A DNA stretch of 64,000 nucleotides, taken from assembly GCA_040218735.1 (NCBI GenBank), contig JAVJQW010000022.1, positions 1 through 64,000 on the forward strand, read 5' to 3'. Of the stretch, positions 1-64,000 are shown piece after piece. The position numbers were made by a program, and so were the translations under genes. The DNA is from Deltaproteobacteria bacterium. GTDB lineage: Bacteria > Myxococcota > Kuafuiibacteriia > Kuafuiibacteriales > Kuafuiibacteriaceae. The notes beneath the pieces are model-generated. The model worked only from the letters and a program-made list of their open reading frames with translations, was not told the origin of the DNA and did not search any database. The first letter of the stretch is position 1. Each line of letters opens with the position of its first letter.

Positions 1-86
1 GCTTCTCGACCTGGGGCCTGCTACCCGGCGCTCCGGCGCTTACCGGGACGGAACTCTCATCCGTTGGAGAGGCGTAGCCAGCGCAC
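1..86 (-). mobile_element. 5' end (domain I start) of a probable group II intron, continuing off the left edge
   Basis: Minus strand from 86 reads GTGCGCTGGCTACGCCTCTCCAACGGATGAGAGTTCCGTCCCGGTAAGCGCCGGAGCGCCGGGTAGC. This has the GUGYG 5' splice consensus followed by a segment resembling the start of domain I in bacterial group II introns. The RT ORF and domains V/VI are not in the window. Confidence 0.6.
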
Positions 87-799
87 CGATCCGTCGACGC
101 TTGCGCGTCTCCGGATCCGTCCGCGTCACGACGCACCATGCATCGAAGGTATCATCGAGCCCTCGAAACGCGATTTGGCAGGCCTCGAGGACGACCGTCT
201 GAAATCTGCGAGAGCGCACGATACGGACCGTCAGCGTCCGAAGACGAGTCCACGTCCAAAAACTTCGAAAGGGACGCCGTTCGTCGAGGAGATGGCCCGG
301 ACAGGGCCTCCAATTCCGTCAACCCCAAACAGAAAAAGAAGCCTCCTCCTCAACTCTGCCTACGCGATCGGCTATCCACCTTACCCAGCCGGCGAACCCC
401 CACAGGTCCATCGCAGCCCTCGACCGCAGGCGGCGCAATTATCCGACGCGCAATCCCGTGGTCTCGTGAAACGCATCGAAGGCGGCGTGGGTCACTCGCG
501 TGGGAGGCCGCGAGGATCCATCGGGGGACGGCCGCGACGCGACCACTACATGGGGAGCATTGCGGTTGCCGCCGACTACCGAGAGACCCGCCCGCCGTCC
601 TCCGACATCTATGCAGCGCGGACAGCGCGGACAGCGCGGGCCGGCGGGCACCGCGGCGTCGGGCGATAGATCCCAGGCCCGCCGACGGCCTTTCGATTCG
701 CGCCGGATTCGCTAAATGCACGGCACTGGCGTAAGGCCCGGAAGCGCTCTGCCTCCGACGCCTCTGGAGATCAGAGCACCCTTGGGCTGTACTACCTTG

Positions 800-1579
800 A
801 TGTTGGTTGATTGCGTCGTCTGCGGGAAGAGCCTTTCGCAGGACGCCAAGAAATGCGTGAACTGCGGACTCGCAGCACCGTTCGACCTCGTGGCGCATCA
901 GGGATGGGAACAACTAGCCCGCTGGATTCTTCAGCACTCTGACCGACTGATGGAGGAACTCCATGCTGCGAGACGGAGCAACGTTGAGTGTGAAGTCTGC
1001 GCTTCGCCGCGTAGCCTTACAGGTCCATGTTCTAGCTGTGGAACGGAGCGACGAGCCGCAACCTGTGGCCACCCCACCTGTGCAAACTCAGCAACGGGCT
1101 ACGGGCTCGTTCCCGGACCGGGGCTTTCACCAGCGTGCTCCAGCCATTGTCTCTACGATGGTCACGTCGACAATGAATGTGAGGACTGCGGCCTTTGCGG
1201 AGCGCAGAGATTCATCCGAAAGGCGTACCGGAGCGGGAAGGCCGACTACACGCGCACCATCCATCAGTACGCTCAGTTCGACGACAGCATGTCCGCTCTC
1301 TGCCTTCACGTGCGACGCCTTCCGGAACACGCAGAATGGCTGAAACGGAGGCAAGAGAAGCGCGTGAGGGAAAAGCAACTCGCCGCGCAGAAGCGTAGCG
1401 AAGAGCGAGCGCGAGCACAGCATGAAGAACAGGTTCAGCAAGCGCAGAAGGCGAAGCAGGCGAGGCAGTTGGCCGAAAATGCAAAGGCTCGAAGGTCGCA
1501 GGAGTTTCGCGTCGTAGTTGTCGGAATCGTCGTAATGATATTAGCCGCGACTGGATTCGCGTTGTTCGCTTCCCCATAG
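800..1579 (+). CDS. Hypothetical multi-CxxC zinc-ribbon protein with coiled coil and C-terminal TM helix
   Basis: ORF 716..1579, likely ATG at 800 (MLVDCVVC...CVNC). Several CxxC pairs, a Q/A/K-rich coil and a hydrophobic tail VVVVGIVVMILAATGFALF. Confidence 0.6.
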   Translation: MLVDCVVCGKSLSQDAKKCVNCGLAAPFDLVAHQGWEQLARWILQHSDRLMEELHAARRSNVECEVCASPRSLTGPCSSCGTERRAATCGHPTCANSATGYGLVPGPGLSPACSSHCLYDGHVDNECEDCGLCGAQRFIRKAYRSGKADYTRTIHQYAQFDDSMSALCLHVRRLPEHAEWLKRRQEKRVREKQLAAQKRSEERARAQHEEQVQQAQKAKQARQLAENAKARRSQEFRVVVVGIVVMILAATGFALFASP

Positions 1580-1626
1580 GTCCGGTGTCACAGCAGCTGC
1601 GACTTCCTCGTCCCACTTCGAAACGC

Positions 1627-2892
1627 CTACGGGCACATCCCGAAGTGCACGCCCGACGCGCGCGCGCGCCTCCGCTCGCAGCCGTTCACGAAGTCCATGG
1701 ACACGGGCCCCGGCGCGCATGAACACTGCGGACGGTTGGGGCTGCCGTCGCAGTCGAGTGGAACGCGGGTGCAGACGCCTCCACCGGCACCCGTCGGCTC
1801 GATACACTCGGGTGCGATGATCTCCCCGTCCTCGCAGTAGTGCGACGCGGGGCACGCGCCGATCAGGTCTCCGCAAGCGGAGCGACACTTCGGCGCCGGC
1901 CCACCGCCACACGCGCACTGTTCACCTTCGGGGCAGTAACAAGCCCCCGGATCCCAGACACATTGGAAGGCGTTCGCGCAGGCCTCGGAGCTCGCGACGT
2001 CCTCACAGGTCGTCGCGGCGTCGTGGCAGGCGTAGCCGGGGTCTTCTTCTTCACTGCCCCACAACACACATCCAGAGGTCGCGATGCAGTCGTCGCGCTG
2101 GCGATCCGCACAAGCGATCTCGCCGGTGCGCCGGGCGAACATCCCGCTGCGCCACACGTTGGGGGTGTCGGTGCACTCGGGCGGCTCGACGTAGGACGCG
2201 CTCCGGCCGTTCACGATCATGAGATCGTCGCGGACGATCTGGCGACCCCCCGCGACGTAGAGCTGCTCGTCGACGACCTGGACCGCGAGCGTCTCCCCGA
2301 TCTGCCGACCGCAGCCGTCGTCGAGCACCATACAGCCCTGGGGCTGGTACGTGATGCGCACGGCGCGATCACTCGCGGCCTCGAAGCCCCCCGCCCAAAA
2401 CGCGAGGGTGATCTCGCGGGTGTCCCGATCGCGGAGCACCGCTTCGACCTCCGTCCAGAACGGCTCGTCGATCGAGATCTCCGCCTGGAGCGTCCGGCCG
2501 ACCCGGAGCATCGCGCGCGGCCACGCCGCACCGGACGCCAAGAACCGCCACTCGGGCGTCCCTCCGGCCGGCCCCGGCTCGCCGCGGAGGACCAGCGGAT
2601 CGATCGCGACGATCTCGACGAGGCCGTCGTAGTCGGGGCGGTCGCGCGGATACTCGGCGACCTGCACGTCGAAGGATCGGTCGTACTGACAGACCACCTC
2701 GACCCCGCCGTCGCGCCGACCGCCATCGCGGGGGCCACCGTCCCGGATCGGGGTCGGGCCACCGTCGCGCGGCAGCTCGGGGCCCGAATCGCGCACCGAA
2801 GCGTCCCCGGTGAGGGGCTCCGTCCCGTCCTCGCAGCCGACGAGGAGGAGCGCAGCGAACAGAACGGGCGTAAAGCGGGGCACGACGGGCAT
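1627..2892 (-). CDS. Cys-rich lipoprotein (myxobacterial type)
   Basis: Lipobox LLLVGC, RDGG low-complexity linker and Cys-rich C-terminus. Start taken at ATG 2892. Confidence 0.7.
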   Translation of the reverse strand: MPVVPRFTPVLFAALLLVGCEDGTEPLTGDASVRDSGPELPRDGGPTPIRDGGPRDGGRRDGGVEVVCQYDRSFDVQVAEYPRDRPDYDGLVEIVAIDPLVLRGEPGPAGGTPEWRFLASGAAWPRAMLRVGRTLQAEISIDEPFWTEVEAVLRDRDTREITLAFWAGGFEAASDRAVRITYQPQGCMVLDDGCGRQIGETLAVQVVDEQLYVAGGRQIVRDDLMIVNGRSASYVEPPECTDTPNVWRSGMFARRTGEIACADRQRDDCIATSGCVLWGSEEEDPGYACHDAATTCEDVASSEACANAFQCVWDPGACYCPEGEQCACGGGPAPKCRSACGDLIGACPASHYCEDGEIIAPECIEPTGAGGGVCTRVPLDCDGSPNRPQCSCAPGPVSMDFVNGCERRRARASGVHFGMCP

Positions 2893-2999
2893 TCCTACCG
2901 CATCCCGTTCGGCCTCGGCGGCGATTTTGTCCCAACGGACCGGATACGTAACCAGGGCGGTTGTGGACGACGCACCACACTTGCCAACCTCCGCGCCCA

Positions 3000-4223
3000 A
3001 TGAAGCGCTACGCCCTCCCCCTCCTGCTCGGACTCGCCGTCGCATGCGGCGAAGCAGACCGAGGCGACGACGACGGACTCCTCACCGAACGCGACGGCGG
3101 CACGGAACAGGTACAGGACGGCGGCGAGACGCCCCGCGACGGCGGTGAAGCGGCGCGCGACGGCGGCGTGGAGCCGGGGCGCGACGGCGGACCGAACACC
3201 ACCGGCCCGATCGAGGCCCCGTTCGACGAGTGGACCTGGGTCGACGTACCGGACAGCCGCTGCATGAACGAGACGCCGACCGGGTTCGGCGTGAACATCC
3301 ACGAGAACGCGACCTCGCTCGTCATCTTCCTGATGGGCGGCAACGCGTGTTTCAACGATAGCAGCTGCTTCGTCACCGCGAACCGCGACGGCTACGGCGC
3401 CTCGAAGTTCGCCAACGACAGTGTGCTCGGCGCGCCGGTCTTCGATCGCTCGGCCCAGAGCAACTACCTCGCCGAGTGGTCGTACGTGTACGTGCCGTAT
3501 TGCTCCGGCGACGTGTTCTCCGGGACGTCCGGGCGCACGCAGGTCGGCAGCGGCTCGTACTACTTCCAAGGCTACGACAACATCGGGCTGTTCCTCGAGC
3601 GCATCGTCGCGACATTCCCGAACGTCGATCGCGTGCTCCTCACCGGCGTCAGCGCGGGCGGCTTCGGCGCCATGCTGAACTTCGAGCGCACCCAGCTCGC
3701 GTTCGGGACCTCCGTCGACGTCACGCTGATCGACGACTCCGGCCCGCCGATGTCCACCGACTACCTCGCCTCCTGTCTGCAGGATCACTGGCGCAACACG
3801 TGGGGGATGGAGGCCGGACCGCTCGCCACCTGCCCGACGTGCGTCGACATGGACGGCGCCTTCGTCGAGGGCTACCTCGACCACATCAAGGCGACGTTCC
3901 CGACCAACCGCTTCGGGCTGATCTCGAGCAACGCCGACGAGGTCATCCGCGGCTTCTTCGGGTTCGGCACCAACAACTGCGCGAACCTCAACGGGCTCCC
4001 CGGCAACTACCCGGGCACGCGCTTCCAGATGGGCCTCGAGGACTTCCGCGACAACCTCGTGGGTGACGTCGACAACTTCAAGCTCTACATGCCGACGGAC
4101 ACCCGCCACGTCTGGCTCGGCAACCCGCCGTGGCAGACTACGCACTTCGGTGTCACCCTCCAGGACTGGATGGTCGACGCGATCGAGGACCGCGCCGGCT
4201 GGAGCCACGTCCCCGCGCCCTGA
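3000..4223 (+). CDS. Pectin acetylesterase-family alpha/beta hydrolase lipoprotein
   Basis: Lipobox LAVAC; motifs FLMGGNAC, YVPYCSGD, nucleophile GVSAGGFG and IDDSGP typical of the PAE family. Confidence 0.85.
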   Translation: MKRYALPLLLGLAVACGEADRGDDDGLLTERDGGTEQVQDGGETPRDGGEAARDGGVEPGRDGGPNTTGPIEAPFDEWTWVDVPDSRCMNETPTGFGVNIHENATSLVIFLMGGNACFNDSSCFVTANRDGYGASKFANDSVLGAPVFDRSAQSNYLAEWSYVYVPYCSGDVFSGTSGRTQVGSGSYYFQGYDNIGLFLERIVATFPNVDRVLLTGVSAGGFGAMLNFERTQLAFGTSVDVTLIDDSGPPMSTDYLASCLQDHWRNTWGMEAGPLATCPTCVDMDGAFVEGYLDHIKATFPTNRFGLISSNADEVIRGFFGFGTNNCANLNGLPGNYPGTRFQMGLEDFRDNLVGDVDNFKLYMPTDTRHVWLGNPPWQTTHFGVTLQDWMVDAIEDRAGWSHVPAP

Positions 4224-4317
4224 CAGGGGGCGAACGCGCCCAAACACCGCATTCTGGCTACCTACCCATCCCGCCGAAAACCCGCGACGATGTCGGACGG
4301 TGGCATCGTACGCCGAT

Positions 4318-7300
4318 GTGTCGTGGGTCGACCGACTCGCGGCCGTCGCAGACGACGTCGAGCCGACCGACGACATCGGCCCGATCGGGCGCCACCTCGC
4401 CTGGCTCGGCGCTAGCCCCCGCCTCTCCGCCGAGCAAACGCTGCGCGTCGACTTCGACGGCGCGATCGACGTGGACCGGTTCGCCGACGCGTTCGCAGAG
4501 GTTGCAGAGGCGACCGCGATCCTCGACGCGGGTCCGGGCGCGACGCAGATCGTGCGAGCCCCCGACCGAACGTGGGCATCGTCGATCGCCGCCCGCGCGC
4601 GGATGCCGCTCGATCTCGCCGCGAGCCCCTACGCCTCCACCCTGTACGTCGACGGTGACCGGACGCTCTGGACGCTGCGCGTACACGAGAAGGTCGTCGA
4701 CGCCGAGTCGTGCATACGGATCACCAACCGCGTCGCGCTCGCGTACGCGGGGCGCGTCGTTCCGCGCGACGACACCTTCGTCGAGTACCTCCGCGAGGAG
4801 CGCGTCCAACGCTGGGCCGAAGCCGAACCGGCGGACGCCGACGACGAAGCACCGCTCGCGTTCTACGGTGAGGCGGCTCGCTGGAATCGCCTCGGGGTGC
4901 ACCGCGAGACCCACGCACTCGCGGAGAACGCGGGGCTCATCGGGCTCTGGGCGGCGACCGCGGCGTACGTCGCGCGCGCGACGGGTCGAGCCCTGACACG
5001 CACGGCGGTGCCGGCGAGGCTCGGGCGGAACAAGGGGATCGGCGCGATGACGGAGTGGTTCCCGCTCGACCTCGAAGTCGCACCCGACGACACCGGCGCC
5101 ACCCTCGTCGCGCGCGCCCACGACGCGTACGAACGCGCCAAAGCCGAACGCCTCCGTATCGACGAAACGTACGGCCGCCCCGCCGACGTCCGTATCGCCA
5201 TGACGGACCTCCGCATCGACGGGTTCGACGGCGTCACGGCACGCGCGCAGATCGCGCCGAGCCTGTTGGATCGCAACGCCGTCCCTCGTGTGCAGGCCCG
5301 TGACTTCGCGAGCCTGAGCGTCCACCTACACCTGACGCGGGACGGACCGTCGCTGTGTTGTGACCTCGCCGACGACGCGTTCCCGCGCAGCGCGCCCACG
5401 CGCGTCGCCCAACAGATGGCGGCGCTCCTGGACGGCATGCTCCACGAACCCGAGCGGCCGTTGCAGGCGATCGATCTTCGCACGGAGGCGGAGCGCCGAC
5501 GCGGGGCCCCTCGCCTCCCGCCGCCCGCGCCGTCGGTGGCGCACAGGATCCTCGCGAACGCCGAGGCCGCCCCGCGCGCCGTCGCGGTGGAGGACCACCG
5601 CGGTCGCCTCGGGTACGAAGCGCTCGTGCGTCGGGCATCTCAGCACGCGCGCCACCTCGCGGCCCTCGGCGCCAAGCCCGAGGAGCGCGTCGCGATCTGT
5701 CTCGACCGGACGGTGGAGCTCCCCGTCGCGATGCTCGCCGTGCACCTCTCGGGTGCGGCTTTCGTTCCGCTGGACCCGACGCACCCCCGACACCGGACGG
5801 CGCTCGTCCTCGAGGACGCGGCGCCGAAGATCGTCCTGACGGAGTCGAAGCACCTGTCCGTGCTGCGCCCGCCCGCCCACGCCCGCGTCGTGAGCATCGA
5901 CGCCGACCGCGAAGACATCGAGCTGCTCGACGACACCCCCATCGAAGCACCGCCGCCTCCGCCGGATCGTCTCGCGTACGTGATCTACACCTCCGGCTCG
6001 ACGGGCCGCCCCAAGGGGGTGCAGATCGAACACGGCGCTTTTGCGTGTTTCCTGCGCGCGATGCTCGACGTCGTGGAGCTCGACGCGGACGATCGCCTCC
6101 TCGCGGTGACGACGCCGACGTTCGACATCGCGCTGATGGAGCTGATGCTCCCGCTGTACGTCGGCGGCACGGTGGTCGTGGCCCCGGAGCGCGCGACGAG
6201 GTCACCGCGCCGCCTGGCGGATTGGATCGAGCGCGGCATCACGTACATGCAGGCCACGCCGTCGACGTGGAGCATGCTCGTCCAGAACGGGTGGAAGGGC
6301 GCCAAGATCGTCGCGCTGTGTGGCGGCGAACAGTTCCCCATCGACCTCGCGGCGGAGCTGATGTCGCGGACCCTTCGGACGGTGAACGTCTACGGCCCGA
6401 CGGAGGCGACGATCTGGGCGACGGCGCACGAGATCCGTCGGCGCGAGCACACACGCGTCCCGATCGGTCACCCGTTCGCGGGCGTGGACGCGTTCGTCGT
6501 TTCGAACACCGGATGCCCCGCGCCCGACGGGATGGAGGGCGAGCTGTACCTCGCGGGTCCGCAGCTCGCGCGCGGCTACCTCGGGCGAGACGAGGAGACG
6601 CAGCGGCGCTTCGTCGTTCATCCCGCCGACGCGACGCGACGCGCGTACCGCACGGGCGACCTCGCACGTCGTCGGCGCGACGGCACGTTCGAGTGCCTGG
6701 GGCGCCTCGACGACCAGGTGAAGGTCCGCGGCTTCCGCATCGAGCTCGGTGAGCTGGAGGCGGTCATTCGTCGTCACCCGCGCGTCGTGGATGCCGTCGC
6801 CGACGTGCGCGAAGATCACCCGGGCGACCGCCGCCTCTGTGCGTTCGTCGTGTTCGAGGGGGACCAGGGGCCGCCGATGGTCCAGACCCTCCGCGACTTC
6901 CTCGCCGAGCACCTGCCGAGTTACATGCTGCCGTCGAACATCGTCGCGCTGCCGAGCCTCCCCCTCACGCCCAACGGGAAGGTCGACCGGCGCGCGCTCC
7001 GGGCGCCACCCGCGCCCGAGAAGCGGGACCGCGCCACCGTCGTGCGCCCGCGCGACGATCGTGAAGTGCGCATCGCCGCGATGTGGCGCGACCTGCTCGG
7101 CGTCGAGGAGGTCGGCGTGACGGATCGTTTCTTCGACCTCGGGGGCCACTCGCTGATGGCGGTGTCGATGCTGTCGTCGATCGAGAGCGCGTTCGGTACG
7201 ACGCTGGACCCCGGCCCGTTCTTCGAGACGCCCACGATCGCGACCATCGCGTCGGCGCTCGACGTCGAGCACCCCGAGCAAGGCGCCTCGGTGATCACAC

Positions 7301-8022
7301 TCGAATCCGGTGGAGACCAAACGCCGCTGTTCTGCATCTGCGGTCTACACCTGTACCAAGACCTCGCGCGCGCGGTTGGCGCGAACCGCCCCGTGTACGG
7401 GATCCTCGCGCCGTCGGAGGTGCGTTTCCTGGCCGACGGCGACACCGACGCGCTGCCCGAAGTCCCCGCGCTGGCGAGCCAATATACTGAAGCGATCCTC
7501 GCGACCCATCCGCCCGGCCCCATCGCGCTGTGCGGTGTTTCGTTCGGAGGGCTGCTCGCCTACGAGACCGCCCAGCAGCTTCGCTCCGAGGGGTACCAGA
7601 TCCGCGTGGTCGTCCTCCTCGACACGATCCTCCGCGTCGCCACCGAAGCGTCCCGACGCCGGTGGCTGGTCAACCGCATCCACGCGCTCGTCGAGCGCGG
7701 TCGTCAGGCGGGGCGCTCCAAGGTCGCGACGCTGGCGCAGGATCGCATGCGCGCCTACGACGCACGCGCCGACCGCTACGAGTCGATGCTCCCCCGCTAC
7801 GCCGGAGACGTCGTGGTGGTGCGCGCGAAGGACGGCGACGCCGGGCTCGACCTCGAGGAGACCCTCGGGTGGTCGAGCTACGTGAACGGGCGCCTCGAGG
7901 TCTACCACGTCCCGGGCACGCACTTGGGTATATTGAGTGGACCGAACGCCGTGCAGCTCGCCCGCTGCATCACGCCGCACCTCGACGGTTACTGGCAGGC
8001 TTCGATCGCAAACGGCCTATAG
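4318..8022 (+). CDS. Single-module NRPS (degenerate C - A - PCP - TE)
   Basis: A-domain motifs YVIYTSGSTGRPKG, NVYGPTE, YRTGDL, QVKVRGFRIELGE and NGKVDR; PCP FFDLGGHSL; TE GVSFGG and PGTH. The start position is uncertain. Confidence 0.9.
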   Translation: MSWVDRLAAVADDVEPTDDIGPIGRHLAWLGASPRLSAEQTLRVDFDGAIDVDRFADAFAEVAEATAILDAGPGATQIVRAPDRTWASSIAARARMPLDLAASPYASTLYVDGDRTLWTLRVHEKVVDAESCIRITNRVALAYAGRVVPRDDTFVEYLREERVQRWAEAEPADADDEAPLAFYGEAARWNRLGVHRETHALAENAGLIGLWAATAAYVARATGRALTRTAVPARLGRNKGIGAMTEWFPLDLEVAPDDTGATLVARAHDAYERAKAERLRIDETYGRPADVRIAMTDLRIDGFDGVTARAQIAPSLLDRNAVPRVQARDFASLSVHLHLTRDGPSLCCDLADDAFPRSAPTRVAQQMAALLDGMLHEPERPLQAIDLRTEAERRRGAPRLPPPAPSVAHRILANAEAAPRAVAVEDHRGRLGYEALVRRASQHARHLAALGAKPEERVAICLDRTVELPVAMLAVHLSGAAFVPLDPTHPRHRTALVLEDAAPKIVLTESKHLSVLRPPAHARVVSIDADREDIELLDDTPIEAPPPPPDRLAYVIYTSGSTGRPKGVQIEHGAFACFLRAMLDVVELDADDRLLAVTTPTFDIALMELMLPLYVGGTVVVAPERATRSPRRLADWIERGITYMQATPSTWSMLVQNGWKGAKIVALCGGEQFPIDLAAELMSRTLRTVNVYGPTEATIWATAHEIRRREHTRVPIGHPFAGVDAFVVSNTGCPAPDGMEGELYLAGPQLARGYLGRDEETQRRFVVHPADATRRAYRTGDLARRRRDGTFECLGRLDDQVKVRGFRIELGELEAVIRRHPRVVDAVADVREDHPGDRRLCAFVVFEGDQGPPMVQTLRDFLAEHLPSYMLPSNIVALPSLPLTPNGKVDRRALRAPPAPEKRDRATVVRPRDDREVRIAAMWRDLLGVEEVGVTDRFFDLGGHSLMAVSMLSSIESAFGTTLDPGPFFETPTIATIASALDVEHPEQGASVITLESGGDQTPLFCICGLHLYQDLARAVGANRPVYGILAPSEVRFLADGDTDALPEVPALASQYTEAILATHPPGPIALCGVSFGGLLAYETAQQLRSEGYQIRVVVLLDTILRVATEASRRRWLVNRIHALVERGRQAGRSKVATLAQDRMRAYDARADRYESMLPRYAGDVVVVRAKDGDAGLDLEETLGWSSYVNGRLEVYHVPGTHLGILSGPNAVQLARCITPHLDGYWQASIANGL

Positions 8023-9551
8023 GCGTCCGTGTACATCCCGACCGGCACGAACCTCGGCGTGCCGCTGTCGAACATGAACGTCCCCACGTGCACCGCCCGC
8101 CCGCACTCGTTGAGCTGCTGGCTCACGATCGTCTCGGGCCCGCCGCGGATCCTGTACCGAACATCGACGGTGGTCGACGGCGGGAGGGGCCCACCGTGGA
8201 ACCCGAAGTAGTGCAGGTAGACGTCGTAGGACGTCTCCGCCGCGCGCGAGAGGTTCACCTCTTCCGGGCCGAGCCCGTCGACGTCGTCGAAGTCGAGGAA
8301 TGGGTCGTCGGCCTCGTCGTTCACGACGCCCCAGTCCGGGTTCTTGTCGGCGAAGTAACAGTCGTCGCCGGACATGAACGGCAGGCCCCCGGCGCGCACC
8401 ACGTGCAGATCGATGTCGCTGCGCGCCGTGTTCCACTCGATGTTCACCGTGAGGTCCGTCGTCCCCGGCAGCGGCGGCGTGGTGACCGCGACGATCGGCA
8501 CCCGCGTGATCCCGCCGTGCTCCGCCTCGATCTCCAGCGCACCGTCGTAGCGGCGCGGCAGGCCACTGGCGTCGAAGACCACCTCGAACTCGATCGAGCG
8601 CGTGCCGTCCAGCGCGGTCGGCACGTTCGGGATGGTGAAACCGGAGGCAGACCCGGGGACCACGCGAATCTCCCGCAGGGTGTACGGACCATCGCCCGCC
8701 ACCGAACAACGCACGGGGCGTCGTTCGATCTGGCCGCGCGGCACCTCACCGTAGTCGAGCAACGTCTGCTCGCACGTCATCTCGCCCGGGGCCACGGCGT
8801 CGCCGGTGACGGTGAGTGTCGCGACCTCCTCGGTGTCCAGCTCGAACGCGAGCGTCGCGCCGGTCGGGTCCATGCTCGACGGTCGGAAGTGCACCTCGAC
8901 CTGAATCGACTCCCCCGGCGCGAGCGTCGCGCTCGGAAGTCGAAGCGGCTGCCCGTCGATGTCCGTGACGCGGAAGGGTCCACGCTCTCCGCGGATGTCT
9001 TCCAACGCACCGTCCGTCTCGCCGCCGTTCTCGATGGTCACGACCTCGCTCGCGTCGCGTCCGACCTCGATGTTCGAGAAGTCGATGCGCGTGGGGTTGA
9101 GGACGGGCCGCGCCGGTGCGACGCGACGGGCGCGCGCCGTGAGCTCGAGCGGCACGGCGAGCTCCTCCGACTCGACGATCATCGTCGCGTCGTAGTCGGC
9201 CTCGTCGATCGGCGAGTACCGCACTTCGATCTCGACGGAGCGCCCCGGCAACAGCAGCGTCCCGCGGAGCGCGGTCCCGTCGATGCGCCGCGCCTGGAAC
9301 ACGTCGGTGACGGGATCGAACCGCACGTTCTCGACGCGCAGGTTGTCGGCGGAGCTGTTGGTCAAAATGGTCGTCAGCTCGTGCCGCTGGCCGATCGTGC
9401 GGGTGCCGAAGTCGAGGGTGCTCGGCGAGAAGAAGCCGCTCCCCTCGACCGGGCTGAGCCCCGGCCCTCCGGAGTCACACGCGAACAACGCGAGCACGAT
9501 GAACAGGCCCCGACGGCGCACGTCCCCGATCGTAGGCCGCCCGGCGCCCAA
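7989..9551 (-). CDS. Lipoprotein with tandem ASPM/Hydin-like (choice-of-anchor D) Ig domains and a YfaP/DUF2135-like C-terminus
   Basis: Lipobox ALFAC; repeated LDFG/IDFS/LDYG and LxPGxSVxIEVxF/Y segments; C-terminal DIDLHV...LDFDDVDGLGPEEV. Confidence 0.75.
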   Translation of the reverse strand: MGAGRPTIGDVRRRGLFIVLALFACDSGGPGLSPVEGSGFFSPSTLDFGTRTIGQRHELTTILTNSSADNLRVENVRFDPVTDVFQARRIDGTALRGTLLLPGRSVEIEVRYSPIDEADYDATMIVESEELAVPLELTARARRVAPARPVLNPTRIDFSNIEVGRDASEVVTIENGGETDGALEDIRGERGPFRVTDIDGQPLRLPSATLAPGESIQVEVHFRPSSMDPTGATLAFELDTEEVATLTVTGDAVAPGEMTCEQTLLDYGEVPRGQIERRPVRCSVAGDGPYTLREIRVVPGSASGFTIPNVPTALDGTRSIEFEVVFDASGLPRRYDGALEIEAEHGGITRVPIVAVTTPPLPGTTDLTVNIEWNTARSDIDLHVVRAGGLPFMSGDDCYFADKNPDWGVVNDEADDPFLDFDDVDGLGPEEVNLSRAAETSYDVYLHYFGFHGGPLPPSTTVDVRYRIRGGPETIVSQQLNECGRAVHVGTFMFDSGTPRFVPVGMYTDAYRPFAIEACQ

Positions 9552-9582
9552 TCCGCCACCCCGGCGCCGCGCCTACACCCGA

Positions 9583-10218
9583 CTACGCCGCCCCCTCCTC
9601 GACCGTGTCGAGGCCACCCCCGAGCGAGGTGAAGCCGCTGCGCGCGACGACGATGTGGTCCAGCAGCGGAACCCCGAGGAGCGCGCCACAGGCCGCCAGA
9701 CGGTCCGTGAGCGTCCGATCCTCAGCGCTCGGCTCGGCGTCGCCGCTCGGGTGGTTGTGCACCACGATGATACTCGCGGCGCGCCGCCGCAGCGCCGGGG
9801 CAAAGACCTCGCGCGGGTGAACGAGGCACGCCGTGAGGGTCCCGCGCGCGACCTCGTGGTGCCCGAGCGGTCGCCCGCGCGCGTCGAGCAGCACCACCCA
9901 GAACGACTCCTGGGTGTTCAGACCGACACGCGGCGTGAAGTAGGCGACGACGTCCTCGGCGCGCTCGATCCGATCCGGAAGATCCGCCGGCGCGTGAAGC
10001 CGCGCCGCGAGCGCGAGCAAAGCATCGACACGTTCGACTTCCTTCGACGGCAGCGCCAACAGCTCCGCGCCCGCGACGACGAGCGCGTCGAGTCCCCCGA
10101 TCGTCTCGAGACGATCCGCGATCGCGGATGGGTTCCGAAGGCGCGCGGCCACGCACAACAACTCAGCGTCCGTCTTCATCGCGGTCGACGAAAGCACCGC
10201 GTGTGCCAGGCGCGACAT
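9583..10218 (-). CDS. radC: RadC/JAB-domain protein
   Basis: QESFWVVLLD, VHPREVF, HNHPSGDAEPSAED and LLDHIVV motifs. Confidence 0.92.
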   Translation of the reverse strand: MSRLAHAVLSSTAMKTDAELLCVAARLRNPSAIADRLETIGGLDALVVAGAELLALPSKEVERVDALLALAARLHAPADLPDRIERAEDVVAYFTPRVGLNTQESFWVVLLDARGRPLGHHEVARGTLTACLVHPREVFAPALRRRAASIIVVHNHPSGDAEPSAEDRTLTDRLAACGALLGVPLLDHIVVARSGFTSLGGGLDTVEEGAA

Positions 10219-10435
10219 GGACGACACGCGGGCGAATTCGTTCGAAAAGCGAACGACGTCCGAAAACGCGTCCGATTATCGGACGAACGTTCCGCGGCGA
10301 AACGAAACGAAACACGCTGCGGGAGAACGACGGCGGGCAGACCACGCAGCATGGGCGCTCATCGGTCCGATGAGGTTTTCTCATTCACGAAACGTCTTGT
10401 TGCATCGGCTTCGAACCGTTACGCACGCCCCGTTC

Positions 10436-11008
10436 ATGGCCCAGCTCTTCCCCGAGAGTGCGAACGTCCTCGCCCGCACGACGATCATCCTCGTCGGCGC
10501 CGGCGCTGCGCTCGGCATCGGCATCGCCTACGCGGTGCAGAGCTCTCCGCTCGTGACCCGGCAAGACGTCGCGCGCGCCCAACCGGTACCGTTCAGTCAC
10601 AAACACCACGTCGCGGGCCTCGATCTCGACTGCCGCTACTGCCACGTCTACGTGGAGGAAGGCGCGTCGGCCGGCATACCGCCGACCCACACGTGCATGA
10701 CGTGCCACTCCCAAGTGTGGAACGAGGCGGAGGCTCTTCAGCTCGTCCGCGATAGTTACCGCGAAGAAGTCCCGCTGCGCTGGAACCGCGTCCACGACCT
10801 GCCGGACTTCGTCTACTTCGATCACAGCATCCACATCAGCAAGGGCGTCGAGTGCGAGAGCTGCCACGGCGACGTCGAACAGATGCCGCTCATGTGGAAG
10901 GCCAACACGCTCCAGATGCAGTGGTGTCTCGAGTGCCACCGAAACCCCGCCGAGCGCGCCGACGCCGACGCTCGGCCCAGCGACGATTGCTACGCGTGCC
11001 ACCGATGA
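10436..11008 (+). CDS. actA: Alternative complex III pentaheme cytochrome c subunit ActA
   Basis: Five CxxCH motifs (CRYCH, CMTCH, CESCH, CLECH, CYACH), QPVPFSHKHH and an N-terminal TM helix. Confidence 0.92.
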   Translation: MAQLFPESANVLARTTIILVGAGAALGIGIAYAVQSSPLVTRQDVARAQPVPFSHKHHVAGLDLDCRYCHVYVEEGASAGIPPTHTCMTCHSQVWNEAEALQLVRDSYREEVPLRWNRVHDLPDFVYFDHSIHISKGVECESCHGDVEQMPLMWKANTLQMQWCLECHRNPAERADADARPSDDCYACHR

Positions 11009-13794
11009 AGAAGCCCTACGCCGTCGACGTCGAGATCCTGAAGAACCGGCGTGAGTTCCTGGAGGTCATGGGAGCGACCGTCGGGTTCGCGAGCCTCGCG
11101 GCCTGCGTGAAGCAGCCCGAGGAGCAGATCTACCCGTACGTCCGTGCGCCCGAGTACCTCGTGCCCGGCAAACCCAAGTACTTCGCGACGTCGCTCGCGC
11201 GCAGCGGCGTGGGTCGCCCGGCGCTCGTCGAGTCGCACGACGGTCACCCGACGAAGATCGAAGGGAACGCCGAGCACCCGGCATCCCTCGGCGGGACGGA
11301 CGTCTGGATGCAGGCCGCCATCTACGACCTGTACAACCCGGATCGCTCGCAAGCTACCTTGCGCCAGGGCGCCCCCAGCACTTGGAAGCGATTCGGCGAG
11401 GAGGTGCTGCCGCGCTTCAGCGCCTCGCTCGAAGGCTCGGGCTGCGCGATCCTCACCGGCGCCGTCACGTCCCCGACGCTCGCCGCTCAGCTCGATCGCC
11501 TGAAGAAGACGCACCCCAAGCTGCGCTGGTACCAGTGGGAGTCCGCGCACCTCGACGAGCGCTTCCGCGCCACGCAGGCCGCCTACGGACGCGCGCTCGA
11601 CGTGGTCTACGATTTCGAGTCCGCCGACGTCGTCGTCGCGTTCGACGCCGACCCGCTCTTCGTGGACGCGGGCAGCCTCGTGTACGCCCGGCAGGCCGCC
11701 CGACGTCGGCGTGACGCCGACGGGTTCACGCGGTGGTACGTCGTCGAGCCGTCGCCGACGCCCACCGGGACCTTCGCCGACCACCGCTTCCGCGCGCGTC
11801 GTGCGGACGTCGGCGCGTGGGTCACGGAGCTCGCTGCCGCGCTCGGCCTCCAGGAAGGTGAAACACGCGCCGCCGTGCAGGCGATGGCCAATGACCTGAA
11901 GGCCGCCGGCAAGAAGGGGGTTGTCGTGGTCGGGCCGACGCAGCCCGCCGACGTGCAGGCGCTCGCGTTCCGGATCAACGAGCACCTCGGCGCGCGCGGC
12001 ACGACGTTCAAGACGATCGAGCCGGTGGTTGCGAGCCCCGTCGACCACACCGAGGAGCTGCGCGCGCTCGTGAAGTCGATCGAAGCGGGTGAGACAAAAA
12101 CGATCCTCGTGCTCGGCAAGAACCCGGTGTTCGACGCGCCGGCCGACCTCGACTTCGCCGCGGCGTACGACAAGGTGCCGCTGCGCGTGCACGTCGGCGC
12201 GTTCGTCGACGAGACGGCGCACCGTTCCCACTGGCACCTCCCCGCGCGGCACGCGCTCGAGTCGTGGTCGGACACCAAGACCTTCGACGGCACGGTGAGC
12301 CTCGTCCAACCGCTCCTCAGACCTCTGTACGGCGGGCACTCCGCGCACGAGCTCATCGAGCTCATCGCCGGGCGCGCCGGGCGTCGTGAGTACGCGATCG
12401 TCCGCGAGCACTACGAGGCGCAGTGGGGCGCCGCCCTCGAATCAAGATGGCGCCGCGCGCTCCACGATGGGTTCGTCGCAAACACACAACACGCGGAGGT
12501 CACGACCGCACCGAAGGTGGTCGACGTGAAGCCGCGCGCCGTCGATGGTTTGGAGCTGACGTTCGAGATCGACGGAACCGTCTGGGACGGCAGCTACGCC
12601 GACAACCCGTGGCTCCAGGAGCTCCCCAAACCCATCACGAAGCTCACCTGGGACAACGCGGCGCTCGTCAGCCCGGCGACCGCGGGGAAGCTGGGCGTCG
12701 AGACGGACGACGTCGTCGAGATCGAAGTCGAGGGGCGCAAGGTCGACGCCGCCGTGTTCGTGCTCCCCGGGCAGGCCGAGGACTCCCTCGCGCTGTCCCT
12801 CGGCAACGGGCGACGCCGCGGGAGCCGCGTCGGTCGCGGCGTGGGTTTCGACGCCCAGCGCGCGCGGCCGTCCGACAAAGCCTGGTTCACCCCCGCGAAG
12901 GTGCGATCGATCGACCGCGTCTACACGTTGGTCACCACGCAGGATCACCACCGGATGGAGGGTCGTAACCTCGTGCGCGAGGCGACGCTCGCTGCGTTCG
13001 CGAGCGACGACCAGTTCGCCAAACGTCCGGACGCGAAGGTCGCGAAGCTCTCGCTGTACCCCGAGCACCCGCGCGAGGGTGAGCAGTGGGGACTCACGGT
13101 CAACCTCAACGCCTGCAACGGCTGCAACGCCTGTGTCGTCGCGTGCCAGTCGGAGAACAACATCCCCGTCGTCGGCAAGGAGCAGGTGGCGAACGGCCGC
13201 GAGATGCACTGGATTCGCATCGACAGCTACTTCGAGGGTGACGAGACCGTGCACAACCAGCCGGTCACCTGCATGCACTGTGAAAACGCGCCGTGTGAGG
13301 TCGTCTGCCCCGCGAACGCGACGGTGCACTCCCCGTCCGGCATCAACGAGATGGTCTACAACCGCTGCATCGGCACGCGGTACTGCTCGAACAACTGCCC
13401 GTACAAGGTGCGTCGCTTCAACTTCCTGCTCTATCAGGACTGGGAGACACCGAGCCTCGAACCCATGCGCAACCCGGACGTCAGCGTCCGCAGCCGCGGC
13501 GTGATGGAGAAGTGTACGTTCTGCATTCAGCGCATCCAGGCCGCGCGGATCACGGCACGTAAGGAAGACCGTGAGGTGCGTGACGGTGAGATCGTGACCG
13601 CCTGCCAGGGCGCGTGCCCGGCGGAGGCCATCAGCTTCGGCGACATCGCGGATCCAGAATCGAAGGTGAGCAAGGCAAAGGCGGACGCACGTGACTACGT
13701 GCTGCTTCACGAGCTCAACGCAAAACCGCGGGTGAGTTACACCGCGAAACTCACCAACCCGAACCCGGCGATCGACGAGAAGGTGAAGGGATGA
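11005..13794 (+). CDS. actB: ACIII subunit ActB (molybdopterin oxidoreductase-like plus Fe-S domain)
   Basis: Tat-like RREFL, PTKIEGN; Fe-S motifs [32 protein letters not shown] and CTFC. ATGA overlap with actA. Confidence 0.93.
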
Positions 13795-15167
13795 CGGAGA
13801 AGATCGTCGTCGATCGCGAATTCGTCGCGCCCGCCCCCGTCGTCGGTGCCCAGGAGACGTACCGAAGCGTCGGCGAGCGCGTCGGCGGCGTCGTCCTCAC
13901 GCGCAAGCTCGACAAGCGATGGTTGTTGGGCCTCGCCGTCGCGTTCGGCCTCCTCCAGGTGTTCTTCTTCTCGATCGCGTGGCTCCTGGCCCACGGCACC
14001 GGCGTGTGGGGCCTCAACGTGCCCGTGGGTTGGGGCTTCGCGATCATCAACTTCGTCTGGTGGGTCGGCATCGGGCACGCCGGCACGCTGATCTCCGCGA
14101 TCCTGCTGTTGCTCCAGCAGCAGTGGCGCATGGCCATCGCTCGCTTCGCGGAGGCCATGACGCTCTTCGCGGTCGCGTGCGCCGGACTGTTCCCCATCCT
14201 CCACACCGGCCGCCCGTGGCTCGCGTACTGGCTCATCCCGTACCCGAACACGATGGACATGTGGCCGAACTTCCGGAGCCCGCTGCTCTGGGACATCTTC
14301 GCGATCTCCACCTACGCGACGGTCTCGCTCCTGTTCTGGTTCGTGGGGCTCGTGCCGGACCTCGCGACGCTCCGCGACACCGCGAAGCACAAGTGGGCGC
14401 GGTACTTCTACGGGATCCTCGCGATGGGTTGGCGCGGGTCCGCGCGCCACTGGCAACGTTACGAGGTCGCCTCACTCCTCCTCGCCGGGTTGGCGACGCC
14501 CCTCGTCGTCTCGGTGCACACGATCGTCAGCCTCGACTTCGCGGTGTCGATCGTCCCCGGCTGGCACACGACGGTCTTCCCGCCCTACTTCGTCGCCGGC
14601 GCGGTCTACTCGGGTTTCGCGATGGTACTCACCCTCGTGATACCGGTTCGTAAGTACTACAAGCTCGAGAACATCATCACCGACCGCCACATCCAGAACA
14701 TGGCGAAGGTGATGCTCGCGACCGGACTCATCGTCGCCTACGGCTACGGCATGGAAGTCTTCGTCGCCTGGTACAGCGGCGTCGAGTTCGAGATGTACAT
14801 GATCGAGAACCGGATGGGCGGCGTCTACGCGCCGTTCTACTGGGCGCTCATCTTCTGCAACGTGCTGACCCCGCAGCTCCTCTGGTTCAAGAAGATCCGC
14901 ACCAACCTCGTCATACTCTTCGTCATCACCCTCGTCGTGAACGTGGGGATGTGGCTGGAGCGCTTCGTCATCGTCGTGACGAGCCTGCACCGTGACTTCC
15001 TGCCGTCGTCCTGGGACGTGTACTCCGGATCCAAGTGGGACTGGAGCCTTTACATCGGGTCGTTCGGTCTCTTCTTCACGCTCATGTTCATCTTCATCCG
15101 CGTCCTCCCGATGATTTCGATCTTCGAGGTCAAGACGCTCGTGAAGTCCGGGGAGGAGACGCCGTGA
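13791..15167 (+). CDS. actC: ACIII subunit ActC (NrfD/PsrC family)
   Basis: NFVWWVGIGHAGTLISA, RFAEAMT and PPYFVAGA; polytopic membrane protein. Confidence 0.93.
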   Translation: MTEKIVVDREFVAPAPVVGAQETYRSVGERVGGVVLTRKLDKRWLLGLAVAFGLLQVFFFSIAWLLAHGTGVWGLNVPVGWGFAIINFVWWVGIGHAGTLISAILLLLQQQWRMAIARFAEAMTLFAVACAGLFPILHTGRPWLAYWLIPYPNTMDMWPNFRSPLLWDIFAISTYATVSLLFWFVGLVPDLATLRDTAKHKWARYFYGILAMGWRGSARHWQRYEVASLLLAGLATPLVVSVHTIVSLDFAVSIVPGWHTTVFPPYFVAGAVYSGFAMVLTLVIPVRKYYKLENIITDRHIQNMAKVMLATGLIVAYGYGMEVFVAWYSGVEFEMYMIENRMGGVYAPFYWALIFCNVLTPQLLWFKKIRTNLVILFVITLVVNVGMWLERFVIVVTSLHRDFLPSSWDVYSGSKWDWSLYIGSFGLFFTLMFIFIRVLPMISIFEVKTLVKSGEETP

Positions 15168-15685
15168 CGGCCTACGGAGTCCTCGCCGAGTTCGAAACCC
15201 AGGAGCGCCTCCTCGAGGTCGCCGAGCAGGCCTACGCCGCCGGCTTCCGGAGCATGGACGCCTACTCACCCATCCCGGTGCACGGTCTCTCCGAAGCCCT
15301 CGGCCAGCCGGACACGAAGCTCCCCTGGGCGGTGTTCGCGGGGGGCCTGTTCGGCGGGTCCGGTGGGTACCTGCTGCAGTGGTGGACCAGCGCGGTCGAC
15401 TACCCACTCAACATCGGCGGACGGCCCCTGCACAGCTGGCCGTCGTTCATCCCGGTCACGTTCGAGTTGATCATCCTGTGCGCCGCGTTCGCCGCGGTGT
15501 TCGGGCTCTTCATCGCGAGCCGCCTGCCGAAGCCACACCACCCACTGTTCGCGATCGAAGGTTTCGAGCGGGCCACGCAGGACCGCTTCTACCTGTGCAT
15601 CGAATCCGACGACGCCAAGTACGCCGACGCACGCGCGTTCCTCGAGTCCCTGAAACCCACCGAGGTCTGGGAGGTGGCGTCGTGA
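15164..15685 (+). CDS. actD: ACIII subunit ActD (DUF3341)
   Basis: DAYSPIPVHGL, YPLNIGGRP and FIPVTFEL. GTGA coupling to actC. Confidence 0.9.
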   Translation: MTAYGVLAEFETQERLLEVAEQAYAAGFRSMDAYSPIPVHGLSEALGQPDTKLPWAVFAGGLFGGSGGYLLQWWTSAVDYPLNIGGRPLHSWPSFIPVTFELIILCAAFAAVFGLFIASRLPKPHHPLFAIEGFERATQDRFYLCIESDDAKYADARAFLESLKPTEVWEVAS

Positions 15686-16203
15686 GATACGTCCTCCTCT
15701 TCACGCTGCTGGTCGCCGCGGGGTGCCGCCTCGACATGCAGGACCAGCCTCGCCACGAGCCCTACGAGCTCCGCGAGCTGCTCCCGATGACGGACGCCGC
15801 GCGGCAGCCGCCGGAGGGCACCGTCGCGCGCGGCGACCTCGTCGCGACCTCGACGGTCGTGCCGCGCACCGCCGCGCTGCTGCAGCGCGGCCGCGAGCGC
15901 TACGACATCTACTGCTCGCCCTGCCACGACTACGTCGGCACGGGGAACGGCCTCGTCGTGCAGCGCGGCTTCCCCGAGCCGCCGAGCTTTCACACGGATC
16001 GCCTCCGCAAGATCGACGACGCGTACCTCTACGGGGTCATCACGAAGGGCTACGGCAAGATGTACGACTACAAGGCGTCGGTCCGCCCGTCGGACCGCTG
16101 GGCGATCGTCGCCTACATCCGCGCGCTCCAGCGCAGCCAGAACGCCCGCATCGACGACGTCCCCGCCGCCGAGCGCGAGGCGTTGACGGGAGGTGGATCG
16201 TGA
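15682..16203 (+). CDS. actE: ACIII monoheme cytochrome c lipoprotein ActE
   Basis: Lipobox AAGC, MQDQP, PPEGTVARG, heme motif CSPCH and DRWAIVAYIRALQ. Confidence 0.9.
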   Translation: MRYVLLFTLLVAAGCRLDMQDQPRHEPYELRELLPMTDAARQPPEGTVARGDLVATSTVVPRTAALLQRGRERYDIYCSPCHDYVGTGNGLVVQRGFPEPPSFHTDRLRKIDDAYLYGVITKGYGKMYDYKASVRPSDRWAIVAYIRALQRSQNARIDDVPAAEREALTGGGS

Positions 16204-17318
16204 ACCTCGGTCGCGTCCGCGCCATCGCCGGGGGCGCCGCCGGGTTGGGCCTGGTGGGGACACTCATCGGTGCCTTCACCGGTGAAGCGTCGATCTGGCC
16301 GTCGTACCTGCTCGCGTTCCTCTTCTGCTGGGGACTGGCGAGCGGGGCCGTCGCCCTGCTCCTCTTGCACCAACTCACCGCCGGCGGGTGGGGGTTCTTG
16401 ATTCAGCGTCCGCTGGAGGCGGCGGCGAAGACGATGCCGCTCGTGCTCCTGATGTTCGTGCCCGTCCTCGTGGGGATGCACGACCTCTACCACTGGACCC
16501 ACGCCGAAGCGGTCGCGGCGGACCCCCTCCTCCAGCACAAGGCGCCGTACCTGAACACGCCGTTCTTCATCGGGCGCGCGGCGTTCTACTTCGTGGTGTG
16601 GATGGGCCTCACCTTCGCGTTGGTGAAGTGGTCCAGCAAACCTTCCCGGCTGCAGAAGATCTCGGGCATCGGGCTCGTCATCTGGGTCCTCACCACGACG
16701 TTCGCCGCGTTCGACTGGGCGATGTCCCTCGACCCGCACTGGTTCTCGACGATCTATGGCCTGCTCTTCGTCGTCGGCCAGGGGCTGGGCACGCTCGCCT
16801 TCGCGATCGCCGTGCTCTTCCTGCTCCGCGGCACGGACATCGACGCGCTGCTGAACACAAAACGAACTCATGACCTGGGTAAGTTGCTGTTCGCCTTCGT
16901 GATGCTGTGGGGCTACATGAACCTCTCGCAGTTCATCATCATCTGGTACGGCAACCTCCCGGAGGAGATCGTCTGGTACGTGCACCGAACCGAGCACGGG
17001 TACCAAGGCCTCACGCTCGCGGTCGTCTTCCTGCAGTTCGTGATCCCGTTCTTCGCGCTCCTGTCGCGGAGACCGAAGCGTCGCCTCGGCGTGCTCGCCT
17101 CGATCGCGCTCGCGATCCTGTTCGTGCGCCTGGTCGATCTGTTCTGGCTCGTGATGCCCGGCGGCCTGCGGCCGGAGGCCGGCGTGACCATCGCCGACAT
17201 CAGCGCGCCGATGATGCTCGCCGGGATCTGGCTGCTCGCGTTCACGTTCCTGCTCGGCCAGCGCCCGCTCCTCAACCGCGAAGACCCCCGTCTCGAGGAG
17301 GTGCTCCATGCCCACTGA
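16200..17318 (+). CDS. actF: ACIII membrane subunit ActF
   Basis: DWAMSLDPHWFSTIYG, DLGKLLFAF and QFIIIWYGNLPEE. Confidence 0.9.
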   Translation: MNLGRVRAIAGGAAGLGLVGTLIGAFTGEASIWPSYLLAFLFCWGLASGAVALLLLHQLTAGGWGFLIQRPLEAAAKTMPLVLLMFVPVLVGMHDLYHWTHAEAVAADPLLQHKAPYLNTPFFIGRAAFYFVVWMGLTFALVKWSSKPSRLQKISGIGLVIWVLTTTFAAFDWAMSLDPHWFSTIYGLLFVVGQGLGTLAFAIAVLFLLRGTDIDALLNTKRTHDLGKLLFAFVMLWGYMNLSQFIIIWYGNLPEEIVWYVHRTEHGYQGLTLAVVFLQFVIPFFALLSRRPKRRLGVLASIALAILFVRLVDLFWLVMPGGLRPEAGVTIADISAPMMLAGIWLLAFTFLLGQRPLLNREDPRLEEVLHAH

Positions 17319-17661
17319 TCGCGCATCGACGTACGAACACTCCGACGCACGCGTACGACCGCTCGTGTACACGGGGCTGGGCCTCGTGGTGCTCTGTGCG
17401 ATCGGCTTCGTCGGCGCGTCCATCGTGACGGGCCTTTTCGAGCGCCGCACGAACGCGGAGTTCGAAGACGCGTCTCCGCTCTTCGTGCGCGACGTCCCGA
17501 AGGACGCTCCGCTCCTCACCGACGAACCCGCGTTCGCCGCGCAGTTCGTCGCGGAGCAGGAGAAACGCCTGAGTCGGTACGGCTGGATCGACGAGCCGAA
17601 CGGCGTCGTGCACCTCCCCATCGAACGCGCGATGGAGCTGATCGTGGAGGAGTCGAAATGA
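17308..17661 (+). CDS. Small single-TM ACIII-associated protein (ActG-like)
   Basis: One TM helix and the motif YGWID...VHLPIERAM; position between actF and the SCO gene. Confidence 0.7.
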   Translation: MPTDRASTYEHSDARVRPLVYTGLGLVVLCAIGFVGASIVTGLFERRTNAEFEDASPLFVRDVPKDAPLLTDEPAFAAQFVAEQEKRLSRYGWIDEPNGVVHLPIERAMELIVEESK

Positions 17662-18476
17662 TGCGCGCCGCACTCATCACGCTCCTCGTCGCCGCACCTT
17701 CGATCTCGGCGGCACAGGGGACGTACCTGCCGGAGTCGCTGAAGAAGGTCGGCATCGAACAACGCCTCGGTGAGGACGTGCCGCGCGACCTCGTCTTCCA
17801 GAACCACCTCGGCGAGACGGTGACCCTCGGCGACCTCGAGACCGGGCGCCCGGTCCTCCTCACGCTCGTCTACTACGAGTGCCCGATGCTCTGCACGATG
17901 GTGCTCAACGGGACGCTGCGCGCCCTGAACGTCCTCGAGCTCGACGTCGGCGAAGACTTCGACGTCCTGACCGTGAGCATCGACCCCCGTGAGACGCCGC
18001 AGCTCGCCGAGAAGAAGCGCGACAAATACCTCGGTAAGTATCGGCGCCCCACCGCGCCGAACGGGTGGCAGTTCCTGGTCGGCGACGAGGCTAACGTGAA
18101 GGCGCTTGCCGACGCGGTCGGCTTTCACTACGCCTGGGACGAGCGCACGAAACAATTCGCGCACGCGTCGGGGATCATGATCCTGACACCCGACGGCAAG
18201 ATCTCGAAGTACCTGTACGGCGTCGACTACGACCCGCGGGCGCTGCGTCTGTCACTCGTCGAGGCGAGCGGCGGCACCGTGGGTTCCGTGTCGGACGCCG
18301 TGCTCCTCTACTGTTTCCAGTACGACCCGTCGACGGGTCAGTACAGCCTCGCGATCATGAACCTCCTGCGAGCCGGCGCCGTCTTCACGATGTTGGTGCT
18401 CGCGGTGGTCATCGGGGGCTTCCTCATCCGCGAGCGCCGTACGCGGCGCTCGGAAACGGCGGTCGTGACGTCGTGA
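17658..18476 (+). CDS. SCO/SenC family copper chaperone
   Basis: YYECPMLC (CxxxC), VSIDPRET and FAHASG. Confidence 0.9.
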   Translation: MMRAALITLLVAAPSISAAQGTYLPESLKKVGIEQRLGEDVPRDLVFQNHLGETVTLGDLETGRPVLLTLVYYECPMLCTMVLNGTLRALNVLELDVGEDFDVLTVSIDPRETPQLAEKKRDKYLGKYRRPTAPNGWQFLVGDEANVKALADAVGFHYAWDERTKQFAHASGIMILTPDGKISKYLYGVDYDPRALRLSLVEASGGTVGSVSDAVLLYCFQYDPSTGQYSLAIMNLLRAGAVFTMLVLAVVIGGFLIRERRTRRSETAVVTS

Positions 18477-19423
18477 GACCCGAGCTACAATTCTTCCCCC
18501 CGGCGGCCTCGACGCTCGCCAACGACGTGGACCTCCTGTTCTGGTTCTTCGTCGTCGTCTGCGGGTTCTTCGGCCTGCTGGTCTTCGGCCTGCTCGCGCT
18601 GTTCTCGGCGCGTTATCGCGCGAAGGCGCAGCGTTACGACCCGAACCACGCTCAGCCGCTGTGGTTGGAGATCGGGTGGGCGCTCCCGCCGCTCGCCGTC
18701 GTCGCCGTCCTGTTCGTGTGGGGCGCGAAGGTCTACGTCGAGGCCTACACCCCGCCCTCCGAGGCTTTGGAGATCTTCGTCACCGGTAAACAGTGGATGT
18801 GGAAGATCCAGCACCCGAACGGGAAGAAGGAGATCAACGCGCTCCACGTGCCCCTCGGGCGCGCGGTGAAACTCACGATGACCTCCGAGGATGTCATCCA
18901 CAGCTTCTACGTCCCGGCGTTTCGCCTGAAGCGCGACGTCCTGCCGGGTAAGTACACGTCGATGTGGTTCGAGGCGACGCAGACCGGTGACTACCACCTG
19001 TTCTGCGCCGAATACTGCGGCACCGACCACTCACGAATGATCGGCCGCGTGACCGTGATGTCCCAGGCCGACTACGAGGCGTGGCTCGGCGGCGGTGAAC
19101 AGCTGCTCTCGCTCGAGGAGCGCGGTCAGAGGTTGTTCAACCAGCGCGCCTGCGTGACTTGTCACAACGGCCTCCCCGAGGCGTCGGGCCCCGATCTGGT
19201 GGGTCTCTTCGGGAGCGAGCGGAGGCTCAGCAACGGTGAGACCGTAACGGCCGACGTCGACTACCTGCGCGAGTCGATCCTCTACCCGACCAAGAAGATC
19301 GCCGTCGGATACGCGCCCGTGATGCCGACCTTCGCGGGGCAGCTTTCGGAGGAGCAGATCACGGCGCTCATCGAGTACATGCGCACGCTGAAGGCCCCGG
19401 AGGCCGAAGGAGCCACGCCGTGA
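18473..19423 (+). CDS. coxB: Cytochrome c oxidase subunit II with fused cytochrome c (caa3 type)
   Basis: DVIHSF, CuA site [12 protein letters not shown] and C-terminal CVTCH. Confidence 0.95.
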
Positions 19424-21054
19424 TCGAAGCGAACCCCGCGAGCAACTACCTCGGCGCCGCCCACGGGCTCCGCTCCTGGCTCCTGACGCGCGACCACAAA
19501 CGCATCGGCGTCCTGTACCTGCTGGGCGTCACGTTCTTCTTCTTCATCGGCGGCGCGTTCGCGGTGCTGATGCGGTTCGAGCTCGCGACCCCCGAGGCCG
19601 ACCTCGTCGCGTCCGACACCTACAACCGGCTCTTCTCCATGCACGGGATCGTGATGACGTTCCTGTTCCTGGTCCCGTCGATTCCGGCCTCGCTCGGAAA
19701 CTTCCTGCTGCCGCTGATGCTCGGCGCGCGCGACCTCGCGTTCCCGAAGCTCAACCTTCTGTCCTGGTACGTGTTCATGGTCGGCGGTCTGTTCACGGTC
19801 GCCGCCGCGGCGTTCGGCGGGGTGGACACCGGCTGGACGTTCTACACGCCGTACTCGAGCACCTACGCGAACAGCAACGTGATGCTCGCGGCGGTCGGCG
19901 TGTTCATCACCGGGTTCTCGTCGATCCTCACCGGCGTCAACTTCATCGTCACCATCCACAAGATGCGCGCGCCGGGGCTCACCTGGTTCCGGCTCCCGCT
20001 CTTCGTCTGGGCGCACTACGCGACGAGCCTGATCATGGTGCTGGGTACGCCGGTCCTCGCGATCACGTTGCTGCTCGTCGCGGTGGAGCGCCTCCTCGGG
20101 GTGGGTATCTTCGACCCGAGCCTCGGCGGCGATCCCATCCTGTTCCAGCACCTGTTCTGGTTCTACTCGCACCCGGCGGTCTACATCATGGTGCTCCCGG
20201 GCATGGGCGTGATCAGCGAGATCATCACTTGCTTCGCCCGCAAACCCATCTTCGGCTACAAGTTCATCGCGTTCTCGAGCATGGCGATCGCGGTGCTGGG
20301 TTTCCTGGTCTGGGGTCACCACATGTTCGTGAGCGGGCAGTCGGTCTACGCCGGCGTCGCGTTCTCGATGCTGACGATGGCCGTCTCGGTGCCGTCGGCG
20401 ATCAAGGTGTTCAACTGGCTCGCGACGATGTTCCGCGGCTCGATCGTTTTCGACTCACCGATGATCTACGCGCTCGGCTTCATCGGGCTGTTCACGATCG
20501 GCGGGCTCACCGGGGTCTTCCTCGGGACGCTCGGCCTCGACCTGCACGTCCACGACACGTACTTCGTGGTCGCGCACTTCCACTTCATCATGGTCGGCGC
20601 CACCGTCATGGCCTACCTCGCGGCCATTCACTTCTGGTGGCCGAAGATCTTCGGTCGAACGTTCCCCGAGAACTGGGCCAAGTTCGCCGCGCTCATGGTG
20701 TTCGCGGGCTTCATCCTCGCGTTTTTCCCGCAGTTCGTCCTGGGTTACCTCGGGATGCCGCGGCGCTATCACATCTATCCCGATGAGTTTCAGATGCTCA
20801 ACGTGCTCTCTTCGGCGGGCGCTTCGATCCTCGGTGTCGGTTATCTCATCCCGATGGTCTATCTCTTGGGATCGTTGAGGATCGGCAAGAAGGCGGCGGC
20901 GAACCCATGGGGCGCCAAGGGCCTCGAGTGGAAGACGACCTCACCGCCGCCCGTCGAGAACTTCGAGACTCCGCCGACGGTGGAGGGTGACGTGTACGAA
21001 TACAAGAACCCGCACGTGGTGCGGCCGCCGGAGGTGACCCTTGCACGCGGCTGA
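19420..21054 (+). CDS. ctaD: Cytochrome c oxidase subunit I (A2 type)
   Basis: [17 protein letters not shown] (YS motif), WGHHMF and [11 protein letters not shown]. Confidence 0.96.
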
Positions 21055-21685
21055 CGCACAGCTCGACCACCACTTCGACGACATCCACCAGCAGCGCGAG
21101 GCCGCAGGCCTCGGCATGTGGCTGTTCCTCGCGCAGGAGGTCATGTTCTTCGGTGGGCTCTTCGGGGCCTACACGATCTATCGGCTACTCGACTACGCGG
21201 CGTTCCAGGAGGCGAGCCATCACCTCGACGTGACGATCGGCGCGGTCAACACGGCGGTGCTCATCGGCTCCAGTCTGACCATGGCCCTCGCGGTCCGCGC
21301 CGGACAGCTCGGGAACAACCGCGGCGTCAGCATCTTCGTGCTCCTCACGATGCTGCTCGGCGCCGTGTTCCTCGGCGTGAAGGGCATCGAGTACTCCGAC
21401 AAGTGGCACCACGGGCTCATCCCCGGGTTGCACTTCACCGCCGAGACCGTCGCCGGGCGCGGCGTGGAGTTGTTCTTCGTCTTCTACTTCGTGATGACCG
21501 GGATGCACGCGCTGCACATGGTCATCGGGGTGGGTTTGATGCTGTGGGTTCTGCGCATGGCGGCGCAGAAGCGATTCACCCCCGAGCGTCACGCGTGGGT
21601 CGAGAACCTCGGCCTGTACTGGCACTTCGTAGACATCGTGTGGATCTTCCTCTTCCCGCTGCTCTACCTGATCGGGAGGCACTGA
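21041..21685 (+). CDS. coxC: Cytochrome c oxidase subunit III
   Basis: [22 protein letters not shown] and [11 protein letters not shown]. Confidence 0.94.
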
Positions 21686-21687
21686 CG

Positions 21688-21999
21688 ATGCAGACCGACA
21701 GCGGCGTCCACGTCTCCTCCTACGGCTTCTCGTTCCTGATCTTCGCCGTGCTCCTCGTACTCACGGGCGTCACGGTCGGCGTCGCCTACGTCGATCTGGG
21801 CTGGATCAACACCCCCCTCGCGCTGTTGATCGCGGGGGTGAAGGCGGGCGTCGTCCTCGCCTACTTCATGCACTTGAAGTGGAGCACGAACCTCACCGTG
21901 CTCGTCGCGATCATCGGCCTGCTCTGGTTCATCATCCTCGTCGCGTTCACGGTCGCCGACTATATGTCACGCGTCCCCGTTCAGGGGTGGCTGGGCTGA
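21688..21999 (+). CDS. Cytochrome c oxidase subunit IV
   Basis: Three TM helices, KAGVVLAYFMHLKW; ATG 2 nt after the coxC stop. Confidence 0.88.
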   Translation: MQTDSGVHVSSYGFSFLIFAVLLVLTGVTVGVAYVDLGWINTPLALLIAGVKAGVVLAYFMHLKWSTNLTVLVAIIGLLWFIILVAFTVADYMSRVPVQGWLG

Positions 22000-22952
22000 G
22001 TCGGGTTCTGCGCGCGATAGACCGACGGCGCGAGACCGAACCGCCCCTCGAACGCCGTGCGGAACGCGGCCTGAGACGAAAAGCCCACCGAAGCGGCGAC
22101 CTGTTTTACGCGCTCCCCCTCTTCGAGGAGTCGACGCGCCTCCTCCATCTTCGCGCGCTCGACCCACCGTGACGGCGTCACGCCCACGGCGGCCTTGAAG
22201 CGCCGGTGGAAGGTCCGCTCGGACATGTGCACGCGCTCCGCGAGCGCGCCGACGGTGATGCGGTCGGACAGGTGCGCGTCGATCCACGCGATGAGATCGG
22301 AGAAGTCACCGCCCTTGGCCTTCTGCGCCTCCAACGAAGCGGAGAACTGCGACTGGTGTCCGGGCCGGTGCACCGAGACCACGAGGAGCCGCGCGACGCG
22401 CTTGGTCAGCTCGGCGCCGTGGTCCGCTTCCACCATCGCGAGGGCCATGTCGATGCCGGTGGTGACGCCGGCCGAGGTCCACACGCGACCGTCGCGCACG
22501 TAGAGCGCCTCGGGGTCGACGGAGAGGTTCGGGTACAGCTGCGCGAGGCGGTCGCAGCCGCCCCAGTGCGTCGCGGCGCGCCGGCCGTCGAGGAGGTTCG
22601 CCGCCGCGAGGATGAATGTCCCGCTGCACACCGACCCGAAGCGCTCCGCGCGTTGGGCCGAGGCCTCGAGCCAGCGAAGCGTGGCAACGTCGGCGGCCAT
22701 CTTCACCAGCGCGGGCTCGGGGCCGCCCACGACCAAGAGCGTGTCGCGCGCACCGACGCGCACGCTGCGCAGCGAACCGGATCCCACGGTGACGCGGGAG
22801 GTCGACATCACCTCTCCCCCGTTCGGCGAGACGACGACGACACGATAGGCGTCGCCGAGCTCGTGCGTGGCGCCGCCGAAGACCGACGCCGGTCCCGAGA
22901 GATCGAGGAGCTCGAAGCCGTCGTAGACGAGAAGGATCACACGTCGTCGCAC
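21981..22952 (-). CDS. GlxA family transcriptional regulator (DJ-1/PfpI plus AraC HTH)
   Basis: SVCSG, ATHW, WTSAGVTTGIDMAL and AraC segment MSERTFHRRF...FRTAF. Confidence 0.92.
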   Translation of the reverse strand: MRRRVILLVYDGFELLDLSGPASVFGGATHELGDAYRVVVVSPNGGEVMSTSRVTVGSGSLRSVRVGARDTLLVVGGPEPALVKMAADVATLRWLEASAQRAERFGSVCSGTFILAAANLLDGRRAATHWGGCDRLAQLYPNLSVDPEALYVRDGRVWTSAGVTTGIDMALAMVEADHGAELTKRVARLLVVSVHRPGHQSQFSASLEAQKAKGGDFSDLIAWIDAHLSDRITVGALAERVHMSERTFHRRFKAAVGVTPSRWVERAKMEEARRLLEEGERVKQVAASVGFSSQAAFRTAFEGRFGLAPSVYRAQNPTQPSHP

Positions 22953-23065
22953 CGGCAGAATGTCACCCTTTCGACTGAATCCCGCCAGGTGGGCAAACCG
23001 CGTTTGGCAGGATCGCGTCGCTCTCTGTCACGCGCTTCGTGCGTCGTCGAAGCTACGGTGTCACG

Positions 23066-23716
23066 ATGACGAACCTCCACATCGGCTTTTGTCTCTTCCC
23101 TCGCCTGACTCAGCTCGATCTCGCGGGGCCGGCGCAGGTCCTGAGCGTGCTCCCCGGCGCGACGGTCCACTACGCCGCCGCGACGCTGGACCCCGTCCCG
23201 ACCGACGCCGGGTTCGCGATCGTCCCGACGGTCACCTTCGACGACTGTCCGCAGCTCGACGTCGTCTGCGTCCCGGGCGGCCCCGGCCAGGTCGAGGTGA
23301 TGGCCGACGAGGGGGTGCTCGGGTTCCTGCGACGCCAGGGGGAAGGCGCGCGCTACGTGACGTCGGTGTGCACGGGGTCGTTGCTCCTCGCGGCCGCCGG
23401 GTTGCTGGAGGGCAAGCGCGCCACGACGCACTGGGCGTTCCACGAGATGCTCGCGGGCTTCGGCGTTGAGCCGACTTCGGGGCGCGTGGTGCGCGACGGA
23501 CGGTGCGTGACCGGCGGGGGCGTCACGGCGGGGATCGACTTCGGGCTGGCGCTCGCGGCCGAGCTCACCTCCGAGGACGTGGCGCGGACGATTCAGCTCG
23601 CGCTCGAGTACGATCCACAGCCGCCGTTCGCGGCGGGCACGCCGGAGCAGGCGGGCGCCGAGCTGACGACGAAGGTACGCGAGTGGCTCGCGGCGGGGCC
23701 GTTCAGCGGTGCTTGA
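23066..23716 (+). CDS. DJ-1/PfpI family protein (isonitrile hydratase-like)
   Basis: TQLDLAGP, SVCTGS, TGGGVTAGIDF and LEYDPQPPF; divergent from the GlxA regulator. Confidence 0.9.
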   Translation: MTNLHIGFCLFPRLTQLDLAGPAQVLSVLPGATVHYAAATLDPVPTDAGFAIVPTVTFDDCPQLDVVCVPGGPGQVEVMADEGVLGFLRRQGEGARYVTSVCTGSLLLAAAGLLEGKRATTHWAFHEMLAGFGVEPTSGRVVRDGRCVTGGGVTAGIDFGLALAAELTSEDVARTIQLALEYDPQPPFAAGTPEQAGAELTTKVREWLAAGPFSGA

Positions 23717-23728
23717 TCAACGATTCGG

Positions 23729-24382
23729 TCAGCGGCCGTAGTAGCCGCGGATCAGCGCGCGTTGTTGATCTTCGAGGCTGCCGTGCGTGGCGCTGCCGTT
23801 GAAGCCATCGCCGAGGGCGCGGAGCGCGTCGCCGAGATCGTAGCCGCCGCGGCGGAGGAGCTGGCCGCCGATGTACGTCGCGTCGAGCTCCGCCGCGGGG
23901 CCGTGCGCCGAGGTGCCCTGTTCGAACCGCAGGACGTGGCCCATCTCGTGGGCGACGATGCCGGGCAGCGCATAGTCGGGCACGTCCGCGTCGACGACGA
24001 CGTGCTCTCGGCCAGCGGCGTCGCGGAAGGCGAGCGCCTTCGGACCGCCGGGGACGAGGTCGATGTGCACGTCGGCGTCGGCGCCGAGGTAGCCGGCGAA
24101 CTCCGAGACGAGCCGGCGGGAGCGCGCGTGCAGGTCGCCGCTGGGTGCGCGCGACGGCGGGTTCGGAACGCTCGGCGCCCGGCGCACGGTGCCTCCGCCG
24201 GTGTAGGCGTTGCGGGACGCGGCGGCCGGGTGCTCGCCGCGGCCGACGCGCGCGGCGATCTCGGCGTGTACGGCTGCGGGGTGCCGCGGCGCGTGCGGGA
24301 CGCGTCCGTAGGGGCTCATCGGCGGAGCAGCGTGAGGTTGGCGCATTCCGGGGTAGCCGATGCCGGGGCGTGCGGTGGGCAT
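23729..24382 (-). CDS. Hypothetical zincin-like metallopeptidase (HEXXH)
   Basis: IVAHEMGHVL, downstream ELDA and THG.L..R resembling M48-like peptidases; Pro/Arg-rich N-terminus. Confidence 0.6.
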   Translation of the reverse strand: MPTARPGIGYPGMRQPHAAPPMSPYGRVPHAPRHPAAVHAEIAARVGRGEHPAAASRNAYTGGGTVRRAPSVPNPPSRAPSGDLHARSRRLVSEFAGYLGADADVHIDLVPGGPKALAFRDAAGREHVVVDADVPDYALPGIVAHEMGHVLRFEQGTSAHGPAAELDATYIGGQLLRRGGYDLGDALRALGDGFNGSATHGSLEDQQRALIRGYYGR

Positions 24383-24472
24383 GGCTTCGTTTTCGACGCG
24401 ACCCGACGAGGCGTCCTTGAAGACGGCTGAAGACGACTGACGCGGTAGGCGTGCGGGTCGGGTAGGCTCAGT

Positions 24473-25162
24473 GTGATGGTGGCGCTGCGCAGCTTCGACG
24501 GGTTCCCCGACGCGCGCGTCGCGCTCCTGCCGCTGGACGGGATCGAACCGGACCCGAAGCGTCTGCACCCTGGCGAGCGCCCGCTGTTCGAGGCGCTCGA
24601 CGCGACGGACGCGCGGCGGCGTGAGTGGTTCGCGGGGCGCATCGCGGCGCGCGCCGCGCTGACGGAGCTCGGGTACCCCGACGTCGCCACGTCGAGGCGC
24701 GACAACGGCGCGCCCCACCTCGAAGGTGAAGGCGCCGAAGCGCTGCACGTCGCGATCACCCACGGCAAACGTCTGGCCGCCGCGGTGGCGGCGCACGCCT
24801 CGGGCCGCTGGCCCCACGTCGGCATCGACGTCGTGGACGCCGAAGATCTCGACCGCGTCCTGCACGTCGCAAAGCGCGTCCTGACCGACGACGAGCGCAC
24901 GCGCGCCGCCGCCGACCCGATGCACGCGCGCCTCGCCTGGGGGGCACGCGAAGCGATCGCGAAGGCGACGAACACCGGGATGTTCGTCTTCGCCCTCTCC
25001 CAGGTGTGGACCCGCGCCGTGGACACCCAGACCCGGACGATCGCGGTCAACCTGGAGGGCATTCAGGTGGTCTACGCGCCGCTCGACGACGGAGGCGTCC
25101 TGGTGCTCGCAGGGGCCTCGAAGGGGGCCTACGCGGCCGCCCAGGCCGCCGCGCGGACCTGA
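24473..25162 (+). CDS. 4'-phosphopantetheinyl transferase (Sfp/EntD-like)
   Basis: RRREWFAGRIAAR, VAITH, VGIDV and WGAREAIAKA. Confidence 0.85.
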   Translation: MMVALRSFDGFPDARVALLPLDGIEPDPKRLHPGERPLFEALDATDARRREWFAGRIAARAALTELGYPDVATSRRDNGAPHLEGEGAEALHVAITHGKRLAAAVAAHASGRWPHVGIDVVDAEDLDRVLHVAKRVLTDDERTRAAADPMHARLAWGAREAIAKATNTGMFVFALSQVWTRAVDTQTRTIAVNLEGIQVVYAPLDDGGVLVLAGASKGAYAAAQAAART

Positions 25163-25199
25163 GCCTTTTTGCTTTACCGGCTCGGCGCCCGTCTGTAGC

Positions 25200-26684
25200 G
25201 TGCCGTCGAACCCCTCGAAAACCGTGAAAGAATCGCCACCAGACGCCGCGCGCGTGCACTTCGTGACGCTCGGCTGCCCGAAGAACCGGGTCGACTCCGA
25301 GCTGATGCTCGGTCAGCTCCAAGACCGAGCGATGACGTTCACGATGGACGCCGACGAGGCGGACGTCATCGTCGTCAACACCTGCGGCTTCATCGAGGAC
25401 GCCAAAAAGGAGTCGATCGACGTCATCCTCGAAATGGCGCGCCATCGCACCGAGGGCAACGCGAAGAAGCTCATCGTGACGGGCTGCCTCGTGCAGCGCT
25501 ACGCCGACGCGCTCGCCGAAGAGATCCCGGAGATCGACGCGCTCCTCGGCAACGGCGAGTACCAGACGGTGGCGGACGTCGCGGCGGGCGCCGTGGACGA
25601 GCTGCGCGCCGAGGGGCGGCTCGTGCAGGTCGCCGATCCGACGTTCATCCACCAGGCGACCAACCCGCGCGTGAACACCTTCAAGCCGCACAGCGCGTAC
25701 GTGAAGGTGTCCGAGGGCTGCGATCAGAAGTGTACGTTCTGCATCATCCCGGCGCTGCGCGGGCTGCAGCGGAGCCGCGCCGTCGAAGACGTCGTCCGCG
25801 AGGCCGAAGCGCTCGCGGCGCGCGGCGTCGTGGAGCTCAACCTCATCGCGCAGGACCTCACCGGGTACGGGACGGATCTGCCGGGCAAGGTGCGGCTCGC
25901 GGATCTGTGCGAGGCGCTGCAACCGATCGACGGGCTGCAGTGGATTCGCCTGCACTACGCTTACCCGCGGCCGTTCCCCAAGCGCCTGCTCGACGTGATC
26001 GGCACCGGCAAGGTGCTGCCGTACGTCGACATGCCGTTGCAGCACATCAGCGATCCGGTGCTGAAGCGGATGCAGCGGGGGCGCCCGCGGCGGTTCGTCG
26101 AGAAGCTCCTCGACGACCTGTTCGCGAACGTCGCCGACCTCACGCTGCGGAGCTCGTTCATCGTCGGCTTCCCCGGTGAGACCGACGCGGACTTCGCTGA
26201 GCTGTGTGCGTTCGTCGAGGAGACCGACTTCTCTCACGTCGGTGTGTTCAAGTTCTCGCGCGAGGAGGGGACGCCGTCCTACGACCTCGACGATCAGATC
26301 CCGCAGGACGTCATCGACGAACGGCACGACCACCTGATGCAGCTGCTGAAGGAGAAGTCGAACGCGAAGATGGCGACGTTCCTGGACCGGCGCATCGCGG
26401 TGCTCGTCGACGGCGTCTCGGAGGAGACCGAGCTGCTGCTGGCGGGGCGTCACGCGGGGCAGGCGCCGGAGATCGACGGCACGACGTACATCAACGACGG
26501 CCACGCGCGCGCGGGCGACCTCGTGGAGGTCGAGATCACCGAGACGTTCGACTACGACATCGTCGGGCACATCACGAACGTCATCGCTGCGGCGCCGGAG
26601 CGCCCCGACCACGCGCGGCTCGAAGCGCCGATGAACGCACCCGTGACCGCGGGACGACGCGCGCTCCGCGTCATTCAGAGCTGA
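25200..26684 (+). CDS. rimO: Ribosomal protein S12 methylthiotransferase RimO
   Basis: LGCPKNRVDSE, NTCGFI, radical SAM motif CDQKCTFC and QAPEIDG TRAM domain. Confidence 0.95.
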   Translation: MPSNPSKTVKESPPDAARVHFVTLGCPKNRVDSELMLGQLQDRAMTFTMDADEADVIVVNTCGFIEDAKKESIDVILEMARHRTEGNAKKLIVTGCLVQRYADALAEEIPEIDALLGNGEYQTVADVAAGAVDELRAEGRLVQVADPTFIHQATNPRVNTFKPHSAYVKVSEGCDQKCTFCIIPALRGLQRSRAVEDVVREAEALAARGVVELNLIAQDLTGYGTDLPGKVRLADLCEALQPIDGLQWIRLHYAYPRPFPKRLLDVIGTGKVLPYVDMPLQHISDPVLKRMQRGRPRRFVEKLLDDLFANVADLTLRSSFIVGFPGETDADFAELCAFVEETDFSHVGVFKFSREEGTPSYDLDDQIPQDVIDERHDHLMQLLKEKSNAKMATFLDRRIAVLVDGVSEETELLLAGRHAGQAPEIDGTTYINDGHARAGDLVEVEITETFDYDIVGHITNVIAAAPERPDHARLEAPMNAPVTAGRRALRVIQS

Positions 26685-26691
26685 GGCGAGC

Positions 26692-27678
26692 GTGCGGAAG
26701 AAGGGTCTGATCACCTGGCTGGGGATCGCGCTCTCGGTCGCGCTGCTCGCGTGGATCGTCACCAAGTTCGACATGAAGGAGGCGCTCGACGCGCTCGCAC
26801 GTGCGAACCCGGCGTGGCTCGTCGCCGGCGCCGTCGTCTACGCCGGCCTCTTCGCGCTGCGCGGCTGGCGATGGGCGCTGCTCCTGAAGCCGATCAAGAA
26901 GGTGTCGGCGGGGACGGCCGGCGAGGTGTTCGCGATCGGCTTCATGGCGAACAACATCCTCCCCGCGCGCTTGGGTGACGTCGCGCGTGCGTTCGTGCTC
27001 GCGCGGCGCGAAGGGATCACGGCGGCGGGGTCGTTCTCGAGCGTGATGCTCGAACGCATCCTCGACGGCGTCGTGGTCGTGCTGTTCCTGAACGTGGTGC
27101 TATGGGTGGACCCGCCCGCGGCGCCGTGGATCGGGAAGATGTCGTTGATCGCGAGCGCAATCTTCGTCGGCGCGGTGGTGGTCTGCGGACTCATCGCCTG
27201 GAACGAGCGGCCGGTCCTCACGGTCGCGAAGCGGGCGCTGTTCTTTGCGTCCGATTCGCTGAAGCAGAAGGTCTTCGGGCTGATCGTTCGCCTCGCGGAA
27301 GGGCTCCACTCCCTCAAGAGCCTGTCGCGAACGCTGGAAGTCATCGCATTGTCACTTCTCATCTGGACGATCGAAACGTCGGTCTACGTACTCGCAGGAT
27401 ACGCGTATGGCCTCGAAGTTCCGGTGCTGGGGATGGCTTTGGTGATGTCGGTGCTCACGTTGGGGCTGTCCGTTCCGAGCGGCCCCGGGTTCGTGGGTGT
27501 CTTCGAGGGGTTGATCATTCAGGCGGTGGGCCTCTATGGCATCGTCGGACCCGACGCCGTCGCGTACGCGCTCTCGGTGCACATGATTCACTTCGTCCCG
27601 GGCACGCTCCTCGGGCTGGCCTTCTCGTGGCGGAGTGGACTGAAACTTTCCGAGCTCGGGACCGCCGCAGAAGGGTAG
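26692..27678 (+). CDS. Lysylphosphatidylglycerol synthase TM-domain / flippase-like protein
   Basis: RWALLL, NNILPARLGDVAR, ERILD and PGFVGVFE. Confidence 0.85.
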   Translation: MRKKGLITWLGIALSVALLAWIVTKFDMKEALDALARANPAWLVAGAVVYAGLFALRGWRWALLLKPIKKVSAGTAGEVFAIGFMANNILPARLGDVARAFVLARREGITAAGSFSSVMLERILDGVVVVLFLNVVLWVDPPAAPWIGKMSLIASAIFVGAVVVCGLIAWNERPVLTVAKRALFFASDSLKQKVFGLIVRLAEGLHSLKSLSRTLEVIALSLLIWTIETSVYVLAGYAYGLEVPVLGMALVMSVLTLGLSVPSGPGFVGVFEGLIIQAVGLYGIVGPDAVAYALSVHMIHFVPGTLLGLAFSWRSGLKLSELGTAAEG

Positions 27679-27694
27679 AAGAGAAGGAAACACC

Positions 27695-28996
27695 ATGGAT
27701 CTGGCAGTCATTGGAACCGGCTACGTTGGGCTCGTCGCGGGCACCTGCTTCTCCGAGATGGGGCACCGCGTGGTCTGCATCGACAACAACGCGGAGAAGA
27801 TCCGCATCCTCGAGTCCGGCGAGGTCCCGATCTACGAGCCGCGCCTCAAGGAGCTCATCGCGCACAACGTCGAGAAGAAGCGTCTTCGTTTCTCGACGTC
27901 GCTCGCCGAGAGCGTGAAGGGCGCCGAGGTGGTGTTCATCGCGGTCGGCACGCCGCAAGCGGACGACGGGTCGTGTGACGTGTCGGCGGTTCGTGCGGTG
28001 TCGAAGGAGATCGGTAAGGCGATCACGGGCCCGACGATCGTGGTGACGAAGTCGACGGTGCCGGTCGGTACCGCGCCGATGATTCGCCAGATCATCGCGG
28101 AGCAGACGGACATCCCGGTCGACGTGGTGAGCAACCCCGAGTTCATGAAGGAAGGCGCCGCGATCGACGACTTCCTGAAGCCGGACCGCATCGTGGTGGG
28201 TACGGAGAGCGACACGGCGCGCGAGGCGATGACCGATCTTTACGCGCCGTTCAACCGCACCTCGAACCGGATGATCTTCATGGACACGGCGTCGGCGGAG
28301 CTGACGAAGTACGTGTCGAACGCGATGCTCGCGACGCGCATCTCGTTCATGAACGAAATCGCAAACCTCTCCGAGAAGCTCGGCGCGGACGTCGACAAGG
28401 TGCGCGCCGGCGTGGGCAGCGACCCGCGCATCGGCAAGTCGTTCCTCTTCCCCGGCGTGGGCTTCGGCGGGAGCTGCTTCCCGAAGGACGTCTCGGCGCT
28501 GATGAAGATGGGCATCGACCAGGAGATGCCGCTGCAGATCCTCGGCGCGGTGCAGACGGTGAACGCGGCGCAGAAACACGTCATGGTGCACAAGATCGTG
28601 GCGCAGTTCGGGGAGGACCTCTCGGGGCTGACGTTCGGGATGTGGGGCCTCGCGTTCAAGCCACAGACCGACGACATGCGCGAGGCGCCGGCGATTCAGA
28701 TCGCGGAGCAGCTGTTGAAGCGCGGCGCGAAGATCCGGGCGACGGATCCGGAGGCGATGGAGACGGCGAAGAGCATCTTCGAAGACCGCATCGCGCTGAT
28801 CGAGGATCAGTACGAGGTCGCGGACGGCGTGGATGCGCTGCTCATCGTGACCGAGTGGAACGAGTACCGTCGGCCGAACTTCAAGGACCTCAAAGTCCGC
28901 ATGAAGCAGCCGGTGATCTTCGACGGTCGCAACGTGTTCAACCCCGTGCGCATGCGCGAGATGGGTTTCACGTACAGCTGCATCGGCCGCCCGTAG
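27695..28996 (+). CDS. ugd: UDP-glucose/GDP-mannose dehydrogenase
   Basis: GTGYVG, KSTVPVG, SNPEF, GFGGSCFPKD and GLAFKPQTDD. Confidence 0.95.
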   Translation: MDLAVIGTGYVGLVAGTCFSEMGHRVVCIDNNAEKIRILESGEVPIYEPRLKELIAHNVEKKRLRFSTSLAESVKGAEVVFIAVGTPQADDGSCDVSAVRAVSKEIGKAITGPTIVVTKSTVPVGTAPMIRQIIAEQTDIPVDVVSNPEFMKEGAAIDDFLKPDRIVVGTESDTAREAMTDLYAPFNRTSNRMIFMDTASAELTKYVSNAMLATRISFMNEIANLSEKLGADVDKVRAGVGSDPRIGKSFLFPGVGFGGSCFPKDVSALMKMGIDQEMPLQILGAVQTVNAAQKHVMVHKIVAQFGEDLSGLTFGMWGLAFKPQTDDMREAPAIQIAEQLLKRGAKIRATDPEAMETAKSIFEDRIALIEDQYEVADGVDALLIVTEWNEYRRPNFKDLKVRMKQPVIFDGRNVFNPVRMREMGFTYSCIGRP

Positions 28997-28997
28997 C

Positions 28998-29210
28998 ATG
29001 AACGAACGACACGCGCTGGTCCGGCTTCATCGCCTGTTGATCGCGGCGGGGATCGCGCTGTCGATCGTGTTCGGCGTCTACCAAGTCAAACAACTCACCG
29101 CGGGCGCCGACGGCGCGCTGCCTTGGCTCGTCGTCTCGGGCGTCATGGGCGCCGCGCTGACGGCGTACCTGGTGTGGTTCAACAAGAAGATCAAGAAGGA
29201 GAAGTCATGA
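28998..29210 (+). CDS. Small two-TM membrane protein
   Basis: 70 aa with two hydrophobic helices; fills the ugd-SDR gap with an ATGA overlap. Confidence 0.65.
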   Translation: MNERHALVRLHRLLIAAGIALSIVFGVYQVKQLTAGADGALPWLVVSGVMGAALTAYLVWFNKKIKKEKS

Positions 29211-29941
29211 GCGACTCGGTTGCGATCATCACCGGAGCGTCGAGCGGGATCGGCGAAGCCACCGCGCGGGCGCTGGCCTCGAAGGGTTACGCGGTTGCGT
29301 TGGCGGCGCGGCGGGTGGAGCGGCTCGAGGCGCTGAAGGGCGAGATCGAGGCGGCCGGCGGCAAGGCGATCGCGGTGGCGACGGACGTCGCGAAGCGCTC
29401 CGACGTCGAGGCGCTCGCGAAGGCGACGCTCGACGCGTACGGCCGCATCGACGTGTTGGTGAACAACGCGGGCCTGATGCCGCTGTCGTTCATGAAGAAC
29501 CTGCACGTCGACGAGTGGGACCGGATGATCGACGTGAATATCAAGGGCGTCCTGTACGGGATCGCGGCGGTGTTGCCGACGATGATGGCGCAGAAGGGCG
29601 GGCACATCATCAACGTGTCGAGCGTCGCGGGACGTCGCCTGTTCCCGTCGGGCGCGGTGTACTGCGGCACGAAGTTCGCGGTGACGGCGATCTCCGAAGG
29701 CCTGCGCGCTGAGCTCGCGCCGTCGATGGGGATCCGGTGCACGGTGATCGAGCCGGGCGTGGTGCGCACGGAGCTGACGTCGACGATCACCGACGAGGAC
29801 GTGAAGCCGTTCTCCGAGGCGATCCAGAAGATGACGGCGCTCGAGAGCGAGGACATCGCCAACGCGATCGTCTACGCGGCGACGCAGCCCCAGCACGTGA
29901 ACGTGTCCGAGATCCTCGTGCTGCCGACGCAACAGGGCTGA
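29207..29941 (+). CDS. SDR family oxidoreductase
   Basis: TGASSGIG, NNAG and YCGTK. Confidence 0.93.
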   Translation: MSDSVAIITGASSGIGEATARALASKGYAVALAARRVERLEALKGEIEAAGGKAIAVATDVAKRSDVEALAKATLDAYGRIDVLVNNAGLMPLSFMKNLHVDEWDRMIDVNIKGVLYGIAAVLPTMMAQKGGHIINVSSVAGRRLFPSGAVYCGTKFAVTAISEGLRAELAPSMGIRCTVIEPGVVRTELTSTITDEDVKPFSEAIQKMTALESEDIANAIVYAATQPQHVNVSEILVLPTQQG

Positions 29942-30019
29942 CGTCGAAGACGCTTCGAAGAAAAAGATCGAAAAACGCGCTTGATGCTTCGGCGTGGTGA
30001 CCAAGGTTGGTGGACCGTG

Positions 30020-30130
30020 ATGACGGAAGCCCATACGACGAGCCTCACCAAGCGATCGCTGTCGCTACGCAGTCGCTTGTTTCTTTCGTCGCGTTATCTC
30101 GACGCCGACGATCATGGGCTCGTCTCCTGA
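30020..30130 (+). CDS. Putative 36-aa attenuator leader peptide MTEAHTTSLTKRSLSLRSRLFLSSRYLDADDHGLVS
   Basis: ATG 30020 to TGA 30130, translated by hand. Rich in Leu/Ser/Arg/Phe/Tyr/His codons matching the downstream tRNAs, and immediately followed by alternative hairpins and a terminator. Confidence 0.7.
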   Translation: MTEAHTTSLTKRSLSLRSRLFLSSRYLDADDHGLVS

Positions 30131-30170
30131 GTTTCACGCCTCTTCGAGGACGTGAAATGAGGCCGGGCCC
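30037..30170 (+). promoter_or_regulatory. Attenuator helices: protector (30037-30044 with 30117-30124) and antiterminator (30116-30126 with 30159-30170)
   Basis: GACGAGCC/GGCTCGTC is a perfect 8-bp complement. GGGCUCGUCUC pairs with GAGGCCGGGCCC (G-U pairs, one bulge), enclosing the hairpin TTTCACGCCTC-TTC-GAGGACGTGAAA. Confidence 0.65.
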
Positions 30171-30197
30171 TTCGCGGGGACCCGGCCTTTTTCGTTT
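30160..30197 (+). terminator. Intrinsic terminator upstream of the tRNA array
   Basis: AGGCCGGG-CCC-TTCGC-GGG-GA-CCCGGCCT followed by TTTTCGTTT. Confidence 0.85.
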
Positions 30198-30234
30198 CGG
30201 GTTCCACTGAAGCGAACACCACACAACAAGAGCC

Positions 30235-30320
30235 GGAGGAGACGCCGGATGGGTACGGCAATCGCACTGTAAATGCGGTGTGCTGCGCGCACGCTGGGGG
30301 TTCGACTCCCTCCTCCTCCA
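30235..30320 (+). tRNA. tRNA-Tyr(GTA)
   Basis: Acceptor GGAGGAG/CTCCTCC region ending TCCTCCA, anticodon arm TCGCA-CTGTAAA-TGCGG, long variable arm and GGTTCGACTCC T arm. Confidence 0.85.
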
Positions 30321-30456
30321 TGTACGGCCCGTTGGGCCGTAGGGCCGAGTCTCTCCAACACCGCATCGCAGGATGCGTGGGGCGGAAGCACGCCCGTTTG
30401 AAAACCGAAGACGAAGTTCGTTTCGTTGCCGCCCCTAACCCTTTTGGCGGCACGAC

Positions 30457-30531
30457 GACGCGCAAAGGCGAAGAGGTCGAGCCGCCAACCTGTGGAGTTG
30501 GTGCGAACCGGTTCGAGTCCGGTTGTGCGTC
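30457..30531 (+). tRNA. tRNA-His(GTG)
   Basis: G-1 plus ACGCGCA/TGTGCGT-C73, anticodon arm CCAAC-CTGTGGA-GTTGG and T arm ACCGG-TTCGAGT-CCGGT. Confidence 0.85.
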
Positions 30532-30544
30532 CTACCCACGAAAC

Positions 30545-30618
30545 GCTCCGGTAGCTCAGTCGGTAGAGCGGCGGTCTGAAGCACCGCGACGTCGGCGGTT
30601 CGATTCCGTCCCGGAGCA
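30545..30618 (+). tRNA. tRNA-Phe(GAA)
   Basis: GCTCCGG/CCGGAGC acceptor, TAGCTCAGTCGGTAGAGC D arm, GCGGT-CTGAAGC-ACCGC and GGTTCGATTCC. Confidence 0.9.
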
Positions 30619-30635
30619 TCACGAACGAACGCCAC

Positions 30636-30709
30636 ACTGGTGTGGTCCAACGGAGAAAGACGCTTCCGTGCGAAGGAAGAGATTGGAGGTTCGACTCCTC
30701 CCACCGGTA
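30636..30709 (+). tRNA. tRNA-Arg(GCG), unusual anticodon
   Basis: ACTGGTG/CACCGGT acceptor, CTTCC-GTGCGAA-GGAAG anticodon arm and GGAGG-TTCGACT-CCTCC T arm. Confidence 0.8.
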
Positions 30710-30716
30710 TCGACAC

Positions 30717-30791
30717 GCCTCGGTAGGCAAACAGGTAGAGCCGCTCGCCTCAAAAGCGAGAACCTTGCCGGTTCGACTCCGGCCCGGGGCA
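30717..30791 (+). tRNA. tRNA-Leu(CAA) with short variable region
   Basis: GCCTCGG/CCGGGGC-A, GGCAAACAGGTAGAGCC D arm, CTCGC-CTCAAAA-GCGAG and GCCGG-TTCGACT-CCGGC. Confidence 0.82.
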
Positions 30792-30891
30792 TGACGAGCG
30801 CCGCTCCGCGACAATCGACATGTCCCGGACGGCTCGGCCGGCGCGACACGTCGCTGGGAGCGACTCCGGCCCGGGGCATCGCTCGACCACC

Positions 30892-30967
30892 GCCTCGGTG
30901 GGCAATCAGGTAAAGCCGCTCGCTTCAGAAGCGAGAGATTCTGCGGGTTCGACTCCCGCCCGAGGCA
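30892..30967 (+). tRNA. tRNA-Leu(CAG) with short variable region
   Basis: GCCTCGG/CCGAGGC-A, CTCGC-TTCAGAA-GCGAG and GCGGG-TTCGACT-CCCGC. Confidence 0.82.
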
Positions 30968-30999
30968 TTCGCTCGACGACGACGAAACGCAACACCACC

Positions 31000-31075
31000 G
31001 CCTCGGTGGGCAATCAGGTAAAGCCGCTCGCCTAAGAAGCGAGAGATTTTGTCGGTTCGACTCCGGCCCGAGGCA
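31000..31075 (+). tRNA. tRNA-Leu(AAG), A34 anticodon, short variable region
   Basis: Near-copy of the CAG gene with anticodon arm CTCGC-CTAAGAA-GCGAG. Confidence 0.8.
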
Positions 31076-31212
31076 GCACGAGCACCGCAAGCGGCGCTCG
31101 AGAGCCCTCGGACGGGGCGGCCGGCGCGCCTGCGGCGCTGGGAGCGACTCCGGCCCGAGGCAGCACGAGCACCGCAAGCGGCGCTCGAGAGGGGGCTTCA
31201 ACGCCCCACCCT

Positions 31213-31295
31213 GAAAGGCTCCGCCCGGCGGCGGGCAACCGGTCTCGAAAGCCGGGGGGACCTATCGGTTCGGGGTTCGACTCCTCAGCCTTCCG
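31213..31295 (+). tRNA. tRNA-Ser(CGA), one acceptor mismatch
   Basis: GAAAGGC/GCCTTCC-G (A2:C71 mismatch), CCGGT-CTCGAAA-GCCGG, variable arm and GGGGTTCGACTCCTC. Confidence 0.75.
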
Positions 31296-31596
31296 TCATC
31301 TCACACGCTGCGCGTGCGAGAAGACCGAACGCTGGGCTCGGCCGGCGCGCCTGCGGCGCTGGGAGCGACTCCTCAGCCTTGTCGTCATCTCACACGCTGG
31401 GCTCGGCCGGCGCGCCTGCGGCGCTGGGCTCGGCCGGCGCGTGCCCCGCCCACCGTCAGTCCCGGATCGGCGCGCCGCGTCGGTCCGATCGCAACGCGAC
31501 GGGTCTCGAACGCGCGGCGCCCAAGCGGCCGAGATCGTGAGGTTCGTAGGCCACACCCAGGTCTGGCGCGCGGGTTGCTGTAGTGCACGTCAGGCC

Positions 31597-32025
31597 ATGC
31601 GTAGGTGTTCGTTTCGTTCGCTTCTCCTGACGGTTGCGCTCCTCGGCGCCGCCGCGTGTGGGGGTGCCGAGCAGGTGCAATCTCGGACCGTCACGATCGA
31701 CGGTGCGCAGTACGAGCTCGTCGCCCAGTTCGGGCCAGAGCTGTCGCCCGACGAGGTGCAGCGGTTGCTCGACCGCGCCGTGGTCGCGCAGGCGGAGGCC
31801 GTCGCGGAGGCGGCGCATCCGCTGCTCGCCATCGAGGTCGTCCCGCACGACCTGCGCAACGCGACCGATTTCGCGGTCGTTGCGTTCACGGCCGAGACCG
31901 ACCCCGAGGAGGTCGAGGAGCCCGAGGAGCACAGCGGCAAGTCCGAGACGCGCGCCCACTTCGTCCGGCGCGGCGACATCAAGGGTGCGACCGACCCGGA
32001 CGTCGACCCTGCCCTCCCCTACTGA
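31597..32025 (+). CDS. Hypothetical lipoprotein
   Basis: Signal peptide with lipobox AAACGG; host-like codon pattern. Confidence 0.65.
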   Translation: MRRCSFRSLLLTVALLGAAACGGAEQVQSRTVTIDGAQYELVAQFGPELSPDEVQRLLDRAVVAQAEAVAEAAHPLLAIEVVPHDLRNATDFAVVAFTAETDPEEVEEPEEHSGKSETRAHFVRRGDIKGATDPDVDPALPY

Positions 32026-32074
32026 CCTCGCGCCTTGCGATCCCCTCCGGATCCAACCAACATCCCGCGCGCCG

Positions 32075-33352
32075 ATGCGCGTCCTGCACGTCCTCGACAT
32101 CTCCGTGCCGACGCTCGCCGGGTACACGTCCCGGAGCCGCTACATCGTTCACAACCAAGCGGACCTGGGCATCGAGCCCGTCATCCTCACGTCCGCGCGG
32201 CAGCCCAACCCGAAGGGCTGCTCGATGGAACAGATCGACGGCCTGAGCTACCACCGCACCCTCCCCCCGAAGCCCGGCCTCCTCGACCGCGCGCGCGACA
32301 AACCCGGGCTGCGTGAGCTCCTCGAGATCCACCACCTGCGGCGGCGCATCGTGGAGGTCGCCCGGCGCGAAAAGCCCGACGTCATCCACGGCCACAGCTC
32401 CATCCTCGTCGGCATCCCGGCGATGCTCGCGGCCCGGCAGCTCGGGCTCCCCGTCGTCTACGAGATTCGAGCGTTCTGGGAGGACGCCGCCGTCGACGCC
32501 GGCGCCACGACGATCGGCTCGCCCCGCTACCGCGCCACGCAGCAGGCCGAGACCCAGCTCGCCCGCCAGGTCGACGCCCTCGTCGGCATCTGCGCGGGCA
32601 TCCGAAACGAGCTCGTCGAGCAGCGCGGCATCGACCCGGACGACGTCATCGTCGTCCCCAACGGCGTCCAGGCCGAGAAGTTCACACCCCGCCCCCGGGA
32701 CGCCGCCCTCGAGGCCAAGTACGGGCTGAAGGGCAAGACGGTCGTCGCCTACATCGGGACGTTCGCGAACTTCGAGGGCGTCACCTACCTGGTCAAAGCG
32801 CTCATCCAGCTCATCCAGTCGGGGCGCGACGACCTGAGGGGCCTGATCGTCGGCAAGGGCCCGACGTACGAGACCTGCCGCCGCCTCGCGCAAGAGGCGG
32901 GCCTCGAGGACAAGATCATCCACCCCGGGCGAGTCCCTCACTCGGAGGTGAAGCCCATGTACTCGGTGGTCGACATCCTCGCGTATCCCCGCGATCGCCA
33001 GCGCATCACCGAGCTCGTCACCCCGCTCAAGCCCCTCGAGGCCATGGCCATGAAGAAGGCCGTCATCGGGTCGGACGTCGGGGGCCTCACCGAGCTCATC
33101 GCCGACGGCGAGACCGGGCTGATCCACCGGGCGGAGGATACGGACCACCTCGCCGCCCAGATCCAGCGCCTCGCCGACGACCCGGAGCTACGGCGCCGCC
33201 TCGGCGACAACGGCCGGGCCTACGTGGAGCGCGAGCGCCAGTGGCCGAAGATCATCGCGGAGCACTTCGCCCTGTACGACCGGGCCAAGCAGAACTGGGC
33301 GAAGCGCTCCGGCGTCTACCGCGGCTTGTCGTTCGTGACACGTCGCCTCTGA
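32075..33352 (+). CDS. GT4 family glycosyltransferase (resembles the exosortase/PEP-CTERM-associated type)
   Basis: MRVLHVLD..P...GY..R, YEIRAFWEDAAVD and ELVTPLKPLEAMA...SDVGG. Confidence 0.9.
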   Translation: MRVLHVLDISVPTLAGYTSRSRYIVHNQADLGIEPVILTSARQPNPKGCSMEQIDGLSYHRTLPPKPGLLDRARDKPGLRELLEIHHLRRRIVEVARREKPDVIHGHSSILVGIPAMLAARQLGLPVVYEIRAFWEDAAVDAGATTIGSPRYRATQQAETQLARQVDALVGICAGIRNELVEQRGIDPDDVIVVPNGVQAEKFTPRPRDAALEAKYGLKGKTVVAYIGTFANFEGVTYLVKALIQLIQSGRDDLRGLIVGKGPTYETCRRLAQEAGLEDKIIHPGRVPHSEVKPMYSVVDILAYPRDRQRITELVTPLKPLEAMAMKKAVIGSDVGGLTELIADGETGLIHRAEDTDHLAAQIQRLADDPELRRRLGDNGRAYVERERQWPKIIAEHFALYDRAKQNWAKRSGVYRGLSFVTRRL

Positions 33353-33383
33353 TCTCGATCCAAAGTCTGAGGTTTGGTACGAC

Positions 33384-34370
33384 GTGCCCCACGATATGGG
33401 TGCGCCGGGGGTCCAAGACGCCACCATCGACTGGCTACCGCTCGGAAGCGCGGCCGTCATCGACTGGAAACAACTGGGTGCGTCCGCGAGCGTTCGCGGC
33501 GCGATGGCGTTCGGCGCCCGCATCGGCGGCGAACCGCTCCTCTTGAGGACGTGGACGAACGAGACCACGACCTACTACGAGTTCCACTTCCTCGCGTACG
33601 AGGACATGAGCGGAACGATCGTCGTCTCGACGGAGCGCCCCGAGGACACCCGCATCCGCCTCACCGCGACGATCGACGTCGAAGGGCGTATCGGCTACTC
33701 CGACATCAGCGAGTTCACGCAGCACGCGCGCACCGGACTGTACGGTTCGATCGTGCGCACGGTCGACATCAGCAACGGCGACCTCAAAACGGATCACCTC
33801 GACAGCCCCACGTCGGCGGAGGCCGAGATCTTCGAGTACGCGCCCGAGAGCGCGCTGCTGACGAACTGCGGCCAGTGGATCGGCGGCCTGCTCGACGCCG
33901 TCCGCGCACAGCTCCTCGACGGCGAAGTCGCCGAAGACGCGGGCCCCGCCGAACCCGCGCGCCCGCCGCGCTCGGCGCCGCCGCCGCCCGCGAAGAAACG
34001 CAGCAGCAAACGCGAGACCGTCGAGGCGCCGCCGGAGCGACCTACGCCAGCCCCGCCGAAGGAGCGCGCCCCGCCGAAGCGGGCGTCGATCGGGAACCTC
34101 TTCGCGACGACGAACTCGGGCGACTCCTGGGAGGTCACCGAGCAGGAGACCTTCCTCGGCCGCAGCAAGCAGTGCTCGATCGTCCTGAAGTCGCAGCGGG
34201 TGTCGCGCAAACACGCTTCGATCACGAAGGAAGACGACGGCTTCTACATCAACGACCTGGGCGCCGCGAACGGCATCTGGGCCGGCACCGAGAAGATCGA
34301 CCGCGAGCGCATCGTGGATGGGTCCGAGTACATCATCGGCGACGTCCTCGTGAGCTTCTCGCTGAGCTGA
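33384..34370 (+). CDS. FHA domain protein with unknown N-terminal domain and Pro-rich linker
   Basis: C-terminal LGRSKQC...VSRKHA...DLGAANG FHA signature. Confidence 0.85.
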   Translation: MPHDMGAPGVQDATIDWLPLGSAAVIDWKQLGASASVRGAMAFGARIGGEPLLLRTWTNETTTYYEFHFLAYEDMSGTIVVSTERPEDTRIRLTATIDVEGRIGYSDISEFTQHARTGLYGSIVRTVDISNGDLKTDHLDSPTSAEAEIFEYAPESALLTNCGQWIGGLLDAVRAQLLDGEVAEDAGPAEPARPPRSAPPPPAKKRSSKRETVEAPPERPTPAPPKERAPPKRASIGNLFATTNSGDSWEVTEQETFLGRSKQCSIVLKSQRVSRKHASITKEDDGFYINDLGAANGIWAGTEKIDRERIVDGSEYIIGDVLVSFSLS

Positions 34371-34376
34371 GCCACC

Positions 34377-35423
34377 ATGCCGGACGTCGACGCGAGCAAC
34401 GGTCCCGAGACTCGCGTCGATGATCCCGGACTGAACAGTGCGGTCGACGCGCTCTCGCGTCGACTCGAATCCGCCGGAGCCTCCGAGACCTCGTTGAAGC
34501 GAATCGCGGAGGCGCGCGATGCGCTCGTCGAAGCGGAACCCACGCCTGAGCTGATCGAAGATCTGTCGGCGGTGCTCACGGGCACCGCCAGCGCGGAGGC
34601 CTTTGCGGAGAACCTCGACGAGATGATCGCTTCCGCCGAGCAGATCGCCGAGGCGCCGATCGACAACAACCTGGACGACCACGCCTACGCGCAGCTGATG
34701 GTGAAGAAGGACGACGCGCGCCTCGACGTCGCGGCCGCGACAGCTTCCCATCAGCTCATCGCCGCGGCGAAGGACGCCGCCCGCACCGTCGCGCGGGCCG
34801 ACGCGCTGACCGAAGCCCCGAAGTGGTCGTCCGATACGCTCGAGTCAGAGCGCGACGAAACCATCGCGAAGTTCCGCACACACACCAAGGACGCAACCGG
34901 GCGCACCAAGTACGAACGGCTGAGCCAAGCCGTCGACGAAGCGTCCGACTTCATGTCGAAGCACCGCGCCGAGAAGATCCTCAGCGACTACGTGTCGCGC
35001 GAGTCCGACATCTTCGAGACCTTCGTCGACACGATGAGCGCCGTCAGCGTCTCGGACGAGCGCTGGGAGAAGTTCGCGAAGGGGTACGCGGAACACAGGC
35101 ACGACGGCCTGTCGTCCGACGCGCGCCGCACGGAGCTACGCAACGCCGCCGAACGGGGAGCGGCGGACGTCTTCCTGCTCTTCGCACGCGACGTCGTCCA
35201 TCATTACGCCACGAGCGAGGCCGCCGCGGACGCGCAGCAGCGCCGCCGCTACGGGGCCTGGTCCGGCGAGCACCGCGTGTATCGCGTCGACACCCTGTAC
35301 CGCCACAGCCCCGCGTACACCCGCGAGGTCTTCGAGGACATCGGATCGATCTGGTCCTACTGGCGACCGGCCGCACGCTGGGGCGACCTCGTCTTTCGGA
35401 TTGCGAGAACGGAGATTCGATAG
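34377..35423 (+). CDS. Hypothetical alpha-helical protein (paralogue A of the EAPIDN family)
   Basis: 348-aa ORF 6 nt after the FHA gene; shares AEAPIDN...AYAQ.M....DAR with the 38240 ORF. Confidence 0.75.
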   Translation: MPDVDASNGPETRVDDPGLNSAVDALSRRLESAGASETSLKRIAEARDALVEAEPTPELIEDLSAVLTGTASAEAFAENLDEMIASAEQIAEAPIDNNLDDHAYAQLMVKKDDARLDVAAATASHQLIAAAKDAARTVARADALTEAPKWSSDTLESERDETIAKFRTHTKDATGRTKYERLSQAVDEASDFMSKHRAEKILSDYVSRESDIFETFVDTMSAVSVSDERWEKFAKGYAEHRHDGLSSDARRTELRNAAERGAADVFLLFARDVVHHYATSEAAADAQQRRRYGAWSGEHRVYRVDTLYRHSPAYTREVFEDIGSIWSYWRPAARWGDLVFRIARTEIR

Positions 35424-36359
35424 ATGCCGCGCCCCGAAGACGAGCAACGGGCGCAGCTCGAGCAGAACGCCAAACTCGACGCGCACCAGGACACCGCCCT
35501 CCAACGCAAGACCGAACAGGCGACCGACCACCTCGGTCAGGAGCTCCGCGACACCCTCGACCGCATGCAGAAGTCCGGCGACCTCGGCGCCGAACGACGC
35601 GAGCAGCTACAGCAGGTCTTCGATCAGAACCTCGATGCCGTGGAGCGCGCCGCCGACGCCCTGAAGGACACGTCCGACGAGATTCGGCGCGACGTCGTGT
35701 CGGCGCTTCGAGGCCACAACGATCCCGCGGAGACGATCGACCGACTCGAAGAACGCGCCGCGGAGGCGCAGCGAACCTTGGACACGCAGGTGGACCGCGA
35801 CGCGTCGTTCCAAGAGCAAGCTCAACAGGACACGAACCACGCGGACGCACGCGCGGACCTCGAGGACATCGCGCGAGCGAAGGACCTGATCGAGGGCCTC
35901 CAGGCGGCGCGCGAGACACTCCAGTCCATCCAGGACGTGGAGCAGAAGGCCCAGGCGGGGCGAGAGGCCGAGGCGGGGCGAGAAGCCCAGCTGAAGGGCG
36001 AACGGCTGGAGGCGCGCGCCGCGGAGGCGCTCCGACAAAGGGGATTCGAAGTACGCCAGTGGAACCAGAAGCTCCGCGACACGGAGATCGATCTCATGAT
36101 GACGACGCCCGAAGGGATGTTCGGCGTGCTCGTCGGCGGTAATGCGAAGGGCCTCCTCTTCGACAAGATGAACGAGGAGAGCGTGGCCAAGTCGCTCGAT
36201 CGATTCCAGCGCGCGGATGACGTGCTCTCGGACCCCGACGGCCCGTTCCGCGGCGAGGCGGCGGGCGCGAAGATGGCCTTCGAGGCCAGCACGACGGACC
36301 CCCGCGTCGTCGAGCGTTTCCGAGAAGAGATCGGCCGCGACCGCGTCCTGCTGTTCTAG
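35424..36359 (+). CDS. Helical-domain protein with C-terminal PD-(D/E)XK/YraN-like domain (paralogue B)
   Basis: TAG-ATG junction with the upstream gene; C-terminal GERLEARAAEALRQRGFEV...TEIDLMM resembles YraN/REase-fold motifs I-II. Confidence 0.65.
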   Translation: MPRPEDEQRAQLEQNAKLDAHQDTALQRKTEQATDHLGQELRDTLDRMQKSGDLGAERREQLQQVFDQNLDAVERAADALKDTSDEIRRDVVSALRGHNDPAETIDRLEERAAEAQRTLDTQVDRDASFQEQAQQDTNHADARADLEDIARAKDLIEGLQAARETLQSIQDVEQKAQAGREAEAGREAQLKGERLEARAAEALRQRGFEVRQWNQKLRDTEIDLMMTTPEGMFGVLVGGNAKGLLFDKMNEESVAKSLDRFQRADDVLSDPDGPFRGEAAGAKMAFEASTTDPRVVERFREEIGRDRVLLF

Positions 36360-36381
36360 GGACGGAGGCCCAAGACGTGGC

Positions 36382-38259
36382 CTAGACGGCCTCTTCCACG
36401 GGTGTCGAACGTCGCCGGCACCGCGCGAGGAACGGGTCGACGTCCGGAGCGACGAAGGACCCCTCCAGGTTCTTCGACGCCGGCTCGAGGAGCGCCTGCT
36501 CGACGCTCGTCGGCGTCCAACGTGAGAGCCGCTTCCCCTTCTTGAACTCGGCGGCGGACGGCGTCACCGGGAGGGTGCCGCGCCGAAAGATGAGCCAAGC
36601 CATGAGGTGACGGCGCGGCAGCTCGACGGTGCGAATCGGGGCGAACACACGCTCGACCGCGGTGGCGGTCGGGCTGGTGTCGACCACGGGGAGCCCGAGG
36701 AACTTCGCCATCGCTTGTTTGGCGGCCTCGTTGTCATCCTGCATTCCGAAGCTGGCGAGGACGCCTTTGAAGAGATCCTTCTGCTCCTGAGCGTCGAGGT
36801 CGACGGCGCGTTGGTTCCCCTGGACGACCTCCTCCAGACACTGCGCCGGGAGCGGCCGGGCCGCAGGGTCGCCGAGCGCAGCCAACCGAGCGAGCAACGC
36901 TTCACCATCGGCGCGCGCCTGCTCCGCCTTGAGCTGGATGCGATCGCTCATGGACAGCGCGGTTCCGTCGCCCAGGATCGACGCGACGCCACCCATGCCC
37001 GTCGGACGCATGCGTAGCCAGTTCGTCACGGCGTAGGACAGCTTTCCAGCGGTTAGCTCGTAGTAGGCGACCAGGTCCGTCCGGATGACGTGTTCGAGAT
37101 CGACGCGCGCCGTGTCGACACGTCGCGTGAACGTCTTCAGCGCCTCGACAGTCTCGTCCGAGACGATGCCCAGCCGGATGATACGCAGGTACCCCTCGAT
37201 CGCAGCGATGAGATCAAGCGGGTCGACGACCCCCGCCATGTACTCCGCGACCTGCTGCGCCGCGATCTTGGCGGCGAGGATCGCGTCGTGGCGACTGAGG
37301 TTGACGAACCAACCCCACTCGAACGCGTCCGCCCCCGCAATGAACGGCAGCAGGCGTTTGTCCCCCGAAGGCGCCGGGAGCATGTCGAGCGCGCCGGGCG
37401 GGAACTTCGACTCCTTCGCCCAGCGACGGAACCCACGCTGAACCCAGTCCGCCGCCGTCTCGGCGCCCGGCGACTTCTCCATCCAGTCCACGAACAACTG
37501 GACGCCAGCCCGCAGATCGTCCGGCGGCGTCGCGGCGACGCCCTGGATGATGTCGAGCGTCTTGGTGAGCGCGACCTCGTCCACGTAGCTCTTGGGCGGC
37601 TCCATCAGAACCGGCGGCACCGGGAGACACGGTGAGTGATCGAGACACTGACTCCGAAGGTTTGCGAACGGAACCACGTAAGCCTTGCCGCCGCTGCGTT
37701 TTGCTCCGCAGGTGTGGAGGAAGCTCACGACCGGGAGCAGACCATCGCCGTAGAAGCTCTGCTCGATCTCGAGCCCCATCGCCGCCGCTTCCGAGTCCTC
37801 CTTGTCCTTGTTCTGCTGCCGCACGTGGTCGCGGAGCCCCTGGTTCATGTACCCCTTGATGCTCTCGTGACGGTCGCCGATTTTCATCTGCGGCGCGGTC
37901 ATGAAGATGCACGTATGGCACGCGCTCTCTTCGCGGCTGCGTGCGAGTTTGTGGTGCTCACATCGCCCCGCCTGATTCTTCAGCGCCGCCACCAGGACCT
38001 TGTTGCCGTGGTTGCAGTACGGCGCGAACCTCGGCTCGTGCGGCCACTCCAGCAACTCACCGCGCACGAGCTCGAACAGCAGCTCGACCTCGCTCTCGAG
38101 CGCTTCGGTCTCGGCCTTACGAACCTCGCGGAGCGAGTCCATGATGCCCTTGCGGGGCATGCTTTGGTCGGTGCGTTTCCAGGTGTCGACGAAGGACACC
38201 TGCGGTCGATAGTGAAGACAGGTCTCACAGTTCGGCCGTTCAGAATTCGATCTCTCCAT
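36382..38259 (-). CDS. Hypothetical protein with two N-terminal 4-Cys repeats and a helical C-terminal region
   Basis: 625-aa ORF: CETC...PYC...KN.AGRC and CHTC...HTC...N.RSQC; overlaps the upstream stop by 20 nt. Confidence 0.75.
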   Translation of the reverse strand: MERSNSERPNCETCLHYRPQVSFVDTWKRTDQSMPRKGIMDSLREVRKAETEALESEVELLFELVRGELLEWPHEPRFAPYCNHGNKVLVAALKNQAGRCEHHKLARSREESACHTCIFMTAPQMKIGDRHESIKGYMNQGLRDHVRQQNKDKEDSEAAAMGLEIEQSFYGDGLLPVVSFLHTCGAKRSGGKAYVVPFANLRSQCLDHSPCLPVPPVLMEPPKSYVDEVALTKTLDIIQGVAATPPDDLRAGVQLFVDWMEKSPGAETAADWVQRGFRRWAKESKFPPGALDMLPAPSGDKRLLPFIAGADAFEWGWFVNLSRHDAILAAKIAAQQVAEYMAGVVDPLDLIAAIEGYLRIIRLGIVSDETVEALKTFTRRVDTARVDLEHVIRTDLVAYYELTAGKLSYAVTNWLRMRPTGMGGVASILGDGTALSMSDRIQLKAEQARADGEALLARLAALGDPAARPLPAQCLEEVVQGNQRAVDLDAQEQKDLFKGVLASFGMQDDNEAAKQAMAKFLGLPVVDTSPTATAVERVFAPIRTVELPRRHLMAWLIFRRGTLPVTPSAAEFKKGKRLSRWTPTSVEQALLEPASKNLEGSFVAPDVDPFLARCRRRSTPVEEAV

Positions 38260-38911
38260 TCGTCAACTCCTGACTGATGCGCAGCTTGCGTTCCTCTTCG
38301 TCACGTAACGTCTCGGCGTCCTCGATGATGCGCTGAAGCTGGCGCAAGGCCTGAGTCGCGGACTCGGCGTTCTGCAGATCCCGGCTGATCTGCTCCATCT
38401 CCTTCGCGACATCACGCACCTGCTGCGCCATCTGTGTCGCTTCGCGAGCGGTCTCGTAGGCTTCGAGCTGCTCCCGCGCATCTTCGCGATTGGTCATCTC
38501 CTGCGCGTACTCGGCGTCCGTGATCGTGTTGTCGATCGGTGCCTCCGCCTGCTCCCGGAGCGCATCTGTGCGCTCGTCGAGCTGCTCCTGGAACGCGTCG
38601 AGATCCTGATCGCCGCGGAGCGCCTCTTCGAAGTCCTGGGCGACGTCGCGATCGAGGTCGCGCAGATCGAGGTCGTCCATCTTCTTGTCGAGATCATCGA
38701 GCTGCTCGTTCATTCGACGTTCGAGATCGCCGACTTGGTCGGCGTCGGTGTCGGGTCGCTGCTTCAGCGTGTCCGTCAGGTCCCGGAGGCTGTTGCGCGC
38801 GACGTCCTGCTTGTCGTCGAGTCCCTGCCTCAGCTCCCGTTCTTGACGTTGTGAGAGCTGCGCGGACTCGTCCGCCTGCACCCGGTCGTCGAGCTTCGGC
38901 ATGGCGGTCAC
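38240..38911 (-). CDS. Acidic coiled-coil protein (paralogue C, helical domain only)
   Basis: 223 aa, D/E/Q/R-rich; GTGA coupling with the ATPase stop. Confidence 0.75.
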   Translation of the reverse strand: MTAMPKLDDRVQADESAQLSQRQERELRQGLDDKQDVARNSLRDLTDTLKQRPDTDADQVGDLERRMNEQLDDLDKKMDDLDLRDLDRDVAQDFEEALRGDQDLDAFQEQLDERTDALREQAEAPIDNTITDAEYAQEMTNREDAREQLEAYETAREATQMAQQVRDVAKEMEQISRDLQNAESATQALRQLQRIIEDAETLRDEEERKLRISQELTNGEIEF

Positions 38912-40386
38912 TCCTCGACTTTCACGAACTGGATCTTCGCGCGCCCCATGCCATCGGTGAGCCCCATGAACACGAGGTGCCCCAGCTCGAGCCCGGTGAT
39001 GAACAGGTCACTGCTCAACGTCGTCCACCGATCCATCTTGCGGTCGGCAGAGACACTCGCTCCGTCCTGCCCGTGCGAGGCGCTGCGCCCCGACATGACG
39101 ACGTCGCTCTCCCCCATCATCTTCGCGGCGAGCTCGGCGCTATCCGGGTCGCCGAGGCGAAACATCAACTTACCCGCCGAGTTGGTCAGGATGCTCTTCC
39201 AGGTCTCGCGCACCCCGGAGTTCTCCAGCATCGGGATGCCCTGGGTCGCGATGAACGAGAGCACTTTGAACTGCCTAGCCTGACTGAAGAAGTAGCTGTC
39301 GCCGAAGCCCTCGCCCGGGAGATCACTCGCGACCTCGGCGTACTCGTCGATGACGAGAAATACGCGGCGCTCGTTGTCCGGATAGAGCTGCTTGCGATTC
39401 AGGGCGGCGCTGGCGAACAGCACCTTCACGAGCGTCGAGAGGAAGCGGGACACGGCGAGCCGGCTCTTCGGCACATCCAGGATCAACCAGCGCGCGTCGC
39501 GTAACACGTGATCGCCGACCGTGTCGGCGACGGTGTCGTCCGACAGGAAGTCGAGGTCCGGATCGAGGAACGGCGCGAGGATCTGACGAATGAACGTCCG
39601 CACCGTATGAGCGTTGTCGCTCTTTGCGGTCTCGTAGTCGGTCAGGCTGGAGATGATCGCATCACGCCGACGTGCGTCCGCTTCGCTGAGTTTCGCGTTC
39701 CGAAGGCGGTCGAGCTGCGTCTTCAGCATCGTTCGCTCCTCCGTCTTCTTCTTTCGATCGCTCCAGGTCCTCGTCGAGGTGAGGAACAGCGTCGCGAGCC
39801 GCCGAAGGGTCATCGGGCGTTCGAGGAGCTTGATCACCGCCAACCCATCGCCGAACAGGCGCTTCATCTCGTTGATCCAGTAGGGATCACTCGCGGAGAT
39901 TCCGGACGACTGCGCCGCGAGCGCGATCGCCGTTCCGAGATCGGTGGGCTCGAGGTGGCTCGCCAGCAGGTTCATCGTCGTGCCGGCGCCCGGGCCGATG
40001 ACGAGGCGTCGTTCGGGAGGGATGCTCGCCTTCACGTCGTGGACGAGCGTCTGCTTCGGATCCAGCAACAGGCCGCCCCACGGCATCGACCACTGCGCAT
40101 CGTTCGCGAGCTGGTCGAGGAGCTTGCGAAGGAAGTACGACTTGCCCGTCCCGGGCGCACCGAGCACGAGGTAGAGCTGCTGGAGGCCCGCCTTCTCGAG
40201 CGCGACCTGTCCGCCCTCCCTCGCGTACACGTACTCGAAGGATCGCGGGGGCGGTACACGACCAGAAGACACCCGACGCCAACTCGGGAGGTGTCGACCG
40301 CGCGGCACGGCTTCGGCGTTGGCCTCCTCGGTCCGAAGTTGTTTGGCCAGGGTCATCGCCGACCCGAGTACGAGTCGCTCGGTCAT
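38908..40386 (-). CDS. VirD4/TraD/TraG-like coupling-protein ATPase lacking an N-terminal TM anchor
   Basis: Walker A VLGAPGTGKS, LLLDPK, DPYW, Walker B FLVIDEY, SQARQFKVLSFIATQ, ILTN and D.DSAELAAKMMGE. Confidence 0.85.
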   Translation of the reverse strand: MTERLVLGSAMTLAKQLRTEEANAEAVPRGRHLPSWRRVSSGRVPPPRSFEYVYAREGGQVALEKAGLQQLYLVLGAPGTGKSYFLRKLLDQLANDAQWSMPWGGLLLDPKQTLVHDVKASIPPERRLVIGPGAGTTMNLLASHLEPTDLGTAIALAAQSSGISASDPYWINEMKRLFGDGLAVIKLLERPMTLRRLATLFLTSTRTWSDRKKKTEERTMLKTQLDRLRNAKLSEADARRRDAIISSLTDYETAKSDNAHTVRTFIRQILAPFLDPDLDFLSDDTVADTVGDHVLRDARWLILDVPKSRLAVSRFLSTLVKVLFASAALNRKQLYPDNERRVFLVIDEYAEVASDLPGEGFGDSYFFSQARQFKVLSFIATQGIPMLENSGVRETWKSILTNSAGKLMFRLGDPDSAELAAKMMGESDVVMSGRSASHGQDGASVSADRKMDRWTTLSSDLFITGLELGHLVFMGLTDGMGRAKIQFVKVEE

Positions 40387-40706
40387 CGGCGGTCCGAGAA
40401 GTCTTCGCAGCTGCCGTGGGGGTTCTTGGCGCTGCAGAGCACGAACAGATCGTGTGTCGCGCCCGAGTTCGGATCCAAGATGTCGCGCTTCGAGTCGTGG
40501 GCGCAGTAGGGGAACGCGATCGGCTCGAAGTCGAAGGGCTCCCCCGAGAGCATCCGCTGCTCTTCGTAGGTCGCGCGGGTCGCGAGCTCCTGCTGCCACT
40601 TGGCGCGAAGCTCGAGGACCTTCTGGGAAACGAGGCGGATCCCTTCGAGCGGGTTGGCCGGCTCGCCGAAGCGAATGTGGTGGCAGTTGGCGCAGTGCCG
40701 ATCCAT
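40383..40706 (-). CDS. Small stand-alone 4-Cys domain protein
   Basis: 107 aa, CANC...FEPIAFPYC...KNPHGSC; ATGA overlap with the ATPase gene. Confidence 0.75.
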   Translation of the reverse strand: MDRHCANCHHIRFGEPANPLEGIRLVSQKVLELRAKWQQELATRATYEEQRMLSGEPFDFEPIAFPYCAHDSKRDILDPNSGATHDLFVLCSAKNPHGSCEDFSDRR

Positions 40707-40717
40707 GAGCCCTCCGA

Positions 40718-41122
40718 TCAGGGGTGTAGCGGGTGGCCCCCGCTTCGTTCGGCTTCGATGCGTTTCTTCTCCTTGTCGAAGATGACGTACGCGGCGATTC
40801 CGAAGGGGATGCCGAACGGGATGAAGAAGAGGACGGCGACGATGCCCAATCCGATGACCAGGTGTTTCTTGTCCTTCGGGAGATCGTTCAGGCCGATCGA
40901 GGTCTTGGGGGGCGGGCGCTTCACGACCGGGTTGGGTGTCACGTTGGGCGCCCCGGTCGGGGTCGCGGTCGGCGCTCCGGTCCGCTCCGCAGGCTGCGTC
41001 GCGTCGGCGGTCGGCTCCGCCACCGGTTCGGGCGCGCCAGTGACCGGTAACCCCTCGTAGCCGCACGCCGCGCACGTGGACTGTGTTCCGGCGTGGGGCG
41101 ATCCACAGTTGGGACAGTTCAC
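40718..41122 (-). CDS. Zinc-ribbon plus Pro/Thr linker plus TM hairpin membrane protein
   Basis: CPNC...CAAC, PTAT linker and LVIGLGIVAVLFFIPFGIPFGIAAYVIF. Confidence 0.7.
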   Translation of the reverse strand: MNCPNCGSPHAGTQSTCAACGYEGLPVTGAPEPVAEPTADATQPAERTGAPTATPTGAPNVTPNPVVKRPPPKTSIGLNDLPKDKKHLVIGLGIVAVLFFIPFGIPFGIAAYVIFDKEKKRIEAERSGGHPLHP

Positions 41123-41218
41123 TCCCGAGGTGTAGCCGAGAGCCGTAGGCGCTTGCAAGGCCGCGCATCGGGGGATTTACGCAACGATCCCCAGGACACG
41201 CCGATACTGAGCGCTGTG

Positions 41219-41494
41219 ATGGGGATTCGATTCAACCCGGTTCGGGACACGCTCAGCGCCTTCACCGGCTGGGCGCTCGGCAACGGCGGCCTCACGGGGC
41301 TGCTCGGCACCGCCGCCAAGAAGGCCTTCATCCGCGACGACAGCTCGCGCGCGAAGAAGTTCGGCGTCGGCCTCCTGACCTGGTTCTTCGCCGGCATCCC
41401 CGGCGTGCTCGCCTACCTCATCGCCGGGAACGGCGGCCGCGGCGACGTGCAGAACGCCCGGAGCAACGCCACCACCAACCGCTACTCGAGCTGA
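41219..41494 (+). CDS. Small Gly-rich hydrophobic hypothetical protein
   Basis: 91 aa with strong GC3 codon bias and Gly-zipper-like segments. Confidence 0.55.
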   Translation: MGIRFNPVRDTLSAFTGWALGNGGLTGLLGTAAKKAFIRDDSSRAKKFGVGLLTWFFAGIPGVLAYLIAGNGGRGDVQNARSNATTNRYSS

Positions 41495-41507
41495 TCCCCG
41501 GCGCGCC

Positions 41508-42047
41508 GTGAACCCGGCCGACGTCCACCCCCGCGTCCAGGACGCCGTTCGCGCCTGGGGCGCCGCACCCGACATCGAAGCCGCCGCGAAGCAGCTCGAA
41601 GAACACCGTCGTGCGCTCCCGCCCGAGCTCGTCGCGCAGCTCGTGGACGAGGTCGCCGAGATCTCCGCCGAGATGATGATCGACCTCCTCACCGAGGAAC
41701 GTGGCGTCGACGTCTCCGCGGAGACAGTGGAGCTCGGCGGCGTCGAGCTCCTCCCTAGGCAGGCCGCGCGGCTCAGCGCTTGGCTCGAAGATCAGAAGCG
41801 CACCGCCGAGGCGCTCGGCCTCGACGGCGACGCGTGGATCCGACAGATGGAGCGTGGGTTCGATCGTTACGTCGCGCGTGAGCGCGGGGACGCAGCGACC
41901 GAGGTCGCGGAAGCCACGGACAAAGCGCACCAGCTGTTGGGTGGCGAGCGCGGAGCCTTCGAGCCCCGCCCGGCGCCCGGCGAGAGCGCCAAGGCCGGCC
42001 TCGCGGGGATGCTCGCGGCGCGCGACTTCGCGAAGAAGAAGAGTTAG
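41508..42047 (+). CDS. Hypothetical protein
   Basis: 179-aa ORF with normal amino acid composition and host-like codons. Confidence 0.6.
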   Translation: MNPADVHPRVQDAVRAWGAAPDIEAAAKQLEEHRRALPPELVAQLVDEVAEISAEMMIDLLTEERGVDVSAETVELGGVELLPRQAARLSAWLEDQKRTAEALGLDGDAWIRQMERGFDRYVARERGDAATEVAEATDKAHQLLGGERGAFEPRPAPGESAKAGLAGMLAARDFAKKKS

Positions 42048-42104
42048 CCGCGCGGCGAGCTCGGCCGGCCGCGCGGCGGACCCGCACGACGGCGAAGCTC
42101 CAGA

Positions 42105-44399
42105 TCAGCGCAGCATGAACACCGGCTGCTCCCAGCCGAACGAGGCGCCGCCGCCGGTGTCGACGACGATGCGCACCTCGCGCGGGAGGAGCAGGTCGGA
42201 GTCGAGCGCGCCGAGGGAAGCGCTCGTGGCGCCCGACGTCGTACCGGCGACGACCGACTGCGCTGCGGTCGTGCTCCACAGGTAGTAGCCGCTCGAGCTC
42301 CCCGACGCCGGCCAGCCGGTGCCGCCGCCGCACTCGCCGTCTTCGCCGGGCGTGAGCAACGTCCAGACGTTGGAGACACCGCGGGCGTAGACCTCGTGCC
42401 CGCCGTTACCGTCGTTCTGATAGTTGCCGTTGTCGTCGTCGGAGGTCGTCGCGACGATGCGCGTGTTCGCGTGGAGGTTGCTGACGATCGTCCGCAGCGC
42501 CGCGACCTGCGCGTCCGAGTACACCGCGCGGCTCGCCGGGTTGCGATACTGCATCGTGATGCGGAAGTCCGACTGCCCGGAGCGGTCCGGCGACACCTGC
42601 CCCTCCGAGACGCCGCTGTAGTACTGCGCCGAGTCGCCGCCGCACTTTCGCCACGGGTTCGATGCATCGTACTCGGCCATCAGCACGCCGTCGTTGTCGA
42701 CCATCTCGAAGCGCATCCAGCCGCCGCCGTTCGAGCTCATGTCGCAGTCCACGAGGAACGGCGCCAGGCCGTTCGCGCCGTCCGGATCGATCCAGTACTC
42801 ACCGTCGCCGAGCGCGACGCCCGCCTGCACGACGTCGAGGCAAGAGATCGCCGGGTTCTGCTCGCTCGACCCGATGTTCGGCACGCAGCTCCGGTCGGCG
42901 ACGAGCTCGGCCAGCGGCGCCGGCGTCGGTGCGCCGGGCTCGCTGTATGCGGCCCACGACTGCACGTTGGTCGCGTAGAAGTCGCTGTTCGATGCCCCAC
43001 CCGAGCTCGCGAACGTGACGATGTCCGGATAGAGGAAGTGGATCGGCATCGCCTCCCGCGGGTACGCGACGAGCGTGGGGATCGAGAGCGCAAACGGGAG
43101 CCCCTGCGTGTCGACGAACCACCGGCCGATCGTCGAGCCGTCGTCCGCCGTGCCGAAGAGCGTCGGGTCCATGCGGTTCGTTCCCGAGTAACCCGTGCGG
43201 TGAATCTCGTGCGACGGCACCGCGCTGCGGAAGATGAACAGGTCGAACGGCGCCTGCGCGATCGGGATCGACTGCGGCGTCGCGAACGTCAGCTCGATCT
43301 CCAGCGGCTGGCCCGTCAGCGGAGGCACGCCGGGCTCCGCGTTGATGATGCTCTGGTTGTTCCCGAACAGCTCGCGGAGGTCGTTGGAGATCAACACCGT
43401 CGCTTCGTTCTCGCCGGGGAACAGCGGGATGGACTGGTCCGCGCCACCACCCACGCGCCGCACGGCGCTCGTGAGCGCGGCGGACGGCACCGGAAGATGA
43501 AGCGCGAGGCCGTTCGAGTACGCGCCACCGATCGCGATCGGATCGATCGACAGAAGGATCGAAGACACGTCGGCGTTGGCGTCCTGCAGGAACGCGTAGC
43601 GGTACGCGACGACGACATCGTTGAAGTCGAGGTCCGCCGCCTGCGGCCAGTGGTCCTCGAACATCAGCATCGCTCGCTCCGTCGCCGACGGGGCGTAGGT
43701 CACCGCGGACGCCGTGGCGTCGCAGGGGAAGATGTCGGAGGCGTCGAGCACGCCGTCGCTGTCCGTGTCGCGCGGGTCGACCGGCGCGACCGAGACCGGG
43801 TTCGACGCGGGCGTGATGCGGTACTCACGACCGAGCGTCAGCGACAGGTCGTCGGAGAAGTTCGCGACCTCGCCGCTCGCCGCGTACCAGTTCGTGACGT
43901 TCCCGAAGTCGACCGAGTCGACGATGATCGTCCAGCTCGTCCCCGTGATCCCGGAGACCATGATCCCGTCGGTGTTGTTGCCGTAGTTGAACGTGCCCTG
44001 GAAGCTACCCGGCGTGCTCTCGGTCGCCTCCCCCGCGTCGTCGGAGACCGCGACGAACACGTTGCCGGCCGTGTCGACGATGCGGAACGCGAAGTTCGCG
44101 CTGTTGGACGGCGCGCCGTTGTTGTCCTGCCCGAAGATGAAGCCGAACGAGAACTCTCCCGTCGCCGTGTTCTCGTGAACCCAGATGTTGGCGTTCGGGT
44201 TTGCGACGTTCACGCCCACCGGGTGCCCCGACGCACTGTAGAAGTCGTAGTGCTGGGCCCCGGAGCCCGTGGTCTGAATCGTGTGGATCAGCCCGATCGG
44301 GGTGCTGAGGTCGGCCGAGTCGTAGACCTCGAGCTCCAAGGCGGACGCCGTGGCGGGGGTGAACAGCGCAACGAGGGCGAGGGCGCGAAATCGATTCAC
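42105..44399 (-). CDS. Secreted LruC/DUF4842-domain protein with fibrinogen-like segment
   Basis: Signal peptide; DTDSDGVLD..D.FP; FEDHWP..DLDFNDVV; HEIH; LPFAL; GEYWIDPDG...VDCDM...GGGW. Confidence 0.8.
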   Translation of the reverse strand: MNRFRALALVALFTPATASALELEVYDSADLSTPIGLIHTIQTTGSGAQHYDFYSASGHPVGVNVANPNANIWVHENTATGEFSFGFIFGQDNNGAPSNSANFAFRIVDTAGNVFVAVSDDAGEATESTPGSFQGTFNYGNNTDGIMVSGITGTSWTIIVDSVDFGNVTNWYAASGEVANFSDDLSLTLGREYRITPASNPVSVAPVDPRDTDSDGVLDASDIFPCDATASAVTYAPSATERAMLMFEDHWPQAADLDFNDVVVAYRYAFLQDANADVSSILLSIDPIAIGGAYSNGLALHLPVPSAALTSAVRRVGGGADQSIPLFPGENEATVLISNDLRELFGNNQSIINAEPGVPPLTGQPLEIELTFATPQSIPIAQAPFDLFIFRSAVPSHEIHRTGYSGTNRMDPTLFGTADDGSTIGRWFVDTQGLPFALSIPTLVAYPREAMPIHFLYPDIVTFASSGGASNSDFYATNVQSWAAYSEPGAPTPAPLAELVADRSCVPNIGSSEQNPAISCLDVVQAGVALGDGEYWIDPDGANGLAPFLVDCDMSSNGGGWMRFEMVDNDGVLMAEYDASNPWRKCGGDSAQYYSGVSEGQVSPDRSGQSDFRITMQYRNPASRAVYSDAQVAALRTIVSNLHANTRIVATTSDDDNGNYQNDGNGGHEVYARGVSNVWTLLTPGEDGECGGGTGWPASGSSSGYYLWSTTAAQSVVAGTTSGATSASLGALDSDLLLPREVRIVVDTGGGASFGWEQPVFMLR

Positions 44400-44588
44400 A
44401 TCACACGAATGAATCGTTCGTTGAGTTTTCGCAAGGCATTCTTCCGAAGTTTTCACCCTTCCGCTCAATTGTGAACGAGGAGTCCCGGGGTTTGACCCAG
44501 CGGCACTCGGTGAAACACCCCTGCGCGGCGCAACCCGTTCGCGGATTTTCGAGGCGGCCGAGCCCTTCACGCCGCGCGATCGACGGGC

Positions 44589-45947
44589 ATGACGTTTGCG
44601 CTCGGCCGGCCCATGAGGCTACGCGCCGGGGCGCTCTTCGCGAGCACCGTCCTCCTCCTCGCGTGCGGGACCGCACCCGACGATCCGCCACCCGATGGAG
44701 GCCTTCGCCCCGACGGCGGCGTCCCGCAGGACGGCGGCGCCCGCGACGCCGGCACCTGCCCGGCCCCGTGGCCGGACACGTCGATCGACGGCCCACGGGA
44801 CGACGAGGTCCTCGCCCTCGCGATCGACGGTGCGAGCCGTCTCGTGGTCGCCGGCTACCGAGGCGGCGGCAACCTCGGGCGTCTCATGCCGGACGGCGAC
44901 GCCAACGCCTTCGTGTCGTGGTGGTCGCCCGACGGTGCCCAGCTCGCGGAGGTCAGCTTCGCGACGCACGGCGCCGATGTGGTCGAAGCGATCAACGTCG
45001 GCGACGATGACCTGGTGCGCATCGCCGGTCGCACCACCGGCGGTCTCTTCTCACCGACCCCCGGCGGCCAGTACGACCTGTTCTTTGCGGCCGTGCACCC
45101 CGAAGCCCCCGTGCCGCACTTTGGCCTCCAGATCGGCGACGCCCACCCGCTCCACCCCCGCGGCCTCCTCGTCGAGGGCGCGCAATGGATCGCCACCGGC
45201 TTCACCGACATCTACGTCCCGACCAACTACGTCGAGGACTGGGAGGATCCGTTCATCGCCCGCGCCACCTTCGACGGCGCGCGCCTCGTCGACGGTCGGT
45301 TCGAACGCTGGCCGAGCCCGATCACCGACGTCATGCAGGGCGCCGTCCACACCGGCGACGACACCGGTGATCTCATCGTCACGTACTTCGCGCAGGTCGG
45401 CGCACGGCGCGGCGCGTGGCTCGAACGCGTCACCGCCGACGGCACGCACCGCTGGCGCACCCACGTCTCGAACACCGGCTTCGACTCCAGTGTCGCGGTC
45501 CTCCTCGACGGCCAAGGCCACGTCGACCTCGTCGGGACCACGTTCGGCGTCATCGGCGAACGCTCGTACGGCCAGCAGGACGTCTACGTCGCCTCCGTAC
45601 GCCTCGACGATGGTTCCGTCCGACACGTAATGCAGGTCGGGAGCGAGGAATCGGATTGGGTCACCGCCGCGGTCCGTGGCCCCGACGGCGCCCTCTACGT
45701 CACGGGCCAGACGTTCGGCGCTTGGTACGGCGCGCCCCTCCCCGAAGAAGCCGTCGCGGCGTTCGTCGTGCGGATCGCGGACGGCGTCGCGACGTCGGCG
45801 TGGCAGTCCGCGCCCACCATGGAGCCGATGCTCCCGCAAGCCATCGTAATCGACGCGTGCGACCGCGTCCTCATCGGGGGCTACGAGACAAACGACGGCC
45901 ACCGCGCAGGGTTCGTGCGCGCCGTCGAGCTCTCGAGGTGGCCGTGA
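44589..45947 (+). CDS. Lipoprotein with SBBP-like beta-propeller repeats
   Basis: Lipobox LLLAC; repeats AIDG...VVAG, GQYDLF, GQQDVYV and ALYVTGQT. Confidence 0.7.
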   Translation: MTFALGRPMRLRAGALFASTVLLLACGTAPDDPPPDGGLRPDGGVPQDGGARDAGTCPAPWPDTSIDGPRDDEVLALAIDGASRLVVAGYRGGGNLGRLMPDGDANAFVSWWSPDGAQLAEVSFATHGADVVEAINVGDDDLVRIAGRTTGGLFSPTPGGQYDLFFAAVHPEAPVPHFGLQIGDAHPLHPRGLLVEGAQWIATGFTDIYVPTNYVEDWEDPFIARATFDGARLVDGRFERWPSPITDVMQGAVHTGDDTGDLIVTYFAQVGARRGAWLERVTADGTHRWRTHVSNTGFDSSVAVLLDGQGHVDLVGTTFGVIGERSYGQQDVYVASVRLDDGSVRHVMQVGSEESDWVTAAVRGPDGALYVTGQTFGAWYGAPLPEEAVAAFVVRIADGVATSAWQSAPTMEPMLPQAIVIDACDRVLIGGYETNDGHRAGFVRAVELSRWP

Positions 45948-45948
45948 T

Positions 45949-47238
45949 TCAGGCTTCGCGCTTGAACGACCGCGCGAACAGCGCGCGGACCGCTTCGAGG
46001 CCCTGGTCGGAGAGGAAACGCGTGCCGGTCCCCGTGAAGCGCGTGCGCTCGATGGTCGGCTCGACGCCCGCCTCCCAGGCGCCGTTCTTCCAGGCGCACC
46101 ACGCGTTCTTCTCCTGGTCGAAGACGAACAGCGGCTTGTTGAAGTGCTTCGCGAGCTCGGCCGCCCAGCCCGTGCCGCCCTTGACCGTGCCGTCGTCCTG
46201 GATCAGGCCGACGACGAACACCTGCCCCGAGGTCGCGACCTGGTGCCAGATGGTCTGCAGCATCTTGGAGAACTGCGGCGTCTTCGGGAACTTCCGGTGC
46301 AGGTGCGCCTCGATGTACGCGGGGCTGGCTTCACCCTGCTTGAGCTCCTGGTCGGAGAGCACGACGAGGCCGCGCTGGCGCTCGGTGCTGCGGCCCGCGA
46401 ACGTGAAGTTCATCTCCTCGAGCCCGTACTCCTCCGCGCACGCGCCGAAGGCCGCCTCGGCGCCCTTGTTCGCACCGGACAGCAGCGTGTAGGCCCGCGC
46501 CGGGAGGCGCGTCGGCGACGCCTCGGCGTCGGTCACCAGCTGCATCGTGTCGGGCTCGAGCTCGAGGTGCGTCTGCTGCACGTCGGGGTTGTCGTGGTCC
46601 TTGAGCAGGCGCACGCGCACGTGGTGCTCGTGGGGCTCGAGGAAGACCGCGACGTCGATCAGCTTCTTGTACGTGTCGTACGGCGGGCAGATGTCCGTGG
46701 GGTGGTCACCGGACGTCGACCGATGGGTCTGCGCCGTGAGCCACAACTCCGCGCCGAGCCGCCGCGCCAGCGCCTTGAACGCGCCGATGTCCGCCGCCTG
46801 GGAGACGACGTCGTCCGACCACTCGTAGCCGTCGATCAGGATCGCCTTCGGCTGGTGCTCGAGGTGCTGCGTGTACAGCTTCACGAGCTCCTCGACCTGC
46901 TTCGGCGACACCGTCGAGTCCGCGTAGGCCTGGATGACCCGACGGCGCGAAGTGCTCGCACGGACCTGCTCCCGGTTGTCGAGCTTCACGTCCTTGGCGA
47001 GGTCGTCGAACAGCCCGTCGTACCAGGACTGCACGTGCTCGAGCGACTGCCCGAGGGCGACGTGCAGGACGTCGCGCTCACGCATGATGTCGTCGAGGCC
47101 GACCTGGACGAGGAAGGCCGTCTTGCCGACACCCGCGCGCGCCATGACGACGCCGAGGTTGCCGGCGCCGAGACCACCGTGGATGGAGCGCTCCAGGATG
47201 CGGAGCGGGCTCTGTGCGTTGACTTCTTTCCTGTACAT
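45949..47238 (-). CDS. RecA/DnaB-like P-loop ATPase fused to a SLOG-like C-terminal domain
   Basis: GGLGAGNLGVVMARAGVGKT and ILIDGY; C-terminal LLSGANKGAEAAF, KGGTGWA, KPLFVFDQ and FTGTGTR. Confidence 0.75.
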   Translation of the reverse strand: MYRKEVNAQSPLRILERSIHGGLGAGNLGVVMARAGVGKTAFLVQVGLDDIMRERDVLHVALGQSLEHVQSWYDGLFDDLAKDVKLDNREQVRASTSRRRVIQAYADSTVSPKQVEELVKLYTQHLEHQPKAILIDGYEWSDDVVSQAADIGAFKALARRLGAELWLTAQTHRSTSGDHPTDICPPYDTYKKLIDVAVFLEPHEHHVRVRLLKDHDNPDVQQTHLELEPDTMQLVTDAEASPTRLPARAYTLLSGANKGAEAAFGACAEEYGLEEMNFTFAGRSTERQRGLVVLSDQELKQGEASPAYIEAHLHRKFPKTPQFSKMLQTIWHQVATSGQVFVVGLIQDDGTVKGGTGWAAELAKHFNKPLFVFDQEKNAWCAWKNGAWEAGVEPTIERTRFTGTGTRFLSDQGLEAVRALFARSFKREA

Positions 47239-47248
47239 GACGGCCCCC

Positions 47249-49339
<2,091 letters not shown>

Positions 49340-49644
49340 GGCGCGGCAACCTACGCGCGTGGCGCGGCGTGTAAAGAAGATTCGTACCTCGGACGGCGTG
49401 ACAGTTGTGTGGCGTGTCGTTTTGTGCCGTGGTCACGCGCCCGGTGCGCGGGATAGCCCTGCAGGCTGACTTGCGGCGGGATCGGTGTCGGGCTCGGTCG
49501 GGCAGCGCGCGTTCGTCCGGGTCATGGCCACCGTACAGAGCAGGCGGCGTGCCACGCCGGATCGGCCGATTCTCGACGATCCTGGGGCGTCGTGACACGG
49601 GATCGCGCGCCCCGGCCCGTGACACGGCACGACAGCGAGCGCCC

Positions 49645-50640
49645 ATGGTGGTAATCCGATCCCTCGTGCGAATCCCGGCGCGAATCCGATCCACCGGGCG
49701 ATGGCGCGGGGGGCGAACGGTCCCCACGCGCGAGCTGGTGACGCGCGCGATGCCTAACCGAGATCCGGACCGGATCGAGGCCCGCGTCGGCATCAAGACC
49801 CGTCGCTGGGCGGGCGCCGAAACCACGATCGCCGAGATGGGCGCGGCCGCCCTCACGGAGGCCCTGGAGCGCGCGGACCTGTCGGCGGAGGCGCTCGGTC
49901 GCATCGTCCTCACGTGCTCGACCGGGGGCGACCTGTTGATCCCCTGCGCCGCGGTGGACGTCGCGCACCGGCTGGGCCTGCACGACCACGCACTCGACAC
50001 GTTCGACCTCGCCAACTCCTGCAACGGGTTCATCTCCGCGTTGGATCTGACGGCTCGCTCCGCGTGCTCGACGGTCACGGCCATCCTCGCCGTGGAGCAG
50101 TTCTCGCGCTTCGTCCGCGAGGAGGAGCCGCGCTGCTACGTCATCTTCGGCGACGCCGCGGTCGCCGCGATTCTGGACGGCGAAGCCGGCGACGGCGGCA
50201 TCGCCGCGACGAGCTTCAGGACGGTGACCTCCCCCGACCGACGCATCGACGTCCCGCACCCCGCACGAACCCACGAACCCGCGTTCATCGACTTTGGTGA
50301 TCTCGACAGCGACTTCCTCACCGGCCAGGCGCTCGACGCGATGGGCCGCGCGATGGAGGACGCGCTCACGCGGGCCGAGGTCCCGCTCGCCGAGGTGGAC
50401 TGGGTGCTCACGCACCAACCGAACGCGGAGATGGTCGAGCGCTTCCGCGCGCACTTCGGCGTCGACAAGGCCCGCATGGTTCCGATCACGGCGGACAACG
50501 GGAGCATAGGATCCGCCGCGGTGCCGATGAGCCTGGACGCGCTTCACCAGGCCGGCCAGCTCGAGTCGGGGCAGCACGTGCTGATGGCGAGCGTCGGCTC
50601 GGGGACGGTCGCGGGCGCGGTGGTGTACCGCGTCCCGTGA
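49645..50640 (+). CDS. 3-oxoacyl-ACP synthase III (FabH)-like protein
   Basis: GIKTRR, DLANSCNGF (Cys), FGDAAVA, THQPN (His) and SVGSG. The start is uncertain. Confidence 0.85.
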   Translation: MVVIRSLVRIPARIRSTGRWRGGRTVPTRELVTRAMPNRDPDRIEARVGIKTRRWAGAETTIAEMGAAALTEALERADLSAEALGRIVLTCSTGGDLLIPCAAVDVAHRLGLHDHALDTFDLANSCNGFISALDLTARSACSTVTAILAVEQFSRFVREEEPRCYVIFGDAAVAAILDGEAGDGGIAATSFRTVTSPDRRIDVPHPARTHEPAFIDFGDLDSDFLTGQALDAMGRAMEDALTRAEVPLAEVDWVLTHQPNAEMVERFRAHFGVDKARMVPITADNGSIGSAAVPMSLDALHQAGQLESGQHVLMASVGSGTVAGAVVYRVP

Positions 50641-51365
50641 TGAACGCTCGCGCGCAGGCCGCACGCACCGCGTGGCTGTCGTACTGGAACGCGATGCGGC
50701 GGTATCACCGCTACCGCGTCGACGGGCTGGAGCACCTCGCGGCGCGCCCGGCGCTGATCGTCGGGTACCACGGGCGGCCGATCGCCCGCGACCTGTGCAT
50801 GCTGCAGGCGCTGCTCGCGTCCGAGCACGGGCGCTTCCCGCGCGCGATCATGCACGAGGCGGCGGCGTCGATCCCGGTGGCGCGAGACCTCGTGACCGGG
50901 ATGGAGTTTCTGACCGGCGTCGGTGACGCGTTGGACGCCGCGGTCGCGAACGCGGACCACATCATCGTCACGCCGGGCGGGACGCGGGAGGGGTGCCGGA
51001 GCCATCGGCACAAGTACCGCGTGGATTGGGGATCGCGGCGGGGGTACGTGCGGCTGGCGCTGAAGCACCGGCTGCCGATCATCCCCGCGGCGGGGCACGG
51101 CGTGGACGACACGTACGTCGGCCTCAACGATGGTTACCGAACCGGGAAGCGCCTGCGAGCGCCGGGGCGGATGCCGGTGTGGCTCGGCGTGGGACCGCTG
51201 GGCCTGTGGCCGGTGTCGCCGCCGTGGCCGGTGCGGATCACGACGGTGTTGGGGGCGCCGCTGTCGTTCGACGGCGCGGACGCCGAGGACGCGGGCGCGG
51301 TGGAACGTGTCCACGAGACGGTCGTGCGTGCGGTGCAGTCGCTGCTCGACGCGCGCGACAACTAA
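50640..51365 (+). CDS. PlsC/DAGAT-like acyltransferase
   Basis: GLEHL, IVGYH....D, PGGTREG and GYVRLAL. Confidence 0.8.
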   Translation: MNARAQAARTAWLSYWNAMRRYHRYRVDGLEHLAARPALIVGYHGRPIARDLCMLQALLASEHGRFPRAIMHEAAASIPVARDLVTGMEFLTGVGDALDAAVANADHIIVTPGGTREGCRSHRHKYRVDWGSRRGYVRLALKHRLPIIPAAGHGVDDTYVGLNDGYRTGKRLRAPGRMPVWLGVGPLGLWPVSPPWPVRITTVLGAPLSFDGADAEDAGAVERVHETVVRAVQSLLDARDN

Positions 51366-51380
51366 ACGGAGGGGGAGCTC

Positions 51381-51995
51381 ATGCCGGACAAGAAGGACAA
51401 GAAGAAGACGAAGAGCGAGGGGAAGAGGAAGAAGTCGCGGCGTTCGCCGAAGAAGGAAGCGCCGAAGTCGAAGCGCGGCGCGAAGAAGAAAGCCCCCGAG
51501 CCCGAGGCGCCGAAGGGGCCCGAGACGCCCGCGGGATCGGCCGCGCTCATCTCGGACGTGCAGCTCGAGACCCTGCGGAAGGGCTACGACCGCAACGTCC
51601 TCCAGGCGCTCGCGCTCCGTGCGTTCGAGACGCCGTTCCCGCCGGCGGCCGGCGTGGCGAAGGCGATCATCGCCGGCTTCTACGCGGGCGAAGAAGGCTG
51701 CGGCGGTCTGTCCTTCCGCGACCGCGAGCTCGCGCTGCTCGCGCGCGGCGTGGATCGGCCGGACATGAACTTCGTGACACACGTGTACTTCGCGCTGATG
51801 GAGGGCGTCTCACCCTCCGAGGTGTTGAGCGTGTGTTACCTGACGTCGCTCTACGGCGGCGCGGACCTGTGGACCGGCGCGGCCGGCGTGGTGACGAAGA
51901 CGTTCGAGGCGCTGGCGAAGGCGGCGGATGCCGGCGGGGATTCGGCGACGACGGTCGGGGTGCTGGGGGCGCTGCGCGGGACTAAGGCCAGCTGA
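51381..51995 (+). CDS. Carboxymuconolactone decarboxylase/AhpD-like protein with Lys-rich N-terminal tail
   Basis: GLSFRDRELALL...THVYFALMEGVSPSEV...YGG; GGAG RBS upstream. Confidence 0.6.
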   Translation: MPDKKDKKKTKSEGKRKKSRRSPKKEAPKSKRGAKKKAPEPEAPKGPETPAGSAALISDVQLETLRKGYDRNVLQALALRAFETPFPPAAGVAKAIIAGFYAGEEGCGGLSFRDRELALLARGVDRPDMNFVTHVYFALMEGVSPSEVLSVCYLTSLYGGADLWTGAAGVVTKTFEALAKAADAGGDSATTVGVLGALRGTKAS

Positions 51996-53145
51996 GCGTG
52001 ACGCCGAGCCGCCCGCCACCCTCCTCGAACGCAACGGCCGGTGCGATGCCCGGCGTGGGTTCGTCGAGGAGGTAGAGCACAAGACCCGTAACGGCGCCGG
52101 CCGCCGCGACCGAGAGCATCGAGGCCGCGACGACGCGGGCCCGTCCCTGCCGCCGCTTGTCGGACTGGTACGCGCGGATCTCGTCGGCGGTCAGGGCCAT
52201 CTCTTCGTCGAAGAGCTTCGTCGCCGTCTCGTCCGCGTCCGCCCCGGCGTCCACGCCGATCAGCGCGACGACGCCCCCCGCGACCGCGAGGGCACCCGCC
52301 CCACCGAGCATCCACAGCGCCACGTGCCGCTGCGTCGTCGCTTCGAGATTTGCGTCGACGTGCAGCGTCCCACCGCGCGTGACGTCGAGTCGGCGGGCAA
52401 ACGGACGTCGTCCGGCTTCGACGACCTCGACCCGGTGAGGCCCCTCAGCGAGCTCCAGAGGTCGGCCGAGCGGCGCTTCACCCTGCGGCGTTCCGTCCAC
52501 GAACACGTCGGCGCCGTCGGGTGCGGCGACCGTCACGACACCGGGCCTCGGTCGAAGCTCGACGTCGACGACCGCGATCGTCCCCTCGGCGGCGGTGCGC
52601 GTGAGCTCCGCGGGGAAGTAGCCATCCGCCGTCACACGGATCGCGTGACGGCCCGGGGCGACCTCTTCGATCAACGGCGCAGAGGTCGCGGGATGATCGT
52701 CGAGCGCGACCTGCGCAGCACCCACGTCGACTTGCACCATCAGGCGTGTCGGTCTCTTCGACGACGCCGACCTCGTCGACGTCGAGGACAGGCGAAGGCG
52801 CTCGATCATCGGTGTGATCGTCGCGAGGTGTTCGACGGCGTGTTTGCGGCGACCGCCGGTCGGCGCCTCGGCGAGGTACCGACGATAGAGCTCCTCCGCC
52901 CGTACGAGATCGGCACCGTCGAGATCGGCGAAGTAGCGAAGCCGATGGGCCTGCGCGAGCGAGAACACCACGGCGGGGTTGGGTAGTGCAGCCTGCGCCT
53001 GTTCGAACGCGGCGATCGCGGCGCCGTACTTCGTCTGCGCGAACGCGCGCTCGCCGGCGTCGAAGTATCGACGGGCCTCTGCGCGGCGCGAGACGTCCGC
53101 GCCCGCCTGGGCGACGAGCAACGTGCTGAGGACGATGGCGATCAT
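51982..53145 (-). CDS. TPR plus PEGA domain protein
   Basis: Signal peptide, N-terminal TPR (A..YF..GE.AF...Y.AA...F) and two PEGA repeats (PGRHAIRV, GADVFVDG). Confidence 0.85.
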   Translation of the reverse strand: MIAIVLSTLLVAQAGADVSRRAEARRYFDAGERAFAQTKYGAAIAAFEQAQAALPNPAVVFSLAQAHRLRYFADLDGADLVRAEELYRRYLAEAPTGGRRKHAVEHLATITPMIERLRLSSTSTRSASSKRPTRLMVQVDVGAAQVALDDHPATSAPLIEEVAPGRHAIRVTADGYFPAELTRTAAEGTIAVVDVELRPRPGVVTVAAPDGADVFVDGTPQGEAPLGRPLELAEGPHRVEVVEAGRRPFARRLDVTRGGTLHVDANLEATTQRHVALWMLGGAGALAVAGGVVALIGVDAGADADETATKLFDEEMALTADEIRAYQSDKRRQGRARVVAASMLSVAAAGAVTGLVLYLLDEPTPGIAPAVAFEEGGGRLGVTLSWP

Positions 53146-55595
53146 CGCTGCCGCCTCGAGCGCCCGAGGAGCGTATAGAGCTTCGCGTCGTCGGACACGA
53201 TGACGTCCTGAAGGCCGTCCCCGTTGACGTCGGCCACGGCCAGACGCGCTCGCGACGACAAGACTCGCTCCAGCACGGGACTCGCCCGTGGGCGAAAGCC
53301 GCCCTCGATCGAGATGTCGCCGACGCGCACACCGGCGTCGTTCAGCACCAACAGCTCGAGGTCACGGTCCGCATCGACGTCGATCGCCACCATGTCGAGG
53401 ACCGTCTCCGCTCCCTCAGCGATCGGCGTGACGAAGCTGAACTGCGGCGCATCGAACATGTCGCCGACCGCACCCGAGAGGTCCCAACCGATCGCGCTCG
53501 GCGAGTCGGCTGCACCGTCGCCCACGGTGAGGAGATCGGTGCGTTCGTTCCGATTGAGATCGGCCGTCGACAAGCGCCGGCCGATCAGGTCCGAAGGGCC
53601 GGGTCGACACACGTAGTCGCCTTCGCGTTCGAACAGTACGAAGGCTCGATCGCCGCAGCGATCGACGAGGAACGCGGCCTCGCGGGTCTGCCCCGGCAAA
53701 CGGATGCTCTGACCCGACAGACAGATCGGCTCGATCGGCGCGGTGTTGCACAACACGCCAAAGTCGATCGGAGACATGTCGCGCTGCTCGAACAGCGCGT
53801 CGCCCGAACCGCGAATCAACCATGCGTCGCGCTCGCGAAGGAGGAGGAAATGAACGGGCGGATTCGGCCCCGAGTCGACTTGCTCGGCCTGCAGCGCGAA
53901 GACGGCGAACGAGGAGCCGTCGGGGTTCGGTGGTGTCACGAGCGACGACATGCGCCGTATCCGGGCGCCGCTGAGGAATGTGTTGCTTCGAAGACCTGTG
54001 CCGTCGGCCTCCGCCGCCGTCCCTACCAACAGATCGCTGATGCCCTCCGGCTCGTGAGAAGTCTGGATGTTGTACCGCTCGAGCGTCTGGATGAAATCGA
54101 GGCGCCCCATCTGAATGGGGGCGGTCGGCACACCGAGGCCCGTCCCGTAGGAAACCGCGATCGTCGTACCCGCGCCGGGGTCGTTCTCGAGCTCGTCCTG
54201 GACGAACGCGACATCGTCGACGAGGTCCCCATCGTAGTCACCAACGGTGAGTGCGCGCACCCGCGCCGAGGCCACGAGGTCTCCGTAGTTGAAGCGCCCC
54301 TCGCGTGTGTTGAGTAGGATGCGCACACGCCCCACCGAAGCGGTCGCCGCGACGTCGAGGAAACGATCGCCATTGAAGTCGCCGAACCGCGCTTCGCGCC
54401 AGGTCGGAAACGCAGCGTAGGTCCGAACCGTGGCATCGCCGCGACGCAGGTGGACGCCGTCGGGCGTGAGAAAATCGACGAGACCGTCGCCGTCGAGATC
54501 GCCGACGTCCAGCGGCCAGCGTTCGAGGAAGTCGGCACGTTCGGCGTCTCGAAACACGGGCGAGCCGCGGTAGGCGACCATGGCGCCCTCCGCGCCGTTC
54601 ACCAGCAGATCGGTCCCGCCCTGACCGTCGACGTCCGCCACGAACATCCCCGGGGCGCTCGGCCCGGGCAAGACGATCGTCGCGACCCGAGTGATCGTGA
54701 GCGACGCGAAGTCGAAACAGCTCGTCGGGCACTCCAACTGGTAGACGTAGACACGGTCGTCGCCGTGAACGTTGACGAACGCCTCGCCTCGCGTCGACGT
54801 GACGACGGTGCGCTGCGTGACATCCAGGGCTGCGGGGAACTCGATCGACCGCCCAGGATCGTTGCAGACGGAGCGATCGAACGGGTCCGTTCCGAAGATC
54901 AGACACACGCGGTTCGAGACGACGTCGGTCCCGAGCGCATAGCTGCCGCGCTCGGGAATGTCTGCGGCGTGGAAACGGAACTCTTCCGGGAGGCGAGTCA
55001 GCTGAGGGTACGGGATGGTCTCGGGTAGGCGGCTGGGCGAACCGCGGAGCACGAGCAGGCCGTTGCCGAGCGGCACCGCGACGTCGGTGATGTCGTCGTC
55101 GTCGACGTCGACCACCGCGATCTGTAGGTCGGGACGAACGTCGAACGGGATGTCGAAGCTGCTGTCCGAGAGGCCGGACTCCCCGGAGAAGCGATAGCTG
55201 AGACCGATGGACGTGAGCGCCAACAGGTCGTCGCGCCCGTCCCCGTCGAGATCACCGACTGCGAGTGACCGCGCGGGCGCGCCCAACGCGGTGGTCGGCA
55301 CTTCGCGATATTCACCCGAGGCGAACAAACAGATCCCGTCCGTCCCGCATCGCCACCCGACCGGGCAGGCCGGGACGTCGGAGCTGGCACGACAGACGTA
55401 CCGGCACCGGCGGATCGGGTCGTCCGGCGCACCACACTCGAGGTTCGGTCCGAGGCTCTCGTCCTCGGCGACGTCGCAGTCTTCGTCGTTCGTGGGTTCG
55501 ACGAGACCGTTGCCACACACGTCGAACTCGATGTCGGGCAGAAGAAAGCACCCCGGCAGGACGAGCAGGGCGACGATGACGGTTCTCGTCCTCAT
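53142..55595 (-). CDS. FG-GAP/VCBS repeat lipoprotein with Myxococcus-type Cys-rich N-terminus
   Basis: LPGC lipobox, CGNGLVE...EDCD and repeated GDLDGDG/GDFNGD/ADVNGDG. Confidence 0.85.
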   Translation of the reverse strand: MRTRTVIVALLVLPGCFLLPDIEFDVCGNGLVEPTNDEDCDVAEDESLGPNLECGAPDDPIRRCRYVCRASSDVPACPVGWRCGTDGICLFASGEYREVPTTALGAPARSLAVGDLDGDGRDDLLALTSIGLSYRFSGESGLSDSSFDIPFDVRPDLQIAVVDVDDDDITDVAVPLGNGLLVLRGSPSRLPETIPYPQLTRLPEEFRFHAADIPERGSYALGTDVVSNRVCLIFGTDPFDRSVCNDPGRSIEFPAALDVTQRTVVTSTRGEAFVNVHGDDRVYVYQLECPTSCFDFASLTITRVATIVLPGPSAPGMFVADVDGQGGTDLLVNGAEGAMVAYRGSPVFRDAERADFLERWPLDVGDLDGDGLVDFLTPDGVHLRRGDATVRTYAAFPTWREARFGDFNGDRFLDVAATASVGRVRILLNTREGRFNYGDLVASARVRALTVGDYDGDLVDDVAFVQDELENDPGAGTTIAVSYGTGLGVPTAPIQMGRLDFIQTLERYNIQTSHEPEGISDLLVGTAAEADGTGLRSNTFLSGARIRRMSSLVTPPNPDGSSFAVFALQAEQVDSGPNPPVHFLLLRERDAWLIRGSGDALFEQRDMSPIDFGVLCNTAPIEPICLSGQSIRLPGQTREAAFLVDRCGDRAFVLFEREGDYVCRPGPSDLIGRRLSTADLNRNERTDLLTVGDGAADSPSAIGWDLSGAVGDMFDAPQFSFVTPIAEGAETVLDMVAIDVDADRDLELLVLNDAGVRVGDISIEGGFRPRASPVLERVLSSRARLAVADVNGDGLQDVIVSDDAKLYTLLGRSRRQR

Positions 55596-56479
55596 CACGG
55601 ACCGCTCGTGGCCCGGGAAGTCTCGCCCTTCGGGCTCTCGGTTCGCGGCATCGCGAACGTGAGGCAGTAGAAGAACCTCGCGATCTGCTCGTCCCGCACA
55701 TCCACCGCGTCGCGCGGGACCATGGTCTTCGGGTCGCGCTGCGCGAAGTCGTAGAAGGTGACGAGCCTGTACATCGCGCGGTGGTAGAGCGTGTGGCGTT
55801 CGTCGGGCGCGAGGCGTTCGTCGACGACGACGATCGGCGTGCCCGGCTTCGCGACGCGCGCCATCTCGGCGAGCGCGAGGTCCGGGTCGCGGTAGTTGTT
55901 CGTCGCGCCGATGTGGAAGACACGGTCGAAGAATCCGTCGCGGAACGGGAGCGCGTGGGCGTCCGCCAACACCAGCCGCGGCTGCTTGCGGTGCGCCTTC
56001 TTCACGCGACGCACACACCCGCGCAGCATCATTTGTGCGAGGTCGACACCCCACAGCTCGACGTCGAGGCCCGACGGCAGCGCGTCGTAGATCCGCGGGA
56101 CGTTCGCGCCCGTGCCCATCCCCACTTCGAGGATGCGCACCGGCCCGCCGTCGGGCGGCGCGCGCAGCGAAGACAGCGCGAGACGCTCGAAGTAGCGGTG
56201 GCGCATCACACGCTCCGTACCCGAGCCCATCAACGGCAGCAGCACCGAGACCGCCGGGTCGTGCAGCGGCGCGAAGTTGTCGTAGATCAGCCGCATCAAC
56301 CGATCGTTCCCGCGCACCGCGCCCGGCTCGAACAACCGTGGCAAGTTGTCTTGCACCGGCCACGCCCGCACGCAGGTCTGACAGACCAGCGCGTCGCCGA
56401 CCCGCTCCATCGCCGCGCGACAGCACGGGCTCGCGAGGTTCGCGACGTCCGCCGCCGACAGCGCTTCGAAGCCGGTCAC
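55595..56479 (-). CDS. Class I SAM-dependent methyltransferase with Trm112-like N-terminus
   Basis: LASPCC...LVCQTC...WPVQDNLPRL; ILEVGMGTG; ADAHALPF; EMARVAKPG. Confidence 0.85.
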   Translation of the reverse strand: MTGFEALSAADVANLASPCCRAAMERVGDALVCQTCVRAWPVQDNLPRLFEPGAVRGNDRLMRLIYDNFAPLHDPAVSVLLPLMGSGTERVMRHRYFERLALSSLRAPPDGGPVRILEVGMGTGANVPRIYDALPSGLDVELWGVDLAQMMLRGCVRRVKKAHRKQPRLVLADAHALPFRDGFFDRVFHIGATNNYRDPDLALAEMARVAKPGTPIVVVDERLAPDERHTLYHRAMYRLVTFYDFAQRDPKTMVPRDAVDVRDEQIARFFYCLTFAMPRTESPKGETSRATSGP

Positions 56480-59400
56480 AGCGCCACCTTGCGCGACTCC
56501 AGCGCCGCACGCGCCTGCGAGAGCGCCCGTGCGGCGCCCATCTTCTCGTAGGTCTCCACCGCGAGGTTCAGGTGGCGATCTCGGTCGGGCCCCTCCTGGT
56601 GACGCCCCAGCTCGTAGGCCGCCCGCGCGATCGCGTGGTGCATCTGGTGTTTCTGCGCGAGCGCCAAACCCTTCGACCACTCCGACAGCGCCGCCGCCGA
56701 CTTCTCCTGCCGCCACTTCAACCCGCCGCGGGCGAGGTGCGCGTACGGCCGAGCGAAGCGAACCATCTTCGCGTAGGTGTCGAAGATCTTCACGAGGTCC
56801 TCCAGCTGCGTGAGGATCGCCTTGGTCTCCACACCGCTCGCGTCGGCGCGCGCCTCCAACAGGTCGAGGTAGACCTGCGACAACGCCCACAGCCCCGGCG
56901 TCACGAAGAACGGGAACGGCGGGCTCTCGCGCATCAACATCACCGCGCGGTCCGCGTGCGTGCGCGCGCGGTCGTCATCGCCCGCCACCAACGAAACCAA
57001 CGCCACGATCCCGTGCGCCCACGCCGCCTCCGCCTGCTCGCGCGGCCCCTTCGTCCACTCGTCGAGCTCGGGGAGGATCGCCTTCGCCTCCGGCACGCGG
57101 CCGGTGCGCAGATAACCCTCCGCGAGGCAGCACTGAATCCACCCCGTGACCTGCTCGTCACCGCGCGCCTTCGTCATCACGATGCTCTGCGACAACGTGG
57201 CGAGCTGCTCCTCGTACCGCCCCTGCACGCCGAGGCCGATCGCGTGGGTGATGTGCACCTCGGTGATCGAACGTTGGTCGCCGGTCGCGTGGGCGATCTC
57301 GAGCGCCTTCGCCGCTGTCGCGTCGGAGCGCTCGAAGTCGCCGACGGTGATGTAATACGCACCCACGCGCGCGAGCGCGTAGCAGAGCGTCGGTTCGTTC
57401 CCGAGCTCCTCCGCGAGCGCCACCGAACGCTCCGCCCACTTGCGCGCGATGCCCTGGAACGGGCTCACGCCCGCGACGTTCGCGAGCATCGCGTACCCGC
57501 GCACCAACGCCGGCGTAAGCGGGATGCGCGACGCGAGGTTCACGTTGCGGAAGTTCGTGAACACCGCGAGGAACGGTTGGTTGTCACGGAACGTCGGCTC
57601 GACGAGGCGGTTGTACATGTACGCCGCCTCCGCGAGGCGCGTCCGCTTCGTGCCCGGGCCGACCCGGAAGAGGAACGGCAGCCACGCCTGGAACGTGTAC
57701 TTCACGACCTCGCGGAACATCGCAAACGCCTGCGCGCCCGACGTGCTCGGCAAGCGGTCCTGCCCCACGAGGACCAGCGCGTCCTCGACGTGCTCACGCC
57801 CTTCGCTGTCGCGTCCACGATCGAAGTGTGCGTCCGCGAGCCCGCGTGACCAGCGGCTCCTCCGCAGCGGACCGACGTCGACTTGCTCGCGTTTCCGGAT
57901 TTCCTCGAGTGTCGTGAACGTGCGGATCGCCTGCTCCGTGGAGAAGTCGCGCAGCGCACCTTCGGCCGCGCGCTCCAGGGCGTCGATCGCCTTCGACCAC
58001 ACCTCCGCCTCGGACCAGAACTGCGCGAGCATCCCGAGGTCGACGTCGCCCTCCCCGCTCGACGCGCGCGCCTCGAGCGCGACCGCCGCGCGGTGGGAGA
58101 GCTCGAGCCTCCGCTCGCGCTTCAGGTCGTCGTAGGCCGACTCTCGGAGTTTGTCGTGGACGAAGCGCAGGTCGCCGCCGTCCACGTCGAGCACCTGCCG
58201 CACGACGAGCTCCTTGATGGCGTCGCCGGTCTCTTCGTCGGTGGTCTCGTCCTCCGCGAGCACCGCCTGGAGCAGCTCGCGGTCGAACTCCCGCCCGAGC
58301 ACGGACGCCGCCTCCAGCGTGGTGCGCGCCGCGGGTGAGAGACCTCGCAGCCGCTGGGCCACGAGCTCCAGCAGCGACGCCGGGAGCCCGAGCTCCGCGT
58401 ACGCGCCCGGGGTGTCCTGTTCGACGCCGAGGTGCCAACGCCCCCCGCGCCGCTCGAGCACACCCTCCGCCACCGCGAGCCGCAGGTACTCCGCGACGAA
58501 GAACGGGTTGCCCTCGGAGTGTTTCGCGAGGAAGCGCACGAACTCGTCCGGCGGCTTCGCGAGCGCGAGCATGTCGCCGACGACACGTTTGACGCTCCCC
58601 TCGTCGAGGCGTCCGAGCATCAGCGCATCGACGCGATCGAGCACCGGCTTCAGCGAGTCGGTGATCTCGTCGCTGCGGTACGTCCCGATGATCGCGACCG
58701 GTAGCGTCTTCACCTTCCCGCTCGCGAGGTAGTCGAGGAACGCGAGCGTGAGATCGTCGGCCCACTGCAGGTCGTCGATCATCAAGACGATCGGACCGTC
58801 CTCGGCGATCAGCGCGGCGAGCGTCTCGTAGAGTGCCTCCATCAGGCGAAGGCGCGCGCTCTCCCCCGGCAGCTCCGGCACCGACGTGCCCGACACCCCC
58901 GGCACCGTCAGCAGCGTCGGCTCGTAGAGCGCGAGCAGCGCCGCCCGCGACTTCACGAGCAGTCGATCCGCGACCTCGTCGTCCGCGGTACGCGCGCGAT
59001 CCGCGACGCGCTGGAGCAGCGGTTTGATCGGGTGCAGCGGCGCCCCCTGCACGTCGACCCGCGTGTGCCCGCCGACGGTCAGCGGCAGGCACTCGCCGAT
59101 GACCACCTCCAACCGCTGCGCGGTCGCGTAGTGCGCGGCCTCCGAAGCGAGGAATGTCTTGCCGACGCCGCTCTCGCCGCCGATGAAGATCATCCCGCCC
59201 TCGCCGTCGCGGGCGCGTTTGATGACGTCCTCGAGCACGAGGAGATCGTCGCCCCGCCCCGCCATCTCGGCGCGGTACAGGTACGCCGGGGTCTCGATGC
59301 CCGGGAGCTCGTCCTGCTCGGCGCCGAGGAGCTCGAGGAGCCGCGCGACGTCGTCGGCGTGGCCGATGCGGTCGCGCGGGCGCTTCGCGAGCAACCCCAT

Positions 59401-60252
59401 GATCAGCTCGTCGACGCCCTTCGGGCAGCCCTCGACCAGCTCGGACGGCGCCGGCGGCGTGTCGTTGAGAACACGCCGCATCCAGTCGTTCACCGACTCG
59501 CAGCGGAACGGGAGGCGCCCCGTGATCGTCTCGAAGAGCACCGTCCCGAGCGAGTACAGATCCGCGCGTGCGTCGACGTGCATCCCGCGCGCCTGCTCGG
59601 GCGCCATGTACCGCAACGTCCCGACGAGCTTGCCCGCCTGCTCCAGCTTCTCGCGGCCGACCGCACCCCGGAACCGCGACGCGATCCCGAGGTCGGTGAG
59701 CACCGGGCGCGTGTCGACGAGGAAGATGTTCGCGGGTTTGAGGTCGCGGTGAACGAAGCCGTGACCGTGGAGCACGGAGAGCGAAGTGCACAGCCGGCGC
59801 GCGAGGGAGAGGACTTCTTTGAGTCGCCCCTTCGCGGCCTTCGGACGCGAGAACGTCGCGACCTCGCCGGGGCGCGCCTGCGCGGTCGCGTCGAAGTCGA
59901 ACGCGGAGTCGTCGCGCACCGCCGTCGGGTCGGTGGAGCCGGGGTTCCACAGCTCCTGGTTGAAGTCGTCCCAGGTCTGCCCTTCGAGCAGCTCCATCGC
60001 GTACCACGGGAGCCCGCCCTCGGAGCCGTGGCCGATGATGCGCACGATGCCGGGGTGCTCGATGCGCGCGAGCGCCGCGATCTCCGCGCGGACGCTGTGC
60101 AGCGCGAAGGACGCGGTCGCCTTCGGGGGCTTGAGCGCGACCTGTTGGCCGGTGTCGGGGTGGCGTCCGCGGTAGACGACGCCCATGCCCCCTTCGCCGA
60201 GCGTCCCTACGACTTCGTAGGGGCCGATGTTCCGCGCGTCGCCGCCAGCCAA
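56476..60252 (-). CDS. Ser/Thr protein kinase - AAA ATPase - TPR-like protein
   Basis: LGEGGMGVV, HRDLKPAN, DLG, GTLRYMAPE, GESGVGKT, DDLQWAD and GNPFF. Confidence 0.93.
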   Translation of the reverse strand: MAGGDARNIGPYEVVGTLGEGGMGVVYRGRHPDTGQQVALKPPKATASFALHSVRAEIAALARIEHPGIVRIIGHGSEGGLPWYAMELLEGQTWDDFNQELWNPGSTDPTAVRDDSAFDFDATAQARPGEVATFSRPKAAKGRLKEVLSLARRLCTSLSVLHGHGFVHRDLKPANIFLVDTRPVLTDLGIASRFRGAVGREKLEQAGKLVGTLRYMAPEQARGMHVDARADLYSLGTVLFETITGRLPFRCESVNDWMRRVLNDTPPAPSELVEGCPKGVDELIMGLLAKRPRDRIGHADDVARLLELLGAEQDELPGIETPAYLYRAEMAGRGDDLLVLEDVIKRARDGEGGMIFIGGESGVGKTFLASEAAHYATAQRLEVVIGECLPLTVGGHTRVDVQGAPLHPIKPLLQRVADRARTADDEVADRLLVKSRAALLALYEPTLLTVPGVSGTSVPELPGESARLRLMEALYETLAALIAEDGPIVLMIDDLQWADDLTLAFLDYLASGKVKTLPVAIIGTYRSDEITDSLKPVLDRVDALMLGRLDEGSVKRVVGDMLALAKPPDEFVRFLAKHSEGNPFFVAEYLRLAVAEGVLERRGGRWHLGVEQDTPGAYAELGLPASLLELVAQRLRGLSPAARTTLEAASVLGREFDRELLQAVLAEDETTDEETGDAIKELVVRQVLDVDGGDLRFVHDKLRESAYDDLKRERRLELSHRAAVALEARASSGEGDVDLGMLAQFWSEAEVWSKAIDALERAAEGALRDFSTEQAIRTFTTLEEIRKREQVDVGPLRRSRWSRGLADAHFDRGRDSEGREHVEDALVLVGQDRLPSTSGAQAFAMFREVVKYTFQAWLPFLFRVGPGTKRTRLAEAAYMYNRLVEPTFRDNQPFLAVFTNFRNVNLASRIPLTPALVRGYAMLANVAGVSPFQGIARKWAERSVALAEELGNEPTLCYALARVGAYYITVGDFERSDATAAKALEIAHATGDQRSITEVHITHAIGLGVQGRYEEQLATLSQSIVMTKARGDEQVTGWIQCCLAEGYLRTGRVPEAKAILPELDEWTKGPREQAEAAWAHGIVALVSLVAGDDDRARTHADRAVMLMRESPPFPFFVTPGLWALSQVYLDLLEARADASGVETKAILTQLEDLVKIFDTYAKMVRFARPYAHLARGGLKWRQEKSAAALSEWSKGLALAQKHQMHHAIARAAYELGRHQEGPDRDRHLNLAVETYEKMGAARALSQARAALESRKVAL

Positions 60253-60292
60253 ACCGCCTGGACCTTACCCGAGCACCTGGAACAGAGCGAGA

Positions 60293-63163
60293 TCAGGGCC
60301 CCCAGATCTCGTCGCGGTAGCCGCGGACGCGTGCGTCGTAGTCGACGTTGAAGCGGCTGCGGTCGGGGTTCGGGTCGTTCGCGGGTCCGCTGATCACCGG
60401 CGCCACGAAGAAGTCCACGAACTCGCGGTTGAACGCCTTCGTGGGGGCGTTGTGGGCGATGCGTGCGATCGAGCGGTAGAAGGCGTCCTTCTCCTCGGCG
60501 CCCCATCCCAGCTCCGCGGGGAGTGTGTGCTCCGGGAAGACCTCGCGCGCCTTGTCGTAGTTGCGCTCGTACAACCCCATCCCCGCGAGGATGTTGCCGC
60601 GCGCGTCCTTGTAGAACCGGTCGCCGAACCGCGTGTCGTAGTGGAGGTTGTCGGCGCCGTCGAACGCGATCCGCACCTGCTCGGGGACGTCCTTGATCTT
60701 GAACGTGCCGCGGCTCTTCAGCGATGACGGCGTGTAGGCGTGCTCCGGCCGACCGTAGCGCGCGTTCACCTGCTGCGCGGCCGCCTCGTACGTCAGCCCG
60801 TCGGCCTCCATGAGGTTCGCGACCTCGATCTCCTTACGCCACCCCGCGACGTCCGGGAGCAGCCCGTGCTCTTGGTTGTACGCGCGGTTCTCCGCGGCCT
60901 CCTCCTCGGACACCGTCGCGAAGTAGTTGCGCGCGCCGCGCACCGACTCCCGCGCCGCCCAGTGCAGCGGGTTCATTGTGTCGTCCGTGAACCACTGCTT
61001 GCCGGCGTCGCCCGCCGCCGCGAGGACACCGTCGTCCGTCGACCGGATGATCGCGTTGTCGAAGTTGCTCTCCTGCACGCCGATCGCGATGAGGTCCTGG
61101 AAGGTGCGGTCCGCGTGCTGGGGGCTGATGCCGTACTCCTCACCGAACTCGCGCCGTACGTCCTGGTAGGCCGAGACGTACTCGTTCACCGCGTGACGCT
61201 CGTCGGCGTCGGTGAGCTGCACCGCGCCCGTGAAGGCCCCCGCGTCCTGCCACTGCCGCTTCGCCTCCGTGGCGCGCTCGGCGTCGAGGTGACGCGCGCG
61301 CACCGCGTCCGTGTCGGTGAACGGCTCGGCGCGGAAGACGGAGATCGCGCGGTAGTGCAGCGGCGATCGCGACAGGTCGTTGATCGGCTCGCGGTACACC
61401 TCACCCGCGAAGTTGTGTTCGACGATCGGCACGCCGTCCTTGTTGCGACCGACGACCACACCGCTGTGACGCACACCCTCTTCGAACGCGAGGTCGTCGT
61501 AGCGCTGCGTGTGTTTGCTCATCCGGCCGTTGCCGAGCGAGACGAAGTCGCCGACCTGGATGTCGTCGTACGCGCCGCTCACCGGTCCTTCGCCGCGCTG
61601 CCAGACGGATTCGCCGCCGTTGTCGAGGACGACGCCGCGTTTGTGCCACGCGCCGAACCCTTCGCGACCGACGCCCGTCGGGTCGCCGGTCTCCTCGAGC
61701 ATCCGCCCGTAGGAGACACCGGCGATCTCCGCCGCGCGCCGCGTGGTGTGGAAGGAGCACGCCTCCCACTCGTCGTGCATGCGCTGGAGGCGCTCCTTCT
61801 CGGCCGGGTCGTCCGTCGCGTCGATGCGTTTCTGCAAGCGAGCTTGCTGGACCTCGACCTCGCGCGTGCCGCGCCCGTACACGCCGGGCTCGAAGTTCTC
61901 GAGCTCCGGCAGGTACAGCTCGCGGTCCGCGTTCGGCGACTGGGGTCCGTCGTCGTTCGTGACCTCAGCGTCACCACCCGTCGGGAGGCCGGTGGGCAAC
62001 CCGGCGGGGAAGAGCTTCGCGACGGTATCCTCGCCGACCACGCCGTCCGGGCTCAGCCCGTTCGCGCGCTGGAAGCGCTGGACCGCCTGCTTGGTGCCGC
62101 CGCCGAACACACCGTCGGCGTTCGGTCTACCGGCCGCGCTCGACGGCGCGAGGTGGCCGCTGTCGATCAGCGCGCGCTGAATCGACCGCACCGACTCGCC
62201 GCCCATGCCGCGCTTGATCAGCGCATCGCCGCTCGCCGCCGCTTCGAGATCCGGCGCGTCGGTGTAGCCGGCCGGCAGCTCGATCGGGTCGGCGCGGACG
62301 TTGGCGTTCCGCTGCGTCGTCGGTCGCTCGACCTCCGGCTCGGCGGCCGGCTGGAGCTTCCCGAGCGTGGCTGGCCCCACGACGCCGTCCGGCCCGAGGC
62401 CGTTCGCTCGCTGGAAGGCCTGCACGGCGTTCTTCGTCTCGAGATCGAAGACCCCCCGCGCGTTGCTCCCGCCGCGCGCGTTGGTGGGCGCGAGGTGCCC
62501 GGACTCGATCAGGCTGCGCTGCACGTCGCGCACCGAATCCCCCGCCATCCCGCGCTTCATCAGCCCTTCGCCGGCCCGGATCTGCGCGGCGGTCGGCGCC
62601 GCCTTGAAGCCGGCCGGGATCTCCACCGGCGCATCGGCGATGGGCGGCGCGACGGTCGGCGCGGGCGGCCCCATCTGCGGCGGGATGCGCGCGGTGACGG
62701 CCGGCGGGGGCGGCGGCGCCTTCGGGAGGTGGGGCTGCAGCTGCTGCTGCGCCTCGCGGTCGAGCATGTTCATCGCCGCGGTGCGATCACTCGGGCGCAT
62801 GCTGCGGAGGTCGCGGCTCAGGGGCTGAAAGCCGCCGGCCTTCAGGACCTCCTTCGCGGTGACGGTGCCGTCGGCCTCCTCGAGACCGACGAGCGACCAC
62901 AAGCTGTCTTGTCCGTTGTCGTACTTGGCGCGGAACTCGGAGTAGCTCAGCCCCTGGGGTCCCTGCGTGAGCCGCTGGAGGGCGAGCGCCTCGTCACTGC
63001 CTTCGGCGGGAGCGTCCGCGGGATCGAGGCGGGCCGCTTCGACGGTCGGCTCCGCGGCCGGGTCGACGTTCGTATCGGTGATTGCGGGCGAGGTGCCGGG
63101 CTGACCGACGCTGACCGACTTCGACACACCCTGATTGAACGGGGTGCGCACGGGGGACCGCAA
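60293..63163 (-). CDS. Peptidoglycan-binding protein with putative CHAP/NlpC-like amidase and lysozyme-like domains
   Basis: Two PG_binding_1 repeats (AVQAFQRANGLGPDGVVGPAT); C (EACSFH) ... H (RHSGVV) ... VEHN; AIGVQESNF. Confidence 0.75.
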   Translation of the reverse strand: MRSPVRTPFNQGVSKSVSVGQPGTSPAITDTNVDPAAEPTVEAARLDPADAPAEGSDEALALQRLTQGPQGLSYSEFRAKYDNGQDSLWSLVGLEEADGTVTAKEVLKAGGFQPLSRDLRSMRPSDRTAAMNMLDREAQQQLQPHLPKAPPPPPAVTARIPPQMGPPAPTVAPPIADAPVEIPAGFKAAPTAAQIRAGEGLMKRGMAGDSVRDVQRSLIESGHLAPTNARGGSNARGVFDLETKNAVQAFQRANGLGPDGVVGPATLGKLQPAAEPEVERPTTQRNANVRADPIELPAGYTDAPDLEAAASGDALIKRGMGGESVRSIQRALIDSGHLAPSSAAGRPNADGVFGGGTKQAVQRFQRANGLSPDGVVGEDTVAKLFPAGLPTGLPTGGDAEVTNDDGPQSPNADRELYLPELENFEPGVYGRGTREVEVQQARLQKRIDATDDPAEKERLQRMHDEWEACSFHTTRRAAEIAGVSYGRMLEETGDPTGVGREGFGAWHKRGVVLDNGGESVWQRGEGPVSGAYDDIQVGDFVSLGNGRMSKHTQRYDDLAFEEGVRHSGVVVGRNKDGVPIVEHNFAGEVYREPINDLSRSPLHYRAISVFRAEPFTDTDAVRARHLDAERATEAKRQWQDAGAFTGAVQLTDADERHAVNEYVSAYQDVRREFGEEYGISPQHADRTFQDLIAIGVQESNFDNAIIRSTDDGVLAAAGDAGKQWFTDDTMNPLHWAARESVRGARNYFATVSEEEAAENRAYNQEHGLLPDVAGWRKEIEVANLMEADGLTYEAAAQQVNARYGRPEHAYTPSSLKSRGTFKIKDVPEQVRIAFDGADNLHYDTRFGDRFYKDARGNILAGMGLYERNYDKAREVFPEHTLPAELGWGAEEKDAFYRSIARIAHNAPTKAFNREFVDFFVAPVISGPANDPNPDRSRFNVDYDARVRGYRDEIWGP

Positions 63164-63181
63164 GTAGCGGTCGCCCGAATC

Positions 63182-64000
<819 letters not shown>

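Follow-up and report, generated by a model that had tools for sequence, protein, structure and literature searches.

A putative leader-peptide attenuator with codons matched to a redundant tRNA array

The purpose of redundant tRNA arrays in bacteria and phages, and the way in which they are kept silent until needed, is an open question; in the only case studied, a repressor protein keeps them off. The window analyzed here, a stretch of 64,000 nucleotides, carries eight tRNA genes behind a short open reading frame (ORF). A preliminary description of the locus had proposed that the ORF is the leader peptide of an attenuator whose codons sample the tRNAs encoded downstream. This core reading was supported by the covariation between leaders and arrays, its frame specificity, the conserved spacing between stop codon and terminator, and an antiterminator located at the end of the ORF. 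We consider it quite likely that a ribosome-mediated attenuator of the trp/his type precedes a redundant tRNA array here, and that its regulatory codons are those which the tRNAs of this array decode. The features of the locus are listed in Table 1.

Table 1. Positions in the window of the leader, the terminator, the tRNA genes and the repeats
Feature	Position	Strand	Description
Promoter-like site	29981..30009	+	−35 TTGATG 29981-29986, 16-17 nt spacer, −10 AAGGTT/AGGTTG 30003-30009; inferred by reading
Leader ORF	30020..30130	+	36 codons + TGA; MTEAHTTSLTKRSLSLRSRLFLSSRYLDADDHGLVS
Segment 1	30037..30045	+	GACGAGCCU, codons 6-9; pairs with segment 2 when the ribosome is absent
Regulatory codon run	30053..30100	+	Codons 12-27: CGA TCG CTG TCG CTA CGC AGT CGC TTG TTT CTT TCG TCG CGT TAT CTC
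Segment 2	30116..30126	+	GGGCUCGUCUC, codons 33-36; partner is segment 1 or the terminator 5' arm (antiterminator)
Hairpin A	30131..30158	+	Between stop codon and terminator; folds
Intrinsic terminator	30159..30198	+	Stem 30159-30171 / 30176-30189, U-tract TTTTT 30188-30192, then CGTTTC; sequence reading, folds
tRNA-Tyr (GTA)	30235..30320	+	86 nt; ARAGORN, Rfam; 68% identity to housekeeping tRNA-Tyr on contig C54
tRNA-His (GTG)	30458..30532	+	ARAGORN, Rfam; 61% identity to housekeeping copy
tRNA-Phe (GAA)	30545..30618	+	ARAGORN, Rfam; 72% identity to housekeeping copy
tRNA-Arg (GCG)	30636..30709	+	ARAGORN, Rfam; housekeeping tRNA of that codon box is Arg-ACG
tRNA-Leu (CAA)	30717..30791	+	75 nt; ARAGORN, Rfam; without long variable arm
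tRNA-Leu (CAG)	30892..30967	+	76 nt; ARAGORN, Rfam; short form
tRNA-Leu (AAG)	31000..31075	+	76 nt; ARAGORN, Rfam; short form; housekeeping set has GAG instead
tRNA-Ser (CGA)	31212..31297	+	86 nt, atypical; ARAGORN
Repeated tRNA 3' ends and GC-rich spacer	30849..31455	+	Copies 30849-30878, 31133-31162, 31354-31380, between and after the last tRNAs
47-nt direct repeat in 30849..31455	31058-31104 / 31145-31191	+	
35-nt repeat family in 30849..31455	at 31108, 31329, 31394, 31421	+	

An ARAGORN run found exactly the eight tRNAs that had been named from the sequence. Seven of them exceeded the Rfam tRNA gathering score, with 34.8 to 62.3 bits; the exception was the Ser gene, whose top Rfam score was to the Sec model (35 bits, under its cut-off of 47). 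The array is redundant, as a housekeeping tRNA for each of its codon boxes is present elsewhere in the genome (Tyr-GTA, His-GTG, Phe-GAA, Leu-CAA, Leu-CAG and Ser-CGA, plus Arg-ACG and Leu-GAG), to which the array copies are 61-72% identical. The only other Arg-GCG call of ARAGORN in the genome was a 93-nt candidate on contig C23 that was absent from the Rfam tRNA search. In the anticodon loop, the array tRNAs for His, Phe, Leu-CAA and Ser depart from the housekeeping copies at position 32 (C against T), and Arg and Leu-CAG do so at other positions of the loop. With 8 tRNAs in 1,063 nt, the array is smaller than the related arrays of 18-40 tRNAs and lies under the threshold of an L-array, which is defined by a minimum of 20 tRNA genes and a density of 2 or more per kb (PMC4758250). 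Its genes (Tyr, His, Phe, Arg, Leu, Ser-CGA) stand in the same order as in the 40-tRNA viral array VIR_L168, and it thus looks like a reduced derivative. The next protein gene after the array encodes an unrelated glycosyltransferase (31634-33352).

The leader ORF reads as previously claimed: codons 12-27 all specify Arg, Ser, Leu, Phe or Tyr, and two His CAT codons are present at codons 5 and 32. Every tRNA of the array has a cognate codon in the leader (8/8) under standard wobble rules, with A34 taken as inosine, U34 reading A and G, and the anticodons as assigned by ARAGORN. The A/T-ending leader codons TTT, CTT, CTA, TAT, CAT and AGT, described as atypical of this genome, each occur indeed at 0.9-2.4 per 1000 codons in its long ORFs. 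Cognate codons make up 18 of the 35 sense codons of the leader, as against 9 of 35 in each of frames +1 and +2, and 14 of 16 within codons 12-27, where CGA and AGT are the exceptions. As a reference set, we used 17,317 ORFs of this genome that begin with ATG and span 31-45 codons. The cognate fraction of the leader was attained by 0.029% of these small ORFs, its longest unbroken cognate run (9 codons) by 0.012% and the coverage of all eight tRNAs by 0.25%, and the only one to combine 18/35 cognate codons with full coverage was the leader itself. A BLAST search with the leader region (29945-30235) against 61 genomes returned only the window and a 41-nt terminator piece in a genome of the same genus; it is the layout, rather than the leader sequence as such, that is conserved.

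This layout, consisting of a putative promoter, an ORF of 31-67 codons, a hairpin and a terminator, was found at 15 further tRNA arrays, giving 16 modules together with the window. Nine of the further modules belong to four genomes of the same class as the window, one to a metagenome contig found twice (L162/L163), and five to the viral contigs L165, L166, L168, L170 and L171 (contigs of 100-360 kb, with 45-63% GC in the stretches analyzed). The U-tract scans with GSCYTTTTTCGTTTY at the order and class levels returned the same 20 genomes both times. Of 14 extra places examined, L028, L030, L033 and L027 were new modules, L029, L031, L035 and L038 were ordinary terminators after housekeeping tRNAs, and L032, L034, L036, L037, L039 and L040 were unrelated. 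A pattern scan of contigs for the terminator hairpin returned 120 generic terminators from many phyla, none of which was used. Several loci were left out of the set: L167 (G208), a 25-tRNA array with an HNH gene, for its ambiguous leader start and lack of a U-run; L161, an AT-rich 17-tRNA array, in which no leader was found; L173, in which a 32-codon ORF lies 24 nt 5' of the array in a different layout; L174/L175, with their own TTGACA-N17-TATGGT promoter before the array and no module; L169 and L172, where the array starts outside the locus; and L176 and L177, which have no tRNAs.

A consensus promoter scan of 29500-32000 listed no promoter. Inspected by eye, the upstream regions of the related modules show the arrangement of the promoter-like site of the window, with TTGAYN, 16/17 nt, xAxxxT and 7 to 15 nt before the ATG. 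The −10-like hexamer of the window ends 10-11 nt 5' of the ATG at 30020, which would give a leaderless or almost leaderless mRNA, and this ATG has no Shine-Dalgarno sequence. The related modules are equally leaderless or have GAGAGGA/AGGAGA 5' of the start. If translated, the leader of the window would use a leaderless start.

The terminator predicted between the leader and the tRNAs was confirmed as a hairpin at 30159-30189 followed by TTTTTCGTTTC (30188-30198), 5' of tRNA-Tyr. It was called from folds, and the simple consensus scan for terminators had listed none at 30159-30198. Its U-tract lies 57 nt from the stop codon, and this distance is 49-63 nt in all 16 modules. Folds of the related modules also show a hairpin in the position of hairpin A. 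The minimum-free-energy fold of 30015-30197 contains a 9-bp helix between 30037-30045 and 30116-30124, and the fold of 29990-30234 had a z-score of −5.16 against 200 shuffles. In the fold of 30105-30176, in which the 3' arm of the terminator is not yet made, 30116-30122 paired with 30164-30170 and 30123-30126 with 30159-30162, forming an antiterminator of 11 bp around hairpin A (−33.5 kcal/mol). The window thus offers three mutually exclusive helices: 1:2 (30037-45 : 30116-24), 2:3 (30116-26 : 30159-70) and 3:4 (the terminator). Across the whole upstream region, the best partner of the terminator 5' arm lay at the ORF end for 11 of 12 modules, finishing between −11 and +13 nt relative to the stop codon; the three further modules, with values of −24, −17 and −1, place it there as well. 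In the pre-terminator folds of the modules, the antiterminator helix encloses hairpin A. Compared with 200 mononucleotide shuffles, at most 3% did as well as the antiterminator duplex in only 3 of 12 modules; the case for the predicted antiterminator lies in its consistent position, with energies mostly no better than those of shuffles. The terminator is the more stable fold at equilibrium, and the attenuation model therefore needs kinetic, co-transcriptional control. An Rfam search of 27000-34000 with E up to 1 returned no T-box, only tRNA-clan matches, their antisense counterparts and a weak hit to a small RNA at 30121-30195, which scored 23.9 bits (cut-off 50; E = 0.19), and neither a T-box nor any other known Rfam family was found in 30020-30234.

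If leaders sample their own arrays, leader codons should co-vary with array anticodons, as the preliminary description had proposed for comparison, and they did. Permutation of leaders against arrays (exact or Monte-Carlo) gave p = 5.5e-5 for 13 independent modules without the window, p = 2.5e-5 for 14 modules including it, and p = 3.8e-4 for 12 modules without both the window and the AT-rich L166. The close paralogues G003 C21 and C22 of G003 C9 were dropped from these main tests. Four rule-based definitions of the leader (the last 30 or the last 40 codons, stop-to-stop, or the longest ATG ORF) gave p = 2e-5 to 1e-4 without the window. The covariation was gone when the same 40 triplets were read in frame +1 (p = 0.7) or +2 (p = 0.55), and the in-frame match exceeded both other frames in 10 of 10 modules tested. 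Under strict A34 decoding (no inosine), the signal stayed, with p = 5e-5 to 8e-4 in 8 modules, G003 C9, C21 and C22 each being tried in turn. By eye, these G003 paralogues were mixed: Phe/Asp codons track Phe/Asp tRNAs, whereas Trp, Tyr, Ser and Pro do not.

Taking the 16 modules together, 238 of 261 distinct anticodons have a cognate codon in the leader of their own array. Coverage exceeded the mean of both null models in 13 of 13 modules, with single-module P values of 0.001-0.25 against random open triplet strings; these nulls use the composition of the window genome for all modules and are poor for the AT-rich L166. Single cases illustrate the match. An array of Pro x3, Arg, Leu x5 and Tyr x2 has the leader MFNPAHNLPARPLPIKGLGYLLLRPIMPRQEDDTLF, with 17/35 cognate codons and 10/10 anticodons covered, and the leader of an array of Ser x2, Ala and Leu x2 contains SSSSSSSALALLS. 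For Arg-CCG, Arg-GCG and Leu-CAA, the leader has three CGG, three CGC, two CGT and two TTG codons, and the viral array of Leu x4, Tyr, Ser x4 and Met has the leader MNTFNISLLSSSLLSYSLYSELRGVGLKVDM. Two modules matched poorly: VIR_L170, with 13/46 cognate codons, ranked 11-12 out of 13-14 in its column, and G006_C1, with 3/40, ranked 6-7.

Building on the conserved parts of the module, on a covariation tied to the reading frame and on the alternative pairings, we infer a translated leader, conditional read-through and a natural trigger, following the general logic of leader-peptide attenuation (PMC1183508). Transcription would start ~5 nt 5' of the ATG. During smooth translation to the TGA, the ribosome would cover segment 2, the terminator would form, and transcription would end 36 nt short of tRNA-Tyr. 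When a cognate tRNA is scarce, uncharged or damaged, the ribosome would stall in codons 12-27 and mask segment 1; the free segment 2 would then pair with the terminator 5' arm as antiterminator, and RNA polymerase would continue into the eight tRNA genes. As several tRNA species are sampled per leader, the device would act as an OR gate, in which a shortage of a single species suffices to induce the entire array. The tRNAs supplied in this way read the same codons and would relieve the stall, so that the circuit closes as negative feedback. Candidate triggers are anticodon nucleases, antibiotics, starvation and phage infection. Amino-acid starvation would stall the ribosome too, yet extra tRNA would be of no help then, which counts against the model.

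Three other explanations have to be weighed. An attenuator of general translation stress, opened by any ribosome slow-down (e.g. by antibiotics) and matched in codons through composition or luck, seems very unlikely to us. It would accommodate the two poorly matched arrays and the leaders of large arrays, which hold almost every codon kind (41/42 codons cognate in VIR_L168) and would sense any slow-down. It would also accommodate the leader and terminator without tRNA before protein genes at G000:C55 and G001:C197, which show that the module is not tied to tRNAs alone; the former precedes an HNH endonuclease gene, and the module at G010:C36 precedes an EF-Tu paralogue located after tRNA-Tyr. 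However, this explanation does not predict a covariation that is lost in shifted frames, nor the narrowing of the leaders of small arrays to their own amino acids. Furthermore, paralogues of the same genome (G004 C55 vs C66; G010 C33 vs C36) share the terminator while their leaders differ and match their arrays.

We give slightly less credence still to the ORF and terminator being an independent short transcript (a small RNA, a gene for a micro-protein or the 3' end of the transcript from the dehydrogenase gene upstream), with the tRNAs expressed from their own promoter or by constitutive read-through. The first tRNA lies -1 to 14 nt past the U-tract in 5 of 16 modules, leaving no room for a separate promoter there, although 8 of 16 have 95-317 nt at this place, which is enough for one. 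The U-tract motif TTTTTCGTTTC is general in this class, occurring after the housekeeping tRNAs noted above as well, and the GC hairpin is of a kind frequent in many bacteria; yet the module is kept while its upstream genes differ, the terminator keeps a set distance from the stop codon, and the antiterminator overlaps the end of the ORF. The leader peptides have no conserved sequence in common, which argues against a micro-protein. Hardly credible at all is a match by shared codon preference of a mobile phage-derived cassette, in which the array serves the cassette's frequent codons and the ORF is just one of its genes. The match concerns which amino acids occur (Pro/Leu/Arg/Tyr; Ser/Ala/Leu; Leu/Ser/Tyr) and not synonymous preference, synonymous codons of one amino acid adjoin so as to match each isoacceptor, and the terminator geometry has no place in such an account. 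The phage type of the arrays does fit it, as do the colinearity of the window with VIR_L168 and the presence, inside 30-40-tRNA arrays on viral contigs of 100-210 kb, of an HNH endonuclease gene that shares 56-63% identity with its bacterial counterpart.

Taking the codon-matched attenuator as the preferred reading, we compared it with known systems. Amino-acid operon attenuators (trp, his, leu, thr, ilv, pheA) have a short ORF with regulatory codons, the helices 1:2, 2:3 and 3:4, and a terminator. The module has in common with them the regulatory-codon ORF, the three alternative helices, the terminator and the proposed sensing of translation speed. Unlike in those operons, the regulated genes are tRNAs instead of enzymes, the regulatory codons address as many as 38 tRNA species where those operons sense one or a few amino acids, the output would restore the sensed molecule itself, and many modules look leaderless. 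As eight tRNAs and not biosynthesis or charging enzymes lie downstream, the locus would be a variant of leader-peptide attenuators and not a plain member. The pheM-pheST and T-box systems also link the charging state of tRNA to expression of the translation apparatus by attenuation, and T-boxes bind uncharged tRNA via a specifier codon with no need for the ribosome. Both regulate synthetases, whereas the targets of the module are tRNA genes. In ermBL/ermCL and the topAI uORF, a stall in a short upstream ORF likewise frees downstream expression; as far as the sources describe them, these are drug-dependent and often rely on the nascent peptide sequence, whereas the module peptides are not conserved and their codons follow the tRNA genes.

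The preliminary comparison with the cyanobacterial trn operon held for the kind of array but not for its control. That operon contains clustered extra tRNAs that duplicate housekeeping ones, are horizontally spread and are proposed for impaired translation (PMC8421152), and trn-type arrays have 20-43 genes as opposed to 8 in the window. Its control involves direct repeats in the promoter and the repressor TrcR (PMC8421152, PMC10272220), and words in attenuat-, "terminator" and "small ORF" are absent from the available text of PMC8421152. Arrays of the phage T5 type encode phage tRNAs proposed as replacement for host tRNAs cut by anticodon nucleases, and their anticodon loops differ from the host (PMC10264068), a difference which the window array shares. 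The codon-matched leader is the added element of the window, and the available part of PMC10264068 shows no sensing or regulatory element. Within a limited literature collection, we found no description of codon-matched attenuation of a tRNA array, and we read the locus as a new form of trp-type attenuation, with tRNA supply as the signal and tRNA genes as the target.

If this is true, a cis-acting, codon-by-codon tRNA sensor would give such arrays a demand-driven replacement logic with negative feedback, place them within the arms race around tRNA cleavage and extend classical attenuation from amino acids to individual tRNA species. The leaders would naturally reveal the tRNAs whose loss an element anticipates, and a leader of chosen codons could be combined with a terminator into a compact synthetic sensor for tRNA pools. 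A broader view, which we find somewhat more probable than not, is that large phages, and bacteria with captured array pieces, carry a programmable sensor of tRNA supply whose leader lists the array codons in frame. Loss of any listed tRNA species would open the terminator and replace the pool, selection would re-tune the leader as arrays lose or gain genes, and the sensor would also be coupled to the EF-Tu paralogue and the HNH endonuclease. Examples of re-tuned leaders in this broader view would be the window, G004 C55/C66, L162 and L166; host or rival anticodon nucleases, host shut-off and charging failure are conceivable causes of tRNA loss.

The locus also varies among strains. Their DNA contigs show leader variants at 30067 (A>G, CTA>CTG), 30085 (T>A or T>G, CTT>CTA/CTG) and 30113 (C>G, CAT>GAT). 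Other strains' contigs join or skip at the repeats of the array (30694>31327 and 31104>31199), and our guess is that these repeats are recombination scars.

The leader ORF, its codon run, the terminator and the eight tRNA genes were present as the preliminary description had stated, and ARAGORN recovered exactly the eight tRNAs that it had named. Seven of them scored above the tRNA gathering score of Rfam; the Ser gene was atypical, with the Sec model as its top score, below the cut-off. Codons 12-27 of the leader are sixteen Arg, Ser, Leu, Phe and Tyr codons in an unbroken row, and CAT codons occupy positions 5 and 32. The region 29990-30234 folded with a z-score of -5.16, and none of 200 shuffled sequences folded equally well. 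Judged from sequence comparisons, the window probably carries a codon-matched, ribosome-mediated attenuator ahead of its own tRNA array.

Features of the window module, and contents of four related modules
Feature	Coordinates	Strand	Content	Leader or basis
Leader ORF	30020-30130		36 codons	
Hairpin A	30131-30158			predicted fold
Terminator, between leader ORF and tRNA-Tyr	30159-30189		GC-rich hairpin, then TTTTTCGTTTC	
tRNA array	30235-31297	+	Tyr-GTA, His-GTG, Phe-GAA, Arg-GCG, Leu-CAA, Leu-CAG, Leu-AAG, Ser-CGA	ARAGORN
tRNA-Arg-GCG	30636-30709			
Three tRNA-Leu genes	30717-30791, 30892-30967, 31000-31075 (the last, Leu-AAG)		no usual bacterial long variable arm	
L162 (metagenome contig)			Pro-TGG/CGG/GGG, Arg-ACG, five Leu, two Tyr	MFNPAHNLPARPLPIKGLGYLLLRPIMPRQEDDTLF
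G004:C55 (relative)			Ser, Ser, Ala, Leu, Leu	includes SSSSSSSALALLS
G004:C66 (relative)			Arg-CCG, Arg-GCG, Leu-CAA	3 CGG, 3 CGC, 2 CGT, 2 TTG
L166 (viral contig)			Leu x4, Tyr, Ser x4, Met	MNTFNISLLSSSLLSYSLYSELRGVGLKVDM

The window has a G+C content of ~63-75% and belongs to a genome of 11.6 Mb in 70 contigs. The array is redundant, since this genome holds a complete housekeeping tRNA set elsewhere; the array tRNAs share only 61-72% identity with their housekeeping counterparts. The A/T-ending codons of the leader are rare in the coding sequences of this genome, as had been noted before, which by itself carries little weight if the stretch is non-coding. Under standard wobble rules, codons cognate to the array tRNAs made up 18 of 35 leader codons (the average for small ORFs is 23%), and each of the eight tRNAs had a cognate codon. 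Chance was gauged with 17,317 ATG ORFs of 31-45 codons from the same genome, of which 0.029% reached the cognate fraction of the leader, 0.25% covered all eight tRNAs and 0.012% had a cognate run of at least the leader's nine codons. The leader was alone among them in combining this fraction with full coverage.

A BLAST search of 60 other genomes with the leader sequence gave no homologue. The array, searched against 20 family genomes (the entire order and class in the sample), led to arrays of 3-31 tRNAs in four relatives (G003, G004, G006 and G010), which contain the unusual tRNA-Leu of the window, a short form that lacks the long variable arm. Upstream of the related arrays lay a common layout of a TTGAYN -35 box, an xAxxxT -10 box, an ORF, a hairpin and a terminator with the U-tract motif. 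The related leader ORFs have 34-67 codons and start 7-15 nt past the -10 box, or follow a longer 5' region in which a strong Shine-Dalgarno sequence is present. Scanning for the U-tract motif added three arrays (G006:C1, G010:C36 and G003:C9) and two module copies ahead of protein genes, and a scan of metagenome and viral sequences with the short tRNA-Leu pattern added three modules. One is L162, which the scan returned a second time as L163. The other two sit on viral contigs, L165 on one of 110 kb and L166 (also returned as L164) on one of 360 kb whose retrieved part has 45% GC. Some bacterial modules are followed by an HNH endonuclease gene (Pfam HNH/HNH_5), whose relatives, 56-63% identical, lie inside arrays of 30-40 tRNAs on viral contigs of 100-210 kb; three of these viral arrays (L168, L170 and L171) have their start in the retrieved sequence, and each opens with the same type of module. 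The distance from stop codon to U-tract was 49-63 nt in all 16 array modules, and in 5 of the 16 the first tRNA began -1 to 14 nt past the U-tract. The motif TTTTTCGTTTC also ends housekeeping tRNA genes for Asn, Gly, Asp and Ser (L029, L031, L035 and L038); it is a habit of terminators in this class and no mark of the module.

The preliminary description had proposed comparing leader codons with array anticodons in homologous arrays, and the two indeed covary. For every leader against every array, the fraction of cognate codons was scored, columns were standardised, and leaders were permuted among arrays. Exact permutation of the 8 independent modules of the class gave p = 5e-5 to 8e-4 across three choices of G003 paralogue and two wobble rules, and permutation of leaders in 14 independent modules gave p = 2.5e-5. 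The signal persisted when the window, as the discovery case, was left out (p = 5.5e-5), and when the AT-rich L166 was left out as well (p = 3.8e-4). Leader starts had first been picked by eye; with four mechanical definitions (last 30 codons, last 40 codons, stop-to-stop and longest ATG ORF), the p-values without the window were 2e-5 to 1e-4. In the small arrays the match is visible by eye. The L162 leader, for example, contains CCG, CCA, CCC, CCT, CTG, TTA, CTC, CTT, CGA, CGC, CGT and TAC, and the modules G004:C66 and G004:C55 have an identical terminator sequence but different leaders. Distinct anticodons covered by the own leader were 8/8, 17/20, 17/20, 19/22, 16/18, 2/2, 30/31 and 1/1 in the first eight of the 16 modules and 5/5, 3/3, 10/10, 9/9, 28/31, 34/38, 10/11 and 29/32 in the other eight; coverage was higher than either null model gave on average in 13 of 13 modules tested.

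A match confined to one frame is predicted by translation-based sensing but not by base composition or RNA-RNA pairing. When the 40 triplets were read one or two bases out of frame, the signal vanished (p = 0.7 and 0.55), which ties it to the reading frame; the in-frame match exceeded both other frames in all 10 modules tested. Some modules fit poorly. VIR_L170 has 11 tRNAs, but its leader is rich in Pro, Ala and Thr and only 13 of its 46 codons are cognate; G006:C1 has 2 tRNAs behind a leader of many codon kinds with 3 of 40 cognate; our guess is that both may be recently reduced arrays. The three G003 paralogues gave a mixed picture by eye, and the two module copies with no tRNAs behind them (G000:C55 in the window's own genome and G001:C197) speak against the codon-matched reading. 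Overall, the independent comparative evidence supports the interpretation of the leader and terminator in the window as a putative codon-matched attenuator.

The predicted RNA folds offer a possible mechanism. In the ribosome-free fold, 30037-30045 (codons 6-9) pairs with 30116-30124 (codons 33-35), followed by hairpin A and the terminator. With the 3' arm of the terminator omitted and the 5' part of the ORF masked, 30116-30126 instead pairs with 30159-30170 in an 11-bp helix that encloses hairpin A and occupies the 5' arm of the terminator. A ribosome at the TGA codon (30128-30130) would cover 30116-30126, whereas one held in codons 12-24 would leave this segment free and block the pairing of 30037-30045. 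The same enclosing helix was seen in the pre-terminator folds of other modules; in 11 of 12 modules, the best upstream partner of the terminator 5' arm ended -11 to +13 nt from the stop codon, and in three further ones it ended at -24, -17 and -1 nt. The duplex energies of the antiterminator helices across modules were not unusual for GC-rich sequence. At equilibrium the terminator is more stable than the antiterminator fold, and thus the model needs co-transcriptional timing, like classical attenuators. Many leaders (G003, G006, G010:C33, G004:C66, L168 and L170) end with Gly/Pro just ahead of the stop codon (GLGP, RPGP, YRGP, SGPG, PPPG, KPGI and RPGL) because of a GGCCCG-type antiterminator strand, and these ends might also slow termination. 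The last residues of the window's leader are GLVS.

The mechanism proposed for the window module is that of trp/his-type attenuation with a different input and output: modules of this type would sense individual tRNA species (up to 38 in one leader) and regulate the genes that encode them. Only one stress-induced array has been studied, the trn operon of Anabaena, and its control lies in repeats of the promoter and in a repressor (PMC8421152, PMC10272220); PMC8421152 mentions neither attenuation nor a terminator nor a small ORF. Full-text searches of the main text of one collection of articles found no description of leader- or attenuator-type control of tRNA arrays.

The neighbours of the window array are ordinary chromosomal genes (UDP-glucose dehydrogenase, short-chain dehydrogenase and glycosyltransferase). 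Its order of Tyr, His, Phe, Arg, Leu and Ser-CGA is colinear with that of L168, a viral array of 40 tRNAs. The window array thus resembles a fragment left from a larger, phage-type array, with a leader that would now list the remaining tRNAs. In metagenome contigs of close strains, the leader is the same apart from three changes. Two affect third codon positions and preserve Leu (CTA>CTG; CTT>CTA or CTG). The third, CAT>GAT, occurs in a strain whose array also carries additional sequence between tRNA-His and tRNA-Phe.

Other observations concern the tRNAs. The array tRNA-Leu genes (window, L021-L026, L162 and L165) measure 75-79 nt and form a conserved family across genera. Arg-GCG and Leu-AAG in the window array stand against Arg-ACG and Leu-GAG in the housekeeping set, and anticodon-loop position 32 is C in the array and T in the housekeeping tRNAs for His, Phe, Leu-CAA and Ser; such differences would fit the idea of tRNAs escaping anticodon-loop nucleases. 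Copies of the 3' end of the preceding tRNA with a common GC-rich spacer follow Leu-CAA, Leu-AAG and Ser (30849-31455), one of them a 47-nt direct repeat. Contigs of other strains join or skip at these sites, and the repeats look like recombination scars or cassette boundaries. The sequence directly past the terminators of L170 (~6858-6950) and L171 (~1610-1700) resembles a tRNA, has a CTCCAAA loop and is possibly an atypical tRNA-Trp; ARAGORN did not call it.

The HNH gene typically lies between Leu and Ser tRNAs within arrays (L028 1406-1951, L167, and viral L168-L172 at 8001), and the endonuclease may move or maintain them. The copy without tRNAs in the window's own genome (C55, ~222480-223860; homologue L027 in G001:C197) is a second promoter-leader-terminator unit with a Shine-Dalgarno sequence, a 41-codon ORF with 19 of 20 amino-acid kinds and the same terminator type, followed by a small ORF and then an HNH endonuclease gene. 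In L030 (G010:C36, 788-2500), tRNA-Tyr comes directly after the leader and terminator, and next is a divergent paralogue of EF-Tu in which the three domains of that protein (Pfam GTP_EFTU, D2 and D3) are all present. Tyr is missing from the large array of G010, and none of the 67 codons in the leader of that array is a Tyr codon.
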